Positions 1 through 64,000 of a DNA stretch of 64,000 nucleotides are shown one piece after another; positions within the stretch are counted from its first letter, which is position 1, and every line of letters begins with the position of its first letter. The notes under the pieces are model-generated. The model saw only the letters and a list, made by a program, of their open reading frames with translations. It ran no database searches and was not told the DNA's origin. The position numbers and the translations under genes were made by a program. Source of the DNA: a virus; IMG/VR virus record IMGVR_UViG_3300031466_000074; one strand, given 5' to 3'.

Positions 1-16
1 GCAAATGGGGGCGCTC

Positions 17-892
17 TCAACCCACCGACAAAGCACCACGAAGCGCCCCGTGGTGCTTATAATTTTCAAGGGTGACCCACGCAGGATCAAAGTCAAACAG
101 ATCAGTAAGTTGCGGATCGATACGAAGCGTCGGGAGCGGGAAAGGCTCGCGGCGCAGTTGCTCTTTCACTTGCTCGACGTGATTCAGATAAATATGAGCA
201 TCACCAAAGGTGTGAATGAACCGACCCGGCTTCAACCCCGTCACATGCGCGATCAAATGGACGAGTAACGCGTAGGACGCGATGTTGAACGGTACCCCCA
301 AGAACATGTCTGCTGACCGTTGATACAACTTACAAGACAAAAGCCCATCTTGAACATAGAACTGGAACAAAACATGGCACGGCGGGAGTGCCATTTGATC
401 GAGATCGGACACATTCCACGCCGAAACGATAATGCGACGAGAAGAAGGATCATTCTTGATCTGATCCAAAGCTATCGAGAGTTGATCGATTCCTTCAATA
501 CCCCACGAACGCCACTGCTTCCCATAAACTGGTCCGAGTTCCCCATTGTCATTAAGGAACTGTTCATCCTCCCGGAGCCTTTGCTTGAACTCCTTAAGCG
601 AAAGCGTTCCACCACGCTGACGATACACACGATGTGCATCAGGTGTCCAAATGTTGACGTTGTTTTGCAGAAGATAACGAAGATGCGTATCCCCCTTCAA
701 AAACCACGCCAACTCGTGAACGATGCGTGGGAAGTTTTCCCTCATGTCCTTGGTGGTCATGAGCGGAAAACCTTCCGACAAGTCATACTCGACTTGCCCA
801 CCAAAGTGTGAGATCGTACCAGTACCCGTTCGATCCCCACGAACCGCACCCTGCTCAAGGATCTGCCGACAATGATCCAAGTACTGCCGCAA
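17..892 (-). CDS. thyA: thymidylate synthase
   Basis: [43 protein letters not shown] and GDAHIY motifs. Confidence 0.97.
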
Positions 893-916
893 AGAAATAA
901 CCCCCTAGTGGAAATG

Positions 917-1354
917 TTACAGCTTCGACTGGATAAACTTGATAAGTTGACTGCTCAATTTAACTTCTTTGCTGACCTTACCAATATACAACGTCGCCTT
1001 GTCCGAACCCGGTTTCCCAGTAAGCAAAATATCCACACCCTCAGAATAAACCCGAGCAGACAAAATGTACGTCCCATCGTCACGGAGAGAAACATCAAGA
1101 TTCGTTGCAGTAACAATGGATGCCAATACTTTGTCAACCTGTTCTTGCGCTAATGTCTTAGCAACTTCCTTCGGTGCTTCCCGTACCTCCTCCGGTACAT
1201 ACACATACCCCCATACCGCCACGCCGAATACAATCAGCGTCAACAGAAGCCACTTAATCACACTCTTGATAATACGCACAAGAATAAAAGCGACAAGCAA
1301 AATACCCATCAAGTACAAATAATTCTCCTCAACGAATGCCAAAACCTGATCCAT
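917..1354 (-). CDS. hypothetical membrane protein
   Basis: Two N-terminal hydrophobic helices; RBS GAGGTG. Confidence 0.7.
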   Translation of the reverse strand: MDQVLAFVEENYLYLMGILLVAFILVRIIKSVIKWLLLTLIVFGVAVWGYVYVPEEVREAPKEVAKTLAQEQVDKVLASIVTATNLDVSLRDDGTYILSARVYSEGVDILLTGKPGSDKATLYIGKVSKEVKLSSQLIKFIQSKL

Positions 1355-1506
1355 AATGAATCACCTCTTTTAAGTTGGTAAGGTACCAAACCCGTCGTGA
1401 TGGCTAAAGGAAATCGCAGGTTCCACCAACTCCGTAATCACTCGTGGGTATTGGTATCCGTCAAATACAGACTACCAAAACAATCTTCGACCAAATACAC
1501 CGAACA

Positions 1507-2001
1507 CTACCCCCTGACAAAAGCTTCATAGACAGCAGGGTTAAACTCGACCACCACAAAGCGCGTTCGATGCTCCTGCAAATACTTCTGATACAACGAC
1601 TTAAGCTGTGCTGGATCAAGTCTTCCTACCCCCGTGCCGAGAAGCGGCAGGGCTATCGCCGTAGCCTGCGAAGAAGATGCAAACTGCACCAAATTCCTCA
1701 AGCACGACTCCACAATACTGTAAGTCGAATGCCGTCCGGGAGCAGGAACAGAAGCCAAATGAATAATCCCACGATAAGGGAGATTTCCAGCAGAAGTAAC
1801 ATAGATACCGCCCGCTTTCACTCGGTAAGTCTGCGCGACACGACGAACCTCTTCAAGAAAACGTTCGCCCGCCGCCCGAGCGATGGCTCCAGCCACACCA
1901 GCACCCATGATCCCCTGCGGATTTGCCGCGTTGCAGATGTACTCAACCCCACGAATTTGCGTAATATCACCGATAGCGGACTCCAACATAACAATAACCA
2001 C
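1507..2001 (-). CDS. macro domain (ADP-ribose binding/hydrolase) protein
   Basis: GDIT, CNAAN, MGAGVAGAI and ALPLLGTGVG motifs. Confidence 0.9.
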   Translation of the reverse strand: MVIVMLESAIGDITQIRGVEYICNAANPQGIMGAGVAGAIARAAGERFLEEVRRVAQTYRVKAGGIYVTSAGNLPYRGIIHLASVPAPGRHSTYSIVESCLRNLVQFASSSQATAIALPLLGTGVGRLDPAQLKSLYQKYLQEHRTRFVVVEFNPAVYEAFVRG

Positions 2002-2057
2002 CTCGAATCAAGAACATACCTAGTATATTCTATGTTCAATGACTGTAATGGAAAAGA

Positions 2058-2738
2058 TCAACAGAAAACCAAAGCCTTTTCCGTTTCCTGCTCTTGCAGG
2101 AGCGAGTCATACTTGTCCTGCAAAAGCGAAATTACCGCATTGAAAGCATACTCCATCAAACCGAAACGAGAGTCTAAATCAAGATCAGAAGCCCCATTAC
2201 ACTTAAGATCTTGCAAAGAAAGTACCCCCGTAAACGGTTGCAAGTAAACTCGCTGAGTGGCATCATCCCAAACAAAACAGTCAAGACTCAGATTCATACA
2301 GAACAAACCTTCAGCAGAAAGAGTGTCTCTTATAGACTCAAACTGACGCAAAAGGTGCTGAAAGTCAAGACACAGCAGATCCACTTCAGAAAGAGAAACC
2401 CCACTAGAAACAAACAATTCGAATACCCCCTCCTTGAACAGGAGTGGGGAGAAGCTGAAGGGCTGTTGCGAAAACCGACGATGCGTCTCCAAAGACGTCC
2501 TGTAGACAGACTGCGAGAAAACCCGCAGGAGAAAACGCTGACCCGCAGTACCCCAAGTCCAGACCGTATAAGCCGCACTATCAATTTGTACCTTTCCTTC
2601 AGTCACTACCAAATTCACAAAATCTTGCGGTGAAAGTTTAAGACCACAAGAGGAAAAGGAGCGAATAAGATCATAGTCATACTTATTTACAAGAGTCGTC
2701 AAACGATGCAAGTCATGAGCAAGAAGAAAACGCGACAA
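2058..2738 (-). CDS. hypothetical protein
   Basis: 226-aa ORF in gene string with RBS AAGGAG. Confidence 0.6.
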   Translation of the reverse strand: MSRFLLAHDLHRLTTLVNKYDYDLIRSFSSCGLKLSPQDFVNLVVTEGKVQIDSAAYTVWTWGTAGQRFLLRVFSQSVYRTSLETHRRFSQQPFSFSPLLFKEGVFELFVSSGVSLSEVDLLCLDFQHLLRQFESIRDTLSAEGLFCMNLSLDCFVWDDATQRVYLQPFTGVLSLQDLKCNGASDLDLDSRFGLMEYAFNAVISLLQDKYDSLLQEQETEKALVFC

Positions 2739-2752
2739 CAGAACTACACTCC

Positions 2753-3289
2753 TTATGATAAAAGTCTCGAATGATGCAACTTAAAAGAAATCGAACTTAC
2801 TGGAACACCAGTACCAACAAACGAATGCGCTTTTCCATTCTGCCAAATATGCACAAACAGACGACCTTCCGCCTTATACAACCAAACAAAGGCGTAGTAA
2901 TGAGGGGTGAAAGGTAAACTACCCTTGAGCGCTAATTCATACCGACCATGATTGTATAACCAAAACTCACACCCCTTTATTGTAGAGGGTTGAGTGTGAC
3001 TTTCAGAGGGAGTAAACCTACCTTTATACCCGCTCATCAAGGTGAAAACTGGAGTGCGCTCGGCTTCACAAAATAAATAAGCTGTCATCCCTTTCGCTTT
3101 CAAACGGTAAAGAAGTAAGCTTCGATACTCATCAATTTCCCGAGAAACAGGCTTACGTTGAAAGAGATGCAAAACACCTTGCACTCGAAAAGGTACGTTA
3201 TATATGCAAACTTCCTCTCCGCATTCGAGCTTAAAAAACGGAGGAAGATTGGATGTATATAGCATCCTATTCTTCGCTTTCGTAGGCAT
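2753..3289 (-). CDS. hypothetical protein
   Basis: 178-aa ORF, RBS GGGGTGG. Confidence 0.6.
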   Translation of the reverse strand: MPTKAKNRMLYTSNLPPFFKLECGEEVCIYNVPFRVQGVLHLFQRKPVSREIDEYRSLLLYRLKAKGMTAYLFCEAERTPVFTLMSGYKGRFTPSESHTQPSTIKGCEFWLYNHGRYELALKGSLPFTPHYYAFVWLYKAEGRLFVHIWQNGKAHSFVGTGVPVSSISFKLHHSRLLS

Positions 3290-3353
3290 AAAACCACCCC
3301 AAATGGCGTGAAATTAGCACTCCGCGAATGCAGAGTGCTTGTGACAAAACATA

Positions 3354-3917
3354 TCACTTACTCTGAACAAAAGCGCGAAACCTAGATGCATCATTTACAT
3401 AGAGTAGCTTGAGCGCGGGTTTCTTTCGAGTGGGCGGCTGAAACAACTCCACAAATCGATAACCGATAGACTGATGAAACGTGATTGAAGGATAATTCTT
3501 ATTATCTATCGAAAGGAAAACCGGACAGTCCGGCGGTAAGTGCTGGAACAAATATTCATTCAGCGCCCGCCCATACCCCTTACGTCTTTCAATCGGGTCA
3601 ACACAAATCTGAAAAAGATAGTAGAAGTTACCCCGATGGTGACGAGAAACCAAAAGTCGCAGATCATGAAGAAGGGGAATCTCTCGTTTGAAAGACCCCT
3701 TCAAGAATGCTACAACCTTCCCTTGCGACTCTAAAACCAGAAACAGCTTCGAGCGCTTAATAGATTGGCGGTACATCTTAAAAGTATCCGTCGTAGAAAT
3801 GATACCCCTCGCTTGCAAGTCCTGCACAATACGAAAGATCTCAGGGGTGTCCGAAACCCGCGCTCGACGGATAACAAAATCCTCTATGAGGTCTCCCTCC
3901 TTCTGGGTCGATCCCAT
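3354..3917 (-). CDS. GNAT family N-acetyltransferase (start uncertain)
   Basis: IRRARVSD; QICVDPIERRKGYGRAL acetyl-CoA motif; NYPSITFHQSIGY. Confidence 0.85.
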   Translation of the reverse strand: MGSTQKEGDLIEDFVIRRARVSDTPEIFRIVQDLQARGIISTTDTFKMYRQSIKRSKLFLVLESQGKVVAFLKGSFKREIPLLHDLRLLVSRHHRGNFYYLFQICVDPIERRKGYGRALNEYLFQHLPPDCPVFLSIDNKNYPSITFHQSIGYRFVELFQPPTRKKPALKLLYVNDASRFRAFVQSK

Positions 3918-4525
3918 TGATGTTTCCGCTTGGACTGATGCTTCCAAGAGCGGTAATAATTACGTCCTCCTGCCAGACGATACGAAGGAAGCGCCCGCGC
4001 CTTTCTCGAAGGGCGAATATACGGCGCATGTTCCTCATCCAAAGACAGTTTCCGCTCCTGAAAAGTTTGCGGATTCTTACAAACCGCTCCCTTCTTCCAA
4101 CGACCCGTATGAGGTACCGGAGTTTGCCGGAAAATCACCGTGATCCTCGGATGCTTCCCCTTCCGCCGAAGCGCCCAATCAGGTTGCGACTTCAATGACG
4201 GATAGGAAAAATTTGCGATTTCATACCAAAAGTCACGCATGTCCATGACCCGCCCAAGCGGATCGAAGAAAATCAAATTACGCACCCCGGACGACTCCAG
4301 ACCCGGTACGGTATAGTACGCCTCGCGAGGTGAGAAAGCCAAGAGTTCCCCCAACAAGCGATTCGCTTTCTCATACGGCAACAGATGCGGATTCGAGGGG
4401 ATATTAATGTCGCTACCCCACCACGAGTACCAACGATTATAACGAGCGCAGTACGCGATGACCTCCTCGAAGGAGTGGAAGACAGTGACCGTGTTCTTCA
4501 ACGTATTCCACATGCGGTATCTCAT
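3884..4525 (-). CDS. hypothetical basic protein
   Basis: RBS AGGAGGA before ATG 4525; basic C-terminus RSWKHQSKRKHQW. Confidence 0.65.
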   Translation of the reverse strand: MRYRMWNTLKNTVTVFHSFEEVIAYCARYNRWYSWWGSDINIPSNPHLLPYEKANRLLGELLAFSPREAYYTVPGLESSGVRNLIFFDPLGRVMDMRDFWYEIANFSYPSLKSQPDWALRRKGKHPRITVIFRQTPVPHTGRWKKGAVCKNPQTFQERKLSLDEEHAPYIRPSRKARALPSYRLAGGRNYYRSWKHQSKRKHQWDRPRRRETS

Positions 4526-4759
4526 GATCCTAGTCCTCCTTGAGAGATCTTCCAAACTGGTACTTAGTATAAAAAACCAGTCCCAAGAAAACAAGCAAGT
4601 ACCCTAAAAAGAAATGAAGGTTTGAAGTATAAAAAATACCGAGTAGACTGACTACCGATCTACCCGGTCAAGTAAAAGGAGGAATACCAGTTTTTATACT
4701 ACAAAACTAGTCCAATAACGTCAATAATATATCCGTATGTTTATCCAAAAGTCAAAAGT

Positions 4760-5065
4760 AAAAAAAAGCACCGGGCGATACGAGTACCCGGTCGAACAGA
4801 GAAAAGGAGATTGGATTAAACGAGACAAGCGAAGGAGAGATCCGAAAGGGGCGAGTAGTCCTTTCAAAACCCCACCCGAGTGTAACCGAAGGAGGATGGC
4901 GTACCTCTCCCGCGAGAGGAACAGGGCTTATCGGGATCACCTCACGAGTAAAATCCCAAAGTCTCCCCATTTTTCAACGCCACTGCGTTACACGCTTACT
5001 TACCCTCCCAAGCGTTCAGCCAAGTCGGATGAGGTTTTGAAAGGACTACCACAACCACCTTTCGC
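4760..5065 (-). ncRNA. candidate stand-alone structured ncRNA (~300 nt)
   Basis: Own sigmaA promoter and U8 terminator; 25-bp helix 5025-5049/4855-4879 whose two mismatches are G-U pairs on the minus strand. Confidence 0.7.
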
Positions 5066-5070
5066 TATCT

Positions 5071-5099
5071 ATCTTACACCCCTAGTCAAAAAGCGTCAA
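5071..5099 (-). promoter_or_regulatory. sigmaA-type promoter
   Basis: TTGACG-17 bp-TAAGAT. Confidence 0.75.
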
Positions 5100-5136
5100 C
5101 AAAGAAGTCAAAAGAAATTTACCAGAATCTCCTGAA

Positions 5137-6279
5137 TTACTGCGAACTCAACGCCTCCGGCGAAATCGAGTCCTCATCCGTGAAAGACACAACCTCCCCA
5201 TCCTCAACAGAAATCAGCGAATCGAACAAAGCATCAAACAAGGGTTGCAAATCGCTGGCTTCTCGAACCGAATACCGACGAGAACTCATACCCCGACGCA
5301 TTTTAACCAGCGTCGCCTTCGTCTTGATAGCGCTTTGCAAGAAGGTTGAATGCCGAGTTACCAAATCGTTTAACGGTTCACAAAGACGAATGAAGTTTTG
5401 CACATTTCTGCGCTTTTTACGCGCTTCCGACAGACGGAAAACCACATCTTCAAGCGTATATTGATCCAAATCCAGAAGCTCCAACGCATGAAGATAGTCC
5501 TGCGTTTCCCTGTCATAGAGTGACAAGGCTTTATTCGCTTCATCCAACAAAGGAGCGACCTGATTGAGTGAAGCGATAACTTTCTCCAACTCCACAACCG
5601 GATAATACCCCTCAAAAGTGAAATCTGCATCCGGGTCGACTTCCGACTCCGGCTTTACCTCAACAACAGCTTCCGCAGTCTCCTCAGAAGAATCAACCGG
5701 ACTAGCTGTCAACCGGGCAACCAGCTCCTCCATAGGCATGGTAGCGATAAGATCAGCAACAGTAGTATCACCTACCCCATGCTGGAGTTTGTTTACGATG
5801 TCTTCTGAGAAAGAAGATACTTCCGATGTCGTTGCTTCCGATTCGGAATCTTCTTGAGTAGCCGCTTGGAAACTAGCACTCCACTCGTTCCAGAAAGATT
5901 CAAGCATCGAATGTGCCGTAGGATCATGCTTCGCAAGCAAACCAAACTGCGTCATATACCGTTGGAACGATTCCAACGGTCGAAAAGCATGCTCGAAAAA
6001 GATATAATTGGCGATATCGACCGGATTATCTGAATCAACAACCGGAAGATGCCGTTGCGAGAAAATGAGATTAATAACCTCGCCAACATCATTTTCGAGA
6101 GAAGTGAACATATGCTTGTAGCTTTTCGCCATCCTACCCCCAATATCCCTGACACGCTCACGAACACGAATCAGACGATTGTACACCTCTTGTGCCTGAT
6201 ATACGTGTTGCCTCATAAGATACTCCTCCATATTCGACGAGGAAGCGTGAGCAGTCGCAGTATGAATAGGCATACTCAT
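5137..6279 (-). CDS. hypothetical acidic/coiled-coil protein
   Basis: 380-aa ORF, RBS GGGGGTG. Confidence 0.7.
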   Translation of the reverse strand: MSMPIHTATAHASSSNMEEYLMRQHVYQAQEVYNRLIRVRERVRDIGGRMAKSYKHMFTSLENDVGEVINLIFSQRHLPVVDSDNPVDIANYIFFEHAFRPLESFQRYMTQFGLLAKHDPTAHSMLESFWNEWSASFQAATQEDSESEATTSEVSSFSEDIVNKLQHGVGDTTVADLIATMPMEELVARLTASPVDSSEETAEAVVEVKPESEVDPDADFTFEGYYPVVELEKVIASLNQVAPLLDEANKALSLYDRETQDYLHALELLDLDQYTLEDVVFRLSEARKKRRNVQNFIRLCEPLNDLVTRHSTFLQSAIKTKATLVKMRRGMSSRRYSVREASDLQPLFDALFDSLISVEDGEVVSFTDEDSISPEALSSQ

Positions 6280-6342
6280 AAAACACCCCCAAATTTTAAG
6301 TACCTGTTATACCACAGGTTGAAGCAAAAGTGCTAAAAAGAA

Positions 6343-6369
6343 ACATCGCCATCCTAACGATGGCGATGT
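6343..6369 (-). terminator. intrinsic terminator
   Basis: ACATCGCCATC/GATGGCGATGT hairpin followed by U-rich tract on minus strand. Confidence 0.75.
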
Positions 6370-6409
6370 CCATAGGAAATAACCCTACTGCACTGTAAAA
6401 GAAGATTCC

Positions 6410-9058
6410 TTAATTAACGCTAGGAATGGGATGCTTTTGAAGGTCTTCCTCATACCCCGGATAGTCGTACAGAAAACCAAGTTCAACAACAAACGGACGC
6501 ATACGGTCTTCAAAGGTTTTATAGAGCGCGTTGAACTCCCTCAACTGCTCCGGCATATACTCCCGCAACACCCCCTTAATTTGATACCAACCCGCGTCCC
6601 ATGCAGTGATATGATACTCGGGGTGTTCCTGATGGAACAACTTACGGTACTTAAAGGAGTCACGAACAAGTTGACGCGCCATATTCAAAACCGCCTGTGC
6701 GTCTGGCGAGAGGTTGACCTGTTGGAGCTTCTCATAGACAAAACGCTCAGTTTGACCATGTGCTTCAAGATCATGATAGACCTCATCGTTCGGGTTATCC
6801 CCAAGAGCGAGCTGATGCAGATCATTCCGAGACATGAAGAAGAAATGGTTATAAATGTCATGAGAAGCATCCTTATATTCAATACCCCGCAACGAGGATT
6901 GATTCGATGCAGAATTGAACAGAGCATACACAATGGCGTCCGCTTCCCACTGAGAATACAGTGGATGCGAAATATTCGGCTTGAGGTACTCATCCTTAGA
7001 GTTGACCCAAGTCGCATAATTCCCTGTTATCAGTCTTCGAGCGGTAAAGTACGCCATATTCCGCATGAAATTCCCTTCGACGATTTGCCAACCATGTGCA
7101 TTTGCAAAAGCACTGCTAACAATGCAAACATAAGAGTTGTTATGCTCAACCTTATTCGAAGCGGCAGTAAAGATATACCCCATAGCACCTTCACACAGAC
7201 GTCCGACACCCTTTTCCTTCACATTGATGGCATTTTTCAACTGCGGAGCATCGAACGTCCGAAGCCCAACCAAAGGCTCCTTACACCAAGTAGTAGCGGA
7301 CGTCTCATTATCCACGCTATAAAATCGCTTAGTGCCTACAGTTACGGGCTGTCCTACACGACCCTCTTTCACTGGAAGCACATAAACCCCAGTGCTACTG
7401 GTAGGTTCCTCATCCGTCCATAAAGTAAACGAAATACCCCAGTTGGAAGAAACGTCCGCGAACTCAGAAGCCTGAAAAACCATACCGTCGATCAAAGTCA
7501 ACTTAGAAATCAAATTATCCCGGAAAAGCCGGAACGAGTTGCCCGTCATAAAAAGAGGTGGGCTAAAAAGTCCAAGCGTCACCGATACCCCAAACAAGAG
7601 CTTAAGGGTGTAAATACGGTAAATGAACTGTGCATAAAGCTGTTGCGTCGCCGCACCCATGTTGTCTCGACGCATGAACTCAGCAAGTTTGGTTGCGGCG
7701 ATACCCACTTTCTTCTCTTTGCCCGTAATCGCGGAAGACATTTCCCCGCTTGTCCCATACGGTGGATTAATGAAGAACAACAACTTCTTACCCTCAAGCA
7801 TACTCCTGATCAAGCTAGGAGCTTTCTGCCACAGCTTGGAACCATAAAAGTCCCTCTCGGTAAGATTATACCCTTTAGCAACTTTTTGCCGAAGACCCTC
7901 AAACAACTCAACATCGTCATTGAGAAAATCGTATTGAAACTTGGCTTGGGCGTTAAGATTATACTTTTTACCGATCTCAAGATCATGGTCATGCAAAGTC
8001 GAACAATACAGCTCCGAAAAATTATAATCGCGAGTGAGGTTTCCCGTACCCCACGCGCAGTCCCAAACCACGTACTCATCCTTCCAATTCGCCCCAAGAT
8101 GTTGAGAAAGGATCTTGTTCGCTTCATCCACCCAAACCGTAGGTGTGTAGAAATCCCCTTTGCGCCGACGATCAGAATCCTCGATCAGTCGGTCAGCGAT
8201 AGCCGTGAACTCTTTCTTCTCAAGGGCGTTATAGTTAAACTCATAGTAATTGGTAAAGGACGAAAAAGCATCCGAGTTGACTTGCACCTCTACCCCATCT
8301 ATAACGGCACGACCCTTTTTGCGAGGATGCAAATAACAGTCGTCTTGATGAAGTACGAGCTTCATGAAATACTCAACTTGCTCACGTGGAGTATAAAGTG
8401 ATTCCCCCGAAAGCTTGCGTTTCAAGATGTGCATAGAAAAACGCTCGAAAATCTTAGAGATATTCCGCTCGGTGATGCGAGATTTCGTCTTTACACCCGT
8501 GACCAACCGCCAGATATCCTTCACAACATCCTCAAAGTCAAAATTATCGTCAATGATGTGAACGAAACAGTTGGATTGAAGGACTTCATCCGATGTAAGT
8601 GCTTCGACCAATTCCACACTTCGAGAACCCGCAAGACTCGGAGCGATAGACCAATCGCAGTTGAAATTGAGGTAATTTTGCAGATAGTTGATATGCACAA
8701 CAAAACACTCGTTACGATCACCAACAAAGATGATGTTCGGAAGTTCATCCCCGGCATCTTCAAAGCGCTTCAGATAGTAGACAACCTGCGCCAATACTTT
8801 CGAACGAACGACTGCATTGGTAAACGATTCGTCCATTTTGGTCTCAATGATAATGCGAAAGACGCGAGGTGCACCATCGAACAAAAACTCGCCATCCAAA
8901 ATACCATCCGTATTGTAAAGAGTTTTGATGCTTTGAACGTGCCCGCCGAGATCGCTGATTCCTTTGCGAAGGGCTTCGTGATAAATCGCCTCAACACGTT
9001 TCTCCGAATCCGCCGAACGAAGCTCGTTAATAAACCTAGTACTCGGCAAAGATACCAC
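6410..9058 (-). CDS. Type IIG-like restriction-modification fusion (PD-(D/E)XK nuclease + N6-adenine methyltransferase)
   Basis: N-terminal TDG...IETK...QVVYY; GDFYTP, VWDCAWGTGNL (motif I) and INPPY (motif IV). Confidence 0.8.
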   Translation of the reverse strand: MVSLPSTRFINELRSADSEKRVEAIYHEALRKGISDLGGHVQSIKTLYNTDGILDGEFLFDGAPRVFRIIIETKMDESFTNAVVRSKVLAQVVYYLKRFEDAGDELPNIIFVGDRNECFVVHINYLQNYLNFNCDWSIAPSLAGSRSVELVEALTSDEVLQSNCFVHIIDDNFDFEDVVKDIWRLVTGVKTKSRITERNISKIFERFSMHILKRKLSGESLYTPREQVEYFMKLVLHQDDCYLHPRKKGRAVIDGVEVQVNSDAFSSFTNYYEFNYNALEKKEFTAIADRLIEDSDRRRKGDFYTPTVWVDEANKILSQHLGANWKDEYVVWDCAWGTGNLTRDYNFSELYCSTLHDHDLEIGKKYNLNAQAKFQYDFLNDDVELFEGLRQKVAKGYNLTERDFYGSKLWQKAPSLIRSMLEGKKLLFFINPPYGTSGEMSSAITGKEKKVGIAATKLAEFMRRDNMGAATQQLYAQFIYRIYTLKLLFGVSVTLGLFSPPLFMTGNSFRLFRDNLISKLTLIDGMVFQASEFADVSSNWGISFTLWTDEEPTSSTGVYVLPVKEGRVGQPVTVGTKRFYSVDNETSATTWCKEPLVGLRTFDAPQLKNAINVKEKGVGRLCEGAMGYIFTAASNKVEHNNSYVCIVSSAFANAHGWQIVEGNFMRNMAYFTARRLITGNYATWVNSKDEYLKPNISHPLYSQWEADAIVYALFNSASNQSSLRGIEYKDASHDIYNHFFFMSRNDLHQLALGDNPNDEVYHDLEAHGQTERFVYEKLQQVNLSPDAQAVLNMARQLVRDSFKYRKLFHQEHPEYHITAWDAGWYQIKGVLREYMPEQLREFNALYKTFEDRMRPFVVELGFLYDYPGYEEDLQKHPIPSVN

Positions 9059-9184
9059 CTCTAATTTTTAAGAAGTTACAGTGGTATCAAGCCAGTTGGT
9101 TTATTTCTGTAAAAATGCAAATTAAGTCAAAAATAAACAAAAAGACACCAGCATGTGGCTGGTGTCCACGAAAAACGAGTCTAA

Positions 9185-9523
9185 TTATACACTAAAGATA
9201 ATGTCGCGATCAGGAAAAGACAAACGAAGAAAAGTATCAGACATGTACGCTTGCTTCAAAGTCTTCAAGTTATGTCGGAATTCATTACCCCGACCCGTCA
9301 CTGGAAAACGGAGAATAAGTCGAGCATTGACCTTACGTCTGCCTGAAATACCCCCTCGAACCTTTACATAGTCAGGAGCCAAGGTAAAAATCGCCGCACG
9401 ACCATTTTCAATAAGCGTCACGCGAGAGTACTTCAAAGAAAGAACATGATTACAAAGTGCTTCAAAAACGGTGTACAGACTAACAGGTACGCCACCAGCT
9501 ATAACATTAGAAGGCATTGTCAC
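9185..9523 (-). CDS. hypothetical protein
   Basis: Overlaps stop of upstream NTase gene; RBS GGGAGG. Confidence 0.55.
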   Translation of the reverse strand: MTMPSNVIAGGVPVSLYTVFEALCNHVLSLKYSRVTLIENGRAAIFTLAPDYVKVRGGISGRRKVNARLILRFPVTGRGNEFRHNLKTLKQAYMSDTFLRLSFPDRDIIFSV

Positions 9524-10373
9524 CCTCCCCTTTCATTCGTAAATCCGCTCCTTCCTTTTCCAATACCAAGTCATCCCAAAGGGTGATCGAGCAAAGTCCA
9601 GAACGCGGAAAATAAATCATATGCGGAGTAATCCTAGACTTCGCCTTTTTAGAAAGTGCACACCAAGCGATAAAATTCACCGGACGTCCGAGATCTGCAG
9701 AAAGGCGAGATTGAAAATACTTCCGAAATGCCGTATTCAATGGAATAGCTTCAGGAGTCTTCCGCGTGACTGTATCGAACAGCACAAGATCAACATCGCT
9801 GAGTTCATTCTGCTGATTTCTCGCAAAACTCCCAAAAAGTCCTACTCCTGTAAGAAAGCTACGTGTATCACGGGAAACTATCTCAAAAACTTCAGCTTGC
9901 GACAGATCCCGACGATACCAAGAAGTCTGTTGCATCAAAGAAACAATTTTGTCCAACCCTTCCTCGGTGATAAAGGAACGAGAGACACTCTTAGAAATTC
10001 CACGTAACAGAGGGTGCATTCGACCCGCATCGTATGTCACTCGAGATGTAACCATCTTTTCCCGTTCGAGTTTATCGAGAAACTTTGGAAACATACGGCG
10101 AAGAATCATATGTCTTTCAGGAGACATATATACCCCCAACCGCCCATGAATGTCCTCCTGCTCACGGAAAACAAAGTCATCCTTCTTCAAATCATTCAAC
10201 AAAGTGATCGAGAGATCAAACCACTCCATAGGGGAAAGAATAGACGACAACTCAGGTAAGAAAGACGCAAACTGCACCTTCCGATGAAACAGACTTTTAT
10301 TACTGGTGTACTCGGAAGCATTGAAAGTATCTTCGATTCCTCCAAAAACAGACTGCTCATATGAAGTTACCAT
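9507..10373 (-). CDS. pol-beta superfamily nucleotidyltransferase domain protein
   Basis: GLFGSFARNQQNELSDVDLVL = hGS...DxD signature. Confidence 0.8.
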   Translation of the reverse strand: MVTSYEQSVFGGIEDTFNASEYTSNKSLFHRKVQFASFLPELSSILSPMEWFDLSITLLNDLKKDDFVFREQEDIHGRLGVYMSPERHMILRRMFPKFLDKLEREKMVTSRVTYDAGRMHPLLRGISKSVSRSFITEEGLDKIVSLMQQTSWYRRDLSQAEVFEIVSRDTRSFLTGVGLFGSFARNQQNELSDVDLVLFDTVTRKTPEAIPLNTAFRKYFQSRLSADLGRPVNFIAWCALSKKAKSRITPHMIYFPRSGLCSITLWDDLVLEKEGADLRMKGEGDNAF

Positions 10374-10417
10374 CTCTATACCCCTCCCTATCCCCTGATT
10401 GACTCACATAAGCGAAA

Positions 10418-11074
10418 CTACCATCTCATGCAAGTGCAAGGATGCTGAAGAAGACGGGTCAAATCTTCCCACGCCAACTCCAACTCCCAAGGAATAAGCT
10501 TCTTTTCCACCACAAAATCTGGGTCAGGGTGAATATTACCTACAGAATCAATTCGATAAGTAGATACCCCCAGATATTTGGCGTAATTCAACACCCAACG
10601 ACTACCACCAGAGATGACGGGGTCATCTGACACGACGTACACTTCCGAAGACAAAGATGCTTGCAGAATATCCCGCTCAACCAAGCGCTTTTGTGGTTGC
10701 CCAAACCGCACACCCCGCTCCCACTTCGCTTTAGTAACAAACGGATGCAGAATAGCACCATGTTGCTTGATCCGCTCTGCCAACTGACGATTAGCCGCTG
10801 GATAGTACAACTCGGAAGGTGCAGTTGAAACAATGGCTACCGTTCTCGGATGAGTTGCATCCGATTTTAATGCACCTAAGTGCGCCGCTGTATCGATTCC
10901 TTCCGCCAAGCCTGAGACGACAGTAAAGCCAGATTCAACAAATTTCCACGAAAAATAACTCGCAACATCTCGAAGTGCAACAGACGCTCGACGAGAACCT
11001 ATTACAGTCTTAAATTTATGCCGCTGGGAAAAATCGACTTGTTGCCCGATCAAGGCGTAATTGACCAATAACAA
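10418..11074 (-). CDS. DprA/Smf (SLOG superfamily) protein
   Basis: VIGSRRAS, VVSGLAEGIDTAAHLGAL, YYPAANRQL, ERD, SGGS. Confidence 0.85.
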   Translation of the reverse strand: MLLVNYALIGQQVDFSQRHKFKTVIGSRRASVALRDVASYFSWKFVESGFTVVSGLAEGIDTAAHLGALKSDATHPRTVAIVSTAPSELYYPAANRQLAERIKQHGAILHPFVTKAKWERGVRFGQPQKRLVERDILQASLSSEVYVVSDDPVISGGSRWVLNYAKYLGVSTYRIDSVGNIHPDPDFVVEKKLIPWELELAWEDLTRLLQHPCTCMRW

Positions 11075-11178
11075 ACCCTCCTCTCATTAAGAATATTTAT
11101 TTAAGGCTTGTCCAACCCATTATCGCAAAAAGACCACCAACATTTAATGTTGGTGGTACTACTGAAGTTATTATACAC

Positions 11179-11817
11179 TTACACTTCGCGCCGCGTCAAC
11201 TCCCAAATGATTCGCCGCAACGCTTCTCCAACCCGTCCTTTAGGAAACTCTGCTACCCCGACAATGCGTGGATTAACAGGCTTCGAAAGACCATCTGCCC
11301 CGAAAACCCTTACCATCCGGTTGAACAAATTCGCATAGCTGACAACTGTCCTTGCCGAACCCAAAATATTATTCGCGTGCGACATAACGTAAATTTCACC
11401 AGAAAGAGCGGCTTTCATGATTGGAATAACAGGAACTCCCGGATCAGAAAAGAGCGCAGGACTGAGTGTAATGACCACCCCATGATTATGGGCGTTAGTA
11501 ATTTTAGAGCGAATTTCCCCACGCTCCACTTTACGTTCATTGTAATACAAGTCTTCTCGAATAAGCAAAACACACTTCGGTCTTGCCGGATTGTTAGACT
11601 CACCTTTCATAGCACCATAAAAAGCGGCATGATTTACCCCAACCGTAGTGTCCGTAACGAGCGTCGAACCCGTATTAACAACAATTTGCGCCATTCGATG
11701 TGCCGCCCGCGAAAGTTGCTCATCAGGATTAATCATCCCAACAACACTCACCGCATGCGCCAGATCCGCTGGATTAAACTTAATTTTTGAAGCACAATGA
11801 ATTCCGTACATAGTCAT
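11179..11817 (-). CDS. divergent DprA/SLOG-like paralog
   Basis: AVSVVG, TLVTDTTVGVNHAAFYGAM, ALSGEIYV, GSARTVVSYA align with the neighbouring DprA. Confidence 0.55.
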   Translation of the reverse strand: MTMYGIHCASKIKFNPADLAHAVSVVGMINPDEQLSRAAHRMAQIVVNTGSTLVTDTTVGVNHAAFYGAMKGESNNPARPKCVLLIREDLYYNERKVERGEIRSKITNAHNHGVVITLSPALFSDPGVPVIPIMKAALSGEIYVMSHANNILGSARTVVSYANLFNRMVRVFGADGLSKPVNPRIVGVAEFPKGRVGEALRRIIWELTRREV

Positions 11818-11931
11818 TCGCTCCTCTAATTTAATGATACAATAGAACTTAGTTTACAGTACCTCGAAAGAACTATATACTAAAAAGAAAAGACCCCCTT
11901 TTCGGAGGGTCTTTATCAATGTGCGAAAGAA

Positions 11932-12363
11932 TTAGTTGGTGGATTCCGTAGTTACTTCGATCTCCACAGCCGGTTCATCAGACGGGGCTGGAAGCACTTC
12001 TACCCCAACCGGAGTATCTGCATTTTCTGCCGGAGCCTCTTCCGTAACATCAGACTCTTCGGGTGCAACTTCGATATCAGCCGAAGGTTCTTCGACTACA
12101 CCGTCTTCAGACGGTGATACCGCGTCTTCCTCCACCCCAGTGGCATCTTCCGTAGCGGAAGTCTCTTCCTCTACCGTCGACTGCTCATCAATAGGAGCAT
12201 TGGCTTGATCCTCAATGACGCTTTCCGACGGGGCAGGAGCGGGAGCGACGTCCGGAGAATCCGTAGGCTTCTTGTCGTTGCACGCCGTCAACACCGCCAA
12301 AAGTGCCACGACACTCATAGACGTAATGACCCACTTTTTGAAACCCTTTCTCTCTGCTCTCAT
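11932..12363 (-). CDS. acidic low-complexity lipoprotein
   Basis: Signal peptide with lipobox LTAC; E/D/P-rich tail. Confidence 0.8.
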   Translation of the reverse strand: MRAERKGFKKWVITSMSVVALLAVLTACNDKKPTDSPDVAPAPAPSESVIEDQANAPIDEQSTVEEETSATEDATGVEEDAVSPSEDGVVEEPSADIEVAPEESDVTEEAPAENADTPVGVEVLPAPSDEPAVEIEVTTESTN

Positions 12364-12542
12364 TTTCTGTTTCCCTCCACTAAAATGTAAAATTTATGCC
12401 AACGCCAAAGGCGCTAACATATCAATGTAAATCAGAATCAAACAAACTACCCCGATTCGAGTAACTTTAACAAATTGTAACAGGAATGTACTCTCCTCAT
12501 AATAAAACGAGATGAGTCCAACGATATAAGAGAACCTTACAG

Positions 12543-12983
12543 TTACCCCTTGTGCGTCAAACGATTGACAAGATCCCGGAAAAAGACTTTGAAAGGATTG
12601 TAATGACGTCTCAGTTGCAGAGTAATAGTCTTTTTGTTGGGGAGCTGACGAAAATCATGTTCCAGTAAGAGTACCCCATCCTGGGTAATATAATAGTCGC
12701 TCCACGTATCCCCGTTAATTCGTTCGGAGAACTTGGCGATGAGAGTGCCCTTCTTCATACCATAAGTCGGCTTTGTCAAAACGAAAGCCCCGCTGGAGAT
12801 GTTAAGCCATTTCACTGGTTTCTTCGCCAACGAACCGTCTACCGATTGATAAACCGCCTCCAAATGAACCGAACCATCTCCGGTAGAAAATAGACCTACT
12901 TCCGTTAAAACACAAGGACACACCGACCTACCAGCCCCATCTTGAATAAACCGCACCTCAACCGGAACTGCATTTCGCAACAT
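12543..12983 (-). CDS. hypothetical protein
   Basis: RBS GGAGGGGG. Confidence 0.6.
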   Translation of the reverse strand: MLRNAVPVEVRFIQDGAGRSVCPCVLTEVGLFSTGDGSVHLEAVYQSVDGSLAKKPVKWLNISSGAFVLTKPTYGMKKGTLIAKFSERINGDTWSDYYITQDGVLLLEHDFRQLPNKKTITLQLRRHYNPFKVFFRDLVNRLTHKG

Positions 12984-13104
12984 AAAAATACCCCCTCCCT
13001 GCGAGTAGCTAAGAGTTATGTCCTACATCCACTACCACATCCAAAAAGAAAGAGAAGTCGCACTTAAATGCAACTTCTCCACTTGAAGGATGTATAATAG
13101 AGAA

Positions 13105-14154
13105 TTAGAGCGAAATGGTGAAAACCTGAATATTCAAATCCTTGGCGATCTGCTCCGCTACCGGGAACAGATGTTTTGCGCTCTGATGTACCCAAATCCC
13201 AACGATCTTGTTAATATCGACCAAGATACTTTTTACCGGACGTTTGCCGGATTTCCTAGCGCGAAGCGGCATCGTTTCATAGTTCGAAACATATTGAACC
13301 AACTTCGGCTTGTCGATTTGCGAAACGCAGAATTCCCCATTTGCATTTTTGAAGAAATTGACCTTTTGATTAGCAACCGCCAAAACCTTCCCTTTAACCC
13401 GGAAACCTGCAGGAGTGTAGCACTCTCCGCGCCCTGTGCAGACACGAATATTGTCCGGTGTTCCTACCCCGCGTTGCAGTGCTTGGAACGCCTCCAGAAA
13501 CGCTTCAGGCGTCGAACATTGGGCTTCATCGAGCGGGAGAGAGTAGTTTAAGGAGTCAAACCCCTTATCAAGTGGCGGGAGCGCTCGAACCGGAATCAGA
13601 TCTTGCTGGCGCAGTTCATTTACAAACTTATTGAACTCCTTTACATCACGCTCCAGTGCCGTACCCCTTGCCATGAAGATAGAGCGAATGACATGCCCCG
13701 CTTCAGGATGATCTGGGAAGCGATTAAACACCGCTTGCGAGAATTTTTCTGGGGTGAGGTATTTCATCATGCTTTGCCCGAGCGCATACAACTCCGAAGC
13801 AGTAAGGTTAGAATACACCCGGAGCCACTGGAGCATGTCCACCACCGAGTCACAATTGTCCGTGTCAAAATACTCCTTGTCAAAGCAGGTGAACAACCAA
13901 GGATAGTCCGACGGATCAGCCCCATCCACAAAGACCCCGGAATTCAGTTCCTGCTCCGTGGCGTAATATTCCCCGCGCTCATACAGCAACAAACGCGGAA
14001 ATGCCACCAGCGCCTCATGATAGCGCTTTGGAATGTCCGTGATCGGCACATCTACCAACGACGTAGTATTATCACTGTTTTCAATTTCAAACCGCAAGCC
14101 CAAAGGATTCGATGGGCTTTTACCATCCATCAAAACCGCCAAAATTTTCGGCAT
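13105..14154 (-). CDS. hypothetical protein
   Basis: 349-aa ORF, RBS AAGGAGGGG. Confidence 0.7.
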   Translation of the reverse strand: MPKILAVLMDGKSPSNPLGLRFEIENSDNTTSLVDVPITDIPKRYHEALVAFPRLLLYERGEYYATEQELNSGVFVDGADPSDYPWLFTCFDKEYFDTDNCDSVVDMLQWLRVYSNLTASELYALGQSMMKYLTPEKFSQAVFNRFPDHPEAGHVIRSIFMARGTALERDVKEFNKFVNELRQQDLIPVRALPPLDKGFDSLNYSLPLDEAQCSTPEAFLEAFQALQRGVGTPDNIRVCTGRGECYTPAGFRVKGKVLAVANQKVNFFKNANGEFCVSQIDKPKLVQYVSNYETMPLRARKSGKRPVKSILVDINKIVGIWVHQSAKHLFPVAEQIAKDLNIQVFTISL

Positions 14155-14409
14155 GCCTACCCCTCCTTAGTTAGCTACCTAATATAGACCCGCGTAGCAA
14201 AAGCATCAAACAACTGCAGGTTTCTAGACCGAAAAGATGACAAATATGTACTTCTATAAAAGGACAACCTAAGTCATTATAGAAAAATAAAAGAGGTACA
14301 TTCCCGCAGTTCCATCATATAGAAATAGAACAGGCGAGAAAGACCTCGATCATTATACCAAAATTTCATAGATATGTCAATAGATTATTTATGGAAGTCC
14401 AACAAAGAG

Positions 14410-14757
14410 TTAATTAACATAGGCTTGCAAGACAGTCTTCAGATACTCCAAGTCCGCATGCTCGACCCCGTAAGAGTAACGGTTGCCCCGTGCATTCAGC
14501 ACTTTGCACCGTTCCGGGTTCAAAGGAATACGCACTACCGTAGGAAAGAAACGCATGACCATATGTGCCAACGCATCTCCAGCCTCATCGGGATCGGAGA
14601 GCAGAAAAACCTGATCGCACTCTTGCAAAGCCTTCTCAATAAGCGACTTTACCCGATTATTCATGCGTGTACCATATGTAACCACGCAGTACAAGTCAGG
14701 GTAAAGCGTTTTTAAGTGTTGCTCATCCGCAGTACCTTCAACTACAAAAGCATTCAT
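14410..14757 (-). CDS. stand-alone Toprim protein, RNase M5-like
   Basis: VVEG..D, TYGT, LSDPDEAG and GVEHA motifs as in Bacillus RnmV N-domain. Confidence 0.8.
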   Translation of the reverse strand: MNAFVVEGTADEQHLKTLYPDLYCVVTYGTRMNNRVKSLIEKALQECDQVFLLSDPDEAGDALAHMVMRFFPTVVRIPLNPERCKVLNARGNRYSYGVEHADLEYLKTVLQAYVN

Positions 14758-14771
14758 GACCTACCCCCCCA

Positions 14772-15170
14772 CTAGGCTTCCGCCACCATTAACAACGGAC
14801 TTCGCATAACTTCCGAACCCACCAACTTGCCTTGAGAATCATAATACTCAAAAGAAAGCGACAAAACGTCCTGATCCTCAATCTCCTGCACAAAAACCAC
14901 CAACCAAGTACCCTTCGGTAGTCCGAAATGTCCGTGCGTAACAGTACGCCACTCAAGCAAGCTGAACTCCAACAACTCCGAAGGTACGACAAAACCCGAA
15001 GGAAACTCCTTATTAACAACACAGATAAGATCCGTGCCGGGAAGATACTCCTTAACCACAAAAATAGTGCCTTGACAGACCCCTTGATAAGGACGCGTGA
15101 GTTTCACAAAACGATGAAGATTCTTTCCCGTGCTCTTCCCGGAAAAATATTCTAAACCATACCAGTTCAA
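14772..15170 (-). CDS. hypothetical protein
   Basis: RBS AGGAGG before TTG. Confidence 0.6.
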   Translation of the reverse strand: MNWYGLEYFSGKSTGKNLHRFVKLTRPYQGVCQGTIFVVKEYLPGTDLICVVNKEFPSGFVVPSELLEFSLLEWRTVTHGHFGLPKGTWLVVFVQEIEDQDVLSLSFEYYDSQGKLVGSEVMRSPLLMVAEA

Positions 15171-15325
15171 ACTCGCTACCTCCTAACCATGAAGATGTTA
15201 ATAGTATAAAAAACGTTTCATTAAAACGCCAGCAAGTTTCCGACATCCTGAAACTTTTATCTAAAAATAATACCTCAATAACATAAAAAGAACTCCCAAA
15301 GGGAGTTCCTCTATAAGTCAAAAAA

Positions 15326-15607
15326 TTATTCAAAAGTCGGGAGGGAATCCAAGTTATTATCATCAGAAGCATCAGGCTTAGAACGCAAAACAGCTTGCCC
15401 AGTGTTCCCTTTTTGCAAAATCAGACCGTGAGATTGATTACTCTTAACCAATGAAATCGCTTCATCATAGCTGATAACCCGACCATCCGCCAATTTGAAC
15501 TTTTCGATATCACCTTGACCGTTCTTCTTAACAGCTACAACCTCAGAACCCGCTAATGAGATTTTTGTCTCGATAGCAGGATCACCATAAACACCAGTTT
15601 TCGCCAT
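15326..15607 (-). CDS. DUF3892-like small protein
   Basis: VAVKKNGQGDI...LRSKPDASDDNNLDSLPTF; RBS GGAGG. Confidence 0.75.
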   Translation of the reverse strand: MAKTGVYGDPAIETKISLAGSEVVAVKKNGQGDIEKFKLADGRVISYDEAISLVKSNQSHGLILQKGNTGQAVLRSKPDASDDNNLDSLPTFE

Positions 15608-15732
15608 GAAAAGCGCCTCCCATAAGTGAATTGACTGCAGTTTTAGCCTACCCCAACGAGGGTTCGAATATACTTTACAAATTCGGGAAAAGAAAAGACG
15701 CGTCAGGTACAGACACCGACGCGTCAACTCTA

Positions 15733-16566
15733 TTACATCGCAACTAACAAATCTTGATCCGGCAAATGAAGCTCCCCAAGAGCTGTAAACGCATATATCC
15801 ATTCCACAATATGTTGAACCTCAGAAGACTCCAATGTAGAATTGAAAAATCGAAATTCTACCGTATTATGCTTCTCAACGCTATGATAATTAAGCGCATA
15901 ATAACGCTCAGGATGAGGGTTGTCCTCTGTTACCCCATGCCTCAAAACAGCGCGATATACCGCCAATAAATCGGGTACAGTATAAATATTCCCATGTAAA
16001 GTCGTGAAGTCCTGTACTGCTTCAGGAGGGAAAGGCTTACAATATTTCTCTCGACGATAAACCTCCGTTTTGAAGTAACTCAAAATAGCATCCTGATTCG
16101 CCGCAAAACGAGACAACAAACCCAGCATATACCCCAAATCGTCATTAGCATCTACATGAATATGAATCCCTGTAGTATGATTGACAATACCCCCACTCTG
16201 ACGAATTTCCATGACCAACCCGAGCAGGACAGGCAAATCGTCCAAAGTGAGTGCTGGAGTTACTAACTCAGCCTTATAGTCGTTATCATCAAACAAAATA
16301 ACCCCTTGATCCGTCAGCGACACAACACCTAAATGATCAGAAGGTGCTTTATCCGCATAAACCGCAGAGGTAATACTCCGATCCCGAACTACTTTCCAAC
16401 GACGTTTTTGAGCATCCCGTACAACATAATAGAAATAAGGGTCATCATGCACCGTAGACAAAACCGACTCATAATGGGAAGCGCCAAAATAGTTCATCAT
16501 CAACTTCGCTACATCTTGACGATGTAAACCAGTAAACTCTAACTCAAATCCAAATCTCCATACCAT
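15733..16566 (-). CDS. amidoligase (amidoligase_2/COOH-NH2 ligase-like)
   Basis: FGFELEF, ELVTP, GIHIHV, RYYALN and TVEFRFF motifs. Confidence 0.85.
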   Translation of the reverse strand: MVWRFGFELEFTGLHRQDVAKLMMNYFGASHYESVLSTVHDDPYFYYVVRDAQKRRWKVVRDRSITSAVYADKAPSDHLGVVSLTDQGVILFDDNDYKAELVTPALTLDDLPVLLGLVMEIRQSGGIVNHTTGIHIHVDANDDLGYMLGLLSRFAANQDAILSYFKTEVYRREKYCKPFPPEAVQDFTTLHGNIYTVPDLLAVYRAVLRHGVTEDNPHPERYYALNYHSVEKHNTVEFRFFNSTLESSEVQHIVEWIYAFTALGELHLPDQDLLVAM

Positions 16567-16886
16567 AAAGCACCTTCCTAACGACCAGAATTAACAATAA
16601 GAGAAAAAGAGCAGTTACTTATTTATTGTAACAAAATTTTCCCTTTAGGACAAGCAGGTAAAGCTAACCCCCAACTTTATTTCAACCAAGAAGAAAGAAA
16701 AAGACCAGCGTATGGAACATACGCTGGTCAAGAACTCACACCCGAACTATCACAGTCCGAATTTCTTGAGCAAGTTAAGCGCAAAGATTAAAAATACCCC
16801 ATACCGTGCATGATCGTACAAAAGCATGCGCGTCAAAAGAAAAAGACCCGTCACGCTACCGACAGGTCTCACAGGTCTCAAGTAAA

Positions 16887-16960
16887 AGCATCCGACTGGA
16901 TTCGAACCAGCGAATACGAGTTTTGCAGACTCGCCCCTTAAACCACTTGGGTACGGATGC
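16887..16960 (-). tRNA. tRNA-Cys(GCA)
   Basis: Cloverleaf; anticodon arm CGAGT-CTGCAAA-ACTCG; CCA not encoded. Confidence 0.92.
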
Positions 16961-16982
16961 ATATACAAACTAAAATACCAAA

Positions 16983-17186
16983 TCAAAGCGGATAGATCTT
17001 CGTGCCACGTTCAGTGTTCGCTGAGATAAGTCGCATCTTCATAACAGGACTGATATCCCATGTCTTTACACAAGTGTTACAAAACATATTCCCGAATCGA
17101 ACTGCACCACAGTCAGGACAAGTGGAATGCTCATGCGGATACGTTTTTGCACAACCAACAAAAGGACACGTACCTTCAAACCGCAC
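16983..17186 (-). CDS. small Cys/His-rich (zinc-binding) protein
   Basis: CPFVGC..HEH..CPDC..CNTC. Confidence 0.6.
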   Translation of the reverse strand: MRFEGTCPFVGCAKTYPHEHSTCPDCGAVRFGNMFCNTCVKTWDISPVMKMRLISANTERGTKIYPL

Positions 17187-17293
17187 TCTTTAATACCCCC
17201 AATGCACATGGATCGCAAGGAAGACAAACGACCACATTAATAGATAATCCACAAATCCAACCCTTACCTTCTCTCCACCAAAAGAGAAAAGTA

Positions 17294-17386
17294 TGGTGGA
17301 GCCGACAGGACTCGAACCTGCACAGCGGTGACGAACCGCCTTAAGCGATTTTCAAGACCGCCTCCTTACCATTCGGACACGGCTCC
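17294..17386 (-). tRNA. tRNA-Ser(UGA)
   Basis: Class II cloverleaf, loop CTTGAAA, CCA encoded, discriminator A. Confidence 0.88.
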
Positions 17387-17395
17387 GCAAAAGTA

Positions 17396-17491
17396 TGGCG
17401 GACAGTGAGGGACTCTAACCCCCCGAAGGATGCTCCTCACACCCCTTCTTGCTTTCAAGACGAGCGCATTCAACCACTCTGCCAACCATCC
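17396..17491 (-). tRNA. tRNA-Ser(UGA), atypical/degenerate
   Basis: Class II body, loop CTTGAAA; T-loop TTAGAGT and C-A mismatch in anticodon stem. Confidence 0.7.
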
Positions 17492-17541
17492 AACATTTGT
17501 TCATAGCCTACCATGTCAGTCTGATAAGCGCAAGACCCCAA

Positions 17542-17796
17542 TCAGTAATGGGTGACTACACCGGAAGGAAGTTGCGACTGATAGTCGTTAATGGAATCGA
17601 GTATTCGAACTTCCAAACGCTGGAGTTCATCCCAGTCTGGAAGTGACCGAATACTATACTTGAAGTTGTTTAATACCATATGGATCGCGCGGAGACGCTC
17701 CACCTTGACATGCGGCGGGTAACTCGTGCGGATAGTGGTATCGACTGCCCGACGTACCCCCTCAATCGCATAGTTGGTGCGCCGTCGAGAACGCAT
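17542..17796 (-). CDS. hypothetical protein
   Basis: RBS AAGGAGGAG. Confidence 0.6.
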   Translation of the reverse strand: MRSRRRTNYAIEGVRRAVDTTIRTSYPPHVKVERLRAIHMVLNNFKYSIRSLPDWDELQRLEVRILDSINDYQSQLPSGVVTHY

Positions 17797-17809
17797 AAAC
17801 TACTCCTCC

Positions 17810-18091
17810 TTACAAGAGCGTCTCCACACCGATGACCGTCTGCAAATTATGGTTGCCATTGGTCGTGACCAAGCCCGCCGGGGTAACCTTCTTGATGGTA
17901 ACCACATAGGATTTCCGACCACCATGATTTGTGTGCAAATGCAGACGAACTTCTTTCCCCATCAAAACCGGAGCCGCCGCAACGATTTCTTGTACCCCCA
18001 GCATCATGACCATATACCTCCAGTAGAGAGTCGCGAGAGATGTACGGCTTTCGATAAGGGTTTTATCTACCGCCGCCCCCGGTAACCCCAA
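17810..18091 (-). CDS. hypothetical protein (start may be internal)
   Basis: ORF in gene string; GGAGG before internal ATGs. Confidence 0.5.
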   Translation of the reverse strand: MGLPGAAVDKTLIESRTSLATLYWRYMVMMLGVQEIVAAAPVLMGKEVRLHLHTNHGGRKSYVVTIKKVTPAGLVTTNGNHNLQTVIGVETLL

Positions 18092-18252
18092 GGCTCCCGC
18101 ATTTCTCTACTAGTGTACCATTAAATTGAAGATTTTTCAAGAGTCGCATACTAGGAATCCCCTCAATTTTCAGGTAGTCGTTAAAAATTAACGAAGTGAG
18201 ATAAGGTGGAGAAGCTAAGACTACCATAAAGCAAGATACCCCTACTCCCGCT

Positions 18253-18627
18253 TTATGCTGAGGGGAGAGGGTAGGCGATCAAGGTCTTACCGCCAAACTC
18301 CAACTGCGCCACCATACAGGAAAGCTGAGTGATACCCAACTCTTGCCGACGGCGACGAACAGCCTTCAGCGGTACACCAAAGAGCTGAGCGATGTGTCTG
18401 TCCGGGACTACCTCAATATACCAAAGATGGCGCAACTGCTCCTTCGAAAGGGAGTCCAGCGACGGGAGCGTACCCGCCTCACGCAACTGCTGAAAATGCG
18501 AAAACAACGGTTTCCTCTCGATATACGCGCTCTGCAAATAGTCAAACTCCACATCGACGACCGGAAGAACTCCACGGGCGAACAAATCGTCCACCGCTTG
18601 TTTGAGCTTCTTATCAGACGTGACCAA
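18253..18627 (-). CDS. hypothetical protein with C-terminal HTH-like motif
   Basis: RBS GAGGTGG before TTG 18627; PDRHIAQLFGVPLKAVRRRR. Confidence 0.6.
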   Translation of the reverse strand: MVTSDKKLKQAVDDLFARGVLPVVDVEFDYLQSAYIERKPLFSHFQQLREAGTLPSLDSLSKEQLRHLWYIEVVPDRHIAQLFGVPLKAVRRRRQELGITQLSCMVAQLEFGGKTLIAYPLPSA

Positions 18628-18652
18628 GAAAACCACCTCAAAAAAAAAATAG

Positions 18653-18745
18653 TGGAGGATCGAGAGGGATTCGAACCCTCGGAGGAAGTCAAACTCCCCC
18701 AACGCATTAGAAACGCGCCGCCTTCAACCGCTCAGCCACCGATCC
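18653..18745 (-). tRNA. class II (Ser-type body) tRNA with UCU (Arg) anticodon
   Basis: GGATCGG/TCGATCC acceptor, Ser-type D arm, loop TTTCTAA, long variable arm, CCA encoded. Confidence 0.85.
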
Positions 18746-18772
18746 AGAGGAAAACCTTAGACGGAAACCCGT

Positions 18773-18979
18773 CTAAGGTTTGATATGGGTATGCAACCCA
18801 CTATTGACGCGAAGATTATTGGCAAAAGTTTGCGCTCCCGCCAAGGTGTCAAACTTAGCACGAATTTCCCACATCTTGAAAGAGAATGCGACCCCCGCTC
18901 GTGCCATTGACGCACAGTGTTCTACCAACTCTTTAGGATCACCCGTGACGATAACCGTAACCTGTGAATGCCGTGGCAT
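18773..18979 (-). CDS. hypothetical protein
   Basis: RBS AGGGGG. Confidence 0.55.
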   Translation of the reverse strand: MPRHSQVTVIVTGDPKELVEHCASMARAGVAFSFKMWEIRAKFDTLAGAQTFANNLRVNSGLHTHIKP

Positions 18980-18990
18980 ATCATTACCCC

Positions 18991-19236
18991 CTAATCCGAG
19001 ACATATGTTATAGAGAAAGATTCCGGTTGAATATAACTTGCACTTAGGTCAGTTGACCGCTGAAATGCCCGCGAAACCGCTGTGTAGACTTCCTTGTTCA
19101 AAGTCCGAGGAACCCACGGCATTGTATAATTATAATAATCAAAAACCGCAAGCTGTTCAGAATCGCATAGGGCAACTTGAAGTACAACGAAAAGCACTAG
19201 AGCTATAGCCTTGCGCTCAGAAACAGAGAACGTCAT
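18991..19236 (-). CDS. hypothetical protein
   Basis: ORF in gene string. Confidence 0.5.
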   Translation of the reverse strand: MTFSVSERKAIALVLFVVLQVALCDSEQLAVFDYYNYTMPWVPRTLNKEVYTAVSRAFQRSTDLSASYIQPESFSITYVSD

Positions 19237-19275
19237 TTGTTCCCTTCAATCCTTTTAACCGCAAGCTACGAGCTA

Positions 19276-19749
19276 TTATCCAACTCTGGAAAGCGTATTT
19301 ACATCCCAAACCTCCGTAACAGCGTAAGACTTATCCTGAGCATCCAGACGAACACTGCACTTGAAACCCGTACTTCCGTAATGTCGGCAGAGATAGTCCA
19401 AATTGTCCTCAAGATCCGCATACCTTGCCCGGAAGCCAGTACCCCCAAAATACATGGTACAGTCGGTGTTTCCACGCATATATGACGTTACAGCGGCGGG
19501 AGGATACCCCAAGTACAAACCAAGAATATCGTGCTTATAATCAAGCACAAGCTTGTCACTTCCCTTGGGTGAAACCCAATGCACTCCAACTTTCATGAAC
19601 GCTTCTTTGTCCCACTCAGCGCGAAACAATACCACCGATCTTCGATGAGGAAACGACAAAGTCAAATGCTCCGAGTGCCCTATTCTGCGAGCTTGTTTCT
19701 CCGGTACAATATCACAAGCCACCAATCCAAGTTTGAATAATTCCTGCAA
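19276..19749 (-). CDS. hypothetical protein
   Basis: RBS GAGGGG before TTG. Confidence 0.6.
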   Translation of the reverse strand: MQELFKLGLVACDIVPEKQARRIGHSEHLTLSFPHRRSVVLFRAEWDKEAFMKVGVHWVSPKGSDKLVLDYKHDILGLYLGYPPAAVTSYMRGNTDCTMYFGGTGFRARYADLEDNLDYLCRHYGSTGFKCSVRLDAQDKSYAVTEVWDVNTLSRVG

Positions 19750-19774
19750 AAATACCCCTCGTTTACTGTAGTTT

Positions 19775-19862
19775 TGGTGCGGTCGGAGGGAGTCGAACCC
19801 TCACGCCCTTGCGGACACTACCCCCTCGAGATAGCGCGTCTGCCTAATTCCGCCACGACCGC
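19775..19862 (-). tRNA. tRNA-Leu(GAG)
   Basis: Leu-type class II cloverleaf; loop TCGAGGG (C33 instead of U33). Confidence 0.85.
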
Positions 19863-19867
19863 ATGTT

Positions 19868-19986
19868 GGGTGGGAGGTTGCGGGAATCGAACCCGCCGAC
19901 CGATGCTACCACGCACCAGCCTAGACCACCAAGGAGGAATCGAACCTCCAGAGGGAGCTACCCTCCGCTCCAAGTAACCTCCCATC
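19868..19986 (-). ncRNA. tRNA-like RNA with two T-arms and no anticodon arm
   Basis: TGGGAGGTT/AACCTCCCA closing stem; GGAGG-TTCGATT-CCTCC and GCGGG-TTCGATT-CCCGC. Confidence 0.7.
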
Positions 19987-19991
19987 AAATA

Positions 19992-20078
19992 TGGTGCGTC
20001 CGGCAGGATTCGAACCTGCACGTCCGAAGACACTAGAGCCTAAATCTAGCGCGTCTGCCAAAATTCCGCCACGGACGC
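19992..20078 (-). tRNA. tRNA-Leu(UAG)
   Basis: CTAGA-TTTAGGC-TCTAG; CCA encoded. Confidence 0.93.
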
Positions 20079-20087
20079 AGGAAATTA

Positions 20088-20172
20088 TGGTGCGTCTAGA
20101 GGGAGTCGAACCCTCACGTCCGAAGACACACGATTTTGAGTCGTGCGCGTCTGCCAGTTCCGCCATAGACGC
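20088..20172 (-). tRNA. tRNA-Leu(CAA)
   Basis: CACGA-CTCAAAA-TCGTG; CCA encoded. Confidence 0.93.
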
Positions 20173-20185
20173 ATATTTAACTCAA

Positions 20186-20272
20186 TGGTGCGCCCGACAG
20201 GAATCGAACCTGTATGACCCAAAGTCTCGGGATTTTAAGTCCCGTGCGTCTCGCCACTTCCGCCACGGGCGC
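20186..20272 (-). tRNA. tRNA-Leu(UAA)
   Basis: CGGGA-CTTAAAA-TCCCG; CCA encoded. Confidence 0.93.
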
Positions 20273-20294
20273 AAAGATGGCGTAAAGTTAAGAA

Positions 20295-20369
20295 TGGTAC
20301 GTAGGGGATTCGAACCCCTGTCTCTCGGCGTCGCGCCACTCGTGTCCTAGACCACTAGACGAACGTACC
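20295..20369 (-). tRNA. Glu-type tRNA body with disrupted anticodon arm (pseudo-tRNA or mimic)
   Basis: Perfect acceptor, D and T arms; anticodon arm replaced by GGCG-CGA-CGCC. Confidence 0.65.
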
Positions 20370-20375
20370 ATGATA

Positions 20376-20452
20376 TGGTGACGTGGACGGGATTCGAACC
20401 CGTAAATGCCGCCTTGAAAGGGCGGTGTGTTAGACCGTTTCACCACCACGCC
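20376..20452 (-). tRNA. tRNA-Glu(UUC)
   Basis: CCGCC-CTTTCAA-GGCGG; CCA encoded. Confidence 0.93.
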
Positions 20453-20458
20453 ATGTTA

Positions 20459-20545
20459 TGGTGGGGAAGGTGAGATTCGAACTCACTTAGCCATTAGACA
20501 ACGGATTTACAGTCCGCCGCGACTCGCCTTCTTCGCCGCTTCCCC
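20459..20545 (-). tRNA. tRNA-Tyr(GUA)
   Basis: GCGGA-CTGTAAA-TCCGT, long variable arm; CCA encoded. Confidence 0.92.
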
Positions 20546-20606
20546 ATGCAAGACCTGTCGAAGTTTACAGCACCTTATTTAGTACCCGCCCTAGCGAGAT
20601 GTCTAT

Positions 20607-20635
20607 ACTATAACATGGCTACACAACGCCGTCAA
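20607..20635 (-). promoter_or_regulatory. sigmaA-type promoter of tRNA cluster
   Basis: TTGACG-17 bp-TATAGT with extended -10 TG. Confidence 0.8.
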
Positions 20636-21315
20636 CACATTTTTGAAACTTTTTTCTTATAGTTTTTCGCAAAGTCTAACTGGTTTGTTGGCAACACTTA
20701 AATAAGCCCTCGAAAAATGAACTTTTGTCTGAGAGCCTTAAGCTGAAGTCTTAATGAAATTTGAAAGTTATATAAGAATTTCAAGTCACCTAGATACTCA
20801 CCATTCTCAGTCATTCCATCCCCTCCGAACAAAAGAAAAGGCGTGATCAGCAACCTTCGCAGATTACTGATCACGCCATCTAACAAGCAAAGGATAAAGG
20901 AAATACCCCTCACCCTGCTTCGAAGCGTGTTATCCTACACGTAACCCCGAGTGCTGATCGCAGTGAACTTTTGTATTCAAACACCTTACGCTCCAGACGC
21001 TCCACGAGTTCTAAGCGCAACACCAAAAGGAGTCCGTAATAACCGGACTCCTTCAGAACTGAATACAAAAGTCCCCGCGTTACAGAGCTGAAAATGGACG
21101 CACGAACCCCTTGAGTAGACCCGCAAGAAGCTAAATCCACCGAGAACGGAGTTGATATTTGCATTTTCAGCACCCCAACACGCAAGATTTGATGAAATAT
21201 AAGAATATCTTAACACAAAAGTACTAAAGTGTCAAGAGAAGTACCCCATCCAAGGGATCAACGGAAATGTAGAGTCTGCATGCGCGTTCTTCGAATGAAC
21301 AACTACCATGTAAAT

Positions 21316-22245
21316 CTATCCAACCTTTAAGTCTTTATTCACAGAAAAATAAACCGTGATATGTTCGTAATCGTCGAGCGTACCTTGCACCCCTTCAATG
21401 GTTAAGAAAAACTCATCCTGTGATTTCGGTACCTCGTAAGCAACCCAACCAGAAAACGAATCGCCGGGATACAACACACTTTTTAGCGTATGGCTCGTCG
21501 GCTTAAATAAAGCCTGTGAGTAATGCTCGCCATTGGGTGAAACCAAACCATAAAACGGATTGTTTGGGAGAGTTATCGAGTCCATTCCAAGGGAAGACGA
21601 GTGCCAAGTGAACGTTGCGTTTATCAAAAGATACTCATAATAACCCCCAAACGAAGATTCCAAGTCCTCAGTGGTTAACCCCATATCACGCAGGAGAGGT
21701 TCGACTGCTTCTCCACGAACGACCTCATTCACACGAATAGTAAAGTTGTCTACGTTAGAACCAAAATAAGGCTTCACCGCAAAATCAACTTCTACACCCA
21801 AAGGAACTGGATTATCCTGAGAACCGTACCCCTTCAAATCCGTGCGAAGCTCAAAATCCTCCGTGAAGAAATCGACCTCGATAGGGGCGTACTCCTGCCT
21901 ATCGAAAGAAACGTTGGCAAAACCCCACAACCACGGATTGATCTCCGCCGCGACACGTGACGAGAACGATTGTAACGTCGGAATACCCTCCAAAGAACGC
22001 TGAATTCCATAAGGAAGCATGATGATCATCGTGTAATTCAGGGTCAAAACGACAAACATGAACACGTACGCCCAGCATACCGCACGGAAAAACCACTTAA
22101 GCACGGATGAAAGTCGCTTGAGCGAACTCTCCTTGGGAAGCGCCTCAGCACCTGTCAGATCGCAACCGCAGATGACACAATACCTTTCTGACTCATGATT
22201 CCGTGTCTTACAAAATGGACAAATATACTCTAACTCGACTTCCAA
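21316..22245 (-). CDS. zinc-ribbon + transmembrane + extracellular DUF4352-like domain protein
   Basis: CPFC...CVICG, hydrophobic helix, LYPGDSFSGWVAYEVPK. Confidence 0.65.
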   Translation of the reverse strand: MEVELEYICPFCKTRNHESERYCVICGCDLTGAEALPKESSLKRLSSVLKWFFRAVCWAYVFMFVVLTLNYTMIIMLPYGIQRSLEGIPTLQSFSSRVAAEINPWLWGFANVSFDRQEYAPIEVDFFTEDFELRTDLKGYGSQDNPVPLGVEVDFAVKPYFGSNVDNFTIRVNEVVRGEAVEPLLRDMGLTTEDLESSFGGYYEYLLINATFTWHSSSLGMDSITLPNNPFYGLVSPNGEHYSQALFKPTSHTLKSVLYPGDSFSGWVAYEVPKSQDEFFLTIEGVQGTLDDYEHITVYFSVNKDLKVG

Positions 22246-22318
22246 AGAAAAACACCCCGCTATATAAACAATGAAGGCTAAGACAAAAGCCTTAGCCTTA
22301 TATGCCGTCGTAGAAAGA

Positions 22319-22681
22319 TTACTTCGAAGGTGCTTCAGAAGTATTGATCCGAATATCAACAAAAGTCACATTAACCGCATCCACTCGGTATCCCGTCATA
22401 GCTTCGACCTCTTCGATCACTGCTTTTTGAACATCGGCGGCAACCTTCAACAGATTAAACCCATAATCCACAACAAGACGAATGTCAAAAATCACCGCAG
22501 AGTCATCAATTTGCTGAACCGTAATTCCCTGCTGATGCGTATTCCGAGTGATGAACGAGTTGATAGTTTCCATCAGAGTAGCCCCGAAACGACTTACCCC
22601 TTCAACCTTCAAGGTGGCTTTAGACGCCAAAATAGCGAAAACGCTTTGCGAAATCGTCACATTACCCAAGACTTGATGCAT
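22319..22681 (-). CDS. Asp23/Gls24 family envelope stress protein
   Basis: GNVTISQSV..A..VEGV; VDYGFNL..VQKAV..VEAMTGYRVDAVNV. Confidence 0.88.
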   Translation of the reverse strand: MHQVLGNVTISQSVFAILASKATLKVEGVSRFGATLMETINSFITRNTHQQGITVQQIDDSAVIFDIRLVVDYGFNLLKVAADVQKAVIEEVEAMTGYRVDAVNVTFVDIRINTSEAPSK

Positions 22682-22893
22682 GAATAACCCTCCTTTCAAT
22701 TTCCTAAAAGTATAATCCGAAGTAAGAAATCCCTGCACCTAGTTACAAGAAAAGACATAAAATCAAAATAAAAGGAGAGGTTCACGTGGAACCTCTCCTT
22801 TCTTCAACCTAAACTTAAAACCTCCTCAACCCAGAAAAACAACTAGTCCTATCCCCCATAAAAGAAACCCTCACATCAGTGAGGGTTAAAGAC

Positions 22894-24186
22894 CTAGAGT
22901 AAAGACAATTGAAAGGAGTCCAAAACTGTTTCCCGTGTCCTACCCCATGATGAGTACATCCGTGCAAAAAGACTCGTACTCGAAATGACGTCGAGAAGCG
23001 ATTCTTTCGTATGTTGCTCTAACTTCCCATTACGAACCGCATAGCAAACCGGATCGATTTGATCCATACAAGTAACTGCAACGGAAAGATAAAACTTGAA
23101 GGACTCACCCTGGAGCTTATCTAAAAGCACATAAAAATTGAGCTGATCGAGATCCAAATACCCAAAACGCAAAGAACCTTGCCACTCATTTGGAAGATTC
23201 GTCGGATCATGAATACCCCGATACGGTTTCTCGGGAAGCTCCGTGTCCATCCTCCCTGCACCATGACGTGTAAGATAAGCTCGGGTCACATAACAAACTT
23301 CCATAATCACCCCCGTCTCATTAGACGCAACTGGATATTGAAGTGAACGCAACCAACCTTCTGAACCTGCGATAATCTTGAGAACATTGATCAACCCGGT
23401 TTTACTATGAGTAATATGCGGTGCAAACTCCTCCAAGTCCTGATCCAGCAACAAACCTTGAGCGCCTTCAAAAATAAGTGCATCGAAATGTTCGAAAAGC
23501 GCTTTGTCCGTCGTGATTAAGACATGATCAAGGAAGAACTGAACATCATCCAAAAAGTTATTGAACAAAAGATTGACGTCCAACGAAAGAAACTCATGAT
23601 GAAGTTTCGGATACCCCAACTCCGATAACCGCATGGGCATATAGTCATAGACCAAGAATTTCAACTTGGCGCGAAGCTCATTGTGATTCAACAGATCACG
23701 AACGCGCAAATGCACCTTGGTAAGCGGATGCTCATTCCGAACTACCGTTTCACTGATCCCCAAACCACAACTTCCATGCCGAGCATCACCCCTTGCTCGC
23801 TCAACTGCTTGATTTATCCATACATCCACTGGAGTAGTGACAAGAGAGTCAGGATGCACATAAATAAGTGGGATTTTTCCTTTAAGTTTCTTACAAAGAA
23901 CCCTATGCTCCTTCACGAACATTGTCGGATTCGAGATGAAAAACTGACTCAAATAGGTTGGTACCCCTTGCAACGTACCGGAACCGAAATGACTGAAGAC
24001 ATGCTCCAACCCTTCTGGAGTTACGACCGTATGTGCCGCTTGCGCTCCACCATTAAATCGGATGACCAACGGTTTACGTCCTTCATCAAGAGCTTGCGAA
24101 ACAAAATAGTCCGTCATCAAACCCTTACCTTCATCCCCAAAATTCGCTCCAATAACCACTCTAACTATCTTATCGAAATTCCCCAT
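22894..24186 (-). CDS. divergent adenylosuccinate synthetase (PurA)-like protein
   Basis: GANFGDEGKG, RFNGGAQAAHT, FEGAQGLLLD, YLTRHGAG; TTGR substrate loop absent. Confidence 0.85.
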   Translation of the reverse strand: MGNFDKIVRVVIGANFGDEGKGLMTDYFVSQALDEGRKPLVIRFNGGAQAAHTVVTPEGLEHVFSHFGSGTLQGVPTYLSQFFISNPTMFVKEHRVLCKKLKGKIPLIYVHPDSLVTTPVDVWINQAVERARGDARHGSCGLGISETVVRNEHPLTKVHLRVRDLLNHNELRAKLKFLVYDYMPMRLSELGYPKLHHEFLSLDVNLLFNNFLDDVQFFLDHVLITTDKALFEHFDALIFEGAQGLLLDQDLEEFAPHITHSKTGLINVLKIIAGSEGWLRSLQYPVASNETGVIMEVCYVTRAYLTRHGAGRMDTELPEKPYRGIHDPTNLPNEWQGSLRFGYLDLDQLNFYVLLDKLQGESFKFYLSVAVTCMDQIDPVCYAVRNGKLEQHTKESLLDVISSTSLFARMYSSWGRTRETVLDSFQLSLL

Positions 24187-24354
24187 TCAAAGAACCCCTC
24201 TCTACGAGAATTATTTATACAAGCATTATAACCTTTTTCTCCTTACAAGACAACTTTCTCCTACACAAAAACACATAGTTAAGAAAAAAGCACTGGAGTT
24301 ACTCCAGTGCTTAAGAACTTTTGATACACTGAGTTAAAACTCAGTTAGAAGCGA

Positions 24355-25284
24355 TTAGAAGCGACGGATACCCGTGTTTGGATCTTGCGGAATCAGTGTC
24401 AGCGAGTCGAGCGCTTTGGCAACCACGATACTGGTCGAACCATCCCAACTTGCGGCAACCTTAGCTTTGTCCTCCCCGTTCATAACCTGCAGGGTGGAAA
24501 CGATAACCTCACCCATCTTGGTATGATCGTCGAGGAAGATGACCCGTTGACCGAGCAGTTCACGCCACTGGCGCTCCACTTCCTTGCTGTCATGCAGCCA
24601 GCCACTGCCTTCCTTGACCACGATGTGAAAGACCTCGTACTGCCGTGTAACCGCATTCAAGAGCTGTTCCGCGCTCATGTTGGCTTGCACTTCATCCCCG
24701 AACACTTCGAGAATTTGCCCCTTCGTAAGCTCCGGCGTCGGGCGCTCATCGCCTACAGTAAACAGGTAGCCCTTTTTGCCGCGCTTCTCGAAGTGATCGG
24801 TGCTGGTTTTGAACGCCCCGAAGTACCACGCCAATGCGTAACCCTCGAAGTCATTTATACCACCGCCCTTCTCAAGCCAGATTTTCGTGAGCTGTTCCGC
24901 GATGCGAATGTCCGCCTCGAACTGCGTGACTTGAAGCGGAGCATCATCGTAGTACGGATCACCGATACCCCCAAACAGGATGTGTGGGTCTGCAACAGGC
25001 TTCCGATTGTAGATCTCCGTCGCCAGCGTCGGCAGTCCGGTACGCGCCATCGCGTCCAACACCATCGACATCGACCCGGTGACGTCGAGGAACACCATGA
25101 TCGGGGTGGCGTTCGGATTATCCGCCGAATCCCGTGACTCGCGGATCACGCCTTTCGGATTGAGATCTTTGTGCAGAGAACTTGCGCTGTAAATCCCGTC
25201 ATACCCAGAAGTCGACTTTTTGCCCGCGATATGAGTGCGCGAGTAAGCATCCCAGTCGGAAGAACTCCAACGTCCGCTACCCAT
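24355..25284 (-). CDS. vWA domain protein
   Basis: MIDAS DVTGSMS; GGIGD; FTVGDE. Confidence 0.85.
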   Translation of the reverse strand: MGSGRWSSSDWDAYSRTHIAGKKSTSGYDGIYSASSLHKDLNPKGVIRESRDSADNPNATPIMVFLDVTGSMSMVLDAMARTGLPTLATEIYNRKPVADPHILFGGIGDPYYDDAPLQVTQFEADIRIAEQLTKIWLEKGGGINDFEGYALAWYFGAFKTSTDHFEKRGKKGYLFTVGDERPTPELTKGQILEVFGDEVQANMSAEQLLNAVTRQYEVFHIVVKEGSGWLHDSKEVERQWRELLGQRVIFLDDHTKMGEVIVSTLQVMNGEDKAKVAASWDGSTSIVVAKALDSLTLIPQDPNTGIRRF

Positions 25285-25367
25285 ATGTATAACGCCTCCT
25301 TAAATTTATTGTGTGTAGTATAACGCATAAGTCTAAAGATGACAAGCTATATCTTGAAAACGAGGAT

Positions 25368-26420
25368 TTATTTCCTTTCAGGTGGGTAAATATCCTCAAA
25401 CCGAATAGGCATGTCGACAAACTGCCGCTTACCCCACGACGCGTCCAACACCTTCTGCCAATGCGTATACTCCTTAAAAGGTGTATCCCCAGCTGGATGT
25501 AACACCCACTCCGCAAAAGGCTTTGGAATTTCTGGATCACGAACTAACATAGTACCAGCCGGATTCCCAAGCAAAGTCCGAGCGATAAACTTGATGCTTT
25601 CCAAGTCCGTCAAATGCGTGGAAGTACCACTAGACTTAGCCTTGTTAGGCATGATATCATAGACTTCATCCGGTACCCCTAGAAGACGATCACCAAGCGG
25701 TTTCGAGAAGCCCCAACCCCCAACAATAACTGCCGAGTGATTCGGCGGCGAAATGGTGACGGTATCAAGCGTGATCCCGTTATGCGCCCGCTGATTATAA
25801 TGGATGAAACATGACAAATTCAACAAAGCGCTGACAATCCACGCAACATGGCGCGGAGGTACCTTCCCATGATAATGATTGAGAATATCTCGAAGATAGA
25901 ACAAGTCCGAAGGTTTCGAGAGAATTACCCCTAAGACGTCCTCTTCCTTCGCTTCAAACGACTCCAAAACCTTTGGCAAGAAACGGCTGAACTCCTGCTC
26001 CATCGCCTTGTCCGCATACCTAAGCGAAGTCAGGCTGTGAAGGAAATTTTCGTAAATGTCTCGATTTGCCTTAGCAAACAGGCACATGACCGTGTTCTTA
26101 CCGATGTACGCAAACCCTTCTGGCATTTTACGGCTGACCAAATACTTATAGCGGATCAACCTACCGTTAGTCGTCCAAACCAGATACACATTCGAGATAG
26201 CCCATGTACCTTTTGCCAAGTCCTTTTGCGCCTGACCATACAACTTATTGATTTTTGCCATAATCTCCGATGCTTGTGGATGCGAACACACATCCGGGTG
26301 CCACAACTTTGAAAGAGTTTGATACTCCTTCTTCAAGAAAGCGGCATCCTGCGTAAAAATGTCACCGGGGCAGTTGGCATTAAAGATATCTTCTGCCGTA
26401 AGAGCGGCGACAACTTTCAT
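25368..26420 (-). CDS. J-domain + kinase-like fold protein
   Basis: YQTLSKLWHPD...IMAKINKLY J-domain; HVAWIV..LL..IH...AHNGI kinase-like C-lobe with degenerate catalytic motifs. Confidence 0.7.
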   Translation of the reverse strand: MKVVAALTAEDIFNANCPGDIFTQDAAFLKKEYQTLSKLWHPDVCSHPQASEIMAKINKLYGQAQKDLAKGTWAISNVYLVWTTNGRLIRYKYLVSRKMPEGFAYIGKNTVMCLFAKANRDIYENFLHSLTSLRYADKAMEQEFSRFLPKVLESFEAKEEDVLGVILSKPSDLFYLRDILNHYHGKVPPRHVAWIVSALLNLSCFIHYNQRAHNGITLDTVTISPPNHSAVIVGGWGFSKPLGDRLLGVPDEVYDIMPNKAKSSGTSTHLTDLESIKFIARTLLGNPAGTMLVRDPEIPKPFAEWVLHPAGDTPFKEYTHWQKVLDASWGKRQFVDMPIRFEDIYPPERK

Positions 26421-26953
26421 GAATACCCCTCCCCACACTGAAATTTCTACCAGTATACCTTAATTCTTCAAGTAAGGCAAACAAGTCCGCAAATAAAACA
26501 AAATAAGGCTCGCGCAGAAAGTTGCGCAGAGCCTTTCACCTTGCGATTATTATATTGTCAAGAATTATCGTCTGAGATTCCAAGCACCCTTTAACTGCTC
26601 AACAACAGAGGCAGCAAACATATCCAAAGTGGCATTTTCATAAAGATCAACCGGACACTTCGCATTCGGAGTGATGGAGTTGATTACCCCTGATAGGGCT
26701 AGTCGATTTGCAGGTGACTTCCATACTCCACTACCGTTGTAATGCTATGAAGTTGCCCTATTTGACCCACCTGACCTACACCGCCATGCACACGGAGCGT
26801 GTCAACCATTTACCTCTCACTTATAAATAAGATCAGAGTCGAGCGGAACCCCTCTCCGTCCGTGGAAGATAAGTTGTCGTCCTTGACATCGGCATTCCGC
26901 CCACCTCCATATCATAAAACCATGTGCTATTGTAACGTAGAAGTCCTACCCCG

Positions 26954-28588
26954 TCAAGTGGTAGGTTTAGATGAATTAGACGGTAACCCAAACTCCAACA
27001 AAGTGTCGCCCACCGCACCAAGCAGTTGGTGACTCCATGTTTGCACCGCACTAACATTCGAATCAAAAGTCTTATTAAAGGAAGCCAAGTTCTCCAAAGT
27101 GGCAACCATCTCTTGCGTCGAAGCAGAACTTTGTTGTAAAGAGGAACTAAACTCCCCGAGGGAGCCTTCAATGACCTTAGTGTTGTCATGGATTTGTGTA
27201 AGATGTACCATCATATTTTGCGTCGAGCTGTCGACCCCATGCACAGCGTCCACTATGGAACTGAAGGACTCGTCGACAACCTCAACGCTCTTCCGAATCT
27301 GATCAAAGACCGCTTTACCCGATTCAAGAGCTTTCGTATTCTTCTCCGCACCCGCACAAAGGGTAACCGTCGTCTGCTGAACCGCTTTCGCCAGATCCGA
27401 AGACTGTTTCGAGAGCTTCCTTATCTCAGCGGCGATTACAGAAAAACCTTTCCCATGCTCCCCAGCGCGGGCAGACTCAATGCTGGCGTTAAGGGAAAGG
27501 ATATTCGTTGCTTGCGCCACCTGTTGGATCGCCTCATTGTGCTTGATGATTTGATTAAGCTTCTCGACCATTTCCCGATACCCCTCTTGAAAGGTGAGGG
27601 TGAACGCGTGGAAGGCTTTAAGATGTCCGATAAATGCGCTAAGTTGTTCCCGACCTTTATTCGAAAGCTCCGCCGTTGCATTGGAGTTCTCTGCGATGGA
27701 TGCCAACTCCTGTGTAAAATGATCCAATGACTGTACCGTTTGTTGCAGAGACGCATAAATGTCAGACACACTTGACGCTTGATGCTCAATCGCCTTTCCA
27801 ACTTCGCGGGATGCTACAACCAACCCATCCAAAGACTGTGACTGCATGTTACTCTGCTTACCTAAATCGAGCGCAAAAGCATTCAACCCTTTGATAGTGT
27901 CTACAATAACATCCCGCTGTGACGTAAGCTGATTCGACAAACGAACCGTCTCATCATAAATAGTATTGGCACTACGCTGGTAGTAACGATGCGCGAAAAC
28001 TGAGTCAAACAACAAGAACGAAACAAGGATGTAGAAGAAAATGTAGACCAGCGTAGAAACCAAGTCACCATCATTACCCCCTGGGATTCCTAAGAGCGCA
28101 TGAAGACCATTGGAGCGGTAGAGGAAGACAAGCAGGAGGATAGACGTGAGGAAGTTGGTCATCAAGTAAACTCGATATCGTCTATGCATAACTCCCATCA
28201 TAAGGATGCATAAAATCGAAAAATAGTCAATGACGCTGGGTAAGAATACAAAACGGAAAAGTAAAGTCAAAGAAACTGTAAAGAGTGCAACGTAAGGAAT
28301 CAAGTGAATTGAACGAGACTTACGCTTTGAGCCAAGATTCAACCAAAAAGCAAAAACAAACGCCAACAGAAAATCCAAGACAGTGAACGCTACCAAAAGA
28401 CCTTTAACATTCGACTGTGGGTAGGCATCTGTATAATAAAACAACACCAAATAGAGATTGAGAACCGCAAGTAAAGCCAGCCCGATAAGTAAAGAAATGC
28501 TTCGGGTCTGGAAGTCCAGTTGCTCCAAAGTCTCAATGTCCTTTACCTGCGAGTACCGACCAAACCACGTGCGTTCTCGAAGCCCCAC
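26954..28588 (-). CDS. methyl-accepting chemotaxis protein
   Basis: Multi-TM N-terminus; TNILSLNASIESARAGEHGKGFSVIAAEIRKLS signalling hairpin. Confidence 0.93.
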   Translation of the reverse strand: MGLRERTWFGRYSQVKDIETLEQLDFQTRSISLLIGLALLAVLNLYLVLFYYTDAYPQSNVKGLLVAFTVLDFLLAFVFAFWLNLGSKRKSRSIHLIPYVALFTVSLTLLFRFVFLPSVIDYFSILCILMMGVMHRRYRVYLMTNFLTSILLLVFLYRSNGLHALLGIPGGNDGDLVSTLVYIFFYILVSFLLFDSVFAHRYYQRSANTIYDETVRLSNQLTSQRDVIVDTIKGLNAFALDLGKQSNMQSQSLDGLVVASREVGKAIEHQASSVSDIYASLQQTVQSLDHFTQELASIAENSNATAELSNKGREQLSAFIGHLKAFHAFTLTFQEGYREMVEKLNQIIKHNEAIQQVAQATNILSLNASIESARAGEHGKGFSVIAAEIRKLSKQSSDLAKAVQQTTVTLCAGAEKNTKALESGKAVFDQIRKSVEVVDESFSSIVDAVHGVDSSTQNMMVHLTQIHDNTKVIEGSLGEFSSSLQQSSASTQEMVATLENLASFNKTFDSNVSAVQTWSHQLLGAVGDTLLEFGLPSNSSKPTT

Positions 28589-28790
28589 AACAAAACCTCC
28601 TTTACAAAACACAAAAATAAAGAATCAAAACCTAAACAAATTAACACCAGTTCCAACTCGAAAGAAAATAAAACATAAAAAGTGAGGAAAGTACAGAAAA
28701 GAGCGAAGAAATTATGTAGAATTTCCATTTCTCTGAAAACACAAAAGAGGGGTTCATGTGTCTGAACCCCTCTTGGATTATCAATAACCG

Positions 28791-28869
28791 GGAGTCTGAA
28801 GGGATTCGAACCCTTAACGATCAGTCGGGTGATCAAGCCGATGACCGTTCTGTCACCTACAGCAGACTC
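28791..28869 (-). ncRNA. tRNA-like RNA with elongated anticodon arm
   Basis: GAGTCTG/CAGACTC acceptor, AAGGG-TTCGAAT-CCCTT T-arm, ~12-bp central arm; terminator 28743-28774 downstream. Confidence 0.65.
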
Positions 28870-29043
28870 AAACTAGAAAGAACAGGAAACATGAAGGGGA
28901 ATACCCCACCAGAGATGTCCTTATTGTACGCCTACAGTACGCACAGGTCAACTAAAGATTCGTTAGTGGATAATTATTCGTAAGTACTCCAGCAGTGGGT
29001 GGGTGGGGATCTTGCTAGGAACCGTGCTTTGCTACAAAGAAGG

Positions 29044-29466
29044 TTAGTCTATTCCGAACAAAACATTTGAACGCTGACCCACCCAAAGTCTACAGGACGC
29101 ACCCTCGGAAAGCTTCCAGTCCTTCGTGGTGCGAAAGATATGTATGGTTCCTTGAGTGTCCTTTACCGTCAAAAAGTAGTCTCCCTTTGTCCCGGTGTAC
29201 CAAGAACGACTTGGCTGGAACGAAAGAACAATACCATCAAGTTGACGAAAAGCGGAATTTCTCCAATCCGCCCAAAGAAACCATCCTTTTCGCGCAAAAA
29301 TCAGTCCGAAGAACACACATAACGATCCCGGTACCCCCAACCAAGCCTCTATCGGGAAAAGCATCAGAAAGAGCCAACAACCAAAAATCAAAAGCAAGAG
29401 GAAAAGGACTACACGATACGTGATTTCCGCTATGAAAAGACGCTTATCCGGTAAAAAAGTTGACAT
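29044..29466 (-). CDS. hypothetical membrane protein
   Basis: Two TM helices; RBS GGGGTG. Confidence 0.65.
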   Translation of the reverse strand: MSTFLPDKRLFIAEITYRVVLFLLLLIFGCWLFLMLFPIEAWLGVPGSLCVFFGLIFARKGWFLWADWRNSAFRQLDGIVLSFQPSRSWYTGTKGDYFLTVKDTQGTIHIFRTTKDWKLSEGASCRLWVGQRSNVLFGID

Positions 29467-29512
29467 TCAATCACCCCAAAGAACAGAATGAGGGATATCC
29501 CTCCTTGGAGGG

Positions 29513-30064
29513 CTATCGAGGTCTCTTTACCCACTCATCAAATTCAAGAAGAAAATTGACTTCCTCTTCACTGAATATCACCGCACCGCTCTCTTCCTCG
29601 GTCGGAACAAGCGAAGCATAATGGTAGGCTTGCCGCGCCGCAAAAAGTAAGCTATCACCAAAAGTCTTAAGCGTTAAGATATTATTCGAGCGCGGAATGA
29701 GATGTTGAAGCTCAAGAACCATAAACTCATAACGCCGCCATTTAATAAGAGGACTGCCACGATAGTTCGGAAGGTTCGTGCGCTTAGAAAGCAAAGGATC
29801 GTTTTCTTCCACCGACCACCCAAACTGCGAAACCAACTCAACATTACCCCCCCCCATAAACCGCCGACACGCGTGTACCAAAAGCTGTCCTGCCGAGCGC
29901 AAGTCTTCATACGCATCCAAACGAGGTATAGACTCCCGCAAAATACGGATACGCTCAGATTGAATTTCCGCTTTTGTAAGACTCGGTTGAGGGAAAGAAG
30001 GCTTCACCTTCCTAGCACCGCGACGTGAATTAGGAAGACGAGCGAATAAAGTTTGCCGATTCAA
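29513..30064 (-). CDS. hypothetical protein
   Basis: 183-aa ORF with upstream promoter-like element. Confidence 0.55.
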   Translation of the reverse strand: MNRQTLFARLPNSRRGARKVKPSFPQPSLTKAEIQSERIRILRESIPRLDAYEDLRSAGQLLVHACRRFMGGGNVELVSQFGWSVEENDPLLSKRTNLPNYRGSPLIKWRRYEFMVLELQHLIPRSNNILTLKTFGDSLLFAARQAYHYASLVPTEEESGAVIFSEEEVNFLLEFDEWVKRPR

Positions 30065-30194
30065 AGGAAAAACCGCCTCAAAAACGATTGGTCTCAGTTT
30101 ACCAAAAATTTTAAGGAAGTCAACAAGTCTTTTTATTATTCTTCAACATTAAAACAAATCTTAACCTAAAATCTCCATCATCCGTAAAGAGATA

Positions 30195-30791
30195 TCAAAG
30201 CTTCACAAGGTCTTCCTGATTCGTCTGCTCTTCGTCCACTTGATCTTCGTTCGCTTGCTCTTCGCGCTCCTTTTTTAGATTCTGCAGGTAAGTATGTACC
30301 TTAGCCATGTAGTCCAACTGACGATCCGGTTCAACAAGGAATTTGATGTAACTCAAAACCGTGACCTTCCTCCCACTCAAAATAGAGTGAGTATCCCCAG
30401 TAAAGAAGTTATAGGAAATATAGTAGTTACGTGTAACAGATGTCTTCCCAGAACTAACCACGTCACGATAATACCTCAAGTAACCCACCAACGAACCGTC
30501 TTCTTCCAAAACCAAAAAAGGCTCTCCAAAGCGAGGTTCGTTTGAAAAGTGCATTTTCTGTGCTAATTCCGGTCGTACCGAAAGGATCGCGTCTCTGTGA
30601 CGGACATAAACGTCGATCATAACCTCTTTCAAAGTATTTCCCGCCCCAACTCCAATGTAGGGCTTCAAGTTATCGAATAAAACGGAGCTGAAATCTACTT
30701 TTTCCTCCTTCTTAGACACCGCACAAGAAGCAAGAACCGTCGAAACTAAAAACAGAAGGAAAAACGAACGATTGAATGGTAATCTCCTCAT
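30195..30791 (-). CDS. putative lipoprotein
   Basis: Signal peptide with lipobox LASC. Confidence 0.7.
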   Translation of the reverse strand: MRRLPFNRSFFLLFLVSTVLASCAVSKKEEKVDFSSVLFDNLKPYIGVGAGNTLKEVMIDVYVRHRDAILSVRPELAQKMHFSNEPRFGEPFLVLEEDGSLVGYLRYYRDVVSSGKTSVTRNYYISYNFFTGDTHSILSGRKVTVLSYIKFLVEPDRQLDYMAKVHTYLQNLKKEREEQANEDQVDEEQTNQEDLVKL

Positions 30792-30853
30792 AAATACCCC
30801 CTCACCTTCACTCGAATTTATCCGAGTGTCTGGAAGGGGGAGATCTTTTTTGA

Positions 30854-30924
30854 CAAGGGCTGAGGGATTCGAACCCCCACCAAGCGGGTTGGAGCCGCCC
30901 GTTCTACCATTAAACTAAACCCTT
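30854..30924 (-). tRNA. tRNA-Trp(CCA)
   Basis: GGCGG-CTCCAAC-CCGCT. Confidence 0.9.
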
Positions 30925-30925
30925 A

Positions 30926-31002
30926 TGGCTGAGAGGGTGGGATTCGAACCCACGCATCTGTACCTTAACAGGGTACCGCCTTACCGACTTGGCTACCTCT
31001 CA
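30926..31002 (-). tRNA. tRNA-Asn(GUU)
   Basis: GTACC-CTGTTAA-GGTAC; CCA encoded. Confidence 0.9.
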
Positions 31003-31003
31003 A

Positions 31004-31079
31004 TGGTGGACTGAGAGGGAATCGAACCCCCGACGCGAAGCTCTTCAGGCTTCCGCTCTACCAACTGAGCTACCAGTCC
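31004..31079 (-). tRNA. tRNA-Phe(GAA)
   Basis: GAAGC-CTGAAGA-GCTTC; CCA encoded. Confidence 0.93.
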
Positions 31080-31082
31080 ATA

Positions 31083-31160
31083 TGGTAGGGATGACAGGAT
31101 TCGAACCTGCGACCCCCTGATCCCAAATCAGGTGCGCTGACCAAACTGCGCTACATCCCT
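31083..31160 (-). tRNA. tRNA-Pro(UGG)
   Basis: CCTGA-TTTGGGA-TCAGG; CCA encoded. Confidence 0.93.
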
Positions 31161-31171
31161 ATTACATTATG

Positions 31172-31293
31172 CGATGCGGGCAGGGATTTGCACCCTGCAT
31201 GAGCCAACACGTGAGCCCTGACTTGCTCCGGCGTTATTGAGCCGCCGCCAACCAAAGCAGCCCGCCTGCGTCTACCTATTCCGCCACCGCATC
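31172..31293 (-). ncRNA. 122-nt Leu-type tRNA-like RNA with expanded anticodon region
   Basis: GATGCGG/CCGCATC acceptor, GGCGGAATAGGTAGACGC D arm, GCAGGG-TGCAAAT-CCCTGC T-arm. Confidence 0.7.
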
Positions 31294-31352
31294 TTCAATT
31301 ATTTTTAAGTGTAGACCTTTTTCATAGAAACCACGTTGATAGACGATTGAAA

Positions 31353-31427
31353 TGGAGCGGAATACGAGTATCGAACTCGTGACTTCGGCTTGGAAGGCCG
31401 ACGTTTTACCTGCTAAACTAATTCCGC
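31353..31427 (-). tRNA. tRNA-Gly(UCC)
   Basis: TCGGC-CTTCCAA-GCCGA; UCCA end. Confidence 0.93.
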
Positions 31428-31428
31428 A

Positions 31429-31513
31429 TGGCATGGGAGGGAGGATTTGAACCCCTTAGCGGTCGGGTTGGAGCCGACTGGCGTTCCCTGACGTCTTTAA
31501 ACTTCCTTCCCAC
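31429..31513 (-). tRNA. atypical tRNA-Trp(CCA) with non-canonical, enlarged D region
   Basis: GTCGG-CTCCAAC-CCGAC, T-loop TTCAAAT, GCCA end. Confidence 0.6.
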
Positions 31514-31514
31514 A

Positions 31515-31571
31515 TGGCTGGCTAGGCGGGACTCGAACCTGCAACCACCCGATTAACAGTCGGGCGCTCTA
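31515..31571 (-). pseudogene. 5'-truncated tRNA-Asn(GUU)
   Basis: Anticodon arm, T-arm and CCA intact; 5' acceptor strand and half of D arm absent. Confidence 0.75.
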
Positions 31572-31700
31572 TGTAGAGTGCAACCGGACGTAACATGCGG
31601 ATTCTCGGGGCTTACCCCTCTCGCTCTTCCGCTCCTTCTCAGGACGCGGATTCCCATCCACAAAGAGCATACGCATGACTCCTTACCAATAATGAAGTTA

Positions 31701-31779
31701 TGGTAGGGGCGACAGGATTCGAACCTGCGACCTCGTGTACCCGAAACACGCGTTCTAAACCAAGCTGAACTACACCCCT
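31701..31779 (-). tRNA. tRNA-Pro(CGG)
   Basis: CGTGT-TTCGGGT-ACACG; CCA encoded. Confidence 0.92.
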
Positions 31780-31794
31780 GCGATGATATAAGTT

Positions 31795-31887
31795 TGGGGC
31801 GACTAGCGAGACTTGAACTCGCACTCGGGATTGAACCCCAAACCGGAGCCACAATCCGGCGTGTCTACCAATTCCACCATAGCCGCC
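31795..31887 (-). tRNA. tRNA-His(GUG) with Leu-type D arm and long variable arm
   Basis: G-1:C73, CCGGA-TTGTGGC-TCCGG, variable arm TTGGGG-TTCAA-TCCCGA. Confidence 0.85.
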
Positions 31888-31916
31888 ATAGCCGCCATAG
31901 GTTAGGAACTGTTGGT

Positions 31917-31945
31917 ATAATACCATGCCTAAAATAACAAGTCAA
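31917..31945 (-). promoter_or_regulatory. sigmaA-type promoter of tRNA cluster
   Basis: TTGACT-17 bp-TATTAT with extended -10 TG. Confidence 0.8.
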
Positions 31946-32240
31946 CACTTTTTGCAAAAAAGTTTATAAGAAATTTCAAAAGTCATAACTGATTTTTGGG
32001 CGCACTTAAATAAGACATCGGTTTCGACGTCTTTGTCTTAGAGGTGATATGTTGATGTTGCTTAGTAGCTAGTGTAGTCTTAGTACCCCACCATCGCTGT
32101 CGGTATAGCAGGGTTGGTTGAAACGGATGCGGATTATTGTCGTCCACACCATCACTCCTTTTCGTGCAAAAGAAAAAGCGTATTCCGCGAAGGGAATACG
32201 CTTGGGTTGCAAAATGGTTTGTCGCGTGAATCAAATGCGC

Positions 32241-32429
32241 TTAAGTCATCGGGGAGAGTACCCCCGCAGTCGGAGAAACACGCGTTCGAAGCAACACCAA
32301 ACGTTCCCAACGCAAAAAGCCCCACGGATTAAAGTGGGGTTGTGGGAACTGGTGTTGCTGGTGGGTACGCGCCATGTGCGAAGTACCCCTCGCTAGCGTT
32401 TTCAATTCGACGGAAGACGCCAAAGTCAT
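32241..32429 (-). CDS. small protein / possible leader peptide
   Basis: Strong RBS GAAAGGAGG, own promoter, terminator at 32175-32203. Confidence 0.5.
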   Translation of the reverse strand: MTLASSVELKTLARGTSHMARTHQQHQFPQPHFNPWGFLRWERLVLLRTRVSPTAGVLSPMT

Positions 32430-32507
32430 GGGCGTACCCTCCTTTCACATGTGTTGGAGTGTTGAAGCACGGATCGAACGGTGAGGTGATACCACCGGAA
32501 CAAGCCT

Positions 32508-32536
32508 ATTGTACCACAACCGCCCAACCGTAGCAA
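32508..32536 (-). promoter_or_regulatory. sigmaA-type promoter
   Basis: TTGCTA-17 bp-TACAAT with extended -10 TG. Confidence 0.7.
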
Positions 32537-32578
32537 GCCTCTGTAGGGCAACCCGCAGGGCGACCATAGGGAAGGGGC

Positions 32579-32638
32579 GCAGAACGCCGCAGAGAGCCGC
32601 AGAGAGCCGCAGAGAGCGGCAGAGAGCGGCAGGGAGCG
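32579..32638. repeat. six tandem 10-bp repeats, consensus GCAGAGAGCS
   Basis: gcagaacgcc, gcagagagcc x2, gcagagagcg x2, gcagggagcg. Confidence 0.9.
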
Positions 32639-32665
32639 AGAGGACGGCGAAAGCCGCAAGGTGGC

Positions 32666-32899
32666 TTACGTCACCGGGATATTATGCCACGACAGGTATT
32701 TCTCGATCTCGCGGAATTGGCGCGGCGTAACCTCCAACGACGGGAGCAAACGAAAATTGTTCCCGGTCGGCGCTTGCGACTTCGCGGCGATGGGCATAAT
32801 CTGAACACCCGCCACATTCGGGTCGTACACCAAAAAGACGTTTTTCCGATACTTGTAGTTACCCGTGGTCATGTAGTAGATCTCTTGCACCAATAACAT
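32666..32899 (-). CDS. hypothetical protein
   Basis: RBS GAGGAGGGG. Confidence 0.65.
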   Translation of the reverse strand: MLLVQEIYYMTTGNYKYRKNVFLVYDPNVAGVQIMPIAAKSQAPTGNNFRLLPSLEVTPRQFREIEKYLSWHNIPVT

Positions 32900-32958
32900 G
32901 AATACCCCTCCTCGGGAAGATTCGCTTAACTAACTTAAACCCAAGTAAAACAAATGAG

Positions 32959-33771
32959 TCACTCCATGCGGAGCAAGAATTTCATGTCTTGAAGCGCCGA
33001 TTGGAATGTCCAACGCAAATCGTCATACAGTCGGGAAGCAGAATTGAGGTCATTCTTATCGAGGGTTTGGAAGTAAGTCGTATACTCCTCAAACACCTTC
33101 GCAAAATCCAAAACTATAAACTTGAACCCCGCAAGAGCTTCAGAGACTTCCGCATTGTCGGTATCGAAAGACCAAAAGTCCGCCAAAGACTGTTTGACTT
33201 CATTCAACACTTTCAAATTATCGTCAACCCACTCTTCCGATAGATACTCACCGCCGAAGTAAACTTGCTCCCGGCGATCCAGCGCCGACAGTACCCCCTC
33301 TGCCGCTTTACGAAAACGCGAGGTAAACTCGTCCAAGTCGAGAATCTCCACATTTGCAGTTGCTTCCGCAACCAATGTGTTGAAAGAAAGTATCTCAATT
33401 TCCTCCTCTTCCTTTTCGGGTTCAGAGGTAGGAGTGGGTGTGGGCTTCAACAAGTCAGAAATTTTCCCCTTCTTATCGACGCTACCCCCAACAGCGGGCG
33501 AGGACTCGTCACCAACAGGAGAAGGAGAAGGGGTTGGCGTTGCCGACGGTACAGGTGATGGTGTTCCGATTACACTAGACGGTGATAGAGATTCACTCGT
33601 ATTCGTAGTGTCTAATACCGGGTCACGCGATGTGTCCGTTTGCGACTGTTCAGCGGGTATCTCATCTGTTACGAGATTGGACTGCCGAAAAGAAGGCAAG
33701 ATCGTAACAAGTACGAGAACAAAAACCAGTAAGCAAGTAAAGATCAATCTAGACTTAGGTATATTCACCAA
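32959..33771 (-). CDS. membrane-anchored protein with P/S/T-rich linker
   Basis: N-terminal TM, TPSPVPSATPTPSPSP linker; RBS AGGAGG. Confidence 0.7.
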   Translation of the reverse strand: MVNIPKSRLIFTCLLVFVLVLVTILPSFRQSNLVTDEIPAEQSQTDTSRDPVLDTTNTSESLSPSSVIGTPSPVPSATPTPSPSPVGDESSPAVGGSVDKKGKISDLLKPTPTPTSEPEKEEEEIEILSFNTLVAEATANVEILDLDEFTSRFRKAAEGVLSALDRREQVYFGGEYLSEEWVDDNLKVLNEVKQSLADFWSFDTDNAEVSEALAGFKFIVLDFAKVFEEYTTYFQTLDKNDLNSASRLYDDLRWTFQSALQDMKFLLRME

Positions 33772-34507
33772 AACCGACCTCCTATCTAAAAGTCGTAGGA
33801 AAATAAAAACAAGTGCGGTGTGTCCGCACAAACAAGAGAAAGCTACCCCGCAAAAGAGCATTCACTCGAGATAACGTGTACGCCGAGAGATACTTACAGA
33901 GCAGAAAACTCTTCTGGTGAGCAAAGTTACCTTTTCCAGATGCCCCTCCGAGATTCCCAATGAGCGAGAAAAGCAAACAAGAACAGATGCAAGGACTCAC
34001 TCAAAAAGAAAGACTCAAAAACCAACAGATGGTCATGATGATGCGAAACCGAATGCACATGGAATCCAGAAAGTCCGAAAAAGATAAGAAGGGTCGAAAG
34101 GAGATGCGAGAAGAAATGCGCGAACGTACCAAGAAACGTGACACGGGCAAGAGATTCGCGCAGAGAATGATGGTATGTATGGTTGGTTGGGTGTGAGCAA
34201 GTCAGAAAAGCAAACAGGTAAGCCAACGGTAATTACCCCCTCGCGCAAATTGGTCAACTGTATAACAACAGTCAGTGTTCAAAAGGAAAAAGACGAAACT
34301 CCATCGAGAAGAAGTTTCGTCTTGGGAGAAAGGTGGAATCCCTCGCAGGTGACCCTACCTTGGAAGACGCCCGGATCAGGCTTGCGGTTCCTCACCTTCC
34401 GAGGGATCTGCATCAGAAGCGCTAACCTCGTCAAGCGCTGGCATATCGACCGAAGCACTCCGTTGCACCATGTCACCATATACACACCCCCTCAATAGGA
34501 TGATTCA

Positions 34508-35143
34508 TTACATCAAAGGGATGAAACGTTGGACAGCCGCAAGAACTGCTTCATCAACCTCCGCAACAGAACAATTGGCATCGATCCGCACGATTCTTTC
34601 GGGATAGGTAAGATAAAGCTGATGATACCCCTCGCGAACCTTGCGATGGAAGTCCAACGACTCCAAGTCCAACCGATTAACCTCTCGTCCTGCATTTGCC
34701 GCGATCCGAGATAACCCAACCTCCGGGTCAACATCGAACCAAAGTGTCAGCATCGGAGTTATTCCTTGCGTGGCATACGCATTGATGGCTTGAACCATCG
34801 ACACGTCCTGACCTCGGGCATACCCCTGATAGACCAAAGAGCTATCCACAAAACGGTCGCAAAGGACATGTGTCCCTGCTCGAAGGGCAGGTAATACTCG
34901 CTCAACCAAGTGCTGATTCCTCGCGGCGGCATACAACAAAACTTCCGTAACACCCGTCATATCGGTATTTTTCACGTCCAGAATAACTCGACGGATCTGC
35001 TCGGCTATTTCAACCCCGCCCGGTTCCCGCGTTGCGATGACCGAATACCCCTGTGCTTCAATGCGCTCCCGCAGACGTTTAAGCGCCGAAGACTTACCGG
35101 AACCTTCACCACCTTCGAATGTAATGAACATACCTTGTCGCAT
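34508..35143 (-). CDS. tmk: thymidylate kinase
   Basis: [33 protein letters not shown]. Confidence 0.96.
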
Positions 35144-35231
35144 AAAAATCGCCTCCGACGCTTAATAGAGCTTGTCCAACACTTTATCAGAAAAAGAACA
35201 TGAACTTTCCTTCCGAAAGAAGGAGGATAGG

Positions 35232-35705
35232 TCAGCAACGAAAAGGAGTACCAAGATTGAAATTGTAAAACGAGTCACCATCGTCAGACGGCAGTTGCAC
35301 ATATCTCCTACTCAGACGACAAGTAAACACCCCGTCGCCAAAGTAATCCGTCAGATCTCCCACGTCATCAATCCGATAACTGCCGGGGGCTTGCCCAAGA
35401 GAAATAATGATGATCTTCGGACGATCCGTCGGCTGAAGCATTGGCGGATTGAAATACCCCCGCAACTCGCTCTCTGTCGTAAGATCCGGCTCGTCTGGCG
35501 ACAACCGGAGATTCCGCAAACCCCCGACATACCCCGAGCTAAGTCGATTCTCGAAATACGACCCGAGCGGAAGGAAGTCCGTAGACGCAAAGACATCCAC
35601 GTCAAATACCCCCGATACCGGGATTCCATCTTTGAAAACGGGTTCATCCGCTTCACCATGCGAGTACGGATCAATGACGTACAAATAAAACGGTTTGTTC
35701 GGCAA
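35232..35705 (-). CDS. hypothetical protein, paralog A
   Basis: Shares YLYVID, DGIP, LRNLR, ELxGY and PKIIII with next gene. Confidence 0.75.
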   Translation of the reverse strand: MPNKPFYLYVIDPYSHGEADEPVFKDGIPVSGVFDVDVFASTDFLPLGSYFENRLSSGYVGGLRNLRLSPDEPDLTTESELRGYFNPPMLQPTDRPKIIIISLGQAPGSYRIDDVGDLTDYFGDGVFTCRLSRRYVQLPSDDGDSFYNFNLGTPFRC

Positions 35706-35721
35706 GAAAACTCACCTCCAA

Positions 35722-36234
35722 TCAAGAATTCAATGGCTTGCCATGAGAAAGATGAATCTCATCCCTCGGAAAAACATCAAAACGCCCACTCAACTCTTCC
35801 AAGGGAAGCTGGAACATGTCAATGTGACGATCTTCAATGGAAGAAACCACTTCACCTTTAACCTGCCCCTTGTAATTGTTGAGCGTTCCAACGTAGTCCA
35901 CGGAATAAACCGGGGTGTCATCGGAATACGGCGTAATGATAATGATCTTCGGTACCTCGTTAGGAGAAAGCGGGAACGAGTTCCAATACCCCTCCAACTC
36001 ATCCGGTGTGGTAAGATTAGGGTCTTCAGAGGACATCCTCAAATTCCGCAAAGACCCCACGCGATCCGGGTACTCACAATCTCCAAAGTAATCCCCCGGC
36101 TTCAGTAGACGATCCGACTTATAAATAGAAAGGTCAAGATGCGTTTTCTCCCGTGGAATACCGTCCTCAAAATTAGAGGATTCCCCCAACCTTGCCGTGT
36201 CAATAACGTAAAGGTAAACTCGATTTACCGTCAA
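35722..36234 (-). CDS. hypothetical protein, paralog B
   Basis: Tandem paralog of 35232..35705. Confidence 0.75.
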   Translation of the reverse strand: MTVNRVYLYVIDTARLGESSNFEDGIPREKTHLDLSIYKSDRLLKPGDYFGDCEYPDRVGSLRNLRMSSEDPNLTTPDELEGYWNSFPLSPNEVPKIIIITPYSDDTPVYSVDYVGTLNNYKGQVKGEVVSSIEDRHIDMFQLPLEELSGRFDVFPRDEIHLSHGKPLNS

Positions 36235-36530
36235 AATTTTCACCCCCAAAACAGGTAAAAGTACCTTCATAGAAAGGTTTTGTACGATAGTAGTATAACA
36301 AGGTTATCAGGGATGATCAAGCAAAACGTCCGACAATTTTCACAAGTCGAACAAAATGACACTCTAAACGAATAAAGGAGAGTTAAAAAACCAAAGTAAC
36401 TTATTGAGGAAGGACAGGATTGGTTAAACGAAGTGGTAAGTCTAAAAATTATCATAAAGAAAGGGTAGGAGAATACCCCTACCCTATACGATGAGAAAGG
36501 AAACGGAGAGGGAAAGACGGAAAGAGGAAG

Positions 36531-37019
36531 TTACACCTTAGCCTTCGGTCTGCTCTTCCAACCGTAAACCTCCGCAACATACGGATGCAAACTGACCGTG
36601 TACCGATTGATCAGCGCTTGATCAAAATTGTCATCCAAAATACGACGGAAAAGCGGCTCGGGATTCATGTCCGGACGAAGCATACGGAACAACAGATAGT
36701 TCGTCCCATCGTGATGCACCTGCCGGGAACGAATATTATGCCCATCACTGTAAAACTCATTGTAGTCGCAAGTAACATCGAACATCGAACTGAGAAGATC
36801 ATTCAAAACTTTGTACCCCGCGACTCGACCACGCCACGTCCCAATGTCCGCGATGGCTACCACTTTCCCCGGTAAACGAACATTCAAGTTAAGCCGCTCA
36901 TCCTGCAAATCCTGATACGCACAATCACATACACGACCACGCTTCTTATCAACGCAACACTCGAAGTCCGGCATGTTCGACCAAATCAACTTCTTCGTTT
37001 CCTTACGAGTTGGTTTCAT
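36531..37019 (-). CDS. hypothetical protein
   Basis: RBS AAAGGAGG before ATG 37019. Confidence 0.7.
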   Translation of the reverse strand: MKPTRKETKKLIWSNMPDFECCVDKKRGRVCDCAYQDLQDERLNLNVRLPGKVVAIADIGTWRGRVAGYKVLNDLLSSMFDVTCDYNEFYSDGHNIRSRQVHHDGTNYLLFRMLRPDMNPEPLFRRILDDNFDQALINRYTVSLHPYVAEVYGWKSRPKAKV

Positions 37020-37184
37020 GATAAATCCTCCTTTAAGATACGCCCTTTGTATAAGTATATCCCTCAGTCTGAGCGCAAATACCCCATCTCTCGTCGAAAG
37101 CAAAACTATTATACCATATGACGTCAAAAAGAACAATAAAGTCAAAAAGAAAAACCCCTCAACAGAGGGGCTAATGCTCCGCGA

Positions 37185-38639
37185 TTACCGCGCAGAGTAA
37201 TTAACAAAACGGAAGATTTGGCTCTTAACCGCCGGTTTGCGAGAGAACTGATAGTACTCGTAGGTTTGCAGAGCGTTACCATCCCAGTACAAATACTGCT
37301 TCGACCAGTTGATGCCCCTCGGTTCAACCTCCGAGAAGAAGTTCTTATCCTTACGCGGTTTGAGCGTCGTCGGATCGATATCGACAAAACGATAAGTATT
37401 CGAACCCGACGGTACATAAAGCAAAAGCATTTTTCCATTCGAGATAATAAGGTTTGCTTGCGAGAATACGCCGTCCACGAACGGAAGCGTCAAGTCTTGA
37501 CCCGTGACAGTGTACTTCAAGTCGCCGGAGTCGATATCCAACTGACGATAATACCCGCCATTGATGAGGTAAATAATACGCGAGTAGTTATCATAGTAGA
37601 ACGTGTCCTGCTTGGACTTCGTTACCCCGTGGATATCCTTGAAGTCAATGAAGTTATTGTACGTTGTCGAAGCCGGATAGTACAAACGATTCCAAGTGGT
37701 GCTGACGTTATTGAACAGTTGCGATGCATGCACCAACACCACATAACCGTCAGCCGAATGGATCGGTTGCCAATCCAAGCTCACTTGAATGTTCAAGCCG
37801 GAGTTCTTCGGAAGTGGTGTCGTGCTGACCGGAAGGTTCGTAGTGAACGTCTTCGACTCCAATTTCCCTTCTTTCGTCGGAGTCAACACCGAAATGGAAG
37901 AACCCTCTTGGATGAAGTATTTCCCATCAAAATACTTCAGAGTGAACGGGTATTCCTTAGTCCCCGTTTTGGTGTAGACTTTCTCCGCCCTCACCAACCA
38001 TTGATTGTTACGGGCGACAGAGAGATAAAAATCATACCCCTGCAGGGCGGTACTTCCAGAAGTCGCCGCATACGGCTTCGTCCACATAACATAGAGGTAA
38101 TCACCGTCACGATAAATTTCCGGTTTAATGTTGCTATGATCGGAAACCTTCTCCAATGGTATAAAGCTATCGCGAGCCAAAGGATCGTAAGTTTGCACCA
38201 GCTCATACCCCGAATTGATGTCGATACGGCGTTCTTCCCCGTTCCAAATTACCTCTTTACCGGAAACCTCCGAAACAAAGCGAAGCGGAACGAGCGTCGT
38301 ACCATTAACTACCTTCGGTGCGATATCCAGACGCTGACGACGACCATTTACATAGACGTTCTGATTTCCAAGAGTCATCTCAATGGTCAGTCCTTCGCGT
38401 GAGCCAGTAACCTTTTGATTCTCGCCATCCCAGCCAACCTCCAACCCCAAAGCTTCAAAAATCGCTCGGAAAGGAACCAGCGTTACCCCCTGCTCGATGA
38501 TGGGGTCAACAGGGAACTGCATTTGGCGACCATTGAGGAAGACCTTGACAGGTTCCTGCTCTTCCTCCGCAAATGCAAAAGAAGGGAGCAGAAGTGTACA
38601 GACCAGCAAGCAAAGTAATACTCGTGATGCCTTTTTCAT
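37185..38639 (-). CDS. secreted protein with copper amine oxidase-like N-terminal (stalk) domain
   Basis: Signal peptide AFA; PIIEQGVTLVPFRAIFEALG and GTTLVPLRFVSE. Confidence 0.9.
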   Translation of the reverse strand: MKKASRVLLCLLVCTLLLPSFAFAEEEQEPVKVFLNGRQMQFPVDPIIEQGVTLVPFRAIFEALGLEVGWDGENQKVTGSREGLTIEMTLGNQNVYVNGRRQRLDIAPKVVNGTTLVPLRFVSEVSGKEVIWNGEERRIDINSGYELVQTYDPLARDSFIPLEKVSDHSNIKPEIYRDGDYLYVMWTKPYAATSGSTALQGYDFYLSVARNNQWLVRAEKVYTKTGTKEYPFTLKYFDGKYFIQEGSSISVLTPTKEGKLESKTFTTNLPVSTTPLPKNSGLNIQVSLDWQPIHSADGYVVLVHASQLFNNVSTTWNRLYYPASTTYNNFIDFKDIHGVTKSKQDTFYYDNYSRIIYLINGGYYRQLDIDSGDLKYTVTGQDLTLPFVDGVFSQANLIISNGKMLLLYVPSGSNTYRFVDIDPTTLKPRKDKNFFSEVEPRGINWSKQYLYWDGNALQTYEYYQFSRKPAVKSQIFRFVNYSAR

Positions 38640-38768
38640 TAAGGAACCTCCTTTGAAAGATTTATAGGAATGTATAAACGATTCGGACGGAAAGTTAGAA
38701 AGTGCTAACTATTCCGCACGAATCGTTTAAAGAAAATGAAGAAGAAGGAAAGACGCAAGATTCAAAGA

Positions 38769-39299
38769 CTAAGGCTTGCGTGACAAAGTGACCCAAGGAT
38801 GCTCACTCGCCGCATCCAACGCCTTCTCCAAAGCAGAGGAAAGTTGCCGCAAATTATTGGCGTACCCCCGAAGCAGGGCGATTTCCTCAATGTCCTCACG
38901 ATACAGCTTCTCATCCTCGGGGTCTTCCAGTACATAATCCTGCAAACCCTTCTCGATATAATCCGCAAGTTTTTCAAGAGAACCAATCTCATCCGGCAGA
39001 CAAGTTTGTATCTCCTTGAGAACCAAAGGATACACATCACCCCGGAAACGAAGCCACAAACGCTGGAGTACCTTATCGTACTCCTCCCCCGTCAGTCCAA
39101 GATCATTGAATTGATAGTAGGTCTTAATATCCTCAAGATGATCGAGGAAGATAGCGTAAAAGTGCTTACGGAAATCACAAACTTCCACCAAAAAGCTATG
39201 GAAATCCACCAATTCCTTCTTCAACCGAGAAACAATAACCTCTCGATAATGATCGACATACGCCGACGCTTGCTGTTGCAGAAAGATATCCTTGTTCAA
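38769..39299 (-). CDS. hypothetical protein
   Basis: RBS GAGGTG before TTG. Confidence 0.6.
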   Translation of the reverse strand: MNKDIFLQQQASAYVDHYREVIVSRLKKELVDFHSFLVEVCDFRKHFYAIFLDHLEDIKTYYQFNDLGLTGEEYDKVLQRLWLRFRGDVYPLVLKEIQTCLPDEIGSLEKLADYIEKGLQDYVLEDPEDEKLYREDIEEIALLRGYANNLRQLSSALEKALDAASEHPWVTLSRKP

Positions 39300-39372
39300 G
39301 AAAATCACCTCAAATGCAAGAATACCCAATATAGAAACCAGTACCGGAAAAAGTTCAAAAACAACAAATAAA

Positions 39373-39411
39373 AAGTCTCTGCAGTCGAGATTCCTCAAAC
39401 TGCAGAGACTT
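39373..39411 (-). terminator. intrinsic terminator of ncRNA operon
   Basis: AAGTCTCTGCAG/CTGCAGAGACTT followed by U tract. Confidence 0.8.
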
Positions 39412-39423
39412 CTGTGGGGTTGA

Positions 39424-39494
39424 TGTTGGCTTTAGGGGTCGACCCAAGCCGCAACTTCGAAAGGCTTTCGCGTCCCGAAGTCCGACAGCCAACA
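39424..39494 (-). ncRNA. 71-nt stem-loop RNA directly 3' of tmRNA
   Basis: TGTTGGCT/AGCCAACA closing stem; inner hairpin with GC-GAAA-GC loop. Confidence 0.5.
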
Positions 39495-40010
39495 TGGTGG
39501 AGTCGAGGGGATTCGAACCCCTGTCCGAACAACCTTCCTCAAGACCATTTATTGAGCGTAGCCTAGCACATTGGAAGGAGCCACCCATAAGTCGAATACC
39601 AAGGTCTTCTGATACTCGCTCTCTCCCAAGGGGAGAAATTAATGTGAGCCGTCTTGTCGGAGTCTTCGCTCCGAAAATCGCCGCATACCCCCAATCGCGT
39701 TACGCGAGACACTCACCGCCCGTACTTCGCGGGATACGGAACGCCCGTTTTGGTTCCCTTTCTCGGTATACCTCTCCGATAAGACCGCCACGTTCTTATC
39801 GGAAACCCCTAGTCAGTCTTTCCTGTCCGTCAGCCTTATCCTCGATCCGCAGGAGTTGGTAGGCGACCTCTCCGTTTAGGAGTAGCCGGATACGCTATCA
39901 GGCTACAGCGAGTTGTTCGTTGCCATTTAATTGGCGTTGCCCCGTAAGGTGGTTGCATACCGCTCAAAAGTCTTGCACCCAGTCGCCCGTCGAACCCAAA
40001 AGACGACCCC
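39495..40010 (-). ncRNA. ssrA: tmRNA (516 nt), tag (A)GNEQLAVA
   Basis: GGGGTCG/CGACTCC-ACCA with G3-U; T-arm; helix CAAGAC..TTGAGCG/CGCTCAA..GTCTTG; TTAAAT GGC AAC GAA CAA CTC GCT GTA GCC TGA TAG. Confidence 0.93.
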
Positions 40011-40018
40011 AAAACGGA

Positions 40019-40131
40019 GTCCGGGCTTGGAAGACATTTCCGCCGTCCTTGGAAGGAATCCACGCCTTCAGCCGTGCAGACTTGCCCTCAACAGAGGGGG
40101 TATTCCGCAAAACCGCTACACAAGCCCGGAC
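40019..40131 (-). ncRNA. 113-nt structured RNA candidate
   Basis: Perfect 11-bp closing helix GTCCGGGCTTG/CAAGCCCGGAC plus inner hairpins. Confidence 0.55.
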
Positions 40132-40133
40132 AT

Positions 40134-40194
40134 CGGCGCACCTTGGTGGATTCGAACCACCGACCACCCAAAGGGGTGCATCACCAATAGGTGC
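40134..40194 (-). ncRNA. 61-nt minimal tRNA-like element
   Basis: GCACCT/AGGTGC acceptor, GGTGG-TTCGAAT-CCACC T-arm, CACCC-CTTT-GGGTG arm, no D stem. Confidence 0.65.
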
Positions 40195-40415
40195 ATGATA
40201 GTGGGAGCGGCGCACCCGAAACAGCACCCAGTCCGCGCCAAACTGCGCCGACTCATTACGGCTACCGCGCCACCTCCCGCCGTCCGCCGGAGGACAAAGG
40301 GGAACTCTCCGAAACGCCGCCCTGCGCGTCAGAACCTGCCCCCGTCAGCAGTCCAACCCAACCGAGGTAAGCCACTCTACCTGCCGACCCGCCGCCCTCC
40401 AGCGGAACTGATGTC

Positions 40416-40444
40416 AGTATAACTCGGAAGTCGACGACGGTCAA
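40416..40444 (-). promoter_or_regulatory. sigmaA-type promoter of ncRNA/tmRNA operon
   Basis: TTGACC-17 bp-TATACT. Confidence 0.8.
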
Positions 40445-40493
40445 CACCTAGTTCGGAAGAAAATTAAAAAGTTTCGTAAAAATTTTCTAGGTG

Positions 40494-41531
40494 TCAAACG
40501 AAAGAAGCCCGAAACTCAAAGAAGTCGCGCTTGCCCGCCGCGTTTACCCCACTTTGATACGCCCCGTGGACTTGCACCGGGTACAGCAACGGTGCATAAG
40601 GGTTATGTGGGTAAAGGAAGTGTCCATCTCGAATTACCGAGTACAACGCTTCAACAATACCCCTCGTCGTCTTATACCGCTGATCCAACGGACGACGAAT
40701 GGCTTCAAAGACGTGTGAACCTTGCGTCGTTTTCAGACCGTAGTGGATGTTCCCATCCTTGATTACCTGAACCAACACAAAATCAAGCGGGTCACGCAAA
40801 TCATGCGTCGGACAAACCGTAAAAGTCAAACGCAACTCATTGTTGAGGAACGCCCGGTCAAAGAAAGACATCGTAAGGTTGCGGTAGTTAAACTGCAAGT
40901 TCTTCAACTCGCACTTATGGCTAAGGTTGGGGTTTGACGGATTATAATGCTTACTCCTTACCCCCGCTTCCTGTTCCATAGCGATCTTGGACGTAGACTT
41001 GGGAAGAACCTCATAAGTAGATTTGAAAACCAAGCCGTTGACCACCCAAACGTCGCTAAGATCTGGGTAGCCATTCTTTTCACCGCAGACAATGAAGTCT
41101 CCGTCGCCATGCTCTACCCCCGGTCGATTCGCTAGCAAAACGTCGCCCCACGCCGTCTTGACCTCAACCATCGCGCTCTTCGAAACCTGCATCGCATAAC
41201 AAGGGTTACCGGGCTTGGTCTTAACACGAAGCGGTCGATCCGGGATGAAATCCGCAGGAGTGAGCGGAGAACCATCCGGCTTAGTATAGGTCTTGCACAC
41301 CTTCTCCATCGGAGCAACCCACAACTCACCAACCGTACCCTTCAGAATGACGTCATTTTCCTTGGTGTTGTACGTCGCTCCTTCCAACACATTCGTTACC
41401 TGACGAGGACGGGAAGGCTTCATCACTTCAATGAAATACGCCTTCTTTTGTACCCGGTCGCAGGAGTTGAGAAAAATCTCCTTCAGCCTGTCATCGAACT
41501 TCATCACCTTACCTTGCGCCATAGCCGTCAT
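40494..41531 (-). CDS. PGDYG-like duplicated domain protein
   Basis: DVILKGTVGELW...KTY and GDFIVCG...WVVNGLVFKSTYE repeats. Confidence 0.55.
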   Translation of the reverse strand: MTAMAQGKVMKFDDRLKEIFLNSCDRVQKKAYFIEVMKPSRPRQVTNVLEGATYNTKENDVILKGTVGELWVAPMEKVCKTYTKPDGSPLTPADFIPDRPLRVKTKPGNPCYAMQVSKSAMVEVKTAWGDVLLANRPGVEHGDGDFIVCGEKNGYPDLSDVWVVNGLVFKSTYEVLPKSTSKIAMEQEAGVRSKHYNPSNPNLSHKCELKNLQFNYRNLTMSFFDRAFLNNELRLTFTVCPTHDLRDPLDFVLVQVIKDGNIHYGLKTTQGSHVFEAIRRPLDQRYKTTRGIVEALYSVIRDGHFLYPHNPYAPLLYPVQVHGAYQSGVNAAGKRDFFEFRASFV

Positions 41532-41739
41532 GATTCTAACCTCCTTTATTTATTTTTGTACCCAACCCAATCGCTCTCGTTGAACCTGTACCTCGCGCTC
41601 CATCACATTCACCTCACAGCGCGATTATACCAAAAATATAAGTTAGTCAGAAAATAAAAGGAACGACTTTACACAACGTACATAAACAGTCATAAAAAAA
41701 GAAGGCGGGATTACCCCGCCTCCTGCTTGATGTGCGAAT

Positions 41740-42570
41740 TTACTTGCCCAACACAGACCTACACAAAGTCTCGCTGGACGAAACGTCCTCAAGACGAGCG
41801 CAAATCAGACTGTCAATGATGTGTTGCCAATACTGCATATCCAACCCGTCCGCATAGTAGTAAAGAAACGACAACACCACCCGGAAATACGCCCGCTCAT
41901 GCTGAACCGAAGGCAGTTGCTTGACAACATACCCCAGCGCTTCATTGAAAGGAAGACCCCATGCCTCTCGGAAGAAAATCAGCACTTCGTCATAATGCTG
42001 TTTCGTGTAACCATAGCGCTCCGTCAGCTCTTCAGGCGTTGCGCTAAGACAAACCCGAATCAACTTCAAGGCATCGTCGCTATGCCGATACAGATGCTCC
42101 AGCCAATCCTTTACCGTAATCGGAATGTTGAGATGCGAATATGCCGAATTGAAGAAGAACGAAAACTCCAGCGAAAAATCAACACCGTATTCGTCCACTT
42201 TACCCCGAAGCTCCACCATCGGCTTTGCCAGCACTTCCGATGGAAGGGTGTTCAGATAGTTCTCGTACTTGGCATGTTGCTCCTCCATAAAATCAAGAAG
42301 TCGCACCATATCCGAAATTGAAAGGACAAATGCCGTTTCAAAATAGAGGTCTTTCAAACTGTCATCGAGCCGCGCCCGACCATCAGGATACGGCGACGAC
42401 CACGACAGCAGATAGCCGTACAACTCGTCGTGAATGCGTTGAAAATCCGTTTTCGGAATACCCCGCTTCTCGCAGAGCCGCCGCAGAGCTTCCGCCTCCG
42501 TGTAGATGCGAACTTCCGGGTAGTCCTTTACCGCACGTGGATTTTCAGTCGCTACATTTTCATTAGCCAC
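41740..42570 (-). CDS. hypothetical protein
   Basis: RBS GAAAGGAG before GTG. Confidence 0.65.
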   Translation of the reverse strand: MANENVATENPRAVKDYPEVRIYTEAEALRRLCEKRGIPKTDFQRIHDELYGYLLSWSSPYPDGRARLDDSLKDLYFETAFVLSISDMVRLLDFMEEQHAKYENYLNTLPSEVLAKPMVELRGKVDEYGVDFSLEFSFFFNSAYSHLNIPITVKDWLEHLYRHSDDALKLIRVCLSATPEELTERYGYTKQHYDEVLIFFREAWGLPFNEALGYVVKQLPSVQHERAYFRVVLSFLYYYADGLDMQYWQHIIDSLICARLEDVSSSETLCRSVLGK

Positions 42571-42665
42571 CGAGAAATCACTCCTTTCATAGTACACTCT
42601 TATTTTAACTTCACAGTCATATAACGTCAATAACAGTCCAAATAAGAAAGAGATAGCCACGAAAG

Positions 42666-43391
42666 CTATCGCTTATTAAAGGAGCCGCTACCTTCGAAAA
42701 GTTCAGGCTCCGGCACTTCATTACCCCCACTAAACCAGTCAAAATCGAGATCAAAGTCATCGTTCGAATTATCGTCGTCCCAACCACTCGAAGGTAGATC
42801 GTACTGATCTCCACGCTTAGTGAAAGAACCGCTACCACCCGTAGTTGGCTCATCTACCGACCAATCTTCATAAGACTTCGACTTAGACCTAGTATCAGAG
42901 CGCGTGTCATAGTCATGATCGTAGTCGTAATCGTAATTGGAGTCTACTTCATCCCCAACGGCATCCCCAAGCTCCAAAAGCACATATAACAACATTTTGA
43001 GCATATCACGGCGTTGCTCTGGATTATACTTGGAATCTACCGTAATCAAGGACTCCGTAGGTGACCGTTCCGCTACCCCAACCGTGGAGCGGGGATACGT
43101 CAGCACATAATGCTTGGAAGACCGCATCTCCACGTTTTCCGGCTCATGTGCGGAGATAATATCCTCATAGACCTCATGAAAAGGTCGATCAGCGTAATAC
43201 ACACTAAAAGAACCAGAATCAGTCTGTTGAGAACTTTCCTTCACATAAGTTTGGTCGATATAGTCCTCAACCTTATCTCGACCCCCGGTGGCGATAAAAG
43301 CGATAAGCAAAACCACCGCCATGACCGCCAGAACGCCGATGCGAAGCTGGTTAAAACTCATACCAGTCGAAGGACGAAAACCACCCTTCAT
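42666..43391 (-). CDS. DUF4247-like membrane-anchored protein
   Basis: TM then YIDQTY...Y; acidic tail; context behind pspA. Confidence 0.55.
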   Translation of the reverse strand: MKGGFRPSTGMSFNQLRIGVLAVMAVVLLIAFIATGGRDKVEDYIDQTYVKESSQQTDSGSFSVYYADRPFHEVYEDIISAHEPENVEMRSSKHYVLTYPRSTVGVAERSPTESLITVDSKYNPEQRRDMLKMLLYVLLELGDAVGDEVDSNYDYDYDHDYDTRSDTRSKSKSYEDWSVDEPTTGGSGSFTKRGDQYDLPSSGWDDDNSNDDFDLDFDWFSGGNEVPEPELFEGSGSFNKR

Positions 43392-43419
43392 ACCATCACC
43401 TGCAAATTCAAATTTACGC

Positions 43420-43968
43420 TTATGCTTGCGGCGAACCCACCTTCATGATCTTAAACGCCGCTGAGGGGAGCCGTTCTGCTTCAAGCGCCACAAACTTCCC
43501 ATCCTGCCACTGCAGAATGAAATAGCTATCCTTGTCCGTACCCCCGAGATACCGCCAGTAAATCACCCGGTCATGGGAGCGGAAATCGGTACTGCCCTTC
43601 GTAACCACCTGATCCTTGCGATACCACTCCAACCGATACGGAACCCCGCTAACGTTAAGTTGCGTCGGTACTTTTTGCGGATTGTCCAAGGAACCTTCAA
43701 CAAATCGAGCAAACAAGGCTTCCAATGAACGCCCCCGCTCAAGAATCAAACACGCTTGCTCCGAACCAGACTGCAAATAATACGCAAAGCGATGCGGGGT
43801 ATGACCGGGATCAAAGTAAGCCACCGTCCCGATGACCGTCCAATGCGTAAGATCAAGATCAATAATGTCACCGGGAACCACGTCTTCTTGCGACGAATCG
43901 ATACTCGGTACCCCCGGTTCCGCTTTACGCGAACGCCACAAATTTTTCAAGCGAGAAAATACCCCCAC
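43420..43968 (-). CDS. DUF4178-like protein
   Basis: PGDII..W.VIG..Y; VPTQL..GVPYRL; YWRY; EWQDG-like LQWQDG. Confidence 0.65.
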   Translation of the reverse strand: MGVFSRLKNLWRSRKAEPGVPSIDSSQEDVVPGDIIDLDLTHWTVIGTVAYFDPGHTPHRFAYYLQSGSEQACLILERGRSLEALFARFVEGSLDNPQKVPTQLNVSGVPYRLEWYRKDQVVTKGSTDFRSHDRVIYWRYLGGTDKDSYFILQWQDGKFVALEAERLPSAAFKIMKVGSPQA

Positions 43969-44041
43969 TGCGGAAGCCTCCTTTCAAGGACATAAAAGAA
44001 GGGCTGTACCGAAAAGTACAACCCTTCTGCCGTGAGACGGA

Positions 44042-44734
44042 TTAGGCTTGCGGTTGCCCACTCTTCTTCGCGGCAACCCGTGCGCGAAGGGCTTCGAGTT
44101 CATCGTCAATGCCGCTATCCTTGTTGAGTTCCGCAAGCTCAGCGTCCAGATCTTTGGTATCACCGCGAAGCTCCATCCCCGCTTGCGCTTCCGCCTCCAT
44201 ACGAGCGACCTTGTCCATCATGCGGTCGATGCCCGCCTTGGTACCATCCACGTTGAAGGAGGACATACTGTCGTTGATGGATTTCTGGGCTTTAGCGGCT
44301 TCGGCGCGGGCAACCAGCATATCACGCTTGCTTCTCAGCGAATTGTACTGATCTTTCATTTCCTGCAGTTGCGCCTTCAGCTTGTCAGCCGCCGCCCGAG
44401 CCGTTTCATACTGCGGCTTCAGTGCGTCCACTTTGGATTGATGCTCACGCTTATCTTGCAGAGCGCGACGAGCCAGATCCTCCTTACCCTGCTCCATCGC
44501 TTGCAAAGCCTGTTCGTCGCGGCGTTGCACCATCTGCTCGGCTTCTTTCAGTTGCTGTTCGAAGCGATTGGCGATGGCGATTTGCTTGGCGACCGCGCCT
44601 TCGATATCGCGGATGTCCTCTGCCATGTCACGCAAATACTGATCCGTCATTTTAACCGGATCTTCCGCCTTGTCGATCAGCGCATTGATGTTGGAGAGGG
44701 TGAGAGATTTCAAACGTTTGAAGATGCTCAACAA
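44042..44734 (-). CDS. pspA: PspA/IM30 family protein
   Basis: IFKRLK..SNINALIDKAEDPVKM.DQYLRDM; EDLARRAL; coiled coil. Confidence 0.93.
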   Translation of the reverse strand: MLSIFKRLKSLTLSNINALIDKAEDPVKMTDQYLRDMAEDIRDIEGAVAKQIAIANRFEQQLKEAEQMVQRRDEQALQAMEQGKEDLARRALQDKREHQSKVDALKPQYETARAAADKLKAQLQEMKDQYNSLRSKRDMLVARAEAAKAQKSINDSMSSFNVDGTKAGIDRMMDKVARMEAEAQAGMELRGDTKDLDAELAELNKDSGIDDELEALRARVAAKKSGQPQA

Positions 44735-44850
44735 GATCGCCTCCTAAAAATAGTATCAAATAAGAATAACTACTCCTACAATTTTTGTCTGGTGTTTTCT
44801 CCGAAAAGGATCGGAAGTATTAAATAAAAACAAGTTGTCCCAATTAACAG

Positions 44851-45666
44851 TTACTCCATAGTCCCAATATACCACTTCATATGCTTAGACTTGTCAGTAA
44901 TCAAACTATTTACCAAATCCGCGAGAATTTCAGTCGTGTCCTCATCATCATGAAAGTCGCTGTAATAGAGCAGACTACCTGTTAAGCTAGGTGCGAAGTA
45001 ATTCGCATATATCTTTCCGACTCGACTATACAAGGCAAAGTATTTGATCAACTCGTCCTTTGACGGAAACTCCTCAAAATACCCCACATCCAGCTGGAGC
45101 GAAGTTACGCCCAATGTTGTCAATGGGTAAAGCCGCTCGGCTTCGAGATAGGCATTCGGATTCGCATCGCGGATCACAATATTGATTACTACACTCATGT
45201 CCTCTCTAGAATCAAAATCATAAGAAGCCAAACCCTCGGCAGAAACGAACTCTCCCGTATCGAACTGATCATCGTAAACGTGTACCCACGCGAAATAGTT
45301 ACCCTCTCCATAAGTCTCGTCCAAATACTTCTTTACATACCGAGAATAAAAGTCCTTACCCAACTTTTCAGACACATAAGTGCTATGCTCCCTCCCAAAA
45401 CGACCCTCAGCTCCGACACGGAAGTAAACATCATCACTCGGAGAATAAACCAAAGCCCCCTCCGGTACAAGACCGAAATAATACTCCTTGGAATAATAAG
45501 GCTCCACAATTTCAATATCGATCCCATAGGCGCTTTTATGCCTTTTCTTATACTCCGAAAGCAAATCGAACTCCGACCACCCAACAAAACAATAAATCAA
45601 GTACCCCCAGAGGGCGGCGGGAACCGTCAGAAGGGCTATCCACTTAAACGCTGTACGCGCCATCAA
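44851..45666 (-). CDS. hypothetical membrane-anchored protein
   Basis: N-terminal TM helix. Confidence 0.65.
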   Translation of the reverse strand: MMARTAFKWIALLTVPAALWGYLIYCFVGWSEFDLLSEYKKRHKSAYGIDIEIVEPYYSKEYYFGLVPEGALVYSPSDDVYFRVGAEGRFGREHSTYVSEKLGKDFYSRYVKKYLDETYGEGNYFAWVHVYDDQFDTGEFVSAEGLASYDFDSREDMSVVINIVIRDANPNAYLEAERLYPLTTLGVTSLQLDVGYFEEFPSKDELIKYFALYSRVGKIYANYFAPSLTGSLLYYSDFHDDEDTTEILADLVNSLITDKSKHMKWYIGTME

Positions 45667-45727
45667 CTGACACCCCTTTGCAGTTTCAATTTATCCACTT
45701 ACTACTCACAACCTGTGGATAAGTCAA

Positions 45728-46576
45728 CTACTTAGACTTAGCCTTCAATCGTACAAAATTACCCATAACTTCAAAAGTTTCTGTAACGTTCACAAAAGCG
45801 GCAGGGTCAACCTGTTGCACGAGTTCCTTTAACATCGAAAGCTCATAACGCGTGGTGACCGTCATGATCATATCCCGCTTGGCTCCAGTAAACGCCCCTT
45901 CCGTAGGAATAAGCGTAACACCCCGCTGGTGGGCTTTCTGTAAGGCTTCTACAAGCTCGGCAGACTTATCGGAGACGATGTACATGGTGACCTTCTCATT
46001 CTCGGTGTAAATAACATTGGCGACACGACCCGTGACGTAAATACAAACTGCCGAGTACAAACCCGTGTTCCAATCATTTTGAATGAATGCAAAACCAAGA
46101 ACAATGAAGACGTTAACGCAAGTCGTAATCAACCCAACCGAAACATCCCGATAATGAGAAACAATCGCCGCCAACACCTCCAAACCACCAGTGGAACCAC
46201 CAACCTTAAGCGAAAGTCCGACTCCGGCTCCCAACAATACCCCCGCGTAAACCGCCGACAGGAGCGGATCATCAGCGACAGGAAGAATAGGTATGACTTT
46301 CATAGACAGGGTTGTAGCGATAACCGATATAATGCTGTAAGCGATGAAACGTCCACCAAGCATAAAGAAACCCAAGATGAGGATTGGTACGTTCAGCGCA
46401 AAGTAGTAGATATACGCATCATGGTTGGTTAAATGCCCGATGATCATTGAAATACCGGATACACCACCATTCAACAATTTGTGTGGTTGTAAAAAGAGGT
46501 TTACTCCACTAGAAAACAACACCGATGCGAACAAAAGAATGAAAATGCGAAACGTATGCTTAACAACTTTTTTCAT
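45728..46576 (-). CDS. YitT family membrane protein
   Basis: GGVSGIS, NVP, GGSTGG, RGVT..EGAFTG and DPAAFV motifs. Confidence 0.9.
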   Translation of the reverse strand: MKKVVKHTFRIFILLFASVLFSSGVNLFLQPHKLLNGGVSGISMIIGHLTNHDAYIYYFALNVPILILGFFMLGGRFIAYSIISVIATTLSMKVIPILPVADDPLLSAVYAGVLLGAGVGLSLKVGGSTGGLEVLAAIVSHYRDVSVGLITTCVNVFIVLGFAFIQNDWNTGLYSAVCIYVTGRVANVIYTENEKVTMYIVSDKSAELVEALQKAHQRGVTLIPTEGAFTGAKRDMIMTVTTRYELSMLKELVQQVDPAAFVNVTETFEVMGNFVRLKAKSK

Positions 46577-46698
46577 ACAAAATTCCCCTCAAAACAAAGA
46601 GTATAAGAGCCTACAGATAATAGACTTAGATTACTTTTCCTATTCACAAAAAGAAAAGTACCGACAAACCGTCGATACTTTCAGTACCCCTCACGCTG

Positions 46699-47031
46699 TT
46701 AATGATAAAGATACACCACAACGGACTGATTCAGACTCAACTCAACATCATTGAGGACTTGAAAGAATACCACTTGCGATTCGTACATATCCTGTTGATT
46801 TGGTATCGTACGTCCGCGAGTATGTGCGTGAATAATCGCCTTACTGACATGCCTCTTCTTCCGAATCTCACCCTGCACCCGAAGAAGGGAATAGTTAACA
46901 AAATAACGTGACCTCGAACCAACAATGCAGAGTCGATTCCGATGATCCCGACAGACAACAAAAGACTCAAACATACGTCGACGCTGAACATCATCCAGAG
47001 AAAAGCGACCGAGTTCTTCAAAACCGTGCAA
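46699..47031 (-). CDS. possible JAB/MPN-like domain protein
   Basis: E...IIHAHT....PNQQD resembles HxHx7SxxD. Confidence 0.4.
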   Translation of the reverse strand: MHGFEELGRFSLDDVQRRRMFESFVVCRDHRNRLCIVGSRSRYFVNYSLLRVQGEIRKKRHVSKAIIHAHTRGRTIPNQQDMYESQVVFFQVLNDVELSLNQSVVVYLYH

Positions 47032-47058
47032 GATTACCCCTCCTCGGGGAGCGAATTC

Positions 47059-47400
47059 TTAGTTCAGCTCCACTACAGTATATCCCGCTTGACGGAGCCA
47101 GTCCGCAACCAGATGGCGGTGACAAAACTTGCCCGGTGCTTCATAACAAACCAAGATAGGATTTTCGCCCAACTCCTGCACCACTTGATGCGGGTCAAGT
47201 CGGTTAAGCTGTTGAGCAAACTCACGAATATACCCCTCTGTGTCGTTCGTCGACTTCACATACGACAAAAGTGCCGGAGAAGGAGCAAGTTTATGATAAA
47301 GACGTCCCGGAAAGCCCGGCGGCGTATATCGAGCGATAGAAACAAGATTGAGCGAAGGATCAAGTTTCTTCGCGTGTGCAAAATAAGTGGTCTTAATCAT
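47059..47400 (-). CDS. DUF488-like protein
   Basis: SIARYTP, LAPS..LL, LVCYE..GKFCHRHLVADWL. Confidence 0.75.
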   Translation of the reverse strand: MIKTTYFAHAKKLDPSLNLVSIARYTPPGFPGRLYHKLAPSPALLSYVKSTNDTEGYIREFAQQLNRLDPHQVVQELGENPILVCYEAPGKFCHRHLVADWLRQAGYTVVELN

Positions 47401-47497
47401 CGTTGTTTACCCCATTCCTAAAATGACGTTGAACACCCAAAACTGCCAGCGGCTTATCATATACTTAAATAAACCCGGCTTTTTCATAAACAAAAGA

Positions 47498-48112
47498 TCA
47501 CCTCTGTGTGTCATTACGTTTCGCTTCTTGAATAAAGCGAACGATGTCTGGAGCATACTCTATATTCGAGATAAGCAGACGATGATAACGATCCGCTGTC
47601 GTTAACGTAATATCCCCCAGACCAAGATTCGCTTGAGCATTAGACTGCGAAAACTCTACCCCCAAAATGTCCTTGTACGAAATGGACTTAAAGTTAAGAC
47701 GACGAAACCCCTCTACATACTCTACCCGGTCTCGATAAAACCGATAAACCGTGCGCTCATTCATTCGCTTAAGATGCCGATAAATCAAACGAGCAACAAC
47801 GCAGAAGATCACGACTGGAAATAACGATGTCACCGTCATAAAGAGCTGAGCAAGTTGCTCTGATTCGATATTCTTGCCCTCCAGATACCCAAAATACTCG
47901 TCGAACTTTCCGAAGTCCAACGTGGTGATAACCACCACAAGGATGAGGGCGGTAAAAAGAAAACCCAACCCTCCAAGAATGAATGGCGTTGCAAAGCCCG
48001 CAAGAAAGCAAGAAATCAACAGACTCAACTTCCAACGAAAGACTGGACGCACCTCAAATACCGGGCGCTCTGTAGAAAAGAGACTTTCAACCATCAAGTT
48101 CGAGTTATCCAA
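47498..48112 (-). CDS. membrane protein with bacterial PH-like domain
   Basis: Two TM; YRFYRDRVEY.EG...ISYKDI.GV..SQ...LGLGDITL. Confidence 0.7.
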   Translation of the reverse strand: MDNSNLMVESLFSTERPVFEVRPVFRWKLSLLISCFLAGFATPFILGGLGFLFTALILVVVITTLDFGKFDEYFGYLEGKNIESEQLAQLFMTVTSLFPVVIFCVVARLIYRHLKRMNERTVYRFYRDRVEYVEGFRRLNFKSISYKDILGVEFSQSNAQANLGLGDITLTTADRYHRLLISNIEYAPDIVRFIQEAKRNDTQR

Positions 48113-48612
48113 CGAAATCCACCCCCAACGTTTTCCCATTACTCTGTATACCATCAGGTCGCAGGAACCAATACCAAGATGACCGTTTCCGACCAAAAAG
48201 CACGCAAAACCAAACCATTAGGACGATGCACCGCATAAGTCAAAGACCCAGACTCACCCAACATAAAAGGCGTCCGATACCCCGACAGGGGTGCCAAGCG
48301 TAGTACAAATAATGCGTTGCTTGAGGGGCAAAAGAAGGTACCGCAAAACCGTATGCTTCACAAAGCAAGCGCAAGTCCGATTCAGACAGCTTTTGCAACG
48401 GACTTGTTTGTGTTAAATCTCTAGCTACTACGTCTGATGGAGACATACCACAGTGTGAACTGTGAAATAACTCCAAAAGTTTGTTAGAAGTCATACGGCT
48501 ACCCCTCAATATACTTCAACTTAAAAGAAAACACCTACGCCATGAAAGCGTAGGTGCTAGATACGCTCTTAAGAAACAACGTTATTCTCCTCCAAAAAGT
48601 ACAGTTCCAGAC

Positions 48613-48870
48613 TCAAGGTGTAGACAGTAGTTTCTCATAATGCGCATTAAGGTCAGCAACTGTATCGAAAGACAGATAGGCAGACAATTCGATCTTCACA
48701 TTCCCGAAGATCTCAATGTCCGAAAGAAGCTCTTTAATGAGAAGCTCACTCAAATCCCCCGCACCGGGCTTCAAACCTAGCGATGCTAACGTGGTGTCAG
48801 GTTTAATATCGCTTACCCCCACGCGCCCATAAATCGCTAATAAGCCTACCAGCGCTTGGTTCATACGCAC
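48613..48870 (-). CDS. acyl-carrier-protein-like small acidic protein
   Basis: IKPDTTLASLG...IE..NVKI...FDTVADL pattern; DSL motif not intact. Confidence 0.4.
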   Translation of the reverse strand: MRMNQALVGLLAIYGRVGVSDIKPDTTLASLGLKPGAGDLSELLIKELLSDIEIFGNVKIELSAYLSFDTVADLNAHYEKLLSTP

Positions 48871-49208
48871 TCACCTCCATCTGATCTAAGAAAAGTATAA
48901 AATGTGCCTTGAAAAAGATCAAACGAAGGTCAAGTATGCAAAAATATTTTTGCGTTCGAGGTATATTTTGTTCCTATCGAGCATATACATGTCCGAAGTC
49001 TGGACAAGCATGTTTACAGTCCTATATACTATGTTTGAAGTCATTGGAAAAGAAGGACAAAAGAATACCCGCCCGTGACGTTACCATAGGCAGGGATCGT
49101 AGGAGAGATTAAAGTTGCGGGAATGCGGAAGCATACGTAAAGAGAAGAAAGCTAACAAAACGAAAAGGGGTTCCGTCAAAGGGAACCCCGAAATGGCGAA
49201 AAAATGGA

Positions 49209-49424
49209 CTACAATTTAACGACGTCCGCCGCTTGCTTACCCTTTTTCCCATCAACAATGTTGAACTCGACGGACTGCCCTTGCTCCAACGTTCGGAAAC
49301 CCTTGCCAACGATGGCGCTGTAATGGACGAAAACGTCCGCGCCGTCTTCGACTTGAATGAAGCCGTACCCCTTCTCTGCATTGAACCACTTGACTGTACC
49401 TTTCACTTTACCTGCATTTGCCAT
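49209..49424 (-). CDS. cold shock protein (CspA family)
   Basis: [24 protein letters not shown]. Confidence 0.96.
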
Positions 49425-49554
49425 GTACCTGTAAACCCCTTCACAAAATAAAATATGCACCCTCAAAAGAGAGGACAACACTTATGATAACCCTCACTCA
49501 TTTACTTCATAAATGATATCGGATTCATCATCAGTGTGCCCAAAAAGTGAAAAA

Positions 49555-50004
49555 TTATTCCTTTCTCGGGAACAAAGTCCCAAGCGGCGAAATCTCCGGT
49601 GTGGGAGAAAGCAGACGTTGCACATCAGCACCCAAACCCAAAGAAGCAAGCAGTTCCATCGTAATGAATTCCCCCTGAAGGGAACGGAAATGCACAGGTT
49701 TCTTGTTACTTAATGCACGGATAATACCATAGTTCATACCCCGAGAAATGCCTCGGTCTATATAAACTACCGAGCCGTCGGAAACCGCAGACCACTCCAA
49801 CCCAGCATCAATCCCGAGTTTCCGCTCCTCCGGGATATCGTCATTCAAAATCCCTTCCTGCGTGTACAGCAGATGGGATGCCACTGGAGATTCTCCACGC
49901 AACAAACTATCACGAACCGCTTCGCGGGCATACTTGATGTTTTTCTCCACCTCACCCGCAAAAGGACTTTCCAAAACCACCAAACGACGACGCAAACCAA
50001 ACAA
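49555..50004 (-). CDS. phage-type nucleoside deoxyribosyltransferase-like protein
   Basis: ESPFAG..NIKYAR, ASHLLYTQ, LNDD.PEER.LG, ISRGM. Confidence 0.6.
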   Translation of the reverse strand: MFGLRRRLVVLESPFAGEVEKNIKYAREAVRDSLLRGESPVASHLLYTQEGILNDDIPEERKLGIDAGLEWSAVSDGSVVYIDRGISRGMNYGIIRALSNKKPVHFRSLQGEFITMELLASLGLGADVQRLLSPTPEISPLGTLFPRKE

Positions 50005-50009
50005 CTCCT

Positions 50010-50804
50010 TTAACGCGTATTTGGGTAGACATAAATTTTGTCTACCGGAACCTTCGCAAAGGAATCGCTGGTTCCAACAGAGAAGTCATACCCCTCTTGA
50101 GGGTAAACAAAGAGCTTATCCGTAACCTTAATCTTCGATGGATCATAAGGTACCCCCGTAAGGGCGTTAAGAAACTCATGACCCGCAGGAACCTGATACT
50201 CCAAAGAACGAACACTGTCCCTAAGAACAATACGATCTTCCGACTGCTCGACTTCAGAAACGGTGGAGAACAACAATTTAGGATTGTCATTAAGGATAAT
50301 CAACTCAACATACTGATCTTCATGCTCACTACCAACTACCAAAAGACGAGATTTCGCCGCCTCCGTGAGCTTATTCGGATCAACGATGGTATTGGTTTCG
50401 GCATCAAAAATCAAAGTACGAAGATCAAGCGTAAAGGAACGAACGTTTTCCTCGCTACCCCCTATCGCTACCTTTATCTCAGAACGGCTCCCAAACTCCT
50501 CATAAGCGAGAACCTTCCCACCATAAGCAGTAGAAGCCCGATTGATTACCATACTTCCGTCCGATACCGGAAAAGGCTCGGTAGTCCCTTCCTCCCCTTC
50601 AGGTGGAGTTACACCCCAATTCGGTTGCCCTGAAGAACCACCTTGTTGCGTAGAAGCAAGATTCGAAGGGTCTTGTGAACTAGACGCATCCTTATCTCCG
50701 ATCCCTCCGTTGCTAAACAAGATTATAAGAACAACGATGAGGATGAGAGGAACACCAATCACCAAAGTCCAAAACTTCCACGACTTTCCTTGATAAATTT
50801 CCAT
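50010..50804 (-). CDS. membrane-anchored extracellular protein
   Basis: N-terminal TM and S/G/P linker. Confidence 0.7.
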   Translation of the reverse strand: MEIYQGKSWKFWTLVIGVPLILIVVLIILFSNGGIGDKDASSSQDPSNLASTQQGGSSGQPNWGVTPPEGEEGTTEPFPVSDGSMVINRASTAYGGKVLAYEEFGSRSEIKVAIGGSEENVRSFTLDLRTLIFDAETNTIVDPNKLTEAAKSRLLVVGSEHEDQYVELIILNDNPKLLFSTVSEVEQSEDRIVLRDSVRSLEYQVPAGHEFLNALTGVPYDPSKIKVTDKLFVYPQEGYDFSVGTSDSFAKVPVDKIYVYPNTR

Positions 50805-50836
50805 AATGCTAAATCACCCCATTATCCATGAAAGAG

Positions 50837-52264
50837 TTAGCTACCCGATAACCCGTCAAATGAGTGAGTATCTCCATGAAGCTCCCCTTCAGACTCATTA
50901 TCCGTCGTTTCCCCCGAATCCTCTTCTGCAGGGATGACAATGCTCGCCCCCGAAGGCGTCACATCATAAAATGTGGCAGACAGTAAGACATTTCGCAAGT
51001 CTTGAAGCAAATCGTTTGTCAAGTCTACCCCCAAGCCCGGTTCAAAAGTATACGTCAAGAGTAAGTTATTTGCACCAAACGAAGACACAAGTTGCAACGA
51101 AACCTGCCGCAAACCTTTGTCCCGATATACCGACATTGAAGGACTAAACTCACTCACAATACCCCAATCTATACTCAGCGCATCAGACGATTCCATGCTT
51201 TCGGTTCCTTCGGGCGACTCAACATCCTTTGATTTACCTGCATCAGTAAGCGAAGCAGGCTTTTCCGGCTTCACGGGGAGCGGGAGCTGACGATTCTTCG
51301 AGCGTTTCTCATTCTCTAACATGACACGCTCAAGTTCCGTTTCATAGTCAATCAGCTGGAACAGATAATCGAGATACGCCTCATTATACTCCGCTGTTGT
51401 GAGAGACTGAATTTTTCCATCCTCAGACTCGGAACCCTGCGGCTGTTTTGCTTGGATAGACGACACCAACGAAAGACGGAAACGCGAATCAGCTACGTCC
51501 CGATAATGGAAGTCCGTAAGCGGGATCGGTTCAGCAAACCCCGACAAGTCCAAAGATGCCAAATGGTAAGATGAATTCGGCTCCACCAAAGTACGCAGAG
51601 CATTCAAATAATGCTCTGAAAGATCCGTTACATACAAAGAAGACGGATACTCCAAACGTAACCCAAGTACGTTATTGAAATAAACCGAATACCCCGGAAT
51701 GGACGCTACAGGATCAACTTCGAGGTTTTCCGGCTCCTCTGGCTCCTCCGACTCCTCTCCAGACGGATCTGGTGACGGTGTGGGTAAATCCATCGGGTCT
51801 TCCAAGATCGGAGGAAGTGTATCTGTTGGCGGATTAACCGTCTGACCCGTACCCCGATCCTTCATCATGAACATTACCCCGATAATCGTAACCGTTACCA
51901 CAGCTACAATGAGAAAGATGAGCCTTTCCTTGGTTCGACTCTTCTTAACCTCTACCCCTGCTCCCTTCGCCACCTCAACAAGCGTTTCCGCATCAACCGG
52001 AACCTCCGTAGCCGACTTGGGACGAAACATCTTAGAGGACTTTACAGGTTTCGATGGTGTGGCTGGCTTAGTCGCAGGAGTAGAAGTGTCTTCACCAAAA
52101 GAACGGGGCTTAAAGACTTTGGAAGCATCAGATTGATCCGAGGAAACCGCTAGTTGCGATTGAAACTCCGACTGTATGATAGTTGACTCTTTAGGCTTTG
52201 TAGGAGCTTGATTAGCCGGTTTCTCCTGAGTCTGCGAAGAATTACTATTTTTCAACCATTTCAT
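50837..52264 (-). CDS. bitopic membrane protein
   Basis: Disordered N-terminus, single TM, P/E-rich linker. Confidence 0.7.
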   Translation of the reverse strand: MKWLKNSNSSQTQEKPANQAPTKPKESTIIQSEFQSQLAVSSDQSDASKVFKPRSFGEDTSTPATKPATPSKPVKSSKMFRPKSATEVPVDAETLVEVAKGAGVEVKKSRTKERLIFLIVAVVTVTIIGVMFMMKDRGTGQTVNPPTDTLPPILEDPMDLPTPSPDPSGEESEEPEEPENLEVDPVASIPGYSVYFNNVLGLRLEYPSSLYVTDLSEHYLNALRTLVEPNSSYHLASLDLSGFAEPIPLTDFHYRDVADSRFRLSLVSSIQAKQPQGSESEDGKIQSLTTAEYNEAYLDYLFQLIDYETELERVMLENEKRSKNRQLPLPVKPEKPASLTDAGKSKDVESPEGTESMESSDALSIDWGIVSEFSPSMSVYRDKGLRQVSLQLVSSFGANNLLLTYTFEPGLGVDLTNDLLQDLRNVLLSATFYDVTPSGASIVIPAEEDSGETTDNESEGELHGDTHSFDGLSGS

Positions 52265-52390
52265 GCTAGAAACACCTCGCATTAGTATAAAGAAAGGAAA
52301 GGAAGTGTATTAAACTTTTCATAAGTCACAAAATTTACTAAACAAAGACAAAGGGATCAAGGAGTTTAGAAACCCCTTGACCCAGAAGAC

Positions 52391-53698
52391 TCAGTCTTGT
52401 GCTTGATCTTGCTCCTGCGGCTTCCGATAGTTTGAATACTCTCCCGAGTACGGCTCTTCATCATCAGAATGTTCAGGATCAGGATGCCAAGAACCATCCT
52501 CGTGATAATGTCCACCCGGAGGGGCTTCATTGTCCGAATGCTCAGCGGCAGGATGCCACGTTCCATCCTCATGCCAATGACCCCCAGACGATGATTCAGA
52601 GGTGGAAGTGTCCGTACCAATAACATCGTCAATAGTGGCATTTGCGATATCATCAGTGTCCGTCAACAACTCCCACGCCGGGGTTGACGGATTGGTTTCT
52701 GGTGGGAAGACCAGTTGACTGGTGTCCTCTTCATCCGAATGCACACTAGCAGGATGCCACGTTCCATCTGCATGATAGTGACCTCCTGAAATATCGTCAC
52801 CCGTCTCATGCCACGTTCCATCCGCATGCCAATGCCCGCCGCTTTCGTCCTCTGTCATTACCACGGATTGATTTGGATCGAGCGGAGTCAAAGAAGACTG
52901 TTTTTCCGGGAAACCTTCAGCAAGGAAGGCTTCGCGATCCGCCGGAGTCCACGCTTGACCCCCTTCATGAAAGACCAAGTATTCCGTAAGTGTCTTAATA
53001 TCCTTGACCTGCTGATCGTGCCCATAAGTCGAACCAAAAGTAAAGACCAGAATATTAGCTCCAGCAGGTTCAAAATACTGCGTATAATTGACCCATACCC
53101 CGTCCACTAGGGCTTTGGCGTGAACCACCACGCCATACATTCCATCGTAGAGAGAACCCTCGGGTTGATAGCGCGTGTCAATGATCTCCTCAATCGTCAC
53201 ATCGCTATAATTGAGCGATTCAAGCATTTGCTTTAACTGATCCCCCAACGCCATCATATCATTCAAATACGAATGATTGGTATCGGAAGGACGAATCGCC
53301 ATCGTCATAAAACGAGCGCCGCTCAATTTAGTCTCTTTATCGATATTCGGATCGTCAGGGTGTTGCACCAAAGTAATCGGTACCACTTCACGATCAAGAC
53401 GATGATGACGAATATCATATAAGAGTCCACCCGTTTGCTTCGGTACAATCTCCTTGATAAGTTCCGAGTCAGGGTTTGCCACTTGCCAATCCCCCGGAAT
53501 GATCATGGAGAAATTGAGGTAGTAATCATAATACGATAACCCATTCTTCAACGTAACCGGGGAATCCTTTGATACCTTGTAAAGAAAAAGGGCAGTACCC
53601 CCTGCTATCACTACCAAAAGAACAACCGGAAGTACGACAGCTAAAGTCCTTTTAAGAGAGGACTTTTTCTCTGGATTCGTATGCTTTTGCTTTACCAA
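52391..53698 (-). CDS. membrane-anchored protein with four GGH(W/Y)HxDG(T/S)WH repeats
   Basis: N-terminal TM; His-rich repeats in acidic tail. Confidence 0.75.
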   Translation of the reverse strand: MVKQKHTNPEKKSSLKRTLAVVLPVVLLVVIAGGTALFLYKVSKDSPVTLKNGLSYYDYYLNFSMIIPGDWQVANPDSELIKEIVPKQTGGLLYDIRHHRLDREVVPITLVQHPDDPNIDKETKLSGARFMTMAIRPSDTNHSYLNDMMALGDQLKQMLESLNYSDVTIEEIIDTRYQPEGSLYDGMYGVVVHAKALVDGVWVNYTQYFEPAGANILVFTFGSTYGHDQQVKDIKTLTEYLVFHEGGQAWTPADREAFLAEGFPEKQSSLTPLDPNQSVVMTEDESGGHWHADGTWHETGDDISGGHYHADGTWHPASVHSDEEDTSQLVFPPETNPSTPAWELLTDTDDIANATIDDVIGTDTSTSESSSGGHWHEDGTWHPAAEHSDNEAPPGGHYHEDGSWHPDPEHSDDEEPYSGEYSNYRKPQEQDQAQD

Positions 53699-53721
53699 AG
53701 ATAGACAACTCCTTTACATCA

Positions 53722-54147
53722 TTACTCAACTCGAAGCTCAAAGTCAAAACGATCCTTACCGCAACGCTCCAACTGCGCCCGCAGAACATCAAGATCATGT
53801 GGCAAGAAAGCGCGACCATCATACCGCACCAATTCGCAGGTTACCGAATACGCCCCAGTACGCTGAATATTATGCGGATAAAACCCACCAGTGAAAAAGA
53901 AGTCGTGCAAGTACAAGTCCAATAATGGAGAACCCCAACTGCGAACCGATGTCAAAGGTGGGAGCAAGTCTACAAGCGCCAACTGCCGCAGTTCTATCGA
54001 CAACAATACCCGTTGTCCATCACGGGGAGGACGCATAATGACCTCCACAACCACCGTTTCCGAATCCCCCGAAAACGCAGACTCAGGCTCCACCGAAAAC
54101 GTCCCGTCCAAATTGAGGGCGTACTGACCTTCCACTTGCTCAACCAT
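53722..54147 (-). CDS. hypothetical protein
   Basis: RBS AAGGAGG. Confidence 0.6.
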   Translation of the reverse strand: MVEQVEGQYALNLDGTFSVEPESAFSGDSETVVVEVIMRPPRDGQRVLLSIELRQLALVDLLPPLTSVRSWGSPLLDLYLHDFFFTGGFYPHNIQRTGAYSVTCELVRYDGRAFLPHDLDVLRAQLERCGKDRFDFELRVE

Positions 54148-54312
54148 AATGAAACCTCCTTACCCCTTGAATTTAACCGTCGCTCCGCAGAGTACCCCCG
54201 GACGCGAGAAAAGAAGCGATAATCAAGCCGGGAGAAACAAACTGCAAAAGTATTACCTCAAGACCGAAAGAAAACTACCTTTATAACTGAAGTCCAGCAA
54301 CGTATGCAAAAA

Positions 54313-54344
54313 GAAACCACCTCACCAAAAGGTGAAGTGGTTTC
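54313..54344 (-). terminator. intrinsic terminator after TROVE-like gene
   Basis: GAAACCACTTCACC/GGTGAGGTGGTTTC followed by TTTTT. Confidence 0.8.
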
Positions 54345-54391
54345 CTATCAAAAATGGGAGGTATGGTTGGATTGTGCCGACGGGCGCAGGA

Positions 54392-55891
54392 CTAGACCTG
54401 CACCGCGTCGTAGATCGGATCATTCAGCGTCTTCATCATCGCTTCATACGGCGTCATACCGATGGCGTCCAGTACCGACTTGAAGACCGAAGGCGAATGA
54501 CCAGAAGCCATTTGAACCCCCGGAATCATCGAGTGGGTTTGAAACGTGTTGTGTCGCGAATTGACATTCCAGTACACGATATTCGGAAGCTCGAAACCGT
54601 GCTTGCGGAACTCCTCCGACACCACACTGTGGAACGTCCGGTAGTTGCCACCACTCGTCTGAGCATCAAACTGACCGTCCGTGATGATCACGACCGCCTT
54701 CGGCAAATCCTCTTGCGTGAGATTGTGCTGAAGCGCCGTTTGCAGAAGAAGCTCGAACGCCCTGAAGATATCCGTGTTATCCACGATAACCGGGAAGTCC
54801 GAGAGCTTGTCCTTCAACGTTTCACCTTGAATCGTGACCAAACGCGGTTCGCGGCTGAACGTCATGAAGGTATTGTGGAATACCCCCTTATTCCGTTCCG
54901 CGAAATACAGCGCCAGCCCGATGGACGTGTACAACGGCAAGCCATCGAACGTCAGCATAGAACCGGACGTGTCCGCCATGACCAAAACATTGAACTCGCC
55001 GTCCACGTAGTTCGGAAGGCTCCGCCACTGCGCTTCGATAGTCTCGTCCCAATGCGGAACAACAAGATTCATTGGTACATACCAGCTTGCATGCTCACGA
55101 ACAATCGACAACCCCGCATTCCGAAGCAGATCGTAAGGATACAGCGTACCCGCATTGATCTTCTTCTCGCCGGAAGCAACCGCTTCAAGATAAGACTTGA
55201 AGCGCTCCGAGTCACGGTTGCCGAACGCCTTGCGGTACCGCAACATCGCGCGGGAAGGAACGTGTTCATAATTGATTTCGCTCCAACGCCCTTGCGACAT
55301 CTTGACCTCCACCACGTCCATATAACGACAGAGCGCCGACAACATCTTGTCGTACCCCCGATAGGACAGTCCGAGACGACGCGCCAGACGGCGACCAACC
55401 CGCGATACCTTGGCGCGAGGTAACCACTTCGCAAGAAGTGAAACCGATTCGCCCTTGTCCATCGCACCCTTGTCGAGCTGAAGCTGGCTGGCGATCAGTT
55501 CAAACATATCACCTTCGAGCGCCGTATGCTCCAGCGACAACACGTCCTTCCACCGACCGTAGAACGGCAGAAGCGGAAGATTCTTGCGAAGAACATCCGG
55601 GTGGGCGTCCGCCAAGTAGCGGTAAATGGTCAACGGAACAGCCCGCTCACCCAAGCCTCCGCGAATGTTCCGAGCGTAGAACAACGCCTTCATAGCGTAG
55701 AGAGGATTCTCTTCAAACGCCAATCGGAACTGCGTGACGATGTCCTCCGACGAACGTTCGCGAAGCGCACCAGCCGTTGCGTAAAAGTCCAACAGGCGGG
55801 AACCCGTCGACTTAAGCGCATAGGCTCCGTTGTCCGTATAGGTGGAGTTGTCCTGCACCTGACGAACCGCGTTGATGAAGTTTTGCGACAT
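54392..55891 (-). CDS. TROVE/Ro60-like helical domain + vWA protein (DUF2828-like)
   Basis: TDNGA..LKSTG..LLDF, ARNIRGGLGER, YGRWKD, LLAKWLPR, W..INYEHVPSRAM; MIDAS DTSGSM, ITDGQFD, VYWNV. Confidence 0.85.
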   Translation of the reverse strand: MSQNFINAVRQVQDNSTYTDNGAYALKSTGSRLLDFYATAGALRERSSEDIVTQFRLAFEENPLYAMKALFYARNIRGGLGERAVPLTIYRYLADAHPDVLRKNLPLLPFYGRWKDVLSLEHTALEGDMFELIASQLQLDKGAMDKGESVSLLAKWLPRAKVSRVGRRLARRLGLSYRGYDKMLSALCRYMDVVEVKMSQGRWSEINYEHVPSRAMLRYRKAFGNRDSERFKSYLEAVASGEKKINAGTLYPYDLLRNAGLSIVREHASWYVPMNLVVPHWDETIEAQWRSLPNYVDGEFNVLVMADTSGSMLTFDGLPLYTSIGLALYFAERNKGVFHNTFMTFSREPRLVTIQGETLKDKLSDFPVIVDNTDIFRAFELLLQTALQHNLTQEDLPKAVVIITDGQFDAQTSGGNYRTFHSVVSEEFRKHGFELPNIVYWNVNSRHNTFQTHSMIPGVQMASGHSPSVFKSVLDAIGMTPYEAMMKTLNDPIYDAVQV

Positions 55892-55911
55892 ACAACATTT
55901 CTCCTTTCCAG

Positions 55912-56441
55912 CTATTTATTGGGGCGCGAAACATTTTCACAAACCGTCAGCGCAACGGATGAGCGCGACACCAAGTGCCTGTCAGAGCCGCCGCCGTACT
56001 CCAGACCACCAGTACCCCCACTGCTGGGGTTGGTGACGGACAGAAAAGAAACACCAGCGATTCGACCCCGAAACCTTAAAGTCCCGAAGTCAAAAACTAC
56101 ATAGAGCTAGGAGACCTTATGCGGTTACCTGCCCCCTTCATAGGTTGAAACGAATAAAGAGATTGCTGGATGCGCCCCAAATAGTGGAGGTTGCCTCGCC
56201 AAAGGCTTTGGCAACCACAAAGGTAAAGGAGCTTTACAATGGTCACGACAAATTTGCACACCAAGCAAATATAAAATAGAAGTTGCTGGATGTCACCGAA
56301 AGCTCCAATACCTTTGTGATTGTCAAAGAACCAAAGCGAGGTACTTGACGGCGGTACTTCTTCGGTCACACAATCGGAATCGCAGTTCAGATGCGATAAA
56401 AAAAAAGTTGCTGGAAGTGACTCGAAGTACCAAACCATCAA
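55912..56441 (-). ncRNA. array of three Y-RNA-like stem-loop RNAs with shared UCCAGCAA loop motif
   Basis: TTGCTGGA on + at 56163, 56283 and 56408, each directly inside a long closing helix and followed by a U-rich tract and hairpin. Confidence 0.75.
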
Positions 56442-56452
56442 ATACAGTATAT

Positions 56453-56481
56453 ATTATAATTCATAAGTCCAAGGAAGACAA
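56453..56481 (-). promoter_or_regulatory. sigmaA-type promoter for RNA array and TROVE-like gene
   Basis: TTGTCT-17 bp-TATAAT. Confidence 0.8.
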
Positions 56482-56533
56482 GGGGTGTTCCCAAAGAAAT
56501 TTCAGAATTTTCCCGGAAAATTTCAATACCCCC

Positions 56534-57217
56534 TTAAAAGACGCCCAACACTGCGAAGACTGACCGCAGGAGGAATATCAGGAGCGGAAGACCATAAAAC
56601 AAGTACACAAACCCTTTGAACTGATTGTTCCAAGTGTACACAAAAACCACAATTCTTCTAAACGCGTCTAAATGTATTCTAGGTCTTATGACTCCCAACA
56701 ACGACTTTCGACCCGAATACCCCAGTCGAACCCACCACAAGATTAAACTCGGTACCCCGCCCAATAGCCAAAAAGTCAGATAGTACGCCGACCACGACAG
56801 GCAAAACACCAAATCAAAAACAAAAAAGAAATCGAACGCCTTATGTATCTCTAAGTCTAAAAACCCATGCAAAAATGCACGACAACTGAACACAACCCAC
56901 AGCAGTCCAAAATAGGCGGCGATAAGTACATTAGCTCTTGCAAAGTGCTTTAGGGGAATAATAAGGTCTTCGGGGATATTTCGACCTGTGAGGAAAGGAA
57001 CCGAAAGAGGAACCAAATCAGTTGAAGTGCGAACAACCCGCTTGTGCGTGTAACCAAGCAGATTGTTCGAATCGAGAGTTAAATTATACAAATGAGTAAT
57101 ATGTGCTACAAGGCAAGACGACAAGTAGCGATACCCCCAAAACGCTACGATAAAGAGGGAAGCATAGTACGCCCAAAAGGGCGTTAACCCTAATACGTAT
57201 GAAAGAAACTGTTCCAA
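56534..57217 (-). CDS. hypothetical polytopic membrane protein
   Basis: Several hydrophobic helices. Confidence 0.6.
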   Translation of the reverse strand: MEQFLSYVLGLTPFWAYYASLFIVAFWGYRYLSSCLVAHITHLYNLTLDSNNLLGYTHKRVVRTSTDLVPLSVPFLTGRNIPEDLIIPLKHFARANVLIAAYFGLLWVVFSCRAFLHGFLDLEIHKAFDFFFVFDLVFCLSWSAYYLTFWLLGGVPSLILWWVRLGYSGRKSLLGVIRPRIHLDAFRRIVVFVYTWNNQFKGFVYLFYGLPLLIFLLRSVFAVLGVF

Positions 57218-57348
57218 CCAACATCGCCGCCTTTACATACTTCAACAAAAGTCACACCCGGCTTCCACCTCATAAAGAGAATGGAAAGCCGGGAGTCCAC
57301 GGATTAAGTAAAAAGTTTGGACAAGTATCCTCATTTTCCAACAAAAAC

Positions 57349-57807
57349 TCAATGTGATTGTTCGAATATTGGATAGTCAGCTAAAGCGCGAAAGAAAGTC
57401 AGAAGTGTAACCAGTTTTTCTCGTGTCTCAGGAGGAAAATTCGCAAAGAACTGCGTTTCAAAAGAAACAATGTCCCTATGAAACAAGTCGACATACGTGT
57501 CTGGAAAGTCGATAAAGTCACAAGCATCTTCGAATGATAGAATACGACGCTCCTCAGAAGACAGATCTGACTGCCAACCGTATAGAAGAACTTTAGCGAA
57601 AGTAATAACCTTAATTTTAATTGGTAGTGTGTTGCTGTACAACGCCAAATGCGTCAGAAACACATACTTCGCATAACGTGTAGTCGAAAGCGGTTTGAAA
57701 ATTCCAAGCGGAACAGCGTCCAATAAGTCAATAAAAGGCTGACTTCCACGATGCTGATGGATAGGGAAGTCGCCTATCTGCTTAGAGGAAAAATGAAACT
57801 TACTCAT
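57349..57807 (-). CDS. hypothetical protein
   Basis: ORF in gene string. Confidence 0.55.
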   Translation of the reverse strand: MSKFHFSSKQIGDFPIHQHRGSQPFIDLLDAVPLGIFKPLSTTRYAKYVFLTHLALYSNTLPIKIKVITFAKVLLYGWQSDLSSEERRILSFEDACDFIDFPDTYVDLFHRDIVSFETQFFANFPPETREKLVTLLTFFRALADYPIFEQSH

Positions 57808-57862
57808 ACTACCACTTCCTGTTATAAAAATACCCCGTTCTGAAGCGGGGTGGATCACGTCG

Positions 57863-58585
57863 TTAGAAAAACATTGATCGCAAATTCGTTACATACATTT
57901 GCAACGCCACCATTCCAAACACATAAAACAGGTACATAAATGAAAGCGCCAGTGCCCAAATCTCCAGATCAAAAGACGGCAAGTACCCCGCTATCATCAA
58001 GTGCGAACATACCCCAAGTCCTACCTTTATGATTCCCATGAAAATCGGGAAATCCTCCAGTCGATCCAAGTTTACCGGAGAGTACCGCAAAAAGTTAAAG
58101 AAATTCACTATTTTATGTCCCTCCGGGATCTCCGAGTGGTCAACGGCTTGCATATAGTCCTTATTTTCCAACGCTAAAACAATTGGACGAGTCACCAACA
58201 CCTGAATCAGCAACTTACGCCCAAAGAAAAGAAGCAAAAGTAACACAACCAAAGCTCCAAGCGAAGCGTAACTCAACCAAAGAAAAATGCGGGCGTCCAC
58301 CGGAACGGCTGACCCAACGTCACCCTTCTGAAGTCCCTCAAAAATAATGAGTGACGAACGCGAGAGATAAAAACAAAGTGCGATCAAAAGTGACTGAATC
58401 AATAGGAAACGAAGTGTTCCCGAGAGTACAACCAGATCCCGTCGACATGCCCAAACCTTATATGGTGGATGGAATTTCAAGTAAGACTCCGTATAATACG
58501 GATTAGGTTTCGCTTGTTGCTCCTGTTCCAATAAAATCACCCCAAATTCCAGTATAAAAGCAAAGTTATACGATGGCTTGTCCAA
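57863..58585 (-). CDS. hypothetical polytopic membrane protein (start uncertain)
   Basis: Four hydrophobic segments. Confidence 0.6.
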   Translation of the reverse strand: MDKPSYNFAFILEFGVILLEQEQQAKPNPYYTESYLKFHPPYKVWACRRDLVVLSGTLRFLLIQSLLIALCFYLSRSSLIIFEGLQKGDVGSAVPVDARIFLWLSYASLGALVVLLLLLFFGRKLLIQVLVTRPIVLALENKDYMQAVDHSEIPEGHKIVNFFNFLRYSPVNLDRLEDFPIFMGIIKVGLGVCSHLMIAGYLPSFDLEIWALALSFMYLFYVFGMVALQMYVTNLRSMFF

Positions 58586-58690
58586 AACTATTTACCTAAA
58601 ATTATTCTAACGTTCAGGTCTAAAAGGGTCAAGTTGATCAGCAAAATAAAAGAAGCACCCACAAGGGTGCTTCTCATTGGAAAGTTTACC

Positions 58691-61600
58691 TTATCGGACA
58701 GTGCTGAAGGTATCCTGAACCGAAACGTTCGGTACGGAGAACAACGGCTTCGTACTGCTGACATTGTGACCTTTTTGCGTATTCGCCGTCATGAACGCTT
58801 CACCCGAAGGACGACCCGCGATGGAGTAACGAACCTCCATATGTCCAGCATACCCCTTGGAGAAGAAGTCGTTCTTATCCGCTGGACTTTCAATACCTTG
58901 AATGGACATCGGGATCTTATCGCTGTAAGTGAAGTCCGGGATTTGGAAGATCGTAGTGTACTCATGAACCACCAAGACCGTGGTGTCCTCATTATACCAA
59001 GGACGACCCGAACGCCAGTCTTCTACACCGCGAGCTTGGTTCACCATATCGTACACCGACTTCATCTCATCGGTAAGCTGAGCGCCAGTACCGGACTCAA
59101 ATTGGACAAAGATGCCTTTATTATCCGGCGTGATACCCATTTGCTTGAGAGCTTCCATAAGTTCCGGATTCACCTTACTGAGATCGCGGTTGCCGTCTAC
59201 CCCCACCAAACGTCCACCACGAATTTCAAGCGTATGCACTACCGGAGAAGTCGGCGTACCGTCTTGCTCCACGCGTTGCATACCCGCAACACCGCCTACG
59301 TCCGCATTGTTAATGAGGTACTTGCCGTGGGTATTGAAAGTAGCCTCCCATTTACCTGTCGCATCGTTAAAGGTCAGGAAGCGGGAGAGAAACTCTCGAT
59401 TGATCGCTTGCGTGTTGTAAGACGTTCCCGGATTCCATGCTTGCTTGAGCGGCGTGTTACCAATATCAAGTGCATAGGTCTTGAACTCAACTACCCCCTC
59501 AGCCGCAACGCTGTTGGTCGTAGCCGAACCCTTGTAAATGACATCGGTACCGCTGGCGTTAAGACGAGTCGCCAGATCGCTTGCCTTCGGATCAGTTGCT
59601 ACCGACAGACCATTGACTTGCGGAGAGATAACCGGGTTGCGATAACGAATCGTATTATAGGTCACAGGCTTGATCTCCCGCAAACGGTCAGCCGCCGCGA
59701 ACGATACCCCCGAATTACCGCTTATGTCCGAGAACACCATCGCAACTTCAGGGTTGACCTTGAGCGTCGTATTTTCCACCTTAGTCTCGGTATACAAACC
59801 GTCGACCGAAGTGGTGGTCGGACTGATATTGTGTTGCTTATTCGATTCAGCCGGACGATAACGATTGAACCGCACGCTCAGATCCAGTGAACCGGGGATT
59901 TCCCCCATGATCATTGGAGCGGAACCACGCCCTATGCAAACCGAACCCTCCCCACAAGCGTAAGTGTAGGTGTAATGCCACATAGGTGCCGGATAATTCG
60001 GCTTAACCGGAAGTTGCACCAACTGCTTCACCGTAACGCGATCCGTCGCACCCGGTTGTCCTTGCGAAGTCGACGTGATCCGAGAATCGAACAAGTTGCT
60101 GATTCCAAGCCACGACGCCAAACGGATATTGTCTACATCCGTATTATGACGAACCGCAAGGAAATCGCCGTAAACATTGAAGACTTGCGAAGTAGATACA
60201 TCCCGAATGAGACTCGGAGTACCCCCAACTACTCGGTTGATGGCTTGGAGCCAAGACGGTTGCTCCAGAATCGGAGTTGCCAACGTATGCGACGCATTAT
60301 AGCGTGTAGCGACGTAACCACTGTACCCATTCGGTCGACTCAAAGTCACATAAGCAGGTACACTAGCGTCAGGCATCGAGAAGAACTTCGACAAACGCCA
60401 CTGCGGAACGTCATTCAACAAGTCCTTCGGTTGCGGACAAGTCGGGTCGTTCGGATTGTCTTTGCACCCCTCCTTAACAAACACAACCGGGATATACACA
60501 TCAATACGTGCATTGGAGTAACTACGAACAACACCACTAGCGTCCTCCACAGTACGATTGTAGTACTTATTCGTTACACCGTTCGCTTGCTCAACATCAC
60601 GCCCGCCGAGATAAGTGTAAAGTGTATCCGCGCTAGGGATATGTGTGCCAAACATGAAACTAAACTTCCCATCCTCCACAACAACAGTACCCCAGTTTGG
60701 ATTGGATTCCCCAGATTTATTCGGACTGAACCTAGCCGTAAGATGCTCTTCATCCGCCTCATCATAAACCCTTACAATCGGTTCAAGCTTCCCTTCAATC
60801 TGAGGGAAAATTACGAACGAATCTCCTTCAGGTGTAACGTAAGATGTGGTGATACTCCCTACCAACATCCCATTAAAATTAGGCGATGCGGCATCCTCCA
60901 ACTTACCGGAGAGGTCTGAACGCTCTTCGACATACTCGATACCATCAAGAGGGATCTTAATACGTCCACCATCTTCAGTTAATTTACCATTGAACTGAAC
61001 ATAATGGACATAGGTCTTATACTGCGGTTTGAATTCTGCTTCGTGACCGTACCATTGGAGGAATGACCAACCTGCAGTCGGGTTGCTCTTTTGCCCATTC
61101 ACCGGGTAGACGTTTTGATACGGGTTCGGAAGTGCCGGAACTTCCTTCGTATTCACCCGGAGAGCGCCAGCAAAAGTTTCGCGGGCATTACCGATAAAGG
61201 TGAAAGTCGGCGCGTCCTTCGCCACAGCCGCCGAAGCCGAAGTACCCCGACGTTCGGTACCCCAAACCACTTCGGATTGACGAGACGGGTTTTGAGACGT
61301 CCATTTCTTTGTGCTACCATAGTTCTTCCATTGTTCCGGGCTGGAAGACGCCTTGTAAGCCGGTTGATAAGTCCCTTCTTCACCAGCATGTTTAATCATA
61401 CCAGCGAGAAACCACTCAACCGCTTCCTGCATCGGGAACAAGGCTACCGGGTCACTGGTAGTGCGCTTACCGCCACCCTCAGTACGATAGAAACCGGGAA
61501 CCATTTGAGCGAAAAGGATCATGTTCTTACCAGAGAAGCTAGCGCGATAATGATCGGCAAGATCTTTCATCTCACGTACTCCAGACTCATCAAGGAGCTT

Positions 61601-64000
61601 TAAGTAATCCTTGAACACAGCCTCTTGAAACTCGATAGAAGAAGACGCATACTTACGCATTTGAGCGTATCTGTACGACGATTCACTTTCCTCACTACCC
61701 CGGTTGAGCAAATAATTGTACTTTTCACCCTTTGCCTCTACCATTTTCGCCAGATCAGTGTACTTTTGCAAGTTAAGAAGCACGCTGAAATAGTCACGCA
61801 TCAAAAGAGAAAGGTAAATTTTCGACTCAACAGTTTGAAGCTCTTTAAGCTCAGCGATAAGCTCCTCCTGAAGATTCCTTGCATCCTCGCGGTATTTTTC
61901 GAACTCCTCCGCGATTTTATCATCCAGATTAAAGTACTCTCTCATTTGCTCCATGTAAGCTTCTTGAAGGGCTTCACCAAGCGTCATTGTGCTAGCGCTA
62001 TTCGGTCCGACCCAAGCGCGATGACTATTGTCATACCCGCCTTGCTTTTGGATCGCCTTCCGAATCAAAGCGACAAACTGGTTGCTAGAATTGATATCTT
62101 TGATTACCCGCTTCTGGAAGTCCGCATTGGAACCTTTTCTGACGGAGCTACCCCCAACAATTGAGTTGCCATCCGTACCGAACTCCAGAACAGGACGCTT
62201 CGCCGCCCAGTCGAAAGTATAAAGCGACACACGATTTGAAGTCAGGATTTCATGTGACTCAGGTGTCGTTGCAACGTAGAAATAACCATTATACGCCTTA
62301 TCCGTAAAGATATAGCGAGTACCATTATAGGCTTCCTCTGCAAAGTACTCCGCCTTTTTGTCGCCCCAGATGAAGTTATTGTTGTCATCATCGGCAGGAC
62401 GGAAGCCTACTTGGATGATCGAGATGAGGTTGCTGGTCTTAATGCTTTCAGCCGGAGCTTTCGTCTTACCCGACTGCTCATCGCCGCGAGAACCACCCGA
62501 CGTTTGTCCATCTTCAGCATAAACTTGTTGCGGATAAACCGGGAAAATTCCGCCAATAAGTGTGGCAACAAGAAGAATAGACAGAGCTTGCTTTGCGAAA
62601 GTCAGTGTTTTCTTCTTTTTCCAATGCAAGAAATAGAAACCACCCGCAAGCAGAGCCGAGAAAACCAAGAGAATGATCAGGAAGACGATGTCGTCACCCG
62701 TATGCGGCGTCGTCACCGTACCCCCAAACACTACCCCAGCACCCAGAACGAGCTTAGTGAGTGTTTGATCCGATGCGATAACAACCGTGTTCACTTTACC
62801 CGAGTCGATGTCCTGCACCATATACACTTCGCCAGCAGAGACTGCGAAAGTCTTTGCATCAGTGCCGGAGAACTTCGTATCAGCGAGAGAATCAACATTC
62901 AAAAACTTGAAGTTGAACAACCTACCATCCTTGTCAACAGACAGGATATACTTCGGAGTGAGGGTGACACCGATAGTGGCTTTCTTACCCTTCTCCAACT
63001 TCAACGTTTGCACCGAGAGCTTGGCGTTAGCATTTTCCGACGTAACAGATACCTTGTACTCACCAGCCGGGAGATAGAAGGTTTGCTCTTTCTCCGTCAG
63101 AGAGAAAGTAAAAGTGTTACCTTCGCTGTTCGTCAGATCAAGCGAAGCGTTACCCCACTTATCGCTCAAGTTCGTGGTACCGTTGAGATCATTGGTTGTG
63201 GTGATCGTGAAAGCAACGGAATCGTCCTCCACAACCTCATCGTTCTCACCCAGTTGAGCAGTTACCCCCGGTGGGTGATACAGAAGGTTGACCGTCTCAA
63301 TACCGTAACTATTATTGAGATTCATCAAGGATACCGTATGATAACCCGTGGTGGACTTTACTTGCTTCGGATCTTGCGTAGCGGCAAGACGACCTTCCGT
63401 AATGACCGCAAAAGATGCACTTGGAAGGCTCTTCGTCTTAATGGTTGCCACACCTTTATCGTCCGACTTCAGTTCGACCTTCTTCCCATCATGCACAATG
63501 GTAAAAGGCTGATTCTTGAGCGGATTCCCGTTCGTATCCTTCAAGTAGAAGACCGTGACATCCTTTTGAAGGGTCAGCACCATACGAAGCGGGTTACCCT
63601 TCGAAGCCAATACCCCACGATAGGAAGGATTGTCATCCATGTCGTAGAACTGCTTGGAATCCAGCGTTACCGGGATATACTCATTCACATCCGCTCTCCA
63701 CTCATGCCACTCGATCTCGTCTTCCAACTCATTGAGCGGAGTACGAGTTTCCGTGTAGTAATACAACCCCTTAACTTCCGGGCTGGCAGACAAGAGAGTG
63801 ATATGGTACGTATCTCCTTCCTTCAACGCCGAAGGAAGCTGGAACGCCAACTCATAGGCTTGCTTTTCTTCATTGTAATTGGAAGGAGAAGCCGTCGCTT
63901 TGGCGATCTGCTTCGAGGAAGCGTCACTCAAACCCACCTCAAAAGTGGGTACAGTTCCAAGAGCGTTGGAATGCTCCTCGATAGCGATTTGCAAGTAGAA
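58691..64000 (-). CDS. very large surface protein (5' end outside window) with internal sortase-type signal and second signal peptide
   Basis: >1760 aa open to window edge; beta-rich Ig-like segments; TPHTG-TM-KKKK-TM-VYA. Confidence 0.8.
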   Translation of the reverse strand, partial: FYLQIAIEEHSNALGTVPTFEVGLSDASSKQIAKATASPSNYNEEKQAYELAFQLPSALKEGDTYHITLLSASPEVKGLYYYTETRTPLNELEDEIEWHEWRADVNEYIPVTLDSKQFYDMDDNPSYRGVLASKGNPLRMVLTLQKDVTVFYLKDTNGNPLKNQPFTIVHDGKKVELKSDDKGVATIKTKSLPSASFAVITEGRLAATQDPKQVKSTTGYHTVSLMNLNNSYGIETVNLLYHPPGVTAQLGENDEVVEDDSVAFTITTTNDLNGTTNLSDKWGNASLDLTNSEGNTFTFSLTEKEQTFYLPAGEYKVSVTSENANAKLSVQTLKLEKGKKATIGVTLTPKYILSVDKDGRLFNFKFLNVDSLADTKFSGTDAKTFAVSAGEVYMVQDIDSGKVNTVVIASDQTLTKLVLGAGVVFGGTVTTPHTGDDIVFLIILLVFSALLAGGFYFLHWKKKKTLTFAKQALSILLVATLIGGIFPVYPQQVYAEDGQTSGGSRGDEQSGKTKAPAESIKTSNLISIIQVGFRPADDDNNNFIWGDKKAEYFAEEAYNGTRYIFTDKAYNGYFYVATTPESHEILTSNRVSLYTFDWAAKRPVLEFGTDGNSIVGGSSVRKGSNADFQKRVIKDINSSNQFVALIRKAIQKQGGYDNSHRAWVGPNSASTMTLGEALQEAYMEQMREYFNLDDKIAEEFEKYREDARNLQEELIAELKELQTVESKIYLSLLMRDYFSVLLNLQKYTDLAKMVEAKGEKYNYLLNRGSEESESSYRYAQMRKYASSSIEFQEAVFKDYLKLLDESGVREMKDLADHYRASFSGKNMILFAQMVPGFYRTEGGGKRTTSDPVALFPMQEAVEWFLAGMIKHAGEEGTYQPAYKASSSPEQWKNYGSTKKWTSQNPSRQSEVVWGTERRGTSASAAVAKDAPTFTFIGNARETFAGALRVNTKEVPALPNPYQNVYPVNGQKSNPTAGWSFLQWYGHEAEFKPQYKTYVHYVQFNGKLTEDGGRIKIPLDGIEYVEERSDLSGKLEDAASPNFNGMLVGSITTSYVTPEGDSFVIFPQIEGKLEPIVRVYDEADEEHLTARFSPNKSGESNPNWGTVVVEDGKFSFMFGTHIPSADTLYTYLGGRDVEQANGVTNKYYNRTVEDASGVVRSYSNARIDVYIPVVFVKEGCKDNPNDPTCPQPKDLLNDVPQWRLSKFFSMPDASVPAYVTLSRPNGYSGYVATRYNASHTLATPILEQPSWLQAINRVVGGTPSLIRDVSTSQVFNVYGDFLAVRHNTDVDNIRLASWLGISNLFDSRITSTSQGQPGATDRVTVKQLVQLPVKPNYPAPMWHYTYTYACGEGSVCIGRGSAPMIMGEIPGSLDLSVRFNRYRPAESNKQHNISPTTTSVDGLYTETKVENTTLKVNPEVAMVFSDISGNSGVSFAAADRLREIKPVTYNTIRYRNPVISPQVNGLSVATDPKASDLATRLNASGTDVIYKGSATTNSVAAEGVVEFKTYALDIGNTPLKQAWNPGTSYNTQAINREFLSRFLTFNDATGKWEATFNTHGKYLINNADVGGVAGMQRVEQDGTPTSPVVHTLEIRGGRLVGVDGNRDLSKVNPELMEALKQMGITPDNKGIFVQFESGTGAQLTDEMKSVYDMVNQARGVEDWRSGRPWYNEDTTVLVVHEYTTIFQIPDFTYSDKIPMSIQGIESPADKNDFFSKGYAGHMEVRYSIAGRPSGEAFMTANTQKGHNVSSTKPLFSVPNVSVQDTFSTVR

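Follow-up and report, generated by a model that had tools for sequence, protein, structure and literature searches.

A serine-type tRNA with a UCU anticodon in a phage-like element probably reflects erosion of an ordinary tRNA-Ser(GCU) in one strain

Natural anticodon variants of tRNA-Ser are a classic route to mistranslation, and to our knowledge microbial genomes hardly ever contain them. The invertebrate mitochondrial tRNA-Ser(UCU) reads AGN codons as serine (genetic code tables 5, 9, 14, and 21); in these mitochondrial systems the AGR codons have undergone true reassignment, with an anticodon that is fixed throughout the lineage. In yeast, an engineered tRNA-Ser (UCU, G26A) inserts serine, mainly at AGA (PMC8473984), and human tRNA-Ser-AGA-2-3 G35A is a mistranslating anticodon variant of tRNA-Ser (PMC12993449). 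The allo-tRNAs, which have a long variable arm, G73 or U73, and non-serine anticodons that include readers of AGA/AGG, are predicted to be charged with serine, and Mukai et al. 2017 counted U73 as SerRS compatible in this group (PMC5389517). Serine identity does not depend on the anticodon, with G1-C72 and G2-C71 conserved in bacterial tRNA-Ser and with G73 only a moderate determinant in the Escherichia coli tRNA-Ser; bacterial arginine identity depends chiefly on A20, plus C35, U/G36, and A/G73 (PMC9976931). The premise of the original prediction for the locus described here, namely that SerRS ignores the anticodon and ArgRS needs A20, agrees with the latter work.

The window, by which we mean the whole 64,000-nucleotide stretch of DNA that was analyzed, has 45 to 50% G+C content and carries almost all of its genes on the minus strand. 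ARAGORN identified 18 tRNA genes and Rfam 18 tRNAs and a tmRNA, all of them on that strand. One 93-nt tRNA with anticodon tct was labeled tRNA-Arg by ARAGORN and matched Rfam RF00005 with 48 bits (gathering score, 29; E = 3.5e-7). This gene and the features that adjoin it are:

18653..18745, minus strand: class II tRNA with a serine-type body, UCU anticodon, U73, and encoded CCA (ARAGORN and Rfam RF00005)
18709..18711, minus strand: its anticodon, U34 C35 U36, in which base 18711 (A on the plus strand) is U34
18640..18649, minus strand: T10 run directly after the CCA, with a length that varies among strains (+1, -2; indels at 18639/18640)
18753..18780, minus strand: 12-bp hairpin immediately upstream of the tRNA; its T tail is weak (read from the sequence)

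The tRNA gene at 18653-18745 is genuine. In the ARAGORN drawing and the sequence, its acceptor stem has 7 bp (G1-C72, G2-C71, A3-U70 ... G7.U66), the T stem has 5 bp and a UUCGAAU loop, and both ARAGORN and the Rfam alignment give a 7/5 acceptor/T branch. The D stem has 3 bp, including C11-G24, in a D arm that reads GCU-GAGCGGUUGAA-GGC, and the D loop, AGCGGUUGA, places U at position 20, where the ArgRS determinant would be A20. A 5-bp anticodon stem closes the loop U32 U33 U34 C35 U36 A37 A38, and the variable arm is long and paired (7-bp stem, 5-nt loop, in the ARAGORN drawing). The original prediction had described an intact 7/5 cloverleaf with encoded CCA, a serine-type D loop with U20, a long paired variable arm, and a UU-UCU-AA loop, and all of these were recovered: the cloverleaf in agreement between the ARAGORN drawing and RF00005, the D loop by reading the sequence (the same D-arm motif occurs in at least 119 phage tRNA-Ser genes), the arm as the 7-bp stem of the drawing, and the loop in both the sequence and the ARAGORN call. 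It had also judged a slipped register that exposes CUA to be the weaker one, which is borne out by fewer pairs and a less favorable energy (in the full cloverleaf, 4 pairs and -29.7 kcal/mol, whereas the canonical register has 5 pairs and -31.3 kcal/mol); neither ARAGORN nor Rfam picked the CUA register.

The serine features G1-C72, G2-C71, and C11-G24 (PMC9976931) are all present in this tRNA. Its anticodon is not a serine anticodon in the window, although it is GCU in the related strains described below, and its discriminator is U73, in the window and in the relative L001, rather than the usual G73 of tRNA-Ser, a base that the original prediction did not mention. From the arginine set, C35 and U36 (within U/G36) are present, and both bases already occur in the GCU form; the class I body, short variable loop, and A/G73 of tRNA-Arg are absent. 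Because the serine elements other than G73 are there and only C35 and U36 of the arginine elements, the tRNA is probably charged with serine, and charging with serine rather than arginine is the most likely biochemical outcome. Among the matches listed in IMG/VR, 81 distinct phage tRNA-Ser sequences share the D arm, of which 75 carry G73 but none U73; because of this atypical U73, serine charging of even the GCU form is a prediction only.

The T10 run is followed by a ribosome-binding site, GAGGTGG, and by the downstream gene (18253-18627), which starts with TTG. Judging from its sequence, the hairpin at 18753-18780 could act as a weak terminator or as a processing hairpin for the unit upstream, although our terminator scan did not flag it; since it sits directly upstream of the tRNA, it may affect how strongly the tRNA is transcribed. 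The promoter and terminator scan of the window gave a number of sites not above that of shuffled sequences, and upstream of the tRNA only a weak promoter-like site was found (18844-18815). No RNA run was among the sequencing runs listed as containing the stretch.

The tRNA clusters of the window include several other unusual tRNAs. Copy a of a tRNA-Ser(UGA) (17294-17386, minus strand) has A73, and its anticodon and D stems have 6 and 3 bp, respectively; because A73 is a discriminator of the Leu/Tyr type, this copy may or may not be charged with serine. A class II tRNA at 31795-31886 (minus strand) combines a long variable arm and Leu-like D arm with a GUG anticodon, G-1, and C73 (the HisRS identity set), and upstream of it, to 31905, there is a tandem duplication of the 9-mer GCGGCTATG. 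Two tRNA-like RNAs in the tRNA operon (19872-19966 and 20295-20369, both minus strand) lack a normal anticodon arm; one has two T arms, the other has a Glu-like body and, at its center, a hairpin of 17 nt, and both are also found in L001. PHROGs and Pfam scans of the window proteins did not distinguish a phage from a plasmid; these proteins include a protein with a methyl-accepting chemotaxis signaling domain (26954-28612), an adenylosuccinate-synthetase-like protein (22894-24186), and a DUF2828/DUF7788 protein (54392-55891), all on the minus strand.

Public sequencing runs from about 13 studies contain the stretch, and contigs of four of these runs (X6, X7, X9, and X14) were compared with the window over 16800-20700. 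Samples X7, X9, and X14 came from compost and bioreactors, were dated 2016 to 2025, and belonged to different studies; their strains differ from the window by 1 to 2%, with private differences in each. Within the tRNA, a single base separates all three from the window, 18711 A>C on the plus strand, so that position 34 is G and the anticodon reads GCU. When JGI metagenome contigs were scanned for the tRNA with any anticodon allowed, one contig was found, L001, which is 99.46% identical over 4071 bases to window positions 17717-21782. Its tRNA has the anticodon GCT (ARAGORN, tRNA-Ser(gct)), and position 34 is again the sole difference inside the tRNA. X6, by contrast, belongs to the strain of the window: one contig over 18096-19868, at a depth of 6, has no differences in 1773 bases and reads A at 18711. 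Runs X1 to X5 contained 98 to 100% of the sampled words. Among the strains compared, the UCU allele was thus confined to that of the window (runs X1 to X6), and its occurrence in several runs indicates that the lineage is viable.

These comparisons bear directly on whether the base is genuine. A sequencing or assembly error in the source of the window would account for a single-base departure from all relatives, but such an error is exceedingly improbable given that the separately assembled X6 contig agrees with the window at that depth and over that length, and that X1 to X5 hold nearly all sampled words. The U of the UCU is therefore a real base. The original prediction had named GCU in relatives, with the UCU a single-genome mutation or a sequencing error, as a finding that would speak against it, and GCU is what X7, X9, X14, and L001 carry. 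With four mutually distinct strains on one side and one lineage on the other, and with GCU the canonical state, G34 appears to be ancestral and U34 derived. The UCU most probably arose by one recent point substitution, G34U, in a single lineage, in an otherwise ordinary tRNA-Ser(GCU) that would read AGU/AGC.

The nearest phage tRNAs are tRNA-Ser(GCU) and are at most 78% identical; in the phage collection a Thermus phage tRNA-Ser was the only match (74% identity), and the tRNA had no match in the plasmid collection. The product of the neighboring ORF at 19276-19749 has a homolog, P0002, that is 65% identical. Searches of IMG/VR with the exact tRNA pattern, two neighboring proteins, and a two-sequence profile found no relatives of the element, and no relative of the neighboring protein was found in GTDB genomes. 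A serine D arm followed by the UUUCUAA loop had no match in 185,579 prokaryote species (one genome each), a scan for which IMG/VR, and not a parallel GCU-form search of the same collection, served as the control. In IMG/VR the same pattern with position 34 open matched at least 119 contigs, and the matches listed had G in 92, A in 27, and neither U nor C. The 27 of 119 listed matches with ACU (A34) rather than GCU fall into several distinct sequence groups (L004, L008, L011, L022, and others). Given their absence from the genome scan and from the listed IMG/VR matches, UCU variants are normally not kept; such variants are evidently removed fast elsewhere, and the present one is a rare snapshot and not a new class.

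The position-34 change is accompanied by alterations in two other tRNAs of the window:

19775..19862, minus strand: tRNA-Leu(GAG), with C33 in the window strain only (base 19828; G>A at 19828 in X7, X9, X14, and L001)
17396..17491, minus strand: tRNA-Ser(UGA) copy b, eroded in the window strain (ARAGORN and strain differences)

The tRNA-Leu(GAG) has the universal U33 in X7, X9, X14, and L001 versus C33 in the window. In the window, copy b of tRNA-Ser(UGA) shows a C.A mismatch in its anticodon stem, lacks C56 from its T loop (UUAGAGU), and has two wobble pairs in its acceptor stem, whereas it is canonical in X7 and X14 (UUCGAAU, Watson-Crick pairs) and intermediate in X9, as rebuilt from the differences listed, which may lack further ones. 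It is the most variable tRNA among the strains and the worst damaged in the window. Since the window holds the noncanonical state at serine position 34, at position 33 of tRNA-Leu(GAG), and in tRNA-Ser(UGA) copy b, derived decay on this branch is indicated, as redundant tRNA genes under erosion in this lineage would show.

Codon usage was counted in 47 long minus-strand ORFs of the window (14,430 codons). AGA was the rarest arginine codon (45 codons, 3.1 per 1000, 6% of arginine), AGG occurred at 4.7 per 1000, and AGU plus AGC, the codons of the ancestral GCU form, at 17.9 per 1000. With AGA this scarce, local recoding of AGA as serine in the element, a use that the original prediction had put forward, is not plausible, and the mutant tRNA would do little harm to the proteins of the element itself. 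A second part of that prediction, that serine could be inserted at AGA, survives as far as charging is concerned, since the body is of the serine type and lacks A20; the purposes attached to it (targeted mistranslation, recoding, or a decoy) are undercut by the GCU relatives.

We consider it most likely, with a probability of roughly 0.75, that a dispensable phage gene for tRNA-Ser(GCU) is eroding nonadaptively in this strain and has not evolved into a recoding device. An ordinary element-encoded tRNA-Ser(GCU) would have taken a single G34-to-U change in one strain, yielding UCU. Since recognition by bacterial SerRS rests on the long variable arm and acceptor stem and not on the anticodon, the mutant would probably still be a SerRS substrate, possibly a weak one owing to U73, and would not be expected to serve ArgRS. 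If transcribed, it would have lost the reading of AGY and might put some serine in at AGA, perhaps also at AGG. Such a change would presumably be tolerated, and may be neutral, with AGA rare in the element and with the host supplying both tRNA-Ser(GCU) and tRNA-Arg(UCU).

Other readings give the UCU anticodon a function. It is improbable that U34 was kept in an evolved serine-inserting AGA decoder, for mistranslation of AGA-rich host genes or for local recoding. Such a decoder would draw on a serine body without A20 whose anticodon SerRS ignores (PMC9976931), has counterparts in the engineered tRNA-Ser(UCU) that puts serine at AGA in yeast (PMC8473984) and in the known 9/3 allo-tRNAs with AGA/AGG anticodons (PMC5389517), and would fit an allele found in several runs of one strain. 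However, GCU is kept in four strains that are about 99.5% identical, leaving codon reassignment neither time nor room; the element uses AGA less than any other arginine codon, and the damaging changes in two further tRNAs point to decay. We regard as similarly improbable that U34 is an adaptive gain by one mutation that, with C33 of tRNA-Leu(GAG), would corrupt translation of rare codons in the host or defeat a tRNA-directed defense; were this so, the AGA-poor genes of the element itself would be spared.

The two loop changes (G34U in tRNA-Ser and U33C in tRNA-Leu(GAG)) could also have been selected to escape or decoy a host tRNA-targeting nuclease, as phage tRNAs have been proposed to evade anticodon nucleases by loop mutations (PMC10264068). 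In the 4-kb comparison with L001, anticodon loops, which make up 63 of the 4066 bases, do contain both of the tRNA differences (2 of the 17 SNPs; P of about 0.03, a weak, post hoc statistic), and this clustering may be a hint that the loops are under selection and not decaying at random. Nevertheless, an escape variant would have to retain AGY decoding, which G34U abolishes, the third altered tRNA changed in its stem and T loop and not in the anticodon loop, and this analysis identified no nuclease specific for tRNA-Ser(GCU) or tRNA-Arg(UCU), all of which makes the nuclease reading very unlikely. Even when pooled, the adaptive readings are unlikely. Finally, re-assignment of a class II tRNA to arginine, with ArgRS charging through C35/U36 and correct decoding of AGA, is highly improbable: C35 and U36 are ArgRS determinants, and the class II GUG tRNA of the window (G-1, C73) looks re-assigned to histidine, so that identity switching on long-arm bodies may occur, but position 20 is U and not A20, position 73 is U and not A/G73, and no identity elements changed along with position 34, which alone differs from the GCU form of the relatives.

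This locus is a tRNA-Ser anticodon variant from the wild with unmutated sister strains in public data, and it offers a natural test, on a small scale, of how long a tRNA with the potential to mistranslate persists in a mobile element. It also shows why an odd tRNA in a large phage tRNA array is best compared with sister strains before it is called a recoding device.

Set against described systems, the tRNA resembles bacterial and phage tRNA-Ser(GCU) in its 7/5 branch, G1-C72, G2-C71, C11-G24, D arm (GAGCGGUUGAAGGC), long paired arm, and A37-A38, and its own relatives are GCU; it departs from them by U34 in the window strain and by U73 in place of G73 in all strains. It does not qualify as a tRNA-Arg, since its body is class II and both A20 and A/G73 are absent. 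The long variable arm, U73, and non-serine anticodon are all allo-tRNA-like features, but the defining 8/4 or 9/3 branch is absent (7/5 here), and the non-serine anticodon is not conserved in relatives. Like the mistranslating tRNA-Ser variants, it has one changed anticodon base, a synthetase that ignores the anticodon, and serine expected at a non-serine codon; unlike the engineered ones, it is natural, it resides in a bacterial phage-like element, its mistranslation is only predicted, and U73 may lower its charging. With the mitochondrial tRNA-Ser(UCU) it shares a UCU anticodon on a body predicted to accept serine, but here a single strain has the change, and AGA is a rare arginine codon.

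Follow-up and report, generated by a model that had tools for sequence, protein, structure and literature searches.

A tmRNA and putative accompanying RNAs in a protein-free kilobase of a phage-like element

What can a kilobase of phage-like DNA encode when it has a promoter, a terminator and no proteins? Such a stretch of ~1 kb lies on the minus strand at positions 40444–39373 of the window, by which we mean the whole 64,000-nucleotide stretch of DNA that was analysed. We call its source a phage-like element of ~273 kb, a size given by near-identical contigs of 272,853 and 273,538 bp in public metagenomes; the element is abundant at the sites of JGI 3300031464, JGI 3300033752 and ERZ795070. 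All large ORFs of the element are on one strand, it has 18–19 tRNA genes, and several PHROG families are represented among its proteins, one of which is a TROVE-like 'RNA-binding protein'; no DNA-level relative was found among the cultured phages of a phage collection or the plasmids of a plasmid collection. Reading from promoter to terminator, we found the following features, with inter-module spacers of 0–8 nt:

40416–40444, minus strand: promoter of the sigma-A type (sigma-70 type), TTGACC-17-TATACT, with a likely transcription start near 40409
40283–40406, minus strand: leader domain A, a predicted G-rich branched fold with a closing helix of ~15 bp
40203–40278, minus strand: leader domain B, a predicted G-rich long hairpin with the closing helix GGGAG.GUGGCGC / GCGCCGCUCCC
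40134–40194, minus strand: tRNA-like element, 61 nt, with an acceptor stem, GG linker, 5-bp hairpin, T arm and G-CCG end
40019–40131, minus strand: 113-nt RNA, a three-way junction closed by a perfect 11-bp helix, with hypervariable positions inside it at 40034–40093
39495–40010, minus strand: tmRNA, 516 nt, Rfam RF00023, with G3:U70, the tag GNEQLAVA and a 147-nt insertion in the 3′ pseudoknot region
39424–39494, minus strand: 3′ hairpin, 71 nt, branched, starting right after the tmRNA CCA, with an apical GAAA tetraloop
39373–39411, minus strand: intrinsic terminator, a ~19-bp stem followed by UUUUUAUUU

The initial annotation had read this kilobase as a single transcription unit without a credible ORF, bracketed by the promoter and the terminator, and both ends held up. 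The promoter sequence TTGACC-17-TATACT alone occurs at chance level (2 sites found, 2.0 expected); the class TTGAC-N18-TANNNT has 11 sites in the window against 1.9 expected, a count that none of 100 shuffles reached. All 11 are on the minus strand, which carries the genes, and other sites of the class precede the two tRNA clusters and other suspected RNA genes. The class can serve to find further RNA genes of the element. At the opposite end, the terminator hairpin has a folding energy of −27.4 kcal/mol (z −6.96) and is followed by a T run. For comparison we retrieved strain variants by exact-protein look-ups in public assemblies, which gave six lineages; all comparative evidence in this study comes from these strains, which are 97–100% identical. 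Both promoter hexamers are invariant in seven strain sequences, and the spacer between them has two variable positions.

No further promoter-like site was found between the promoter at 40444–40416 and the terminator. By that criterion the tmRNA has no promoter of its own and is reached from one that lies ~400 nt of G+C-rich sequence upstream. A protein-free layout with one promoter, one terminator and tightly packed modules is thus well supported, and the modules from leader to terminator would be co-transcribed as a predicted transcript of 1037 nt, in agreement with the single unit first proposed. Frame-shifting indels among strains also mean that the 5′ part is not coding: differences of 1, 2 and 12 nt rule out a protein there, which bears out the absence of a credible ORF for the 5′ ~200 nt, and the ORFs that automatic gene callers place in the leader region differ from strain to strain. 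No terminator lies between the upstream gene and the RNA unit, and read-through transcripts are therefore also possible.

The tmRNA claimed at the centre of the unit proved sound. Positions 39495–40010 on the minus strand match RF00023 at 71.2 bits, against a gathering score of 47 (E 1e-25), over model positions 1–374 of 374. The 5′ GGGGUCG pairs with the 3′ CGACUCC-ACCA, whose CCA is encoded, G3 stands opposite U70, and the T arm is GGGG-UUCGAAU-CCCC. Aligned to the resume codon of the model is the tag frame GGC AAC GAA CAA CUC GCU GUA GCC UGA UAG, which reads GNEQLAVA followed by two stops. ARAGORN did not report this tmRNA, likely because of its 516-nt size with the 147-nt insertion, in which one compensatory pair (39636/39622) was found among strains. 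ARAGORN-based listing, the usual way in which phage tmRNAs are recorded as single genes, thus misses the tmRNA of an RNA-only operon such as this one.

The pre-tag motif and the tmRNA 5′ end were found in combination in the genomes of 54 species, every one of which belongs to the Paenibacillaceae (Paenibacillus, Thermobacillus and Cohnella). This confinement marks the tmRNA as one of the Paenibacillus type and suggests that the host of the element is probably a member of the same family. Host-type ssrA loci resemble the phage operon in the tmRNA ends only. A tblastn search with a Paenibacillus SmpB query found no SmpB-like frame in the 64-kb window, which is part of a ~273-kb genome, and SmpB would most simply be supplied by the host. 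Antisense pairing of any module to the host-type tmRNA was rejected (z −0.5 to +1.2 relative to shuffles). One motif-bearing Paenibacillus genome bin has a contig accession, ERZ795039, that is close in number to that of the 273-kb contig, ERZ795070.

How would such a unit work, and what would the RNAs around the tmRNA be for? The best explanation, to which we give a probability of about 55%, is that a single precursor yields the tmRNA as its main product, that RNase P releases the flanks and that the 113-nt RNA is functional. The sigma-A-type promoter would drive a ~1.03-kb precursor comprising the leader, the tRNA-like element, the 113-nt RNA, the oversized tmRNA, the hairpin and the terminator. 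The tmRNA would be charged with alanine, as G3:U70 predicts, work with SmpB and tag stalled peptides with AGNEQLAVA. RNase P recognises an acceptor stem, a T arm and the T/D elbow. Since the tRNA-like element and the tmRNA each present a unit of this type, host RNase P is expected to cut just before G40194 and G40010, at 40194/40195 and 40010/40011, which would free the leader and a block in which the tRNA-like element is followed by the 113-nt RNA. The G+C-rich 11-bp closing helix would let the 113-nt RNA survive by blocking 3′ exonucleases, and this RNA would itself be functional, carrying fast-evolving loops on a conserved scaffold. In Bacillus, C74 and C75 disfavour or inhibit RNase Z. Because the tRNA-like element ends in G-CCG, it may stay joined to the 113-nt RNA as one RNA of ~180 nt, which puts the number of final products between three and five. 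We infer the cleavages, the stability of the RNAs and any function beyond that of the tmRNA; strain-level comparison and inference carry everything beyond the tmRNA itself.

In the main alternative, the flanks (400 nt before the tmRNA and 120 nt after it) would be external transcribed spacers without a function of their own. They would assist folding of the long tmRNA, determine where it ends and shield the precursor, and would then be degraded. We regard this as possible but on balance unlikely, and the modules differ in how they bear on it. The leader fits such a role. From 40406 to 40203 it is 43% G and 68% G+C, and its minimum-energy fold consists of two domains (40406–40283 and 40278–40203) with separate closing helices; the energy does not clearly stand out from shuffles (z −1.8), of which 13 in 200 fold as well. 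The G-rich segment described in the initial annotation is therefore present, whereas its closure by GGGCGGCG/CGCCGCTC is possible but not preferred in the minimum-energy fold. Changes in the leader are tolerated, as would be expected of a spacer: one lineage has a 2-nt insertion and another a 1-nt insertion, both in a junction of domain A, and a 12-nt deletion in a third (L072) takes out part of the middle helix of domain B and keeps the closing helix and the apical hairpin. Among ten distinct substitutions, five leave a predicted pair intact, three disrupt one and two lie at unpaired positions. When the whole 1037-nt transcript is folded, the tRNA-like element and the tmRNA both offer alternative pairing partners for the leader; a leader–trailer pairing around the tmRNA, in the style of rRNA processing stems, is not predicted in this fold. 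Relative to one strain (L005), positions 39774–40574, in which the leader lies, are among the most conserved stretches in a 9-kb comparison. Constraint on the leader fold is weakly supported, and the G-rich segment may be a mere leader.

Rates of change in most of the flanks are also in line with spacers. Counted per 100 nt in the four full-length lineages, segregating sites numbered 2.4 in the leader, 3.5 in the 113-nt RNA and 2.8 in the 3′ hairpin, about as many as in two neighbouring genes (2.2–2.7); the corresponding values were 0.28 for the tmRNA core, 0 for the tRNA-like element, 5.8 for the tmRNA insertion and 9.1 for another intergenic region. The 71-nt stem-loop that had been noted directly after the tmRNA CCA was found at 39494–39424 (z −3.66). 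Two of its strain substitutions keep a pair and one breaks a pair, which is weak evidence that the fold is constrained. In the fold of the whole transcript, the 3′ hairpin, the 113-nt RNA and the terminator form independent modules.

Searches for relatives of the flanks gave results that spacers would also give, in that we found no Rfam family, no paralogues in the window and nothing similar at host-type ssrA loci. Comparison of the flanks (40005–40420 and 39373–39494) with 4227 Rfam models at E ≤ 10 returned chance-level matches only, and identity with 6S, SRP or RNase P RNA, raiA, ROOL or GOLLD was rejected on this basis. The inability of the initial annotation to assign the leader, the 113-nt RNA and the 3′ hairpin to known families thus persisted in Rfam. 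No distant relative of the operon was found in any collection searched (phages, plasmids, viral contigs and metagenomes), and the proteins that flank it have no relatives among viral contigs. Six DNA patterns searched against viral contigs gave nothing relevant, the single match being a bacterial smpB–ssrA locus at the edge of a prophage, and the pattern 'T loop, 120–150 nt, tmRNA 5′ end' matched 47 metagenomic loci, all unrelated. The upstream protein has its closest homologue (46% identity) in another gene neighbourhood that is too tight for the operon, and the downstream protein has near-identical relatives only. Within the window, the modules gave T-loop matches only; a 16-nt match at 29809–29824 lies inside an ORF. 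The proposed search for homologues and covariation therefore yielded no distant relative; what it did reveal is pair-keeping change in the 113-nt RNA among strains.

Two of the modules, however, are difficult to reconcile with disposable spacers, and tmRNAs of this type in bacteria mature without flanks of this kind. One is the tRNA-like element, which has zero substitutions in six strain lineages. It has an acceptor stem of 6 bp plus an A.A mismatch, a single-stranded linker with GG, a 5-bp hairpin with a 4-nt loop in the place of the anticodon loop, and no D arm. The T arm is canonical (GGUGG-UUCGAAU-CCACC), and the 3′ end is G-CCG rather than CCA. This element had been described as a 61-nt mini-tRNA. 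It is present, with an acceptor stem and a T arm, but the description as a tRNA had to be given up: it lacks a D stem and has the 4-nt loop, ARAGORN finds no tRNA at 40134–40194, and the best match in the Rfam tRNA clan, to tRNA-Sec, scores 15.8 bits against a gathering score of 47.

The other is the 113-nt RNA, which was found as proposed at 40131–40019, with a perfect 11-bp closing helix and two arms (z −2.56). One lineage (L067/L068) carries 18 substitutions within the 60 nt from 40034 to 40093, where about one would be expected from the background, and the pairs survive them, as those of a disposable spacer need not. In the consensus structure all 148 of 148 pair cells are standard (100%), compared with 31–54% when the partners are slid. 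In the 8-bp helix 40062–40069/40030–40037, four pairs change type, including a double compensatory change from U:A to C:G at 40062/40037. As the consensus structure was built partly from the same sequences, the pairing test was repeated on a fold of the window sequence only; here 3 of 39 pairs break, whereas random placement of 18 changes breaks a mean of 8.7 (P = 0.0026). The rest of the changes fall in loops and in one 3-nt bulge, which occurs as four alleles: GGA, UCU, UUU and UUU in a shifted register. The strain alignments thus support the view that the 113-nt RNA is probably under structure-preserving selection.

The hypervariable tract looks as if it had been acquired from a more distant allele by recombination, in which case diverged homologues of the same architecture exist outside the sampled sequences. 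A diversity-generating retroelement was rejected as its source, as the changes are not adenine-specific. A number of assemblies end within or close to the leader and the 113-nt RNA, that of L072 ~5 nt before the variable patch, and these breaks could reflect strain diversity. In a bolder proposal, the 113-nt RNA, perhaps jointly with the invariant tRNA-like element, would be the first example of a phage RNA class of its own, with loops that diverge very quickly on a fixed three-way-junction scaffold although the strains are otherwise nearly identical. These loops would be the specificity determinant in a phage–host conflict over translation or ribosome rescue, for example as a decoy or guide for a host factor directed at tRNA or tmRNA. 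We consider this rather improbable as it stands.

The short distance between the tRNA-like element and the 113-nt RNA (2–5 nt) also allows the two to be read as one Y-RNA-like RNA of ~180 nt, bound by a TROVE-like protein or another RNA-quality-control factor. The CC after the discriminator base, which should disfavour RNase Z, would help to keep them joined. A TROVE-like (Ro60-like) protein is indeed encoded 14 kb from the operon, at 54392–55891 (DUF2828 and DUF7788; phrog_850, 'RNA-binding protein', E 1e-120), and bacterial and phage Y RNAs carry tRNA-like domains (PMC4201824). However, no Y RNA or YrlA match was obtained in Rfam at E ≤ 10, and the Ro60-binding motif GNCGAAN0-1G (PMC4201824) is absent from 39373–40409. 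The TROVE-like gene has its own adjacent upstream RNA array with a different motif, and the 11-mer that its leader shares with the operon is at chance level (E 0.82). We therefore consider this reading improbable, and identity with YrlA itself was rejected, as the motif and an Rfam match are missing and the operon is not adjacent to the Ro60-like gene.

That the upstream part is a decayed, functionless remnant of a second tmRNA or of tRNA genes is highly improbable: a bacterial contig of the same project does carry tandem tmRNA genes separated by ~130 nt, as such tandems occur in Paenibacillaceae, tmRNA 5′ motifs are duplicated ~480 nt apart in two Paenibacillus genomes, and the T arm of the tRNA-like element resembles those of tmRNA and tRNAs, but the resemblance to tmRNA ends at the T loop and T arm, the stems are intact, the tRNA-like element is invariant and the 113-nt RNA shows structure-preserving change.

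A processed precursor with a functional 113-nt RNA, the reading we prefer, has parallels in known systems. The closest precedent is the T4 tRNA operon, in which host tRNA-processing enzymes cut out the RNAs known as RNAC and RNAD. These products of the T4 tRNA region, also called species 1 and 2, are small stable RNAs of unknown role (PMC3014915; PMC9697503). Like the unit described here, the T4 operon is a protein-free phage unit in which small structured RNAs are made together with tRNA-type RNAs. It differs in that the main product here would be a tmRNA rather than tRNAs, the sole tRNA-type element among the spacers is a 61-nt non-decoding mimic, the processing of the unit is predicted, and the RNAs of the two systems have no sequence relation.

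Huge phages with many tRNAs carry their own tmRNA (PMC7162821), and the tag of the phage G tmRNA ends in ...ELQVA (PMC12484599). The element resembles them as a large, tRNA-rich genome with a tmRNA, whose tag ends in ...QLAVA; by contrast, its tmRNA is 516 nt long with a 147-nt insertion, is missed by ARAGORN, has no promoter of its own and follows a 400-nt structured leader with further RNAs, a feature that PMC7162821 and PMC12484599 do not mention.

In MALAT1–mascRNA, a tRNA-like element acts as a processing signal (PMC8457004). There, as here, a tRNA-like element of ~60 nt lies in a longer non-coding transcript, and by analogy the phage element would attract RNase P and in this way fix the ends of the adjoining RNAs. 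MALAT1–mascRNA is eukaryotic and has no homology to the phage unit, where the element is upstream of the main product and cleavage is predicted. In mycobacteria, RNase P cleaves a tRNA-like Y RNA (YrlA) whose acceptor-like stem has 7 bp, and CCA is added to this RNA (PMC4201824). YrlA-type Y RNAs resemble the tRNA-like element in being non-decoding and in combining a T arm with D-loop-like GG residues and a stem of the acceptor type; they differ in that, here, the Ro60-like gene is not adjacent, GNCGAAN0-1G is absent and no covariance model matches.

Huge-phage tmRNAs, the T4 operon of stable RNAs and tRNA-like processing signals are thus already known. What is new is the combination of an oversized, full tmRNA that lacks its own promoter with a tRNA mimic that is invariant and cannot decode, and with a structurally constrained three-way-junction RNA whose loops are hypervariable. 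Provided that the additional RNAs are stable, they would offer new candidate means by which large phages deal with host translation, with defences that target tRNAs or with RNA quality control. 'Empty' kilobase gaps beside phage tRNA or tmRNA genes should, as this case shows, be read as RNA operons. Odd tRNA-like genes are numerous in the same genome, which also encodes the Ro60-like protein. Among the strains, one lineage keeps the operon although most of the 345-aa gene upstream is gone, and some strains carry an IS605-type element inserted just downstream of the terminator.

The tmRNA of the element is oversized because it carries a 147-nt insertion (window 39620–39773), which varies much faster among strains than the tmRNA core (5.8 compared with 0.28 sites per 100 nt). 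A hairpin within this insertion shows compensation at the pair 39636/39622, where U:A is exchanged for C:G. The tag frame, at window 39896–39922, gives the phage tag a C-terminal end of ...LAVA. The tag of phage G, as reported, ends in ...LQVA. Both differ from the Paenibacillus tags found in our analysis, which end in ...ALAA, ...LLAA or ...AFAA, and host proteases may read the phage tags differently.

In some bacterial sequences, tmRNA genes or parts of them are repeated. A bacterial contig from the same project (JGI contig Ga0310834_102201; L020:8053-8910) carries a tandem pair of full-length tmRNA genes separated by 127 nt. The two encode distinct tags (GKQQQPSLALAA and GKQQQPALLAA), and the second copy ends in ...CUCCAUAUG, without CCA. 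The Paenibacillus tianmuensis and P. taihuensis loci (L086 and L100) each contain two matches to the tmRNA 5′/pre-tag motif, approximately 480 nt apart. In three other Paenibacillus genomes (L120, L081 and L114), the tmRNA 3′ end occurs in up to four copies across a few kilobases. Several tmRNA 3′ ends lying close together are the usual scar of successive island or prophage integration into ssrA.

The surroundings of the RNA operon differ among strain variants of the element. Window 40653–41718 is absent from L067 and L068, two sequences of one lineage, which removes most of the upstream 345-amino-acid gene; despite this deletion, the lineage has kept the promoter and the entire RNA operon. 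Compared with strain L005, window 41500–41699 shows 30 differences in 200 nt, against a mean of about 2%, indicating a short mosaic tract. Recombination tracts resembling the one within the 113-nt RNA seem to be common in the population of the element. An element of the IS200/IS605 type, with Y1 transposase and TnpB, has inserted immediately 3′ of the operon terminator hairpin in some strains, at approximately window 39328–39365, and the 273-kb ENA contig breaks at this spot.

IS200/IS605-type insertion in strain variants:
L007:145-1519
L069:4714-6038
L008/L066

The TTGAC-N18-TANNNT promoter class was counted by pattern at 11 sites in the window, compared with 1.9 expected, and all 11 are on the minus strand.

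TTGAC-N18-TANNNT sites (window, minus strand):
4696, 5071, 14352, 20607, 21207, 26929, 28923, 31917, 40416, 42602, 58604

This class could serve as a guide to transcription units across the whole element. A spacer motif GAC(T) and a GTTA at the −10 element recur in many of the sites, and tRNA clusters or suspected RNA genes lie downstream of several.

Three proteins of the element are notable.

Notable proteins (window):
22894–24186, divergent adenylosuccinate-synthetase-like protein
26954–28612, protein with a methyl-accepting chemotaxis signalling domain
54392–55891, TROVE-like protein (DUF2828/DUF7788, phrog_850)
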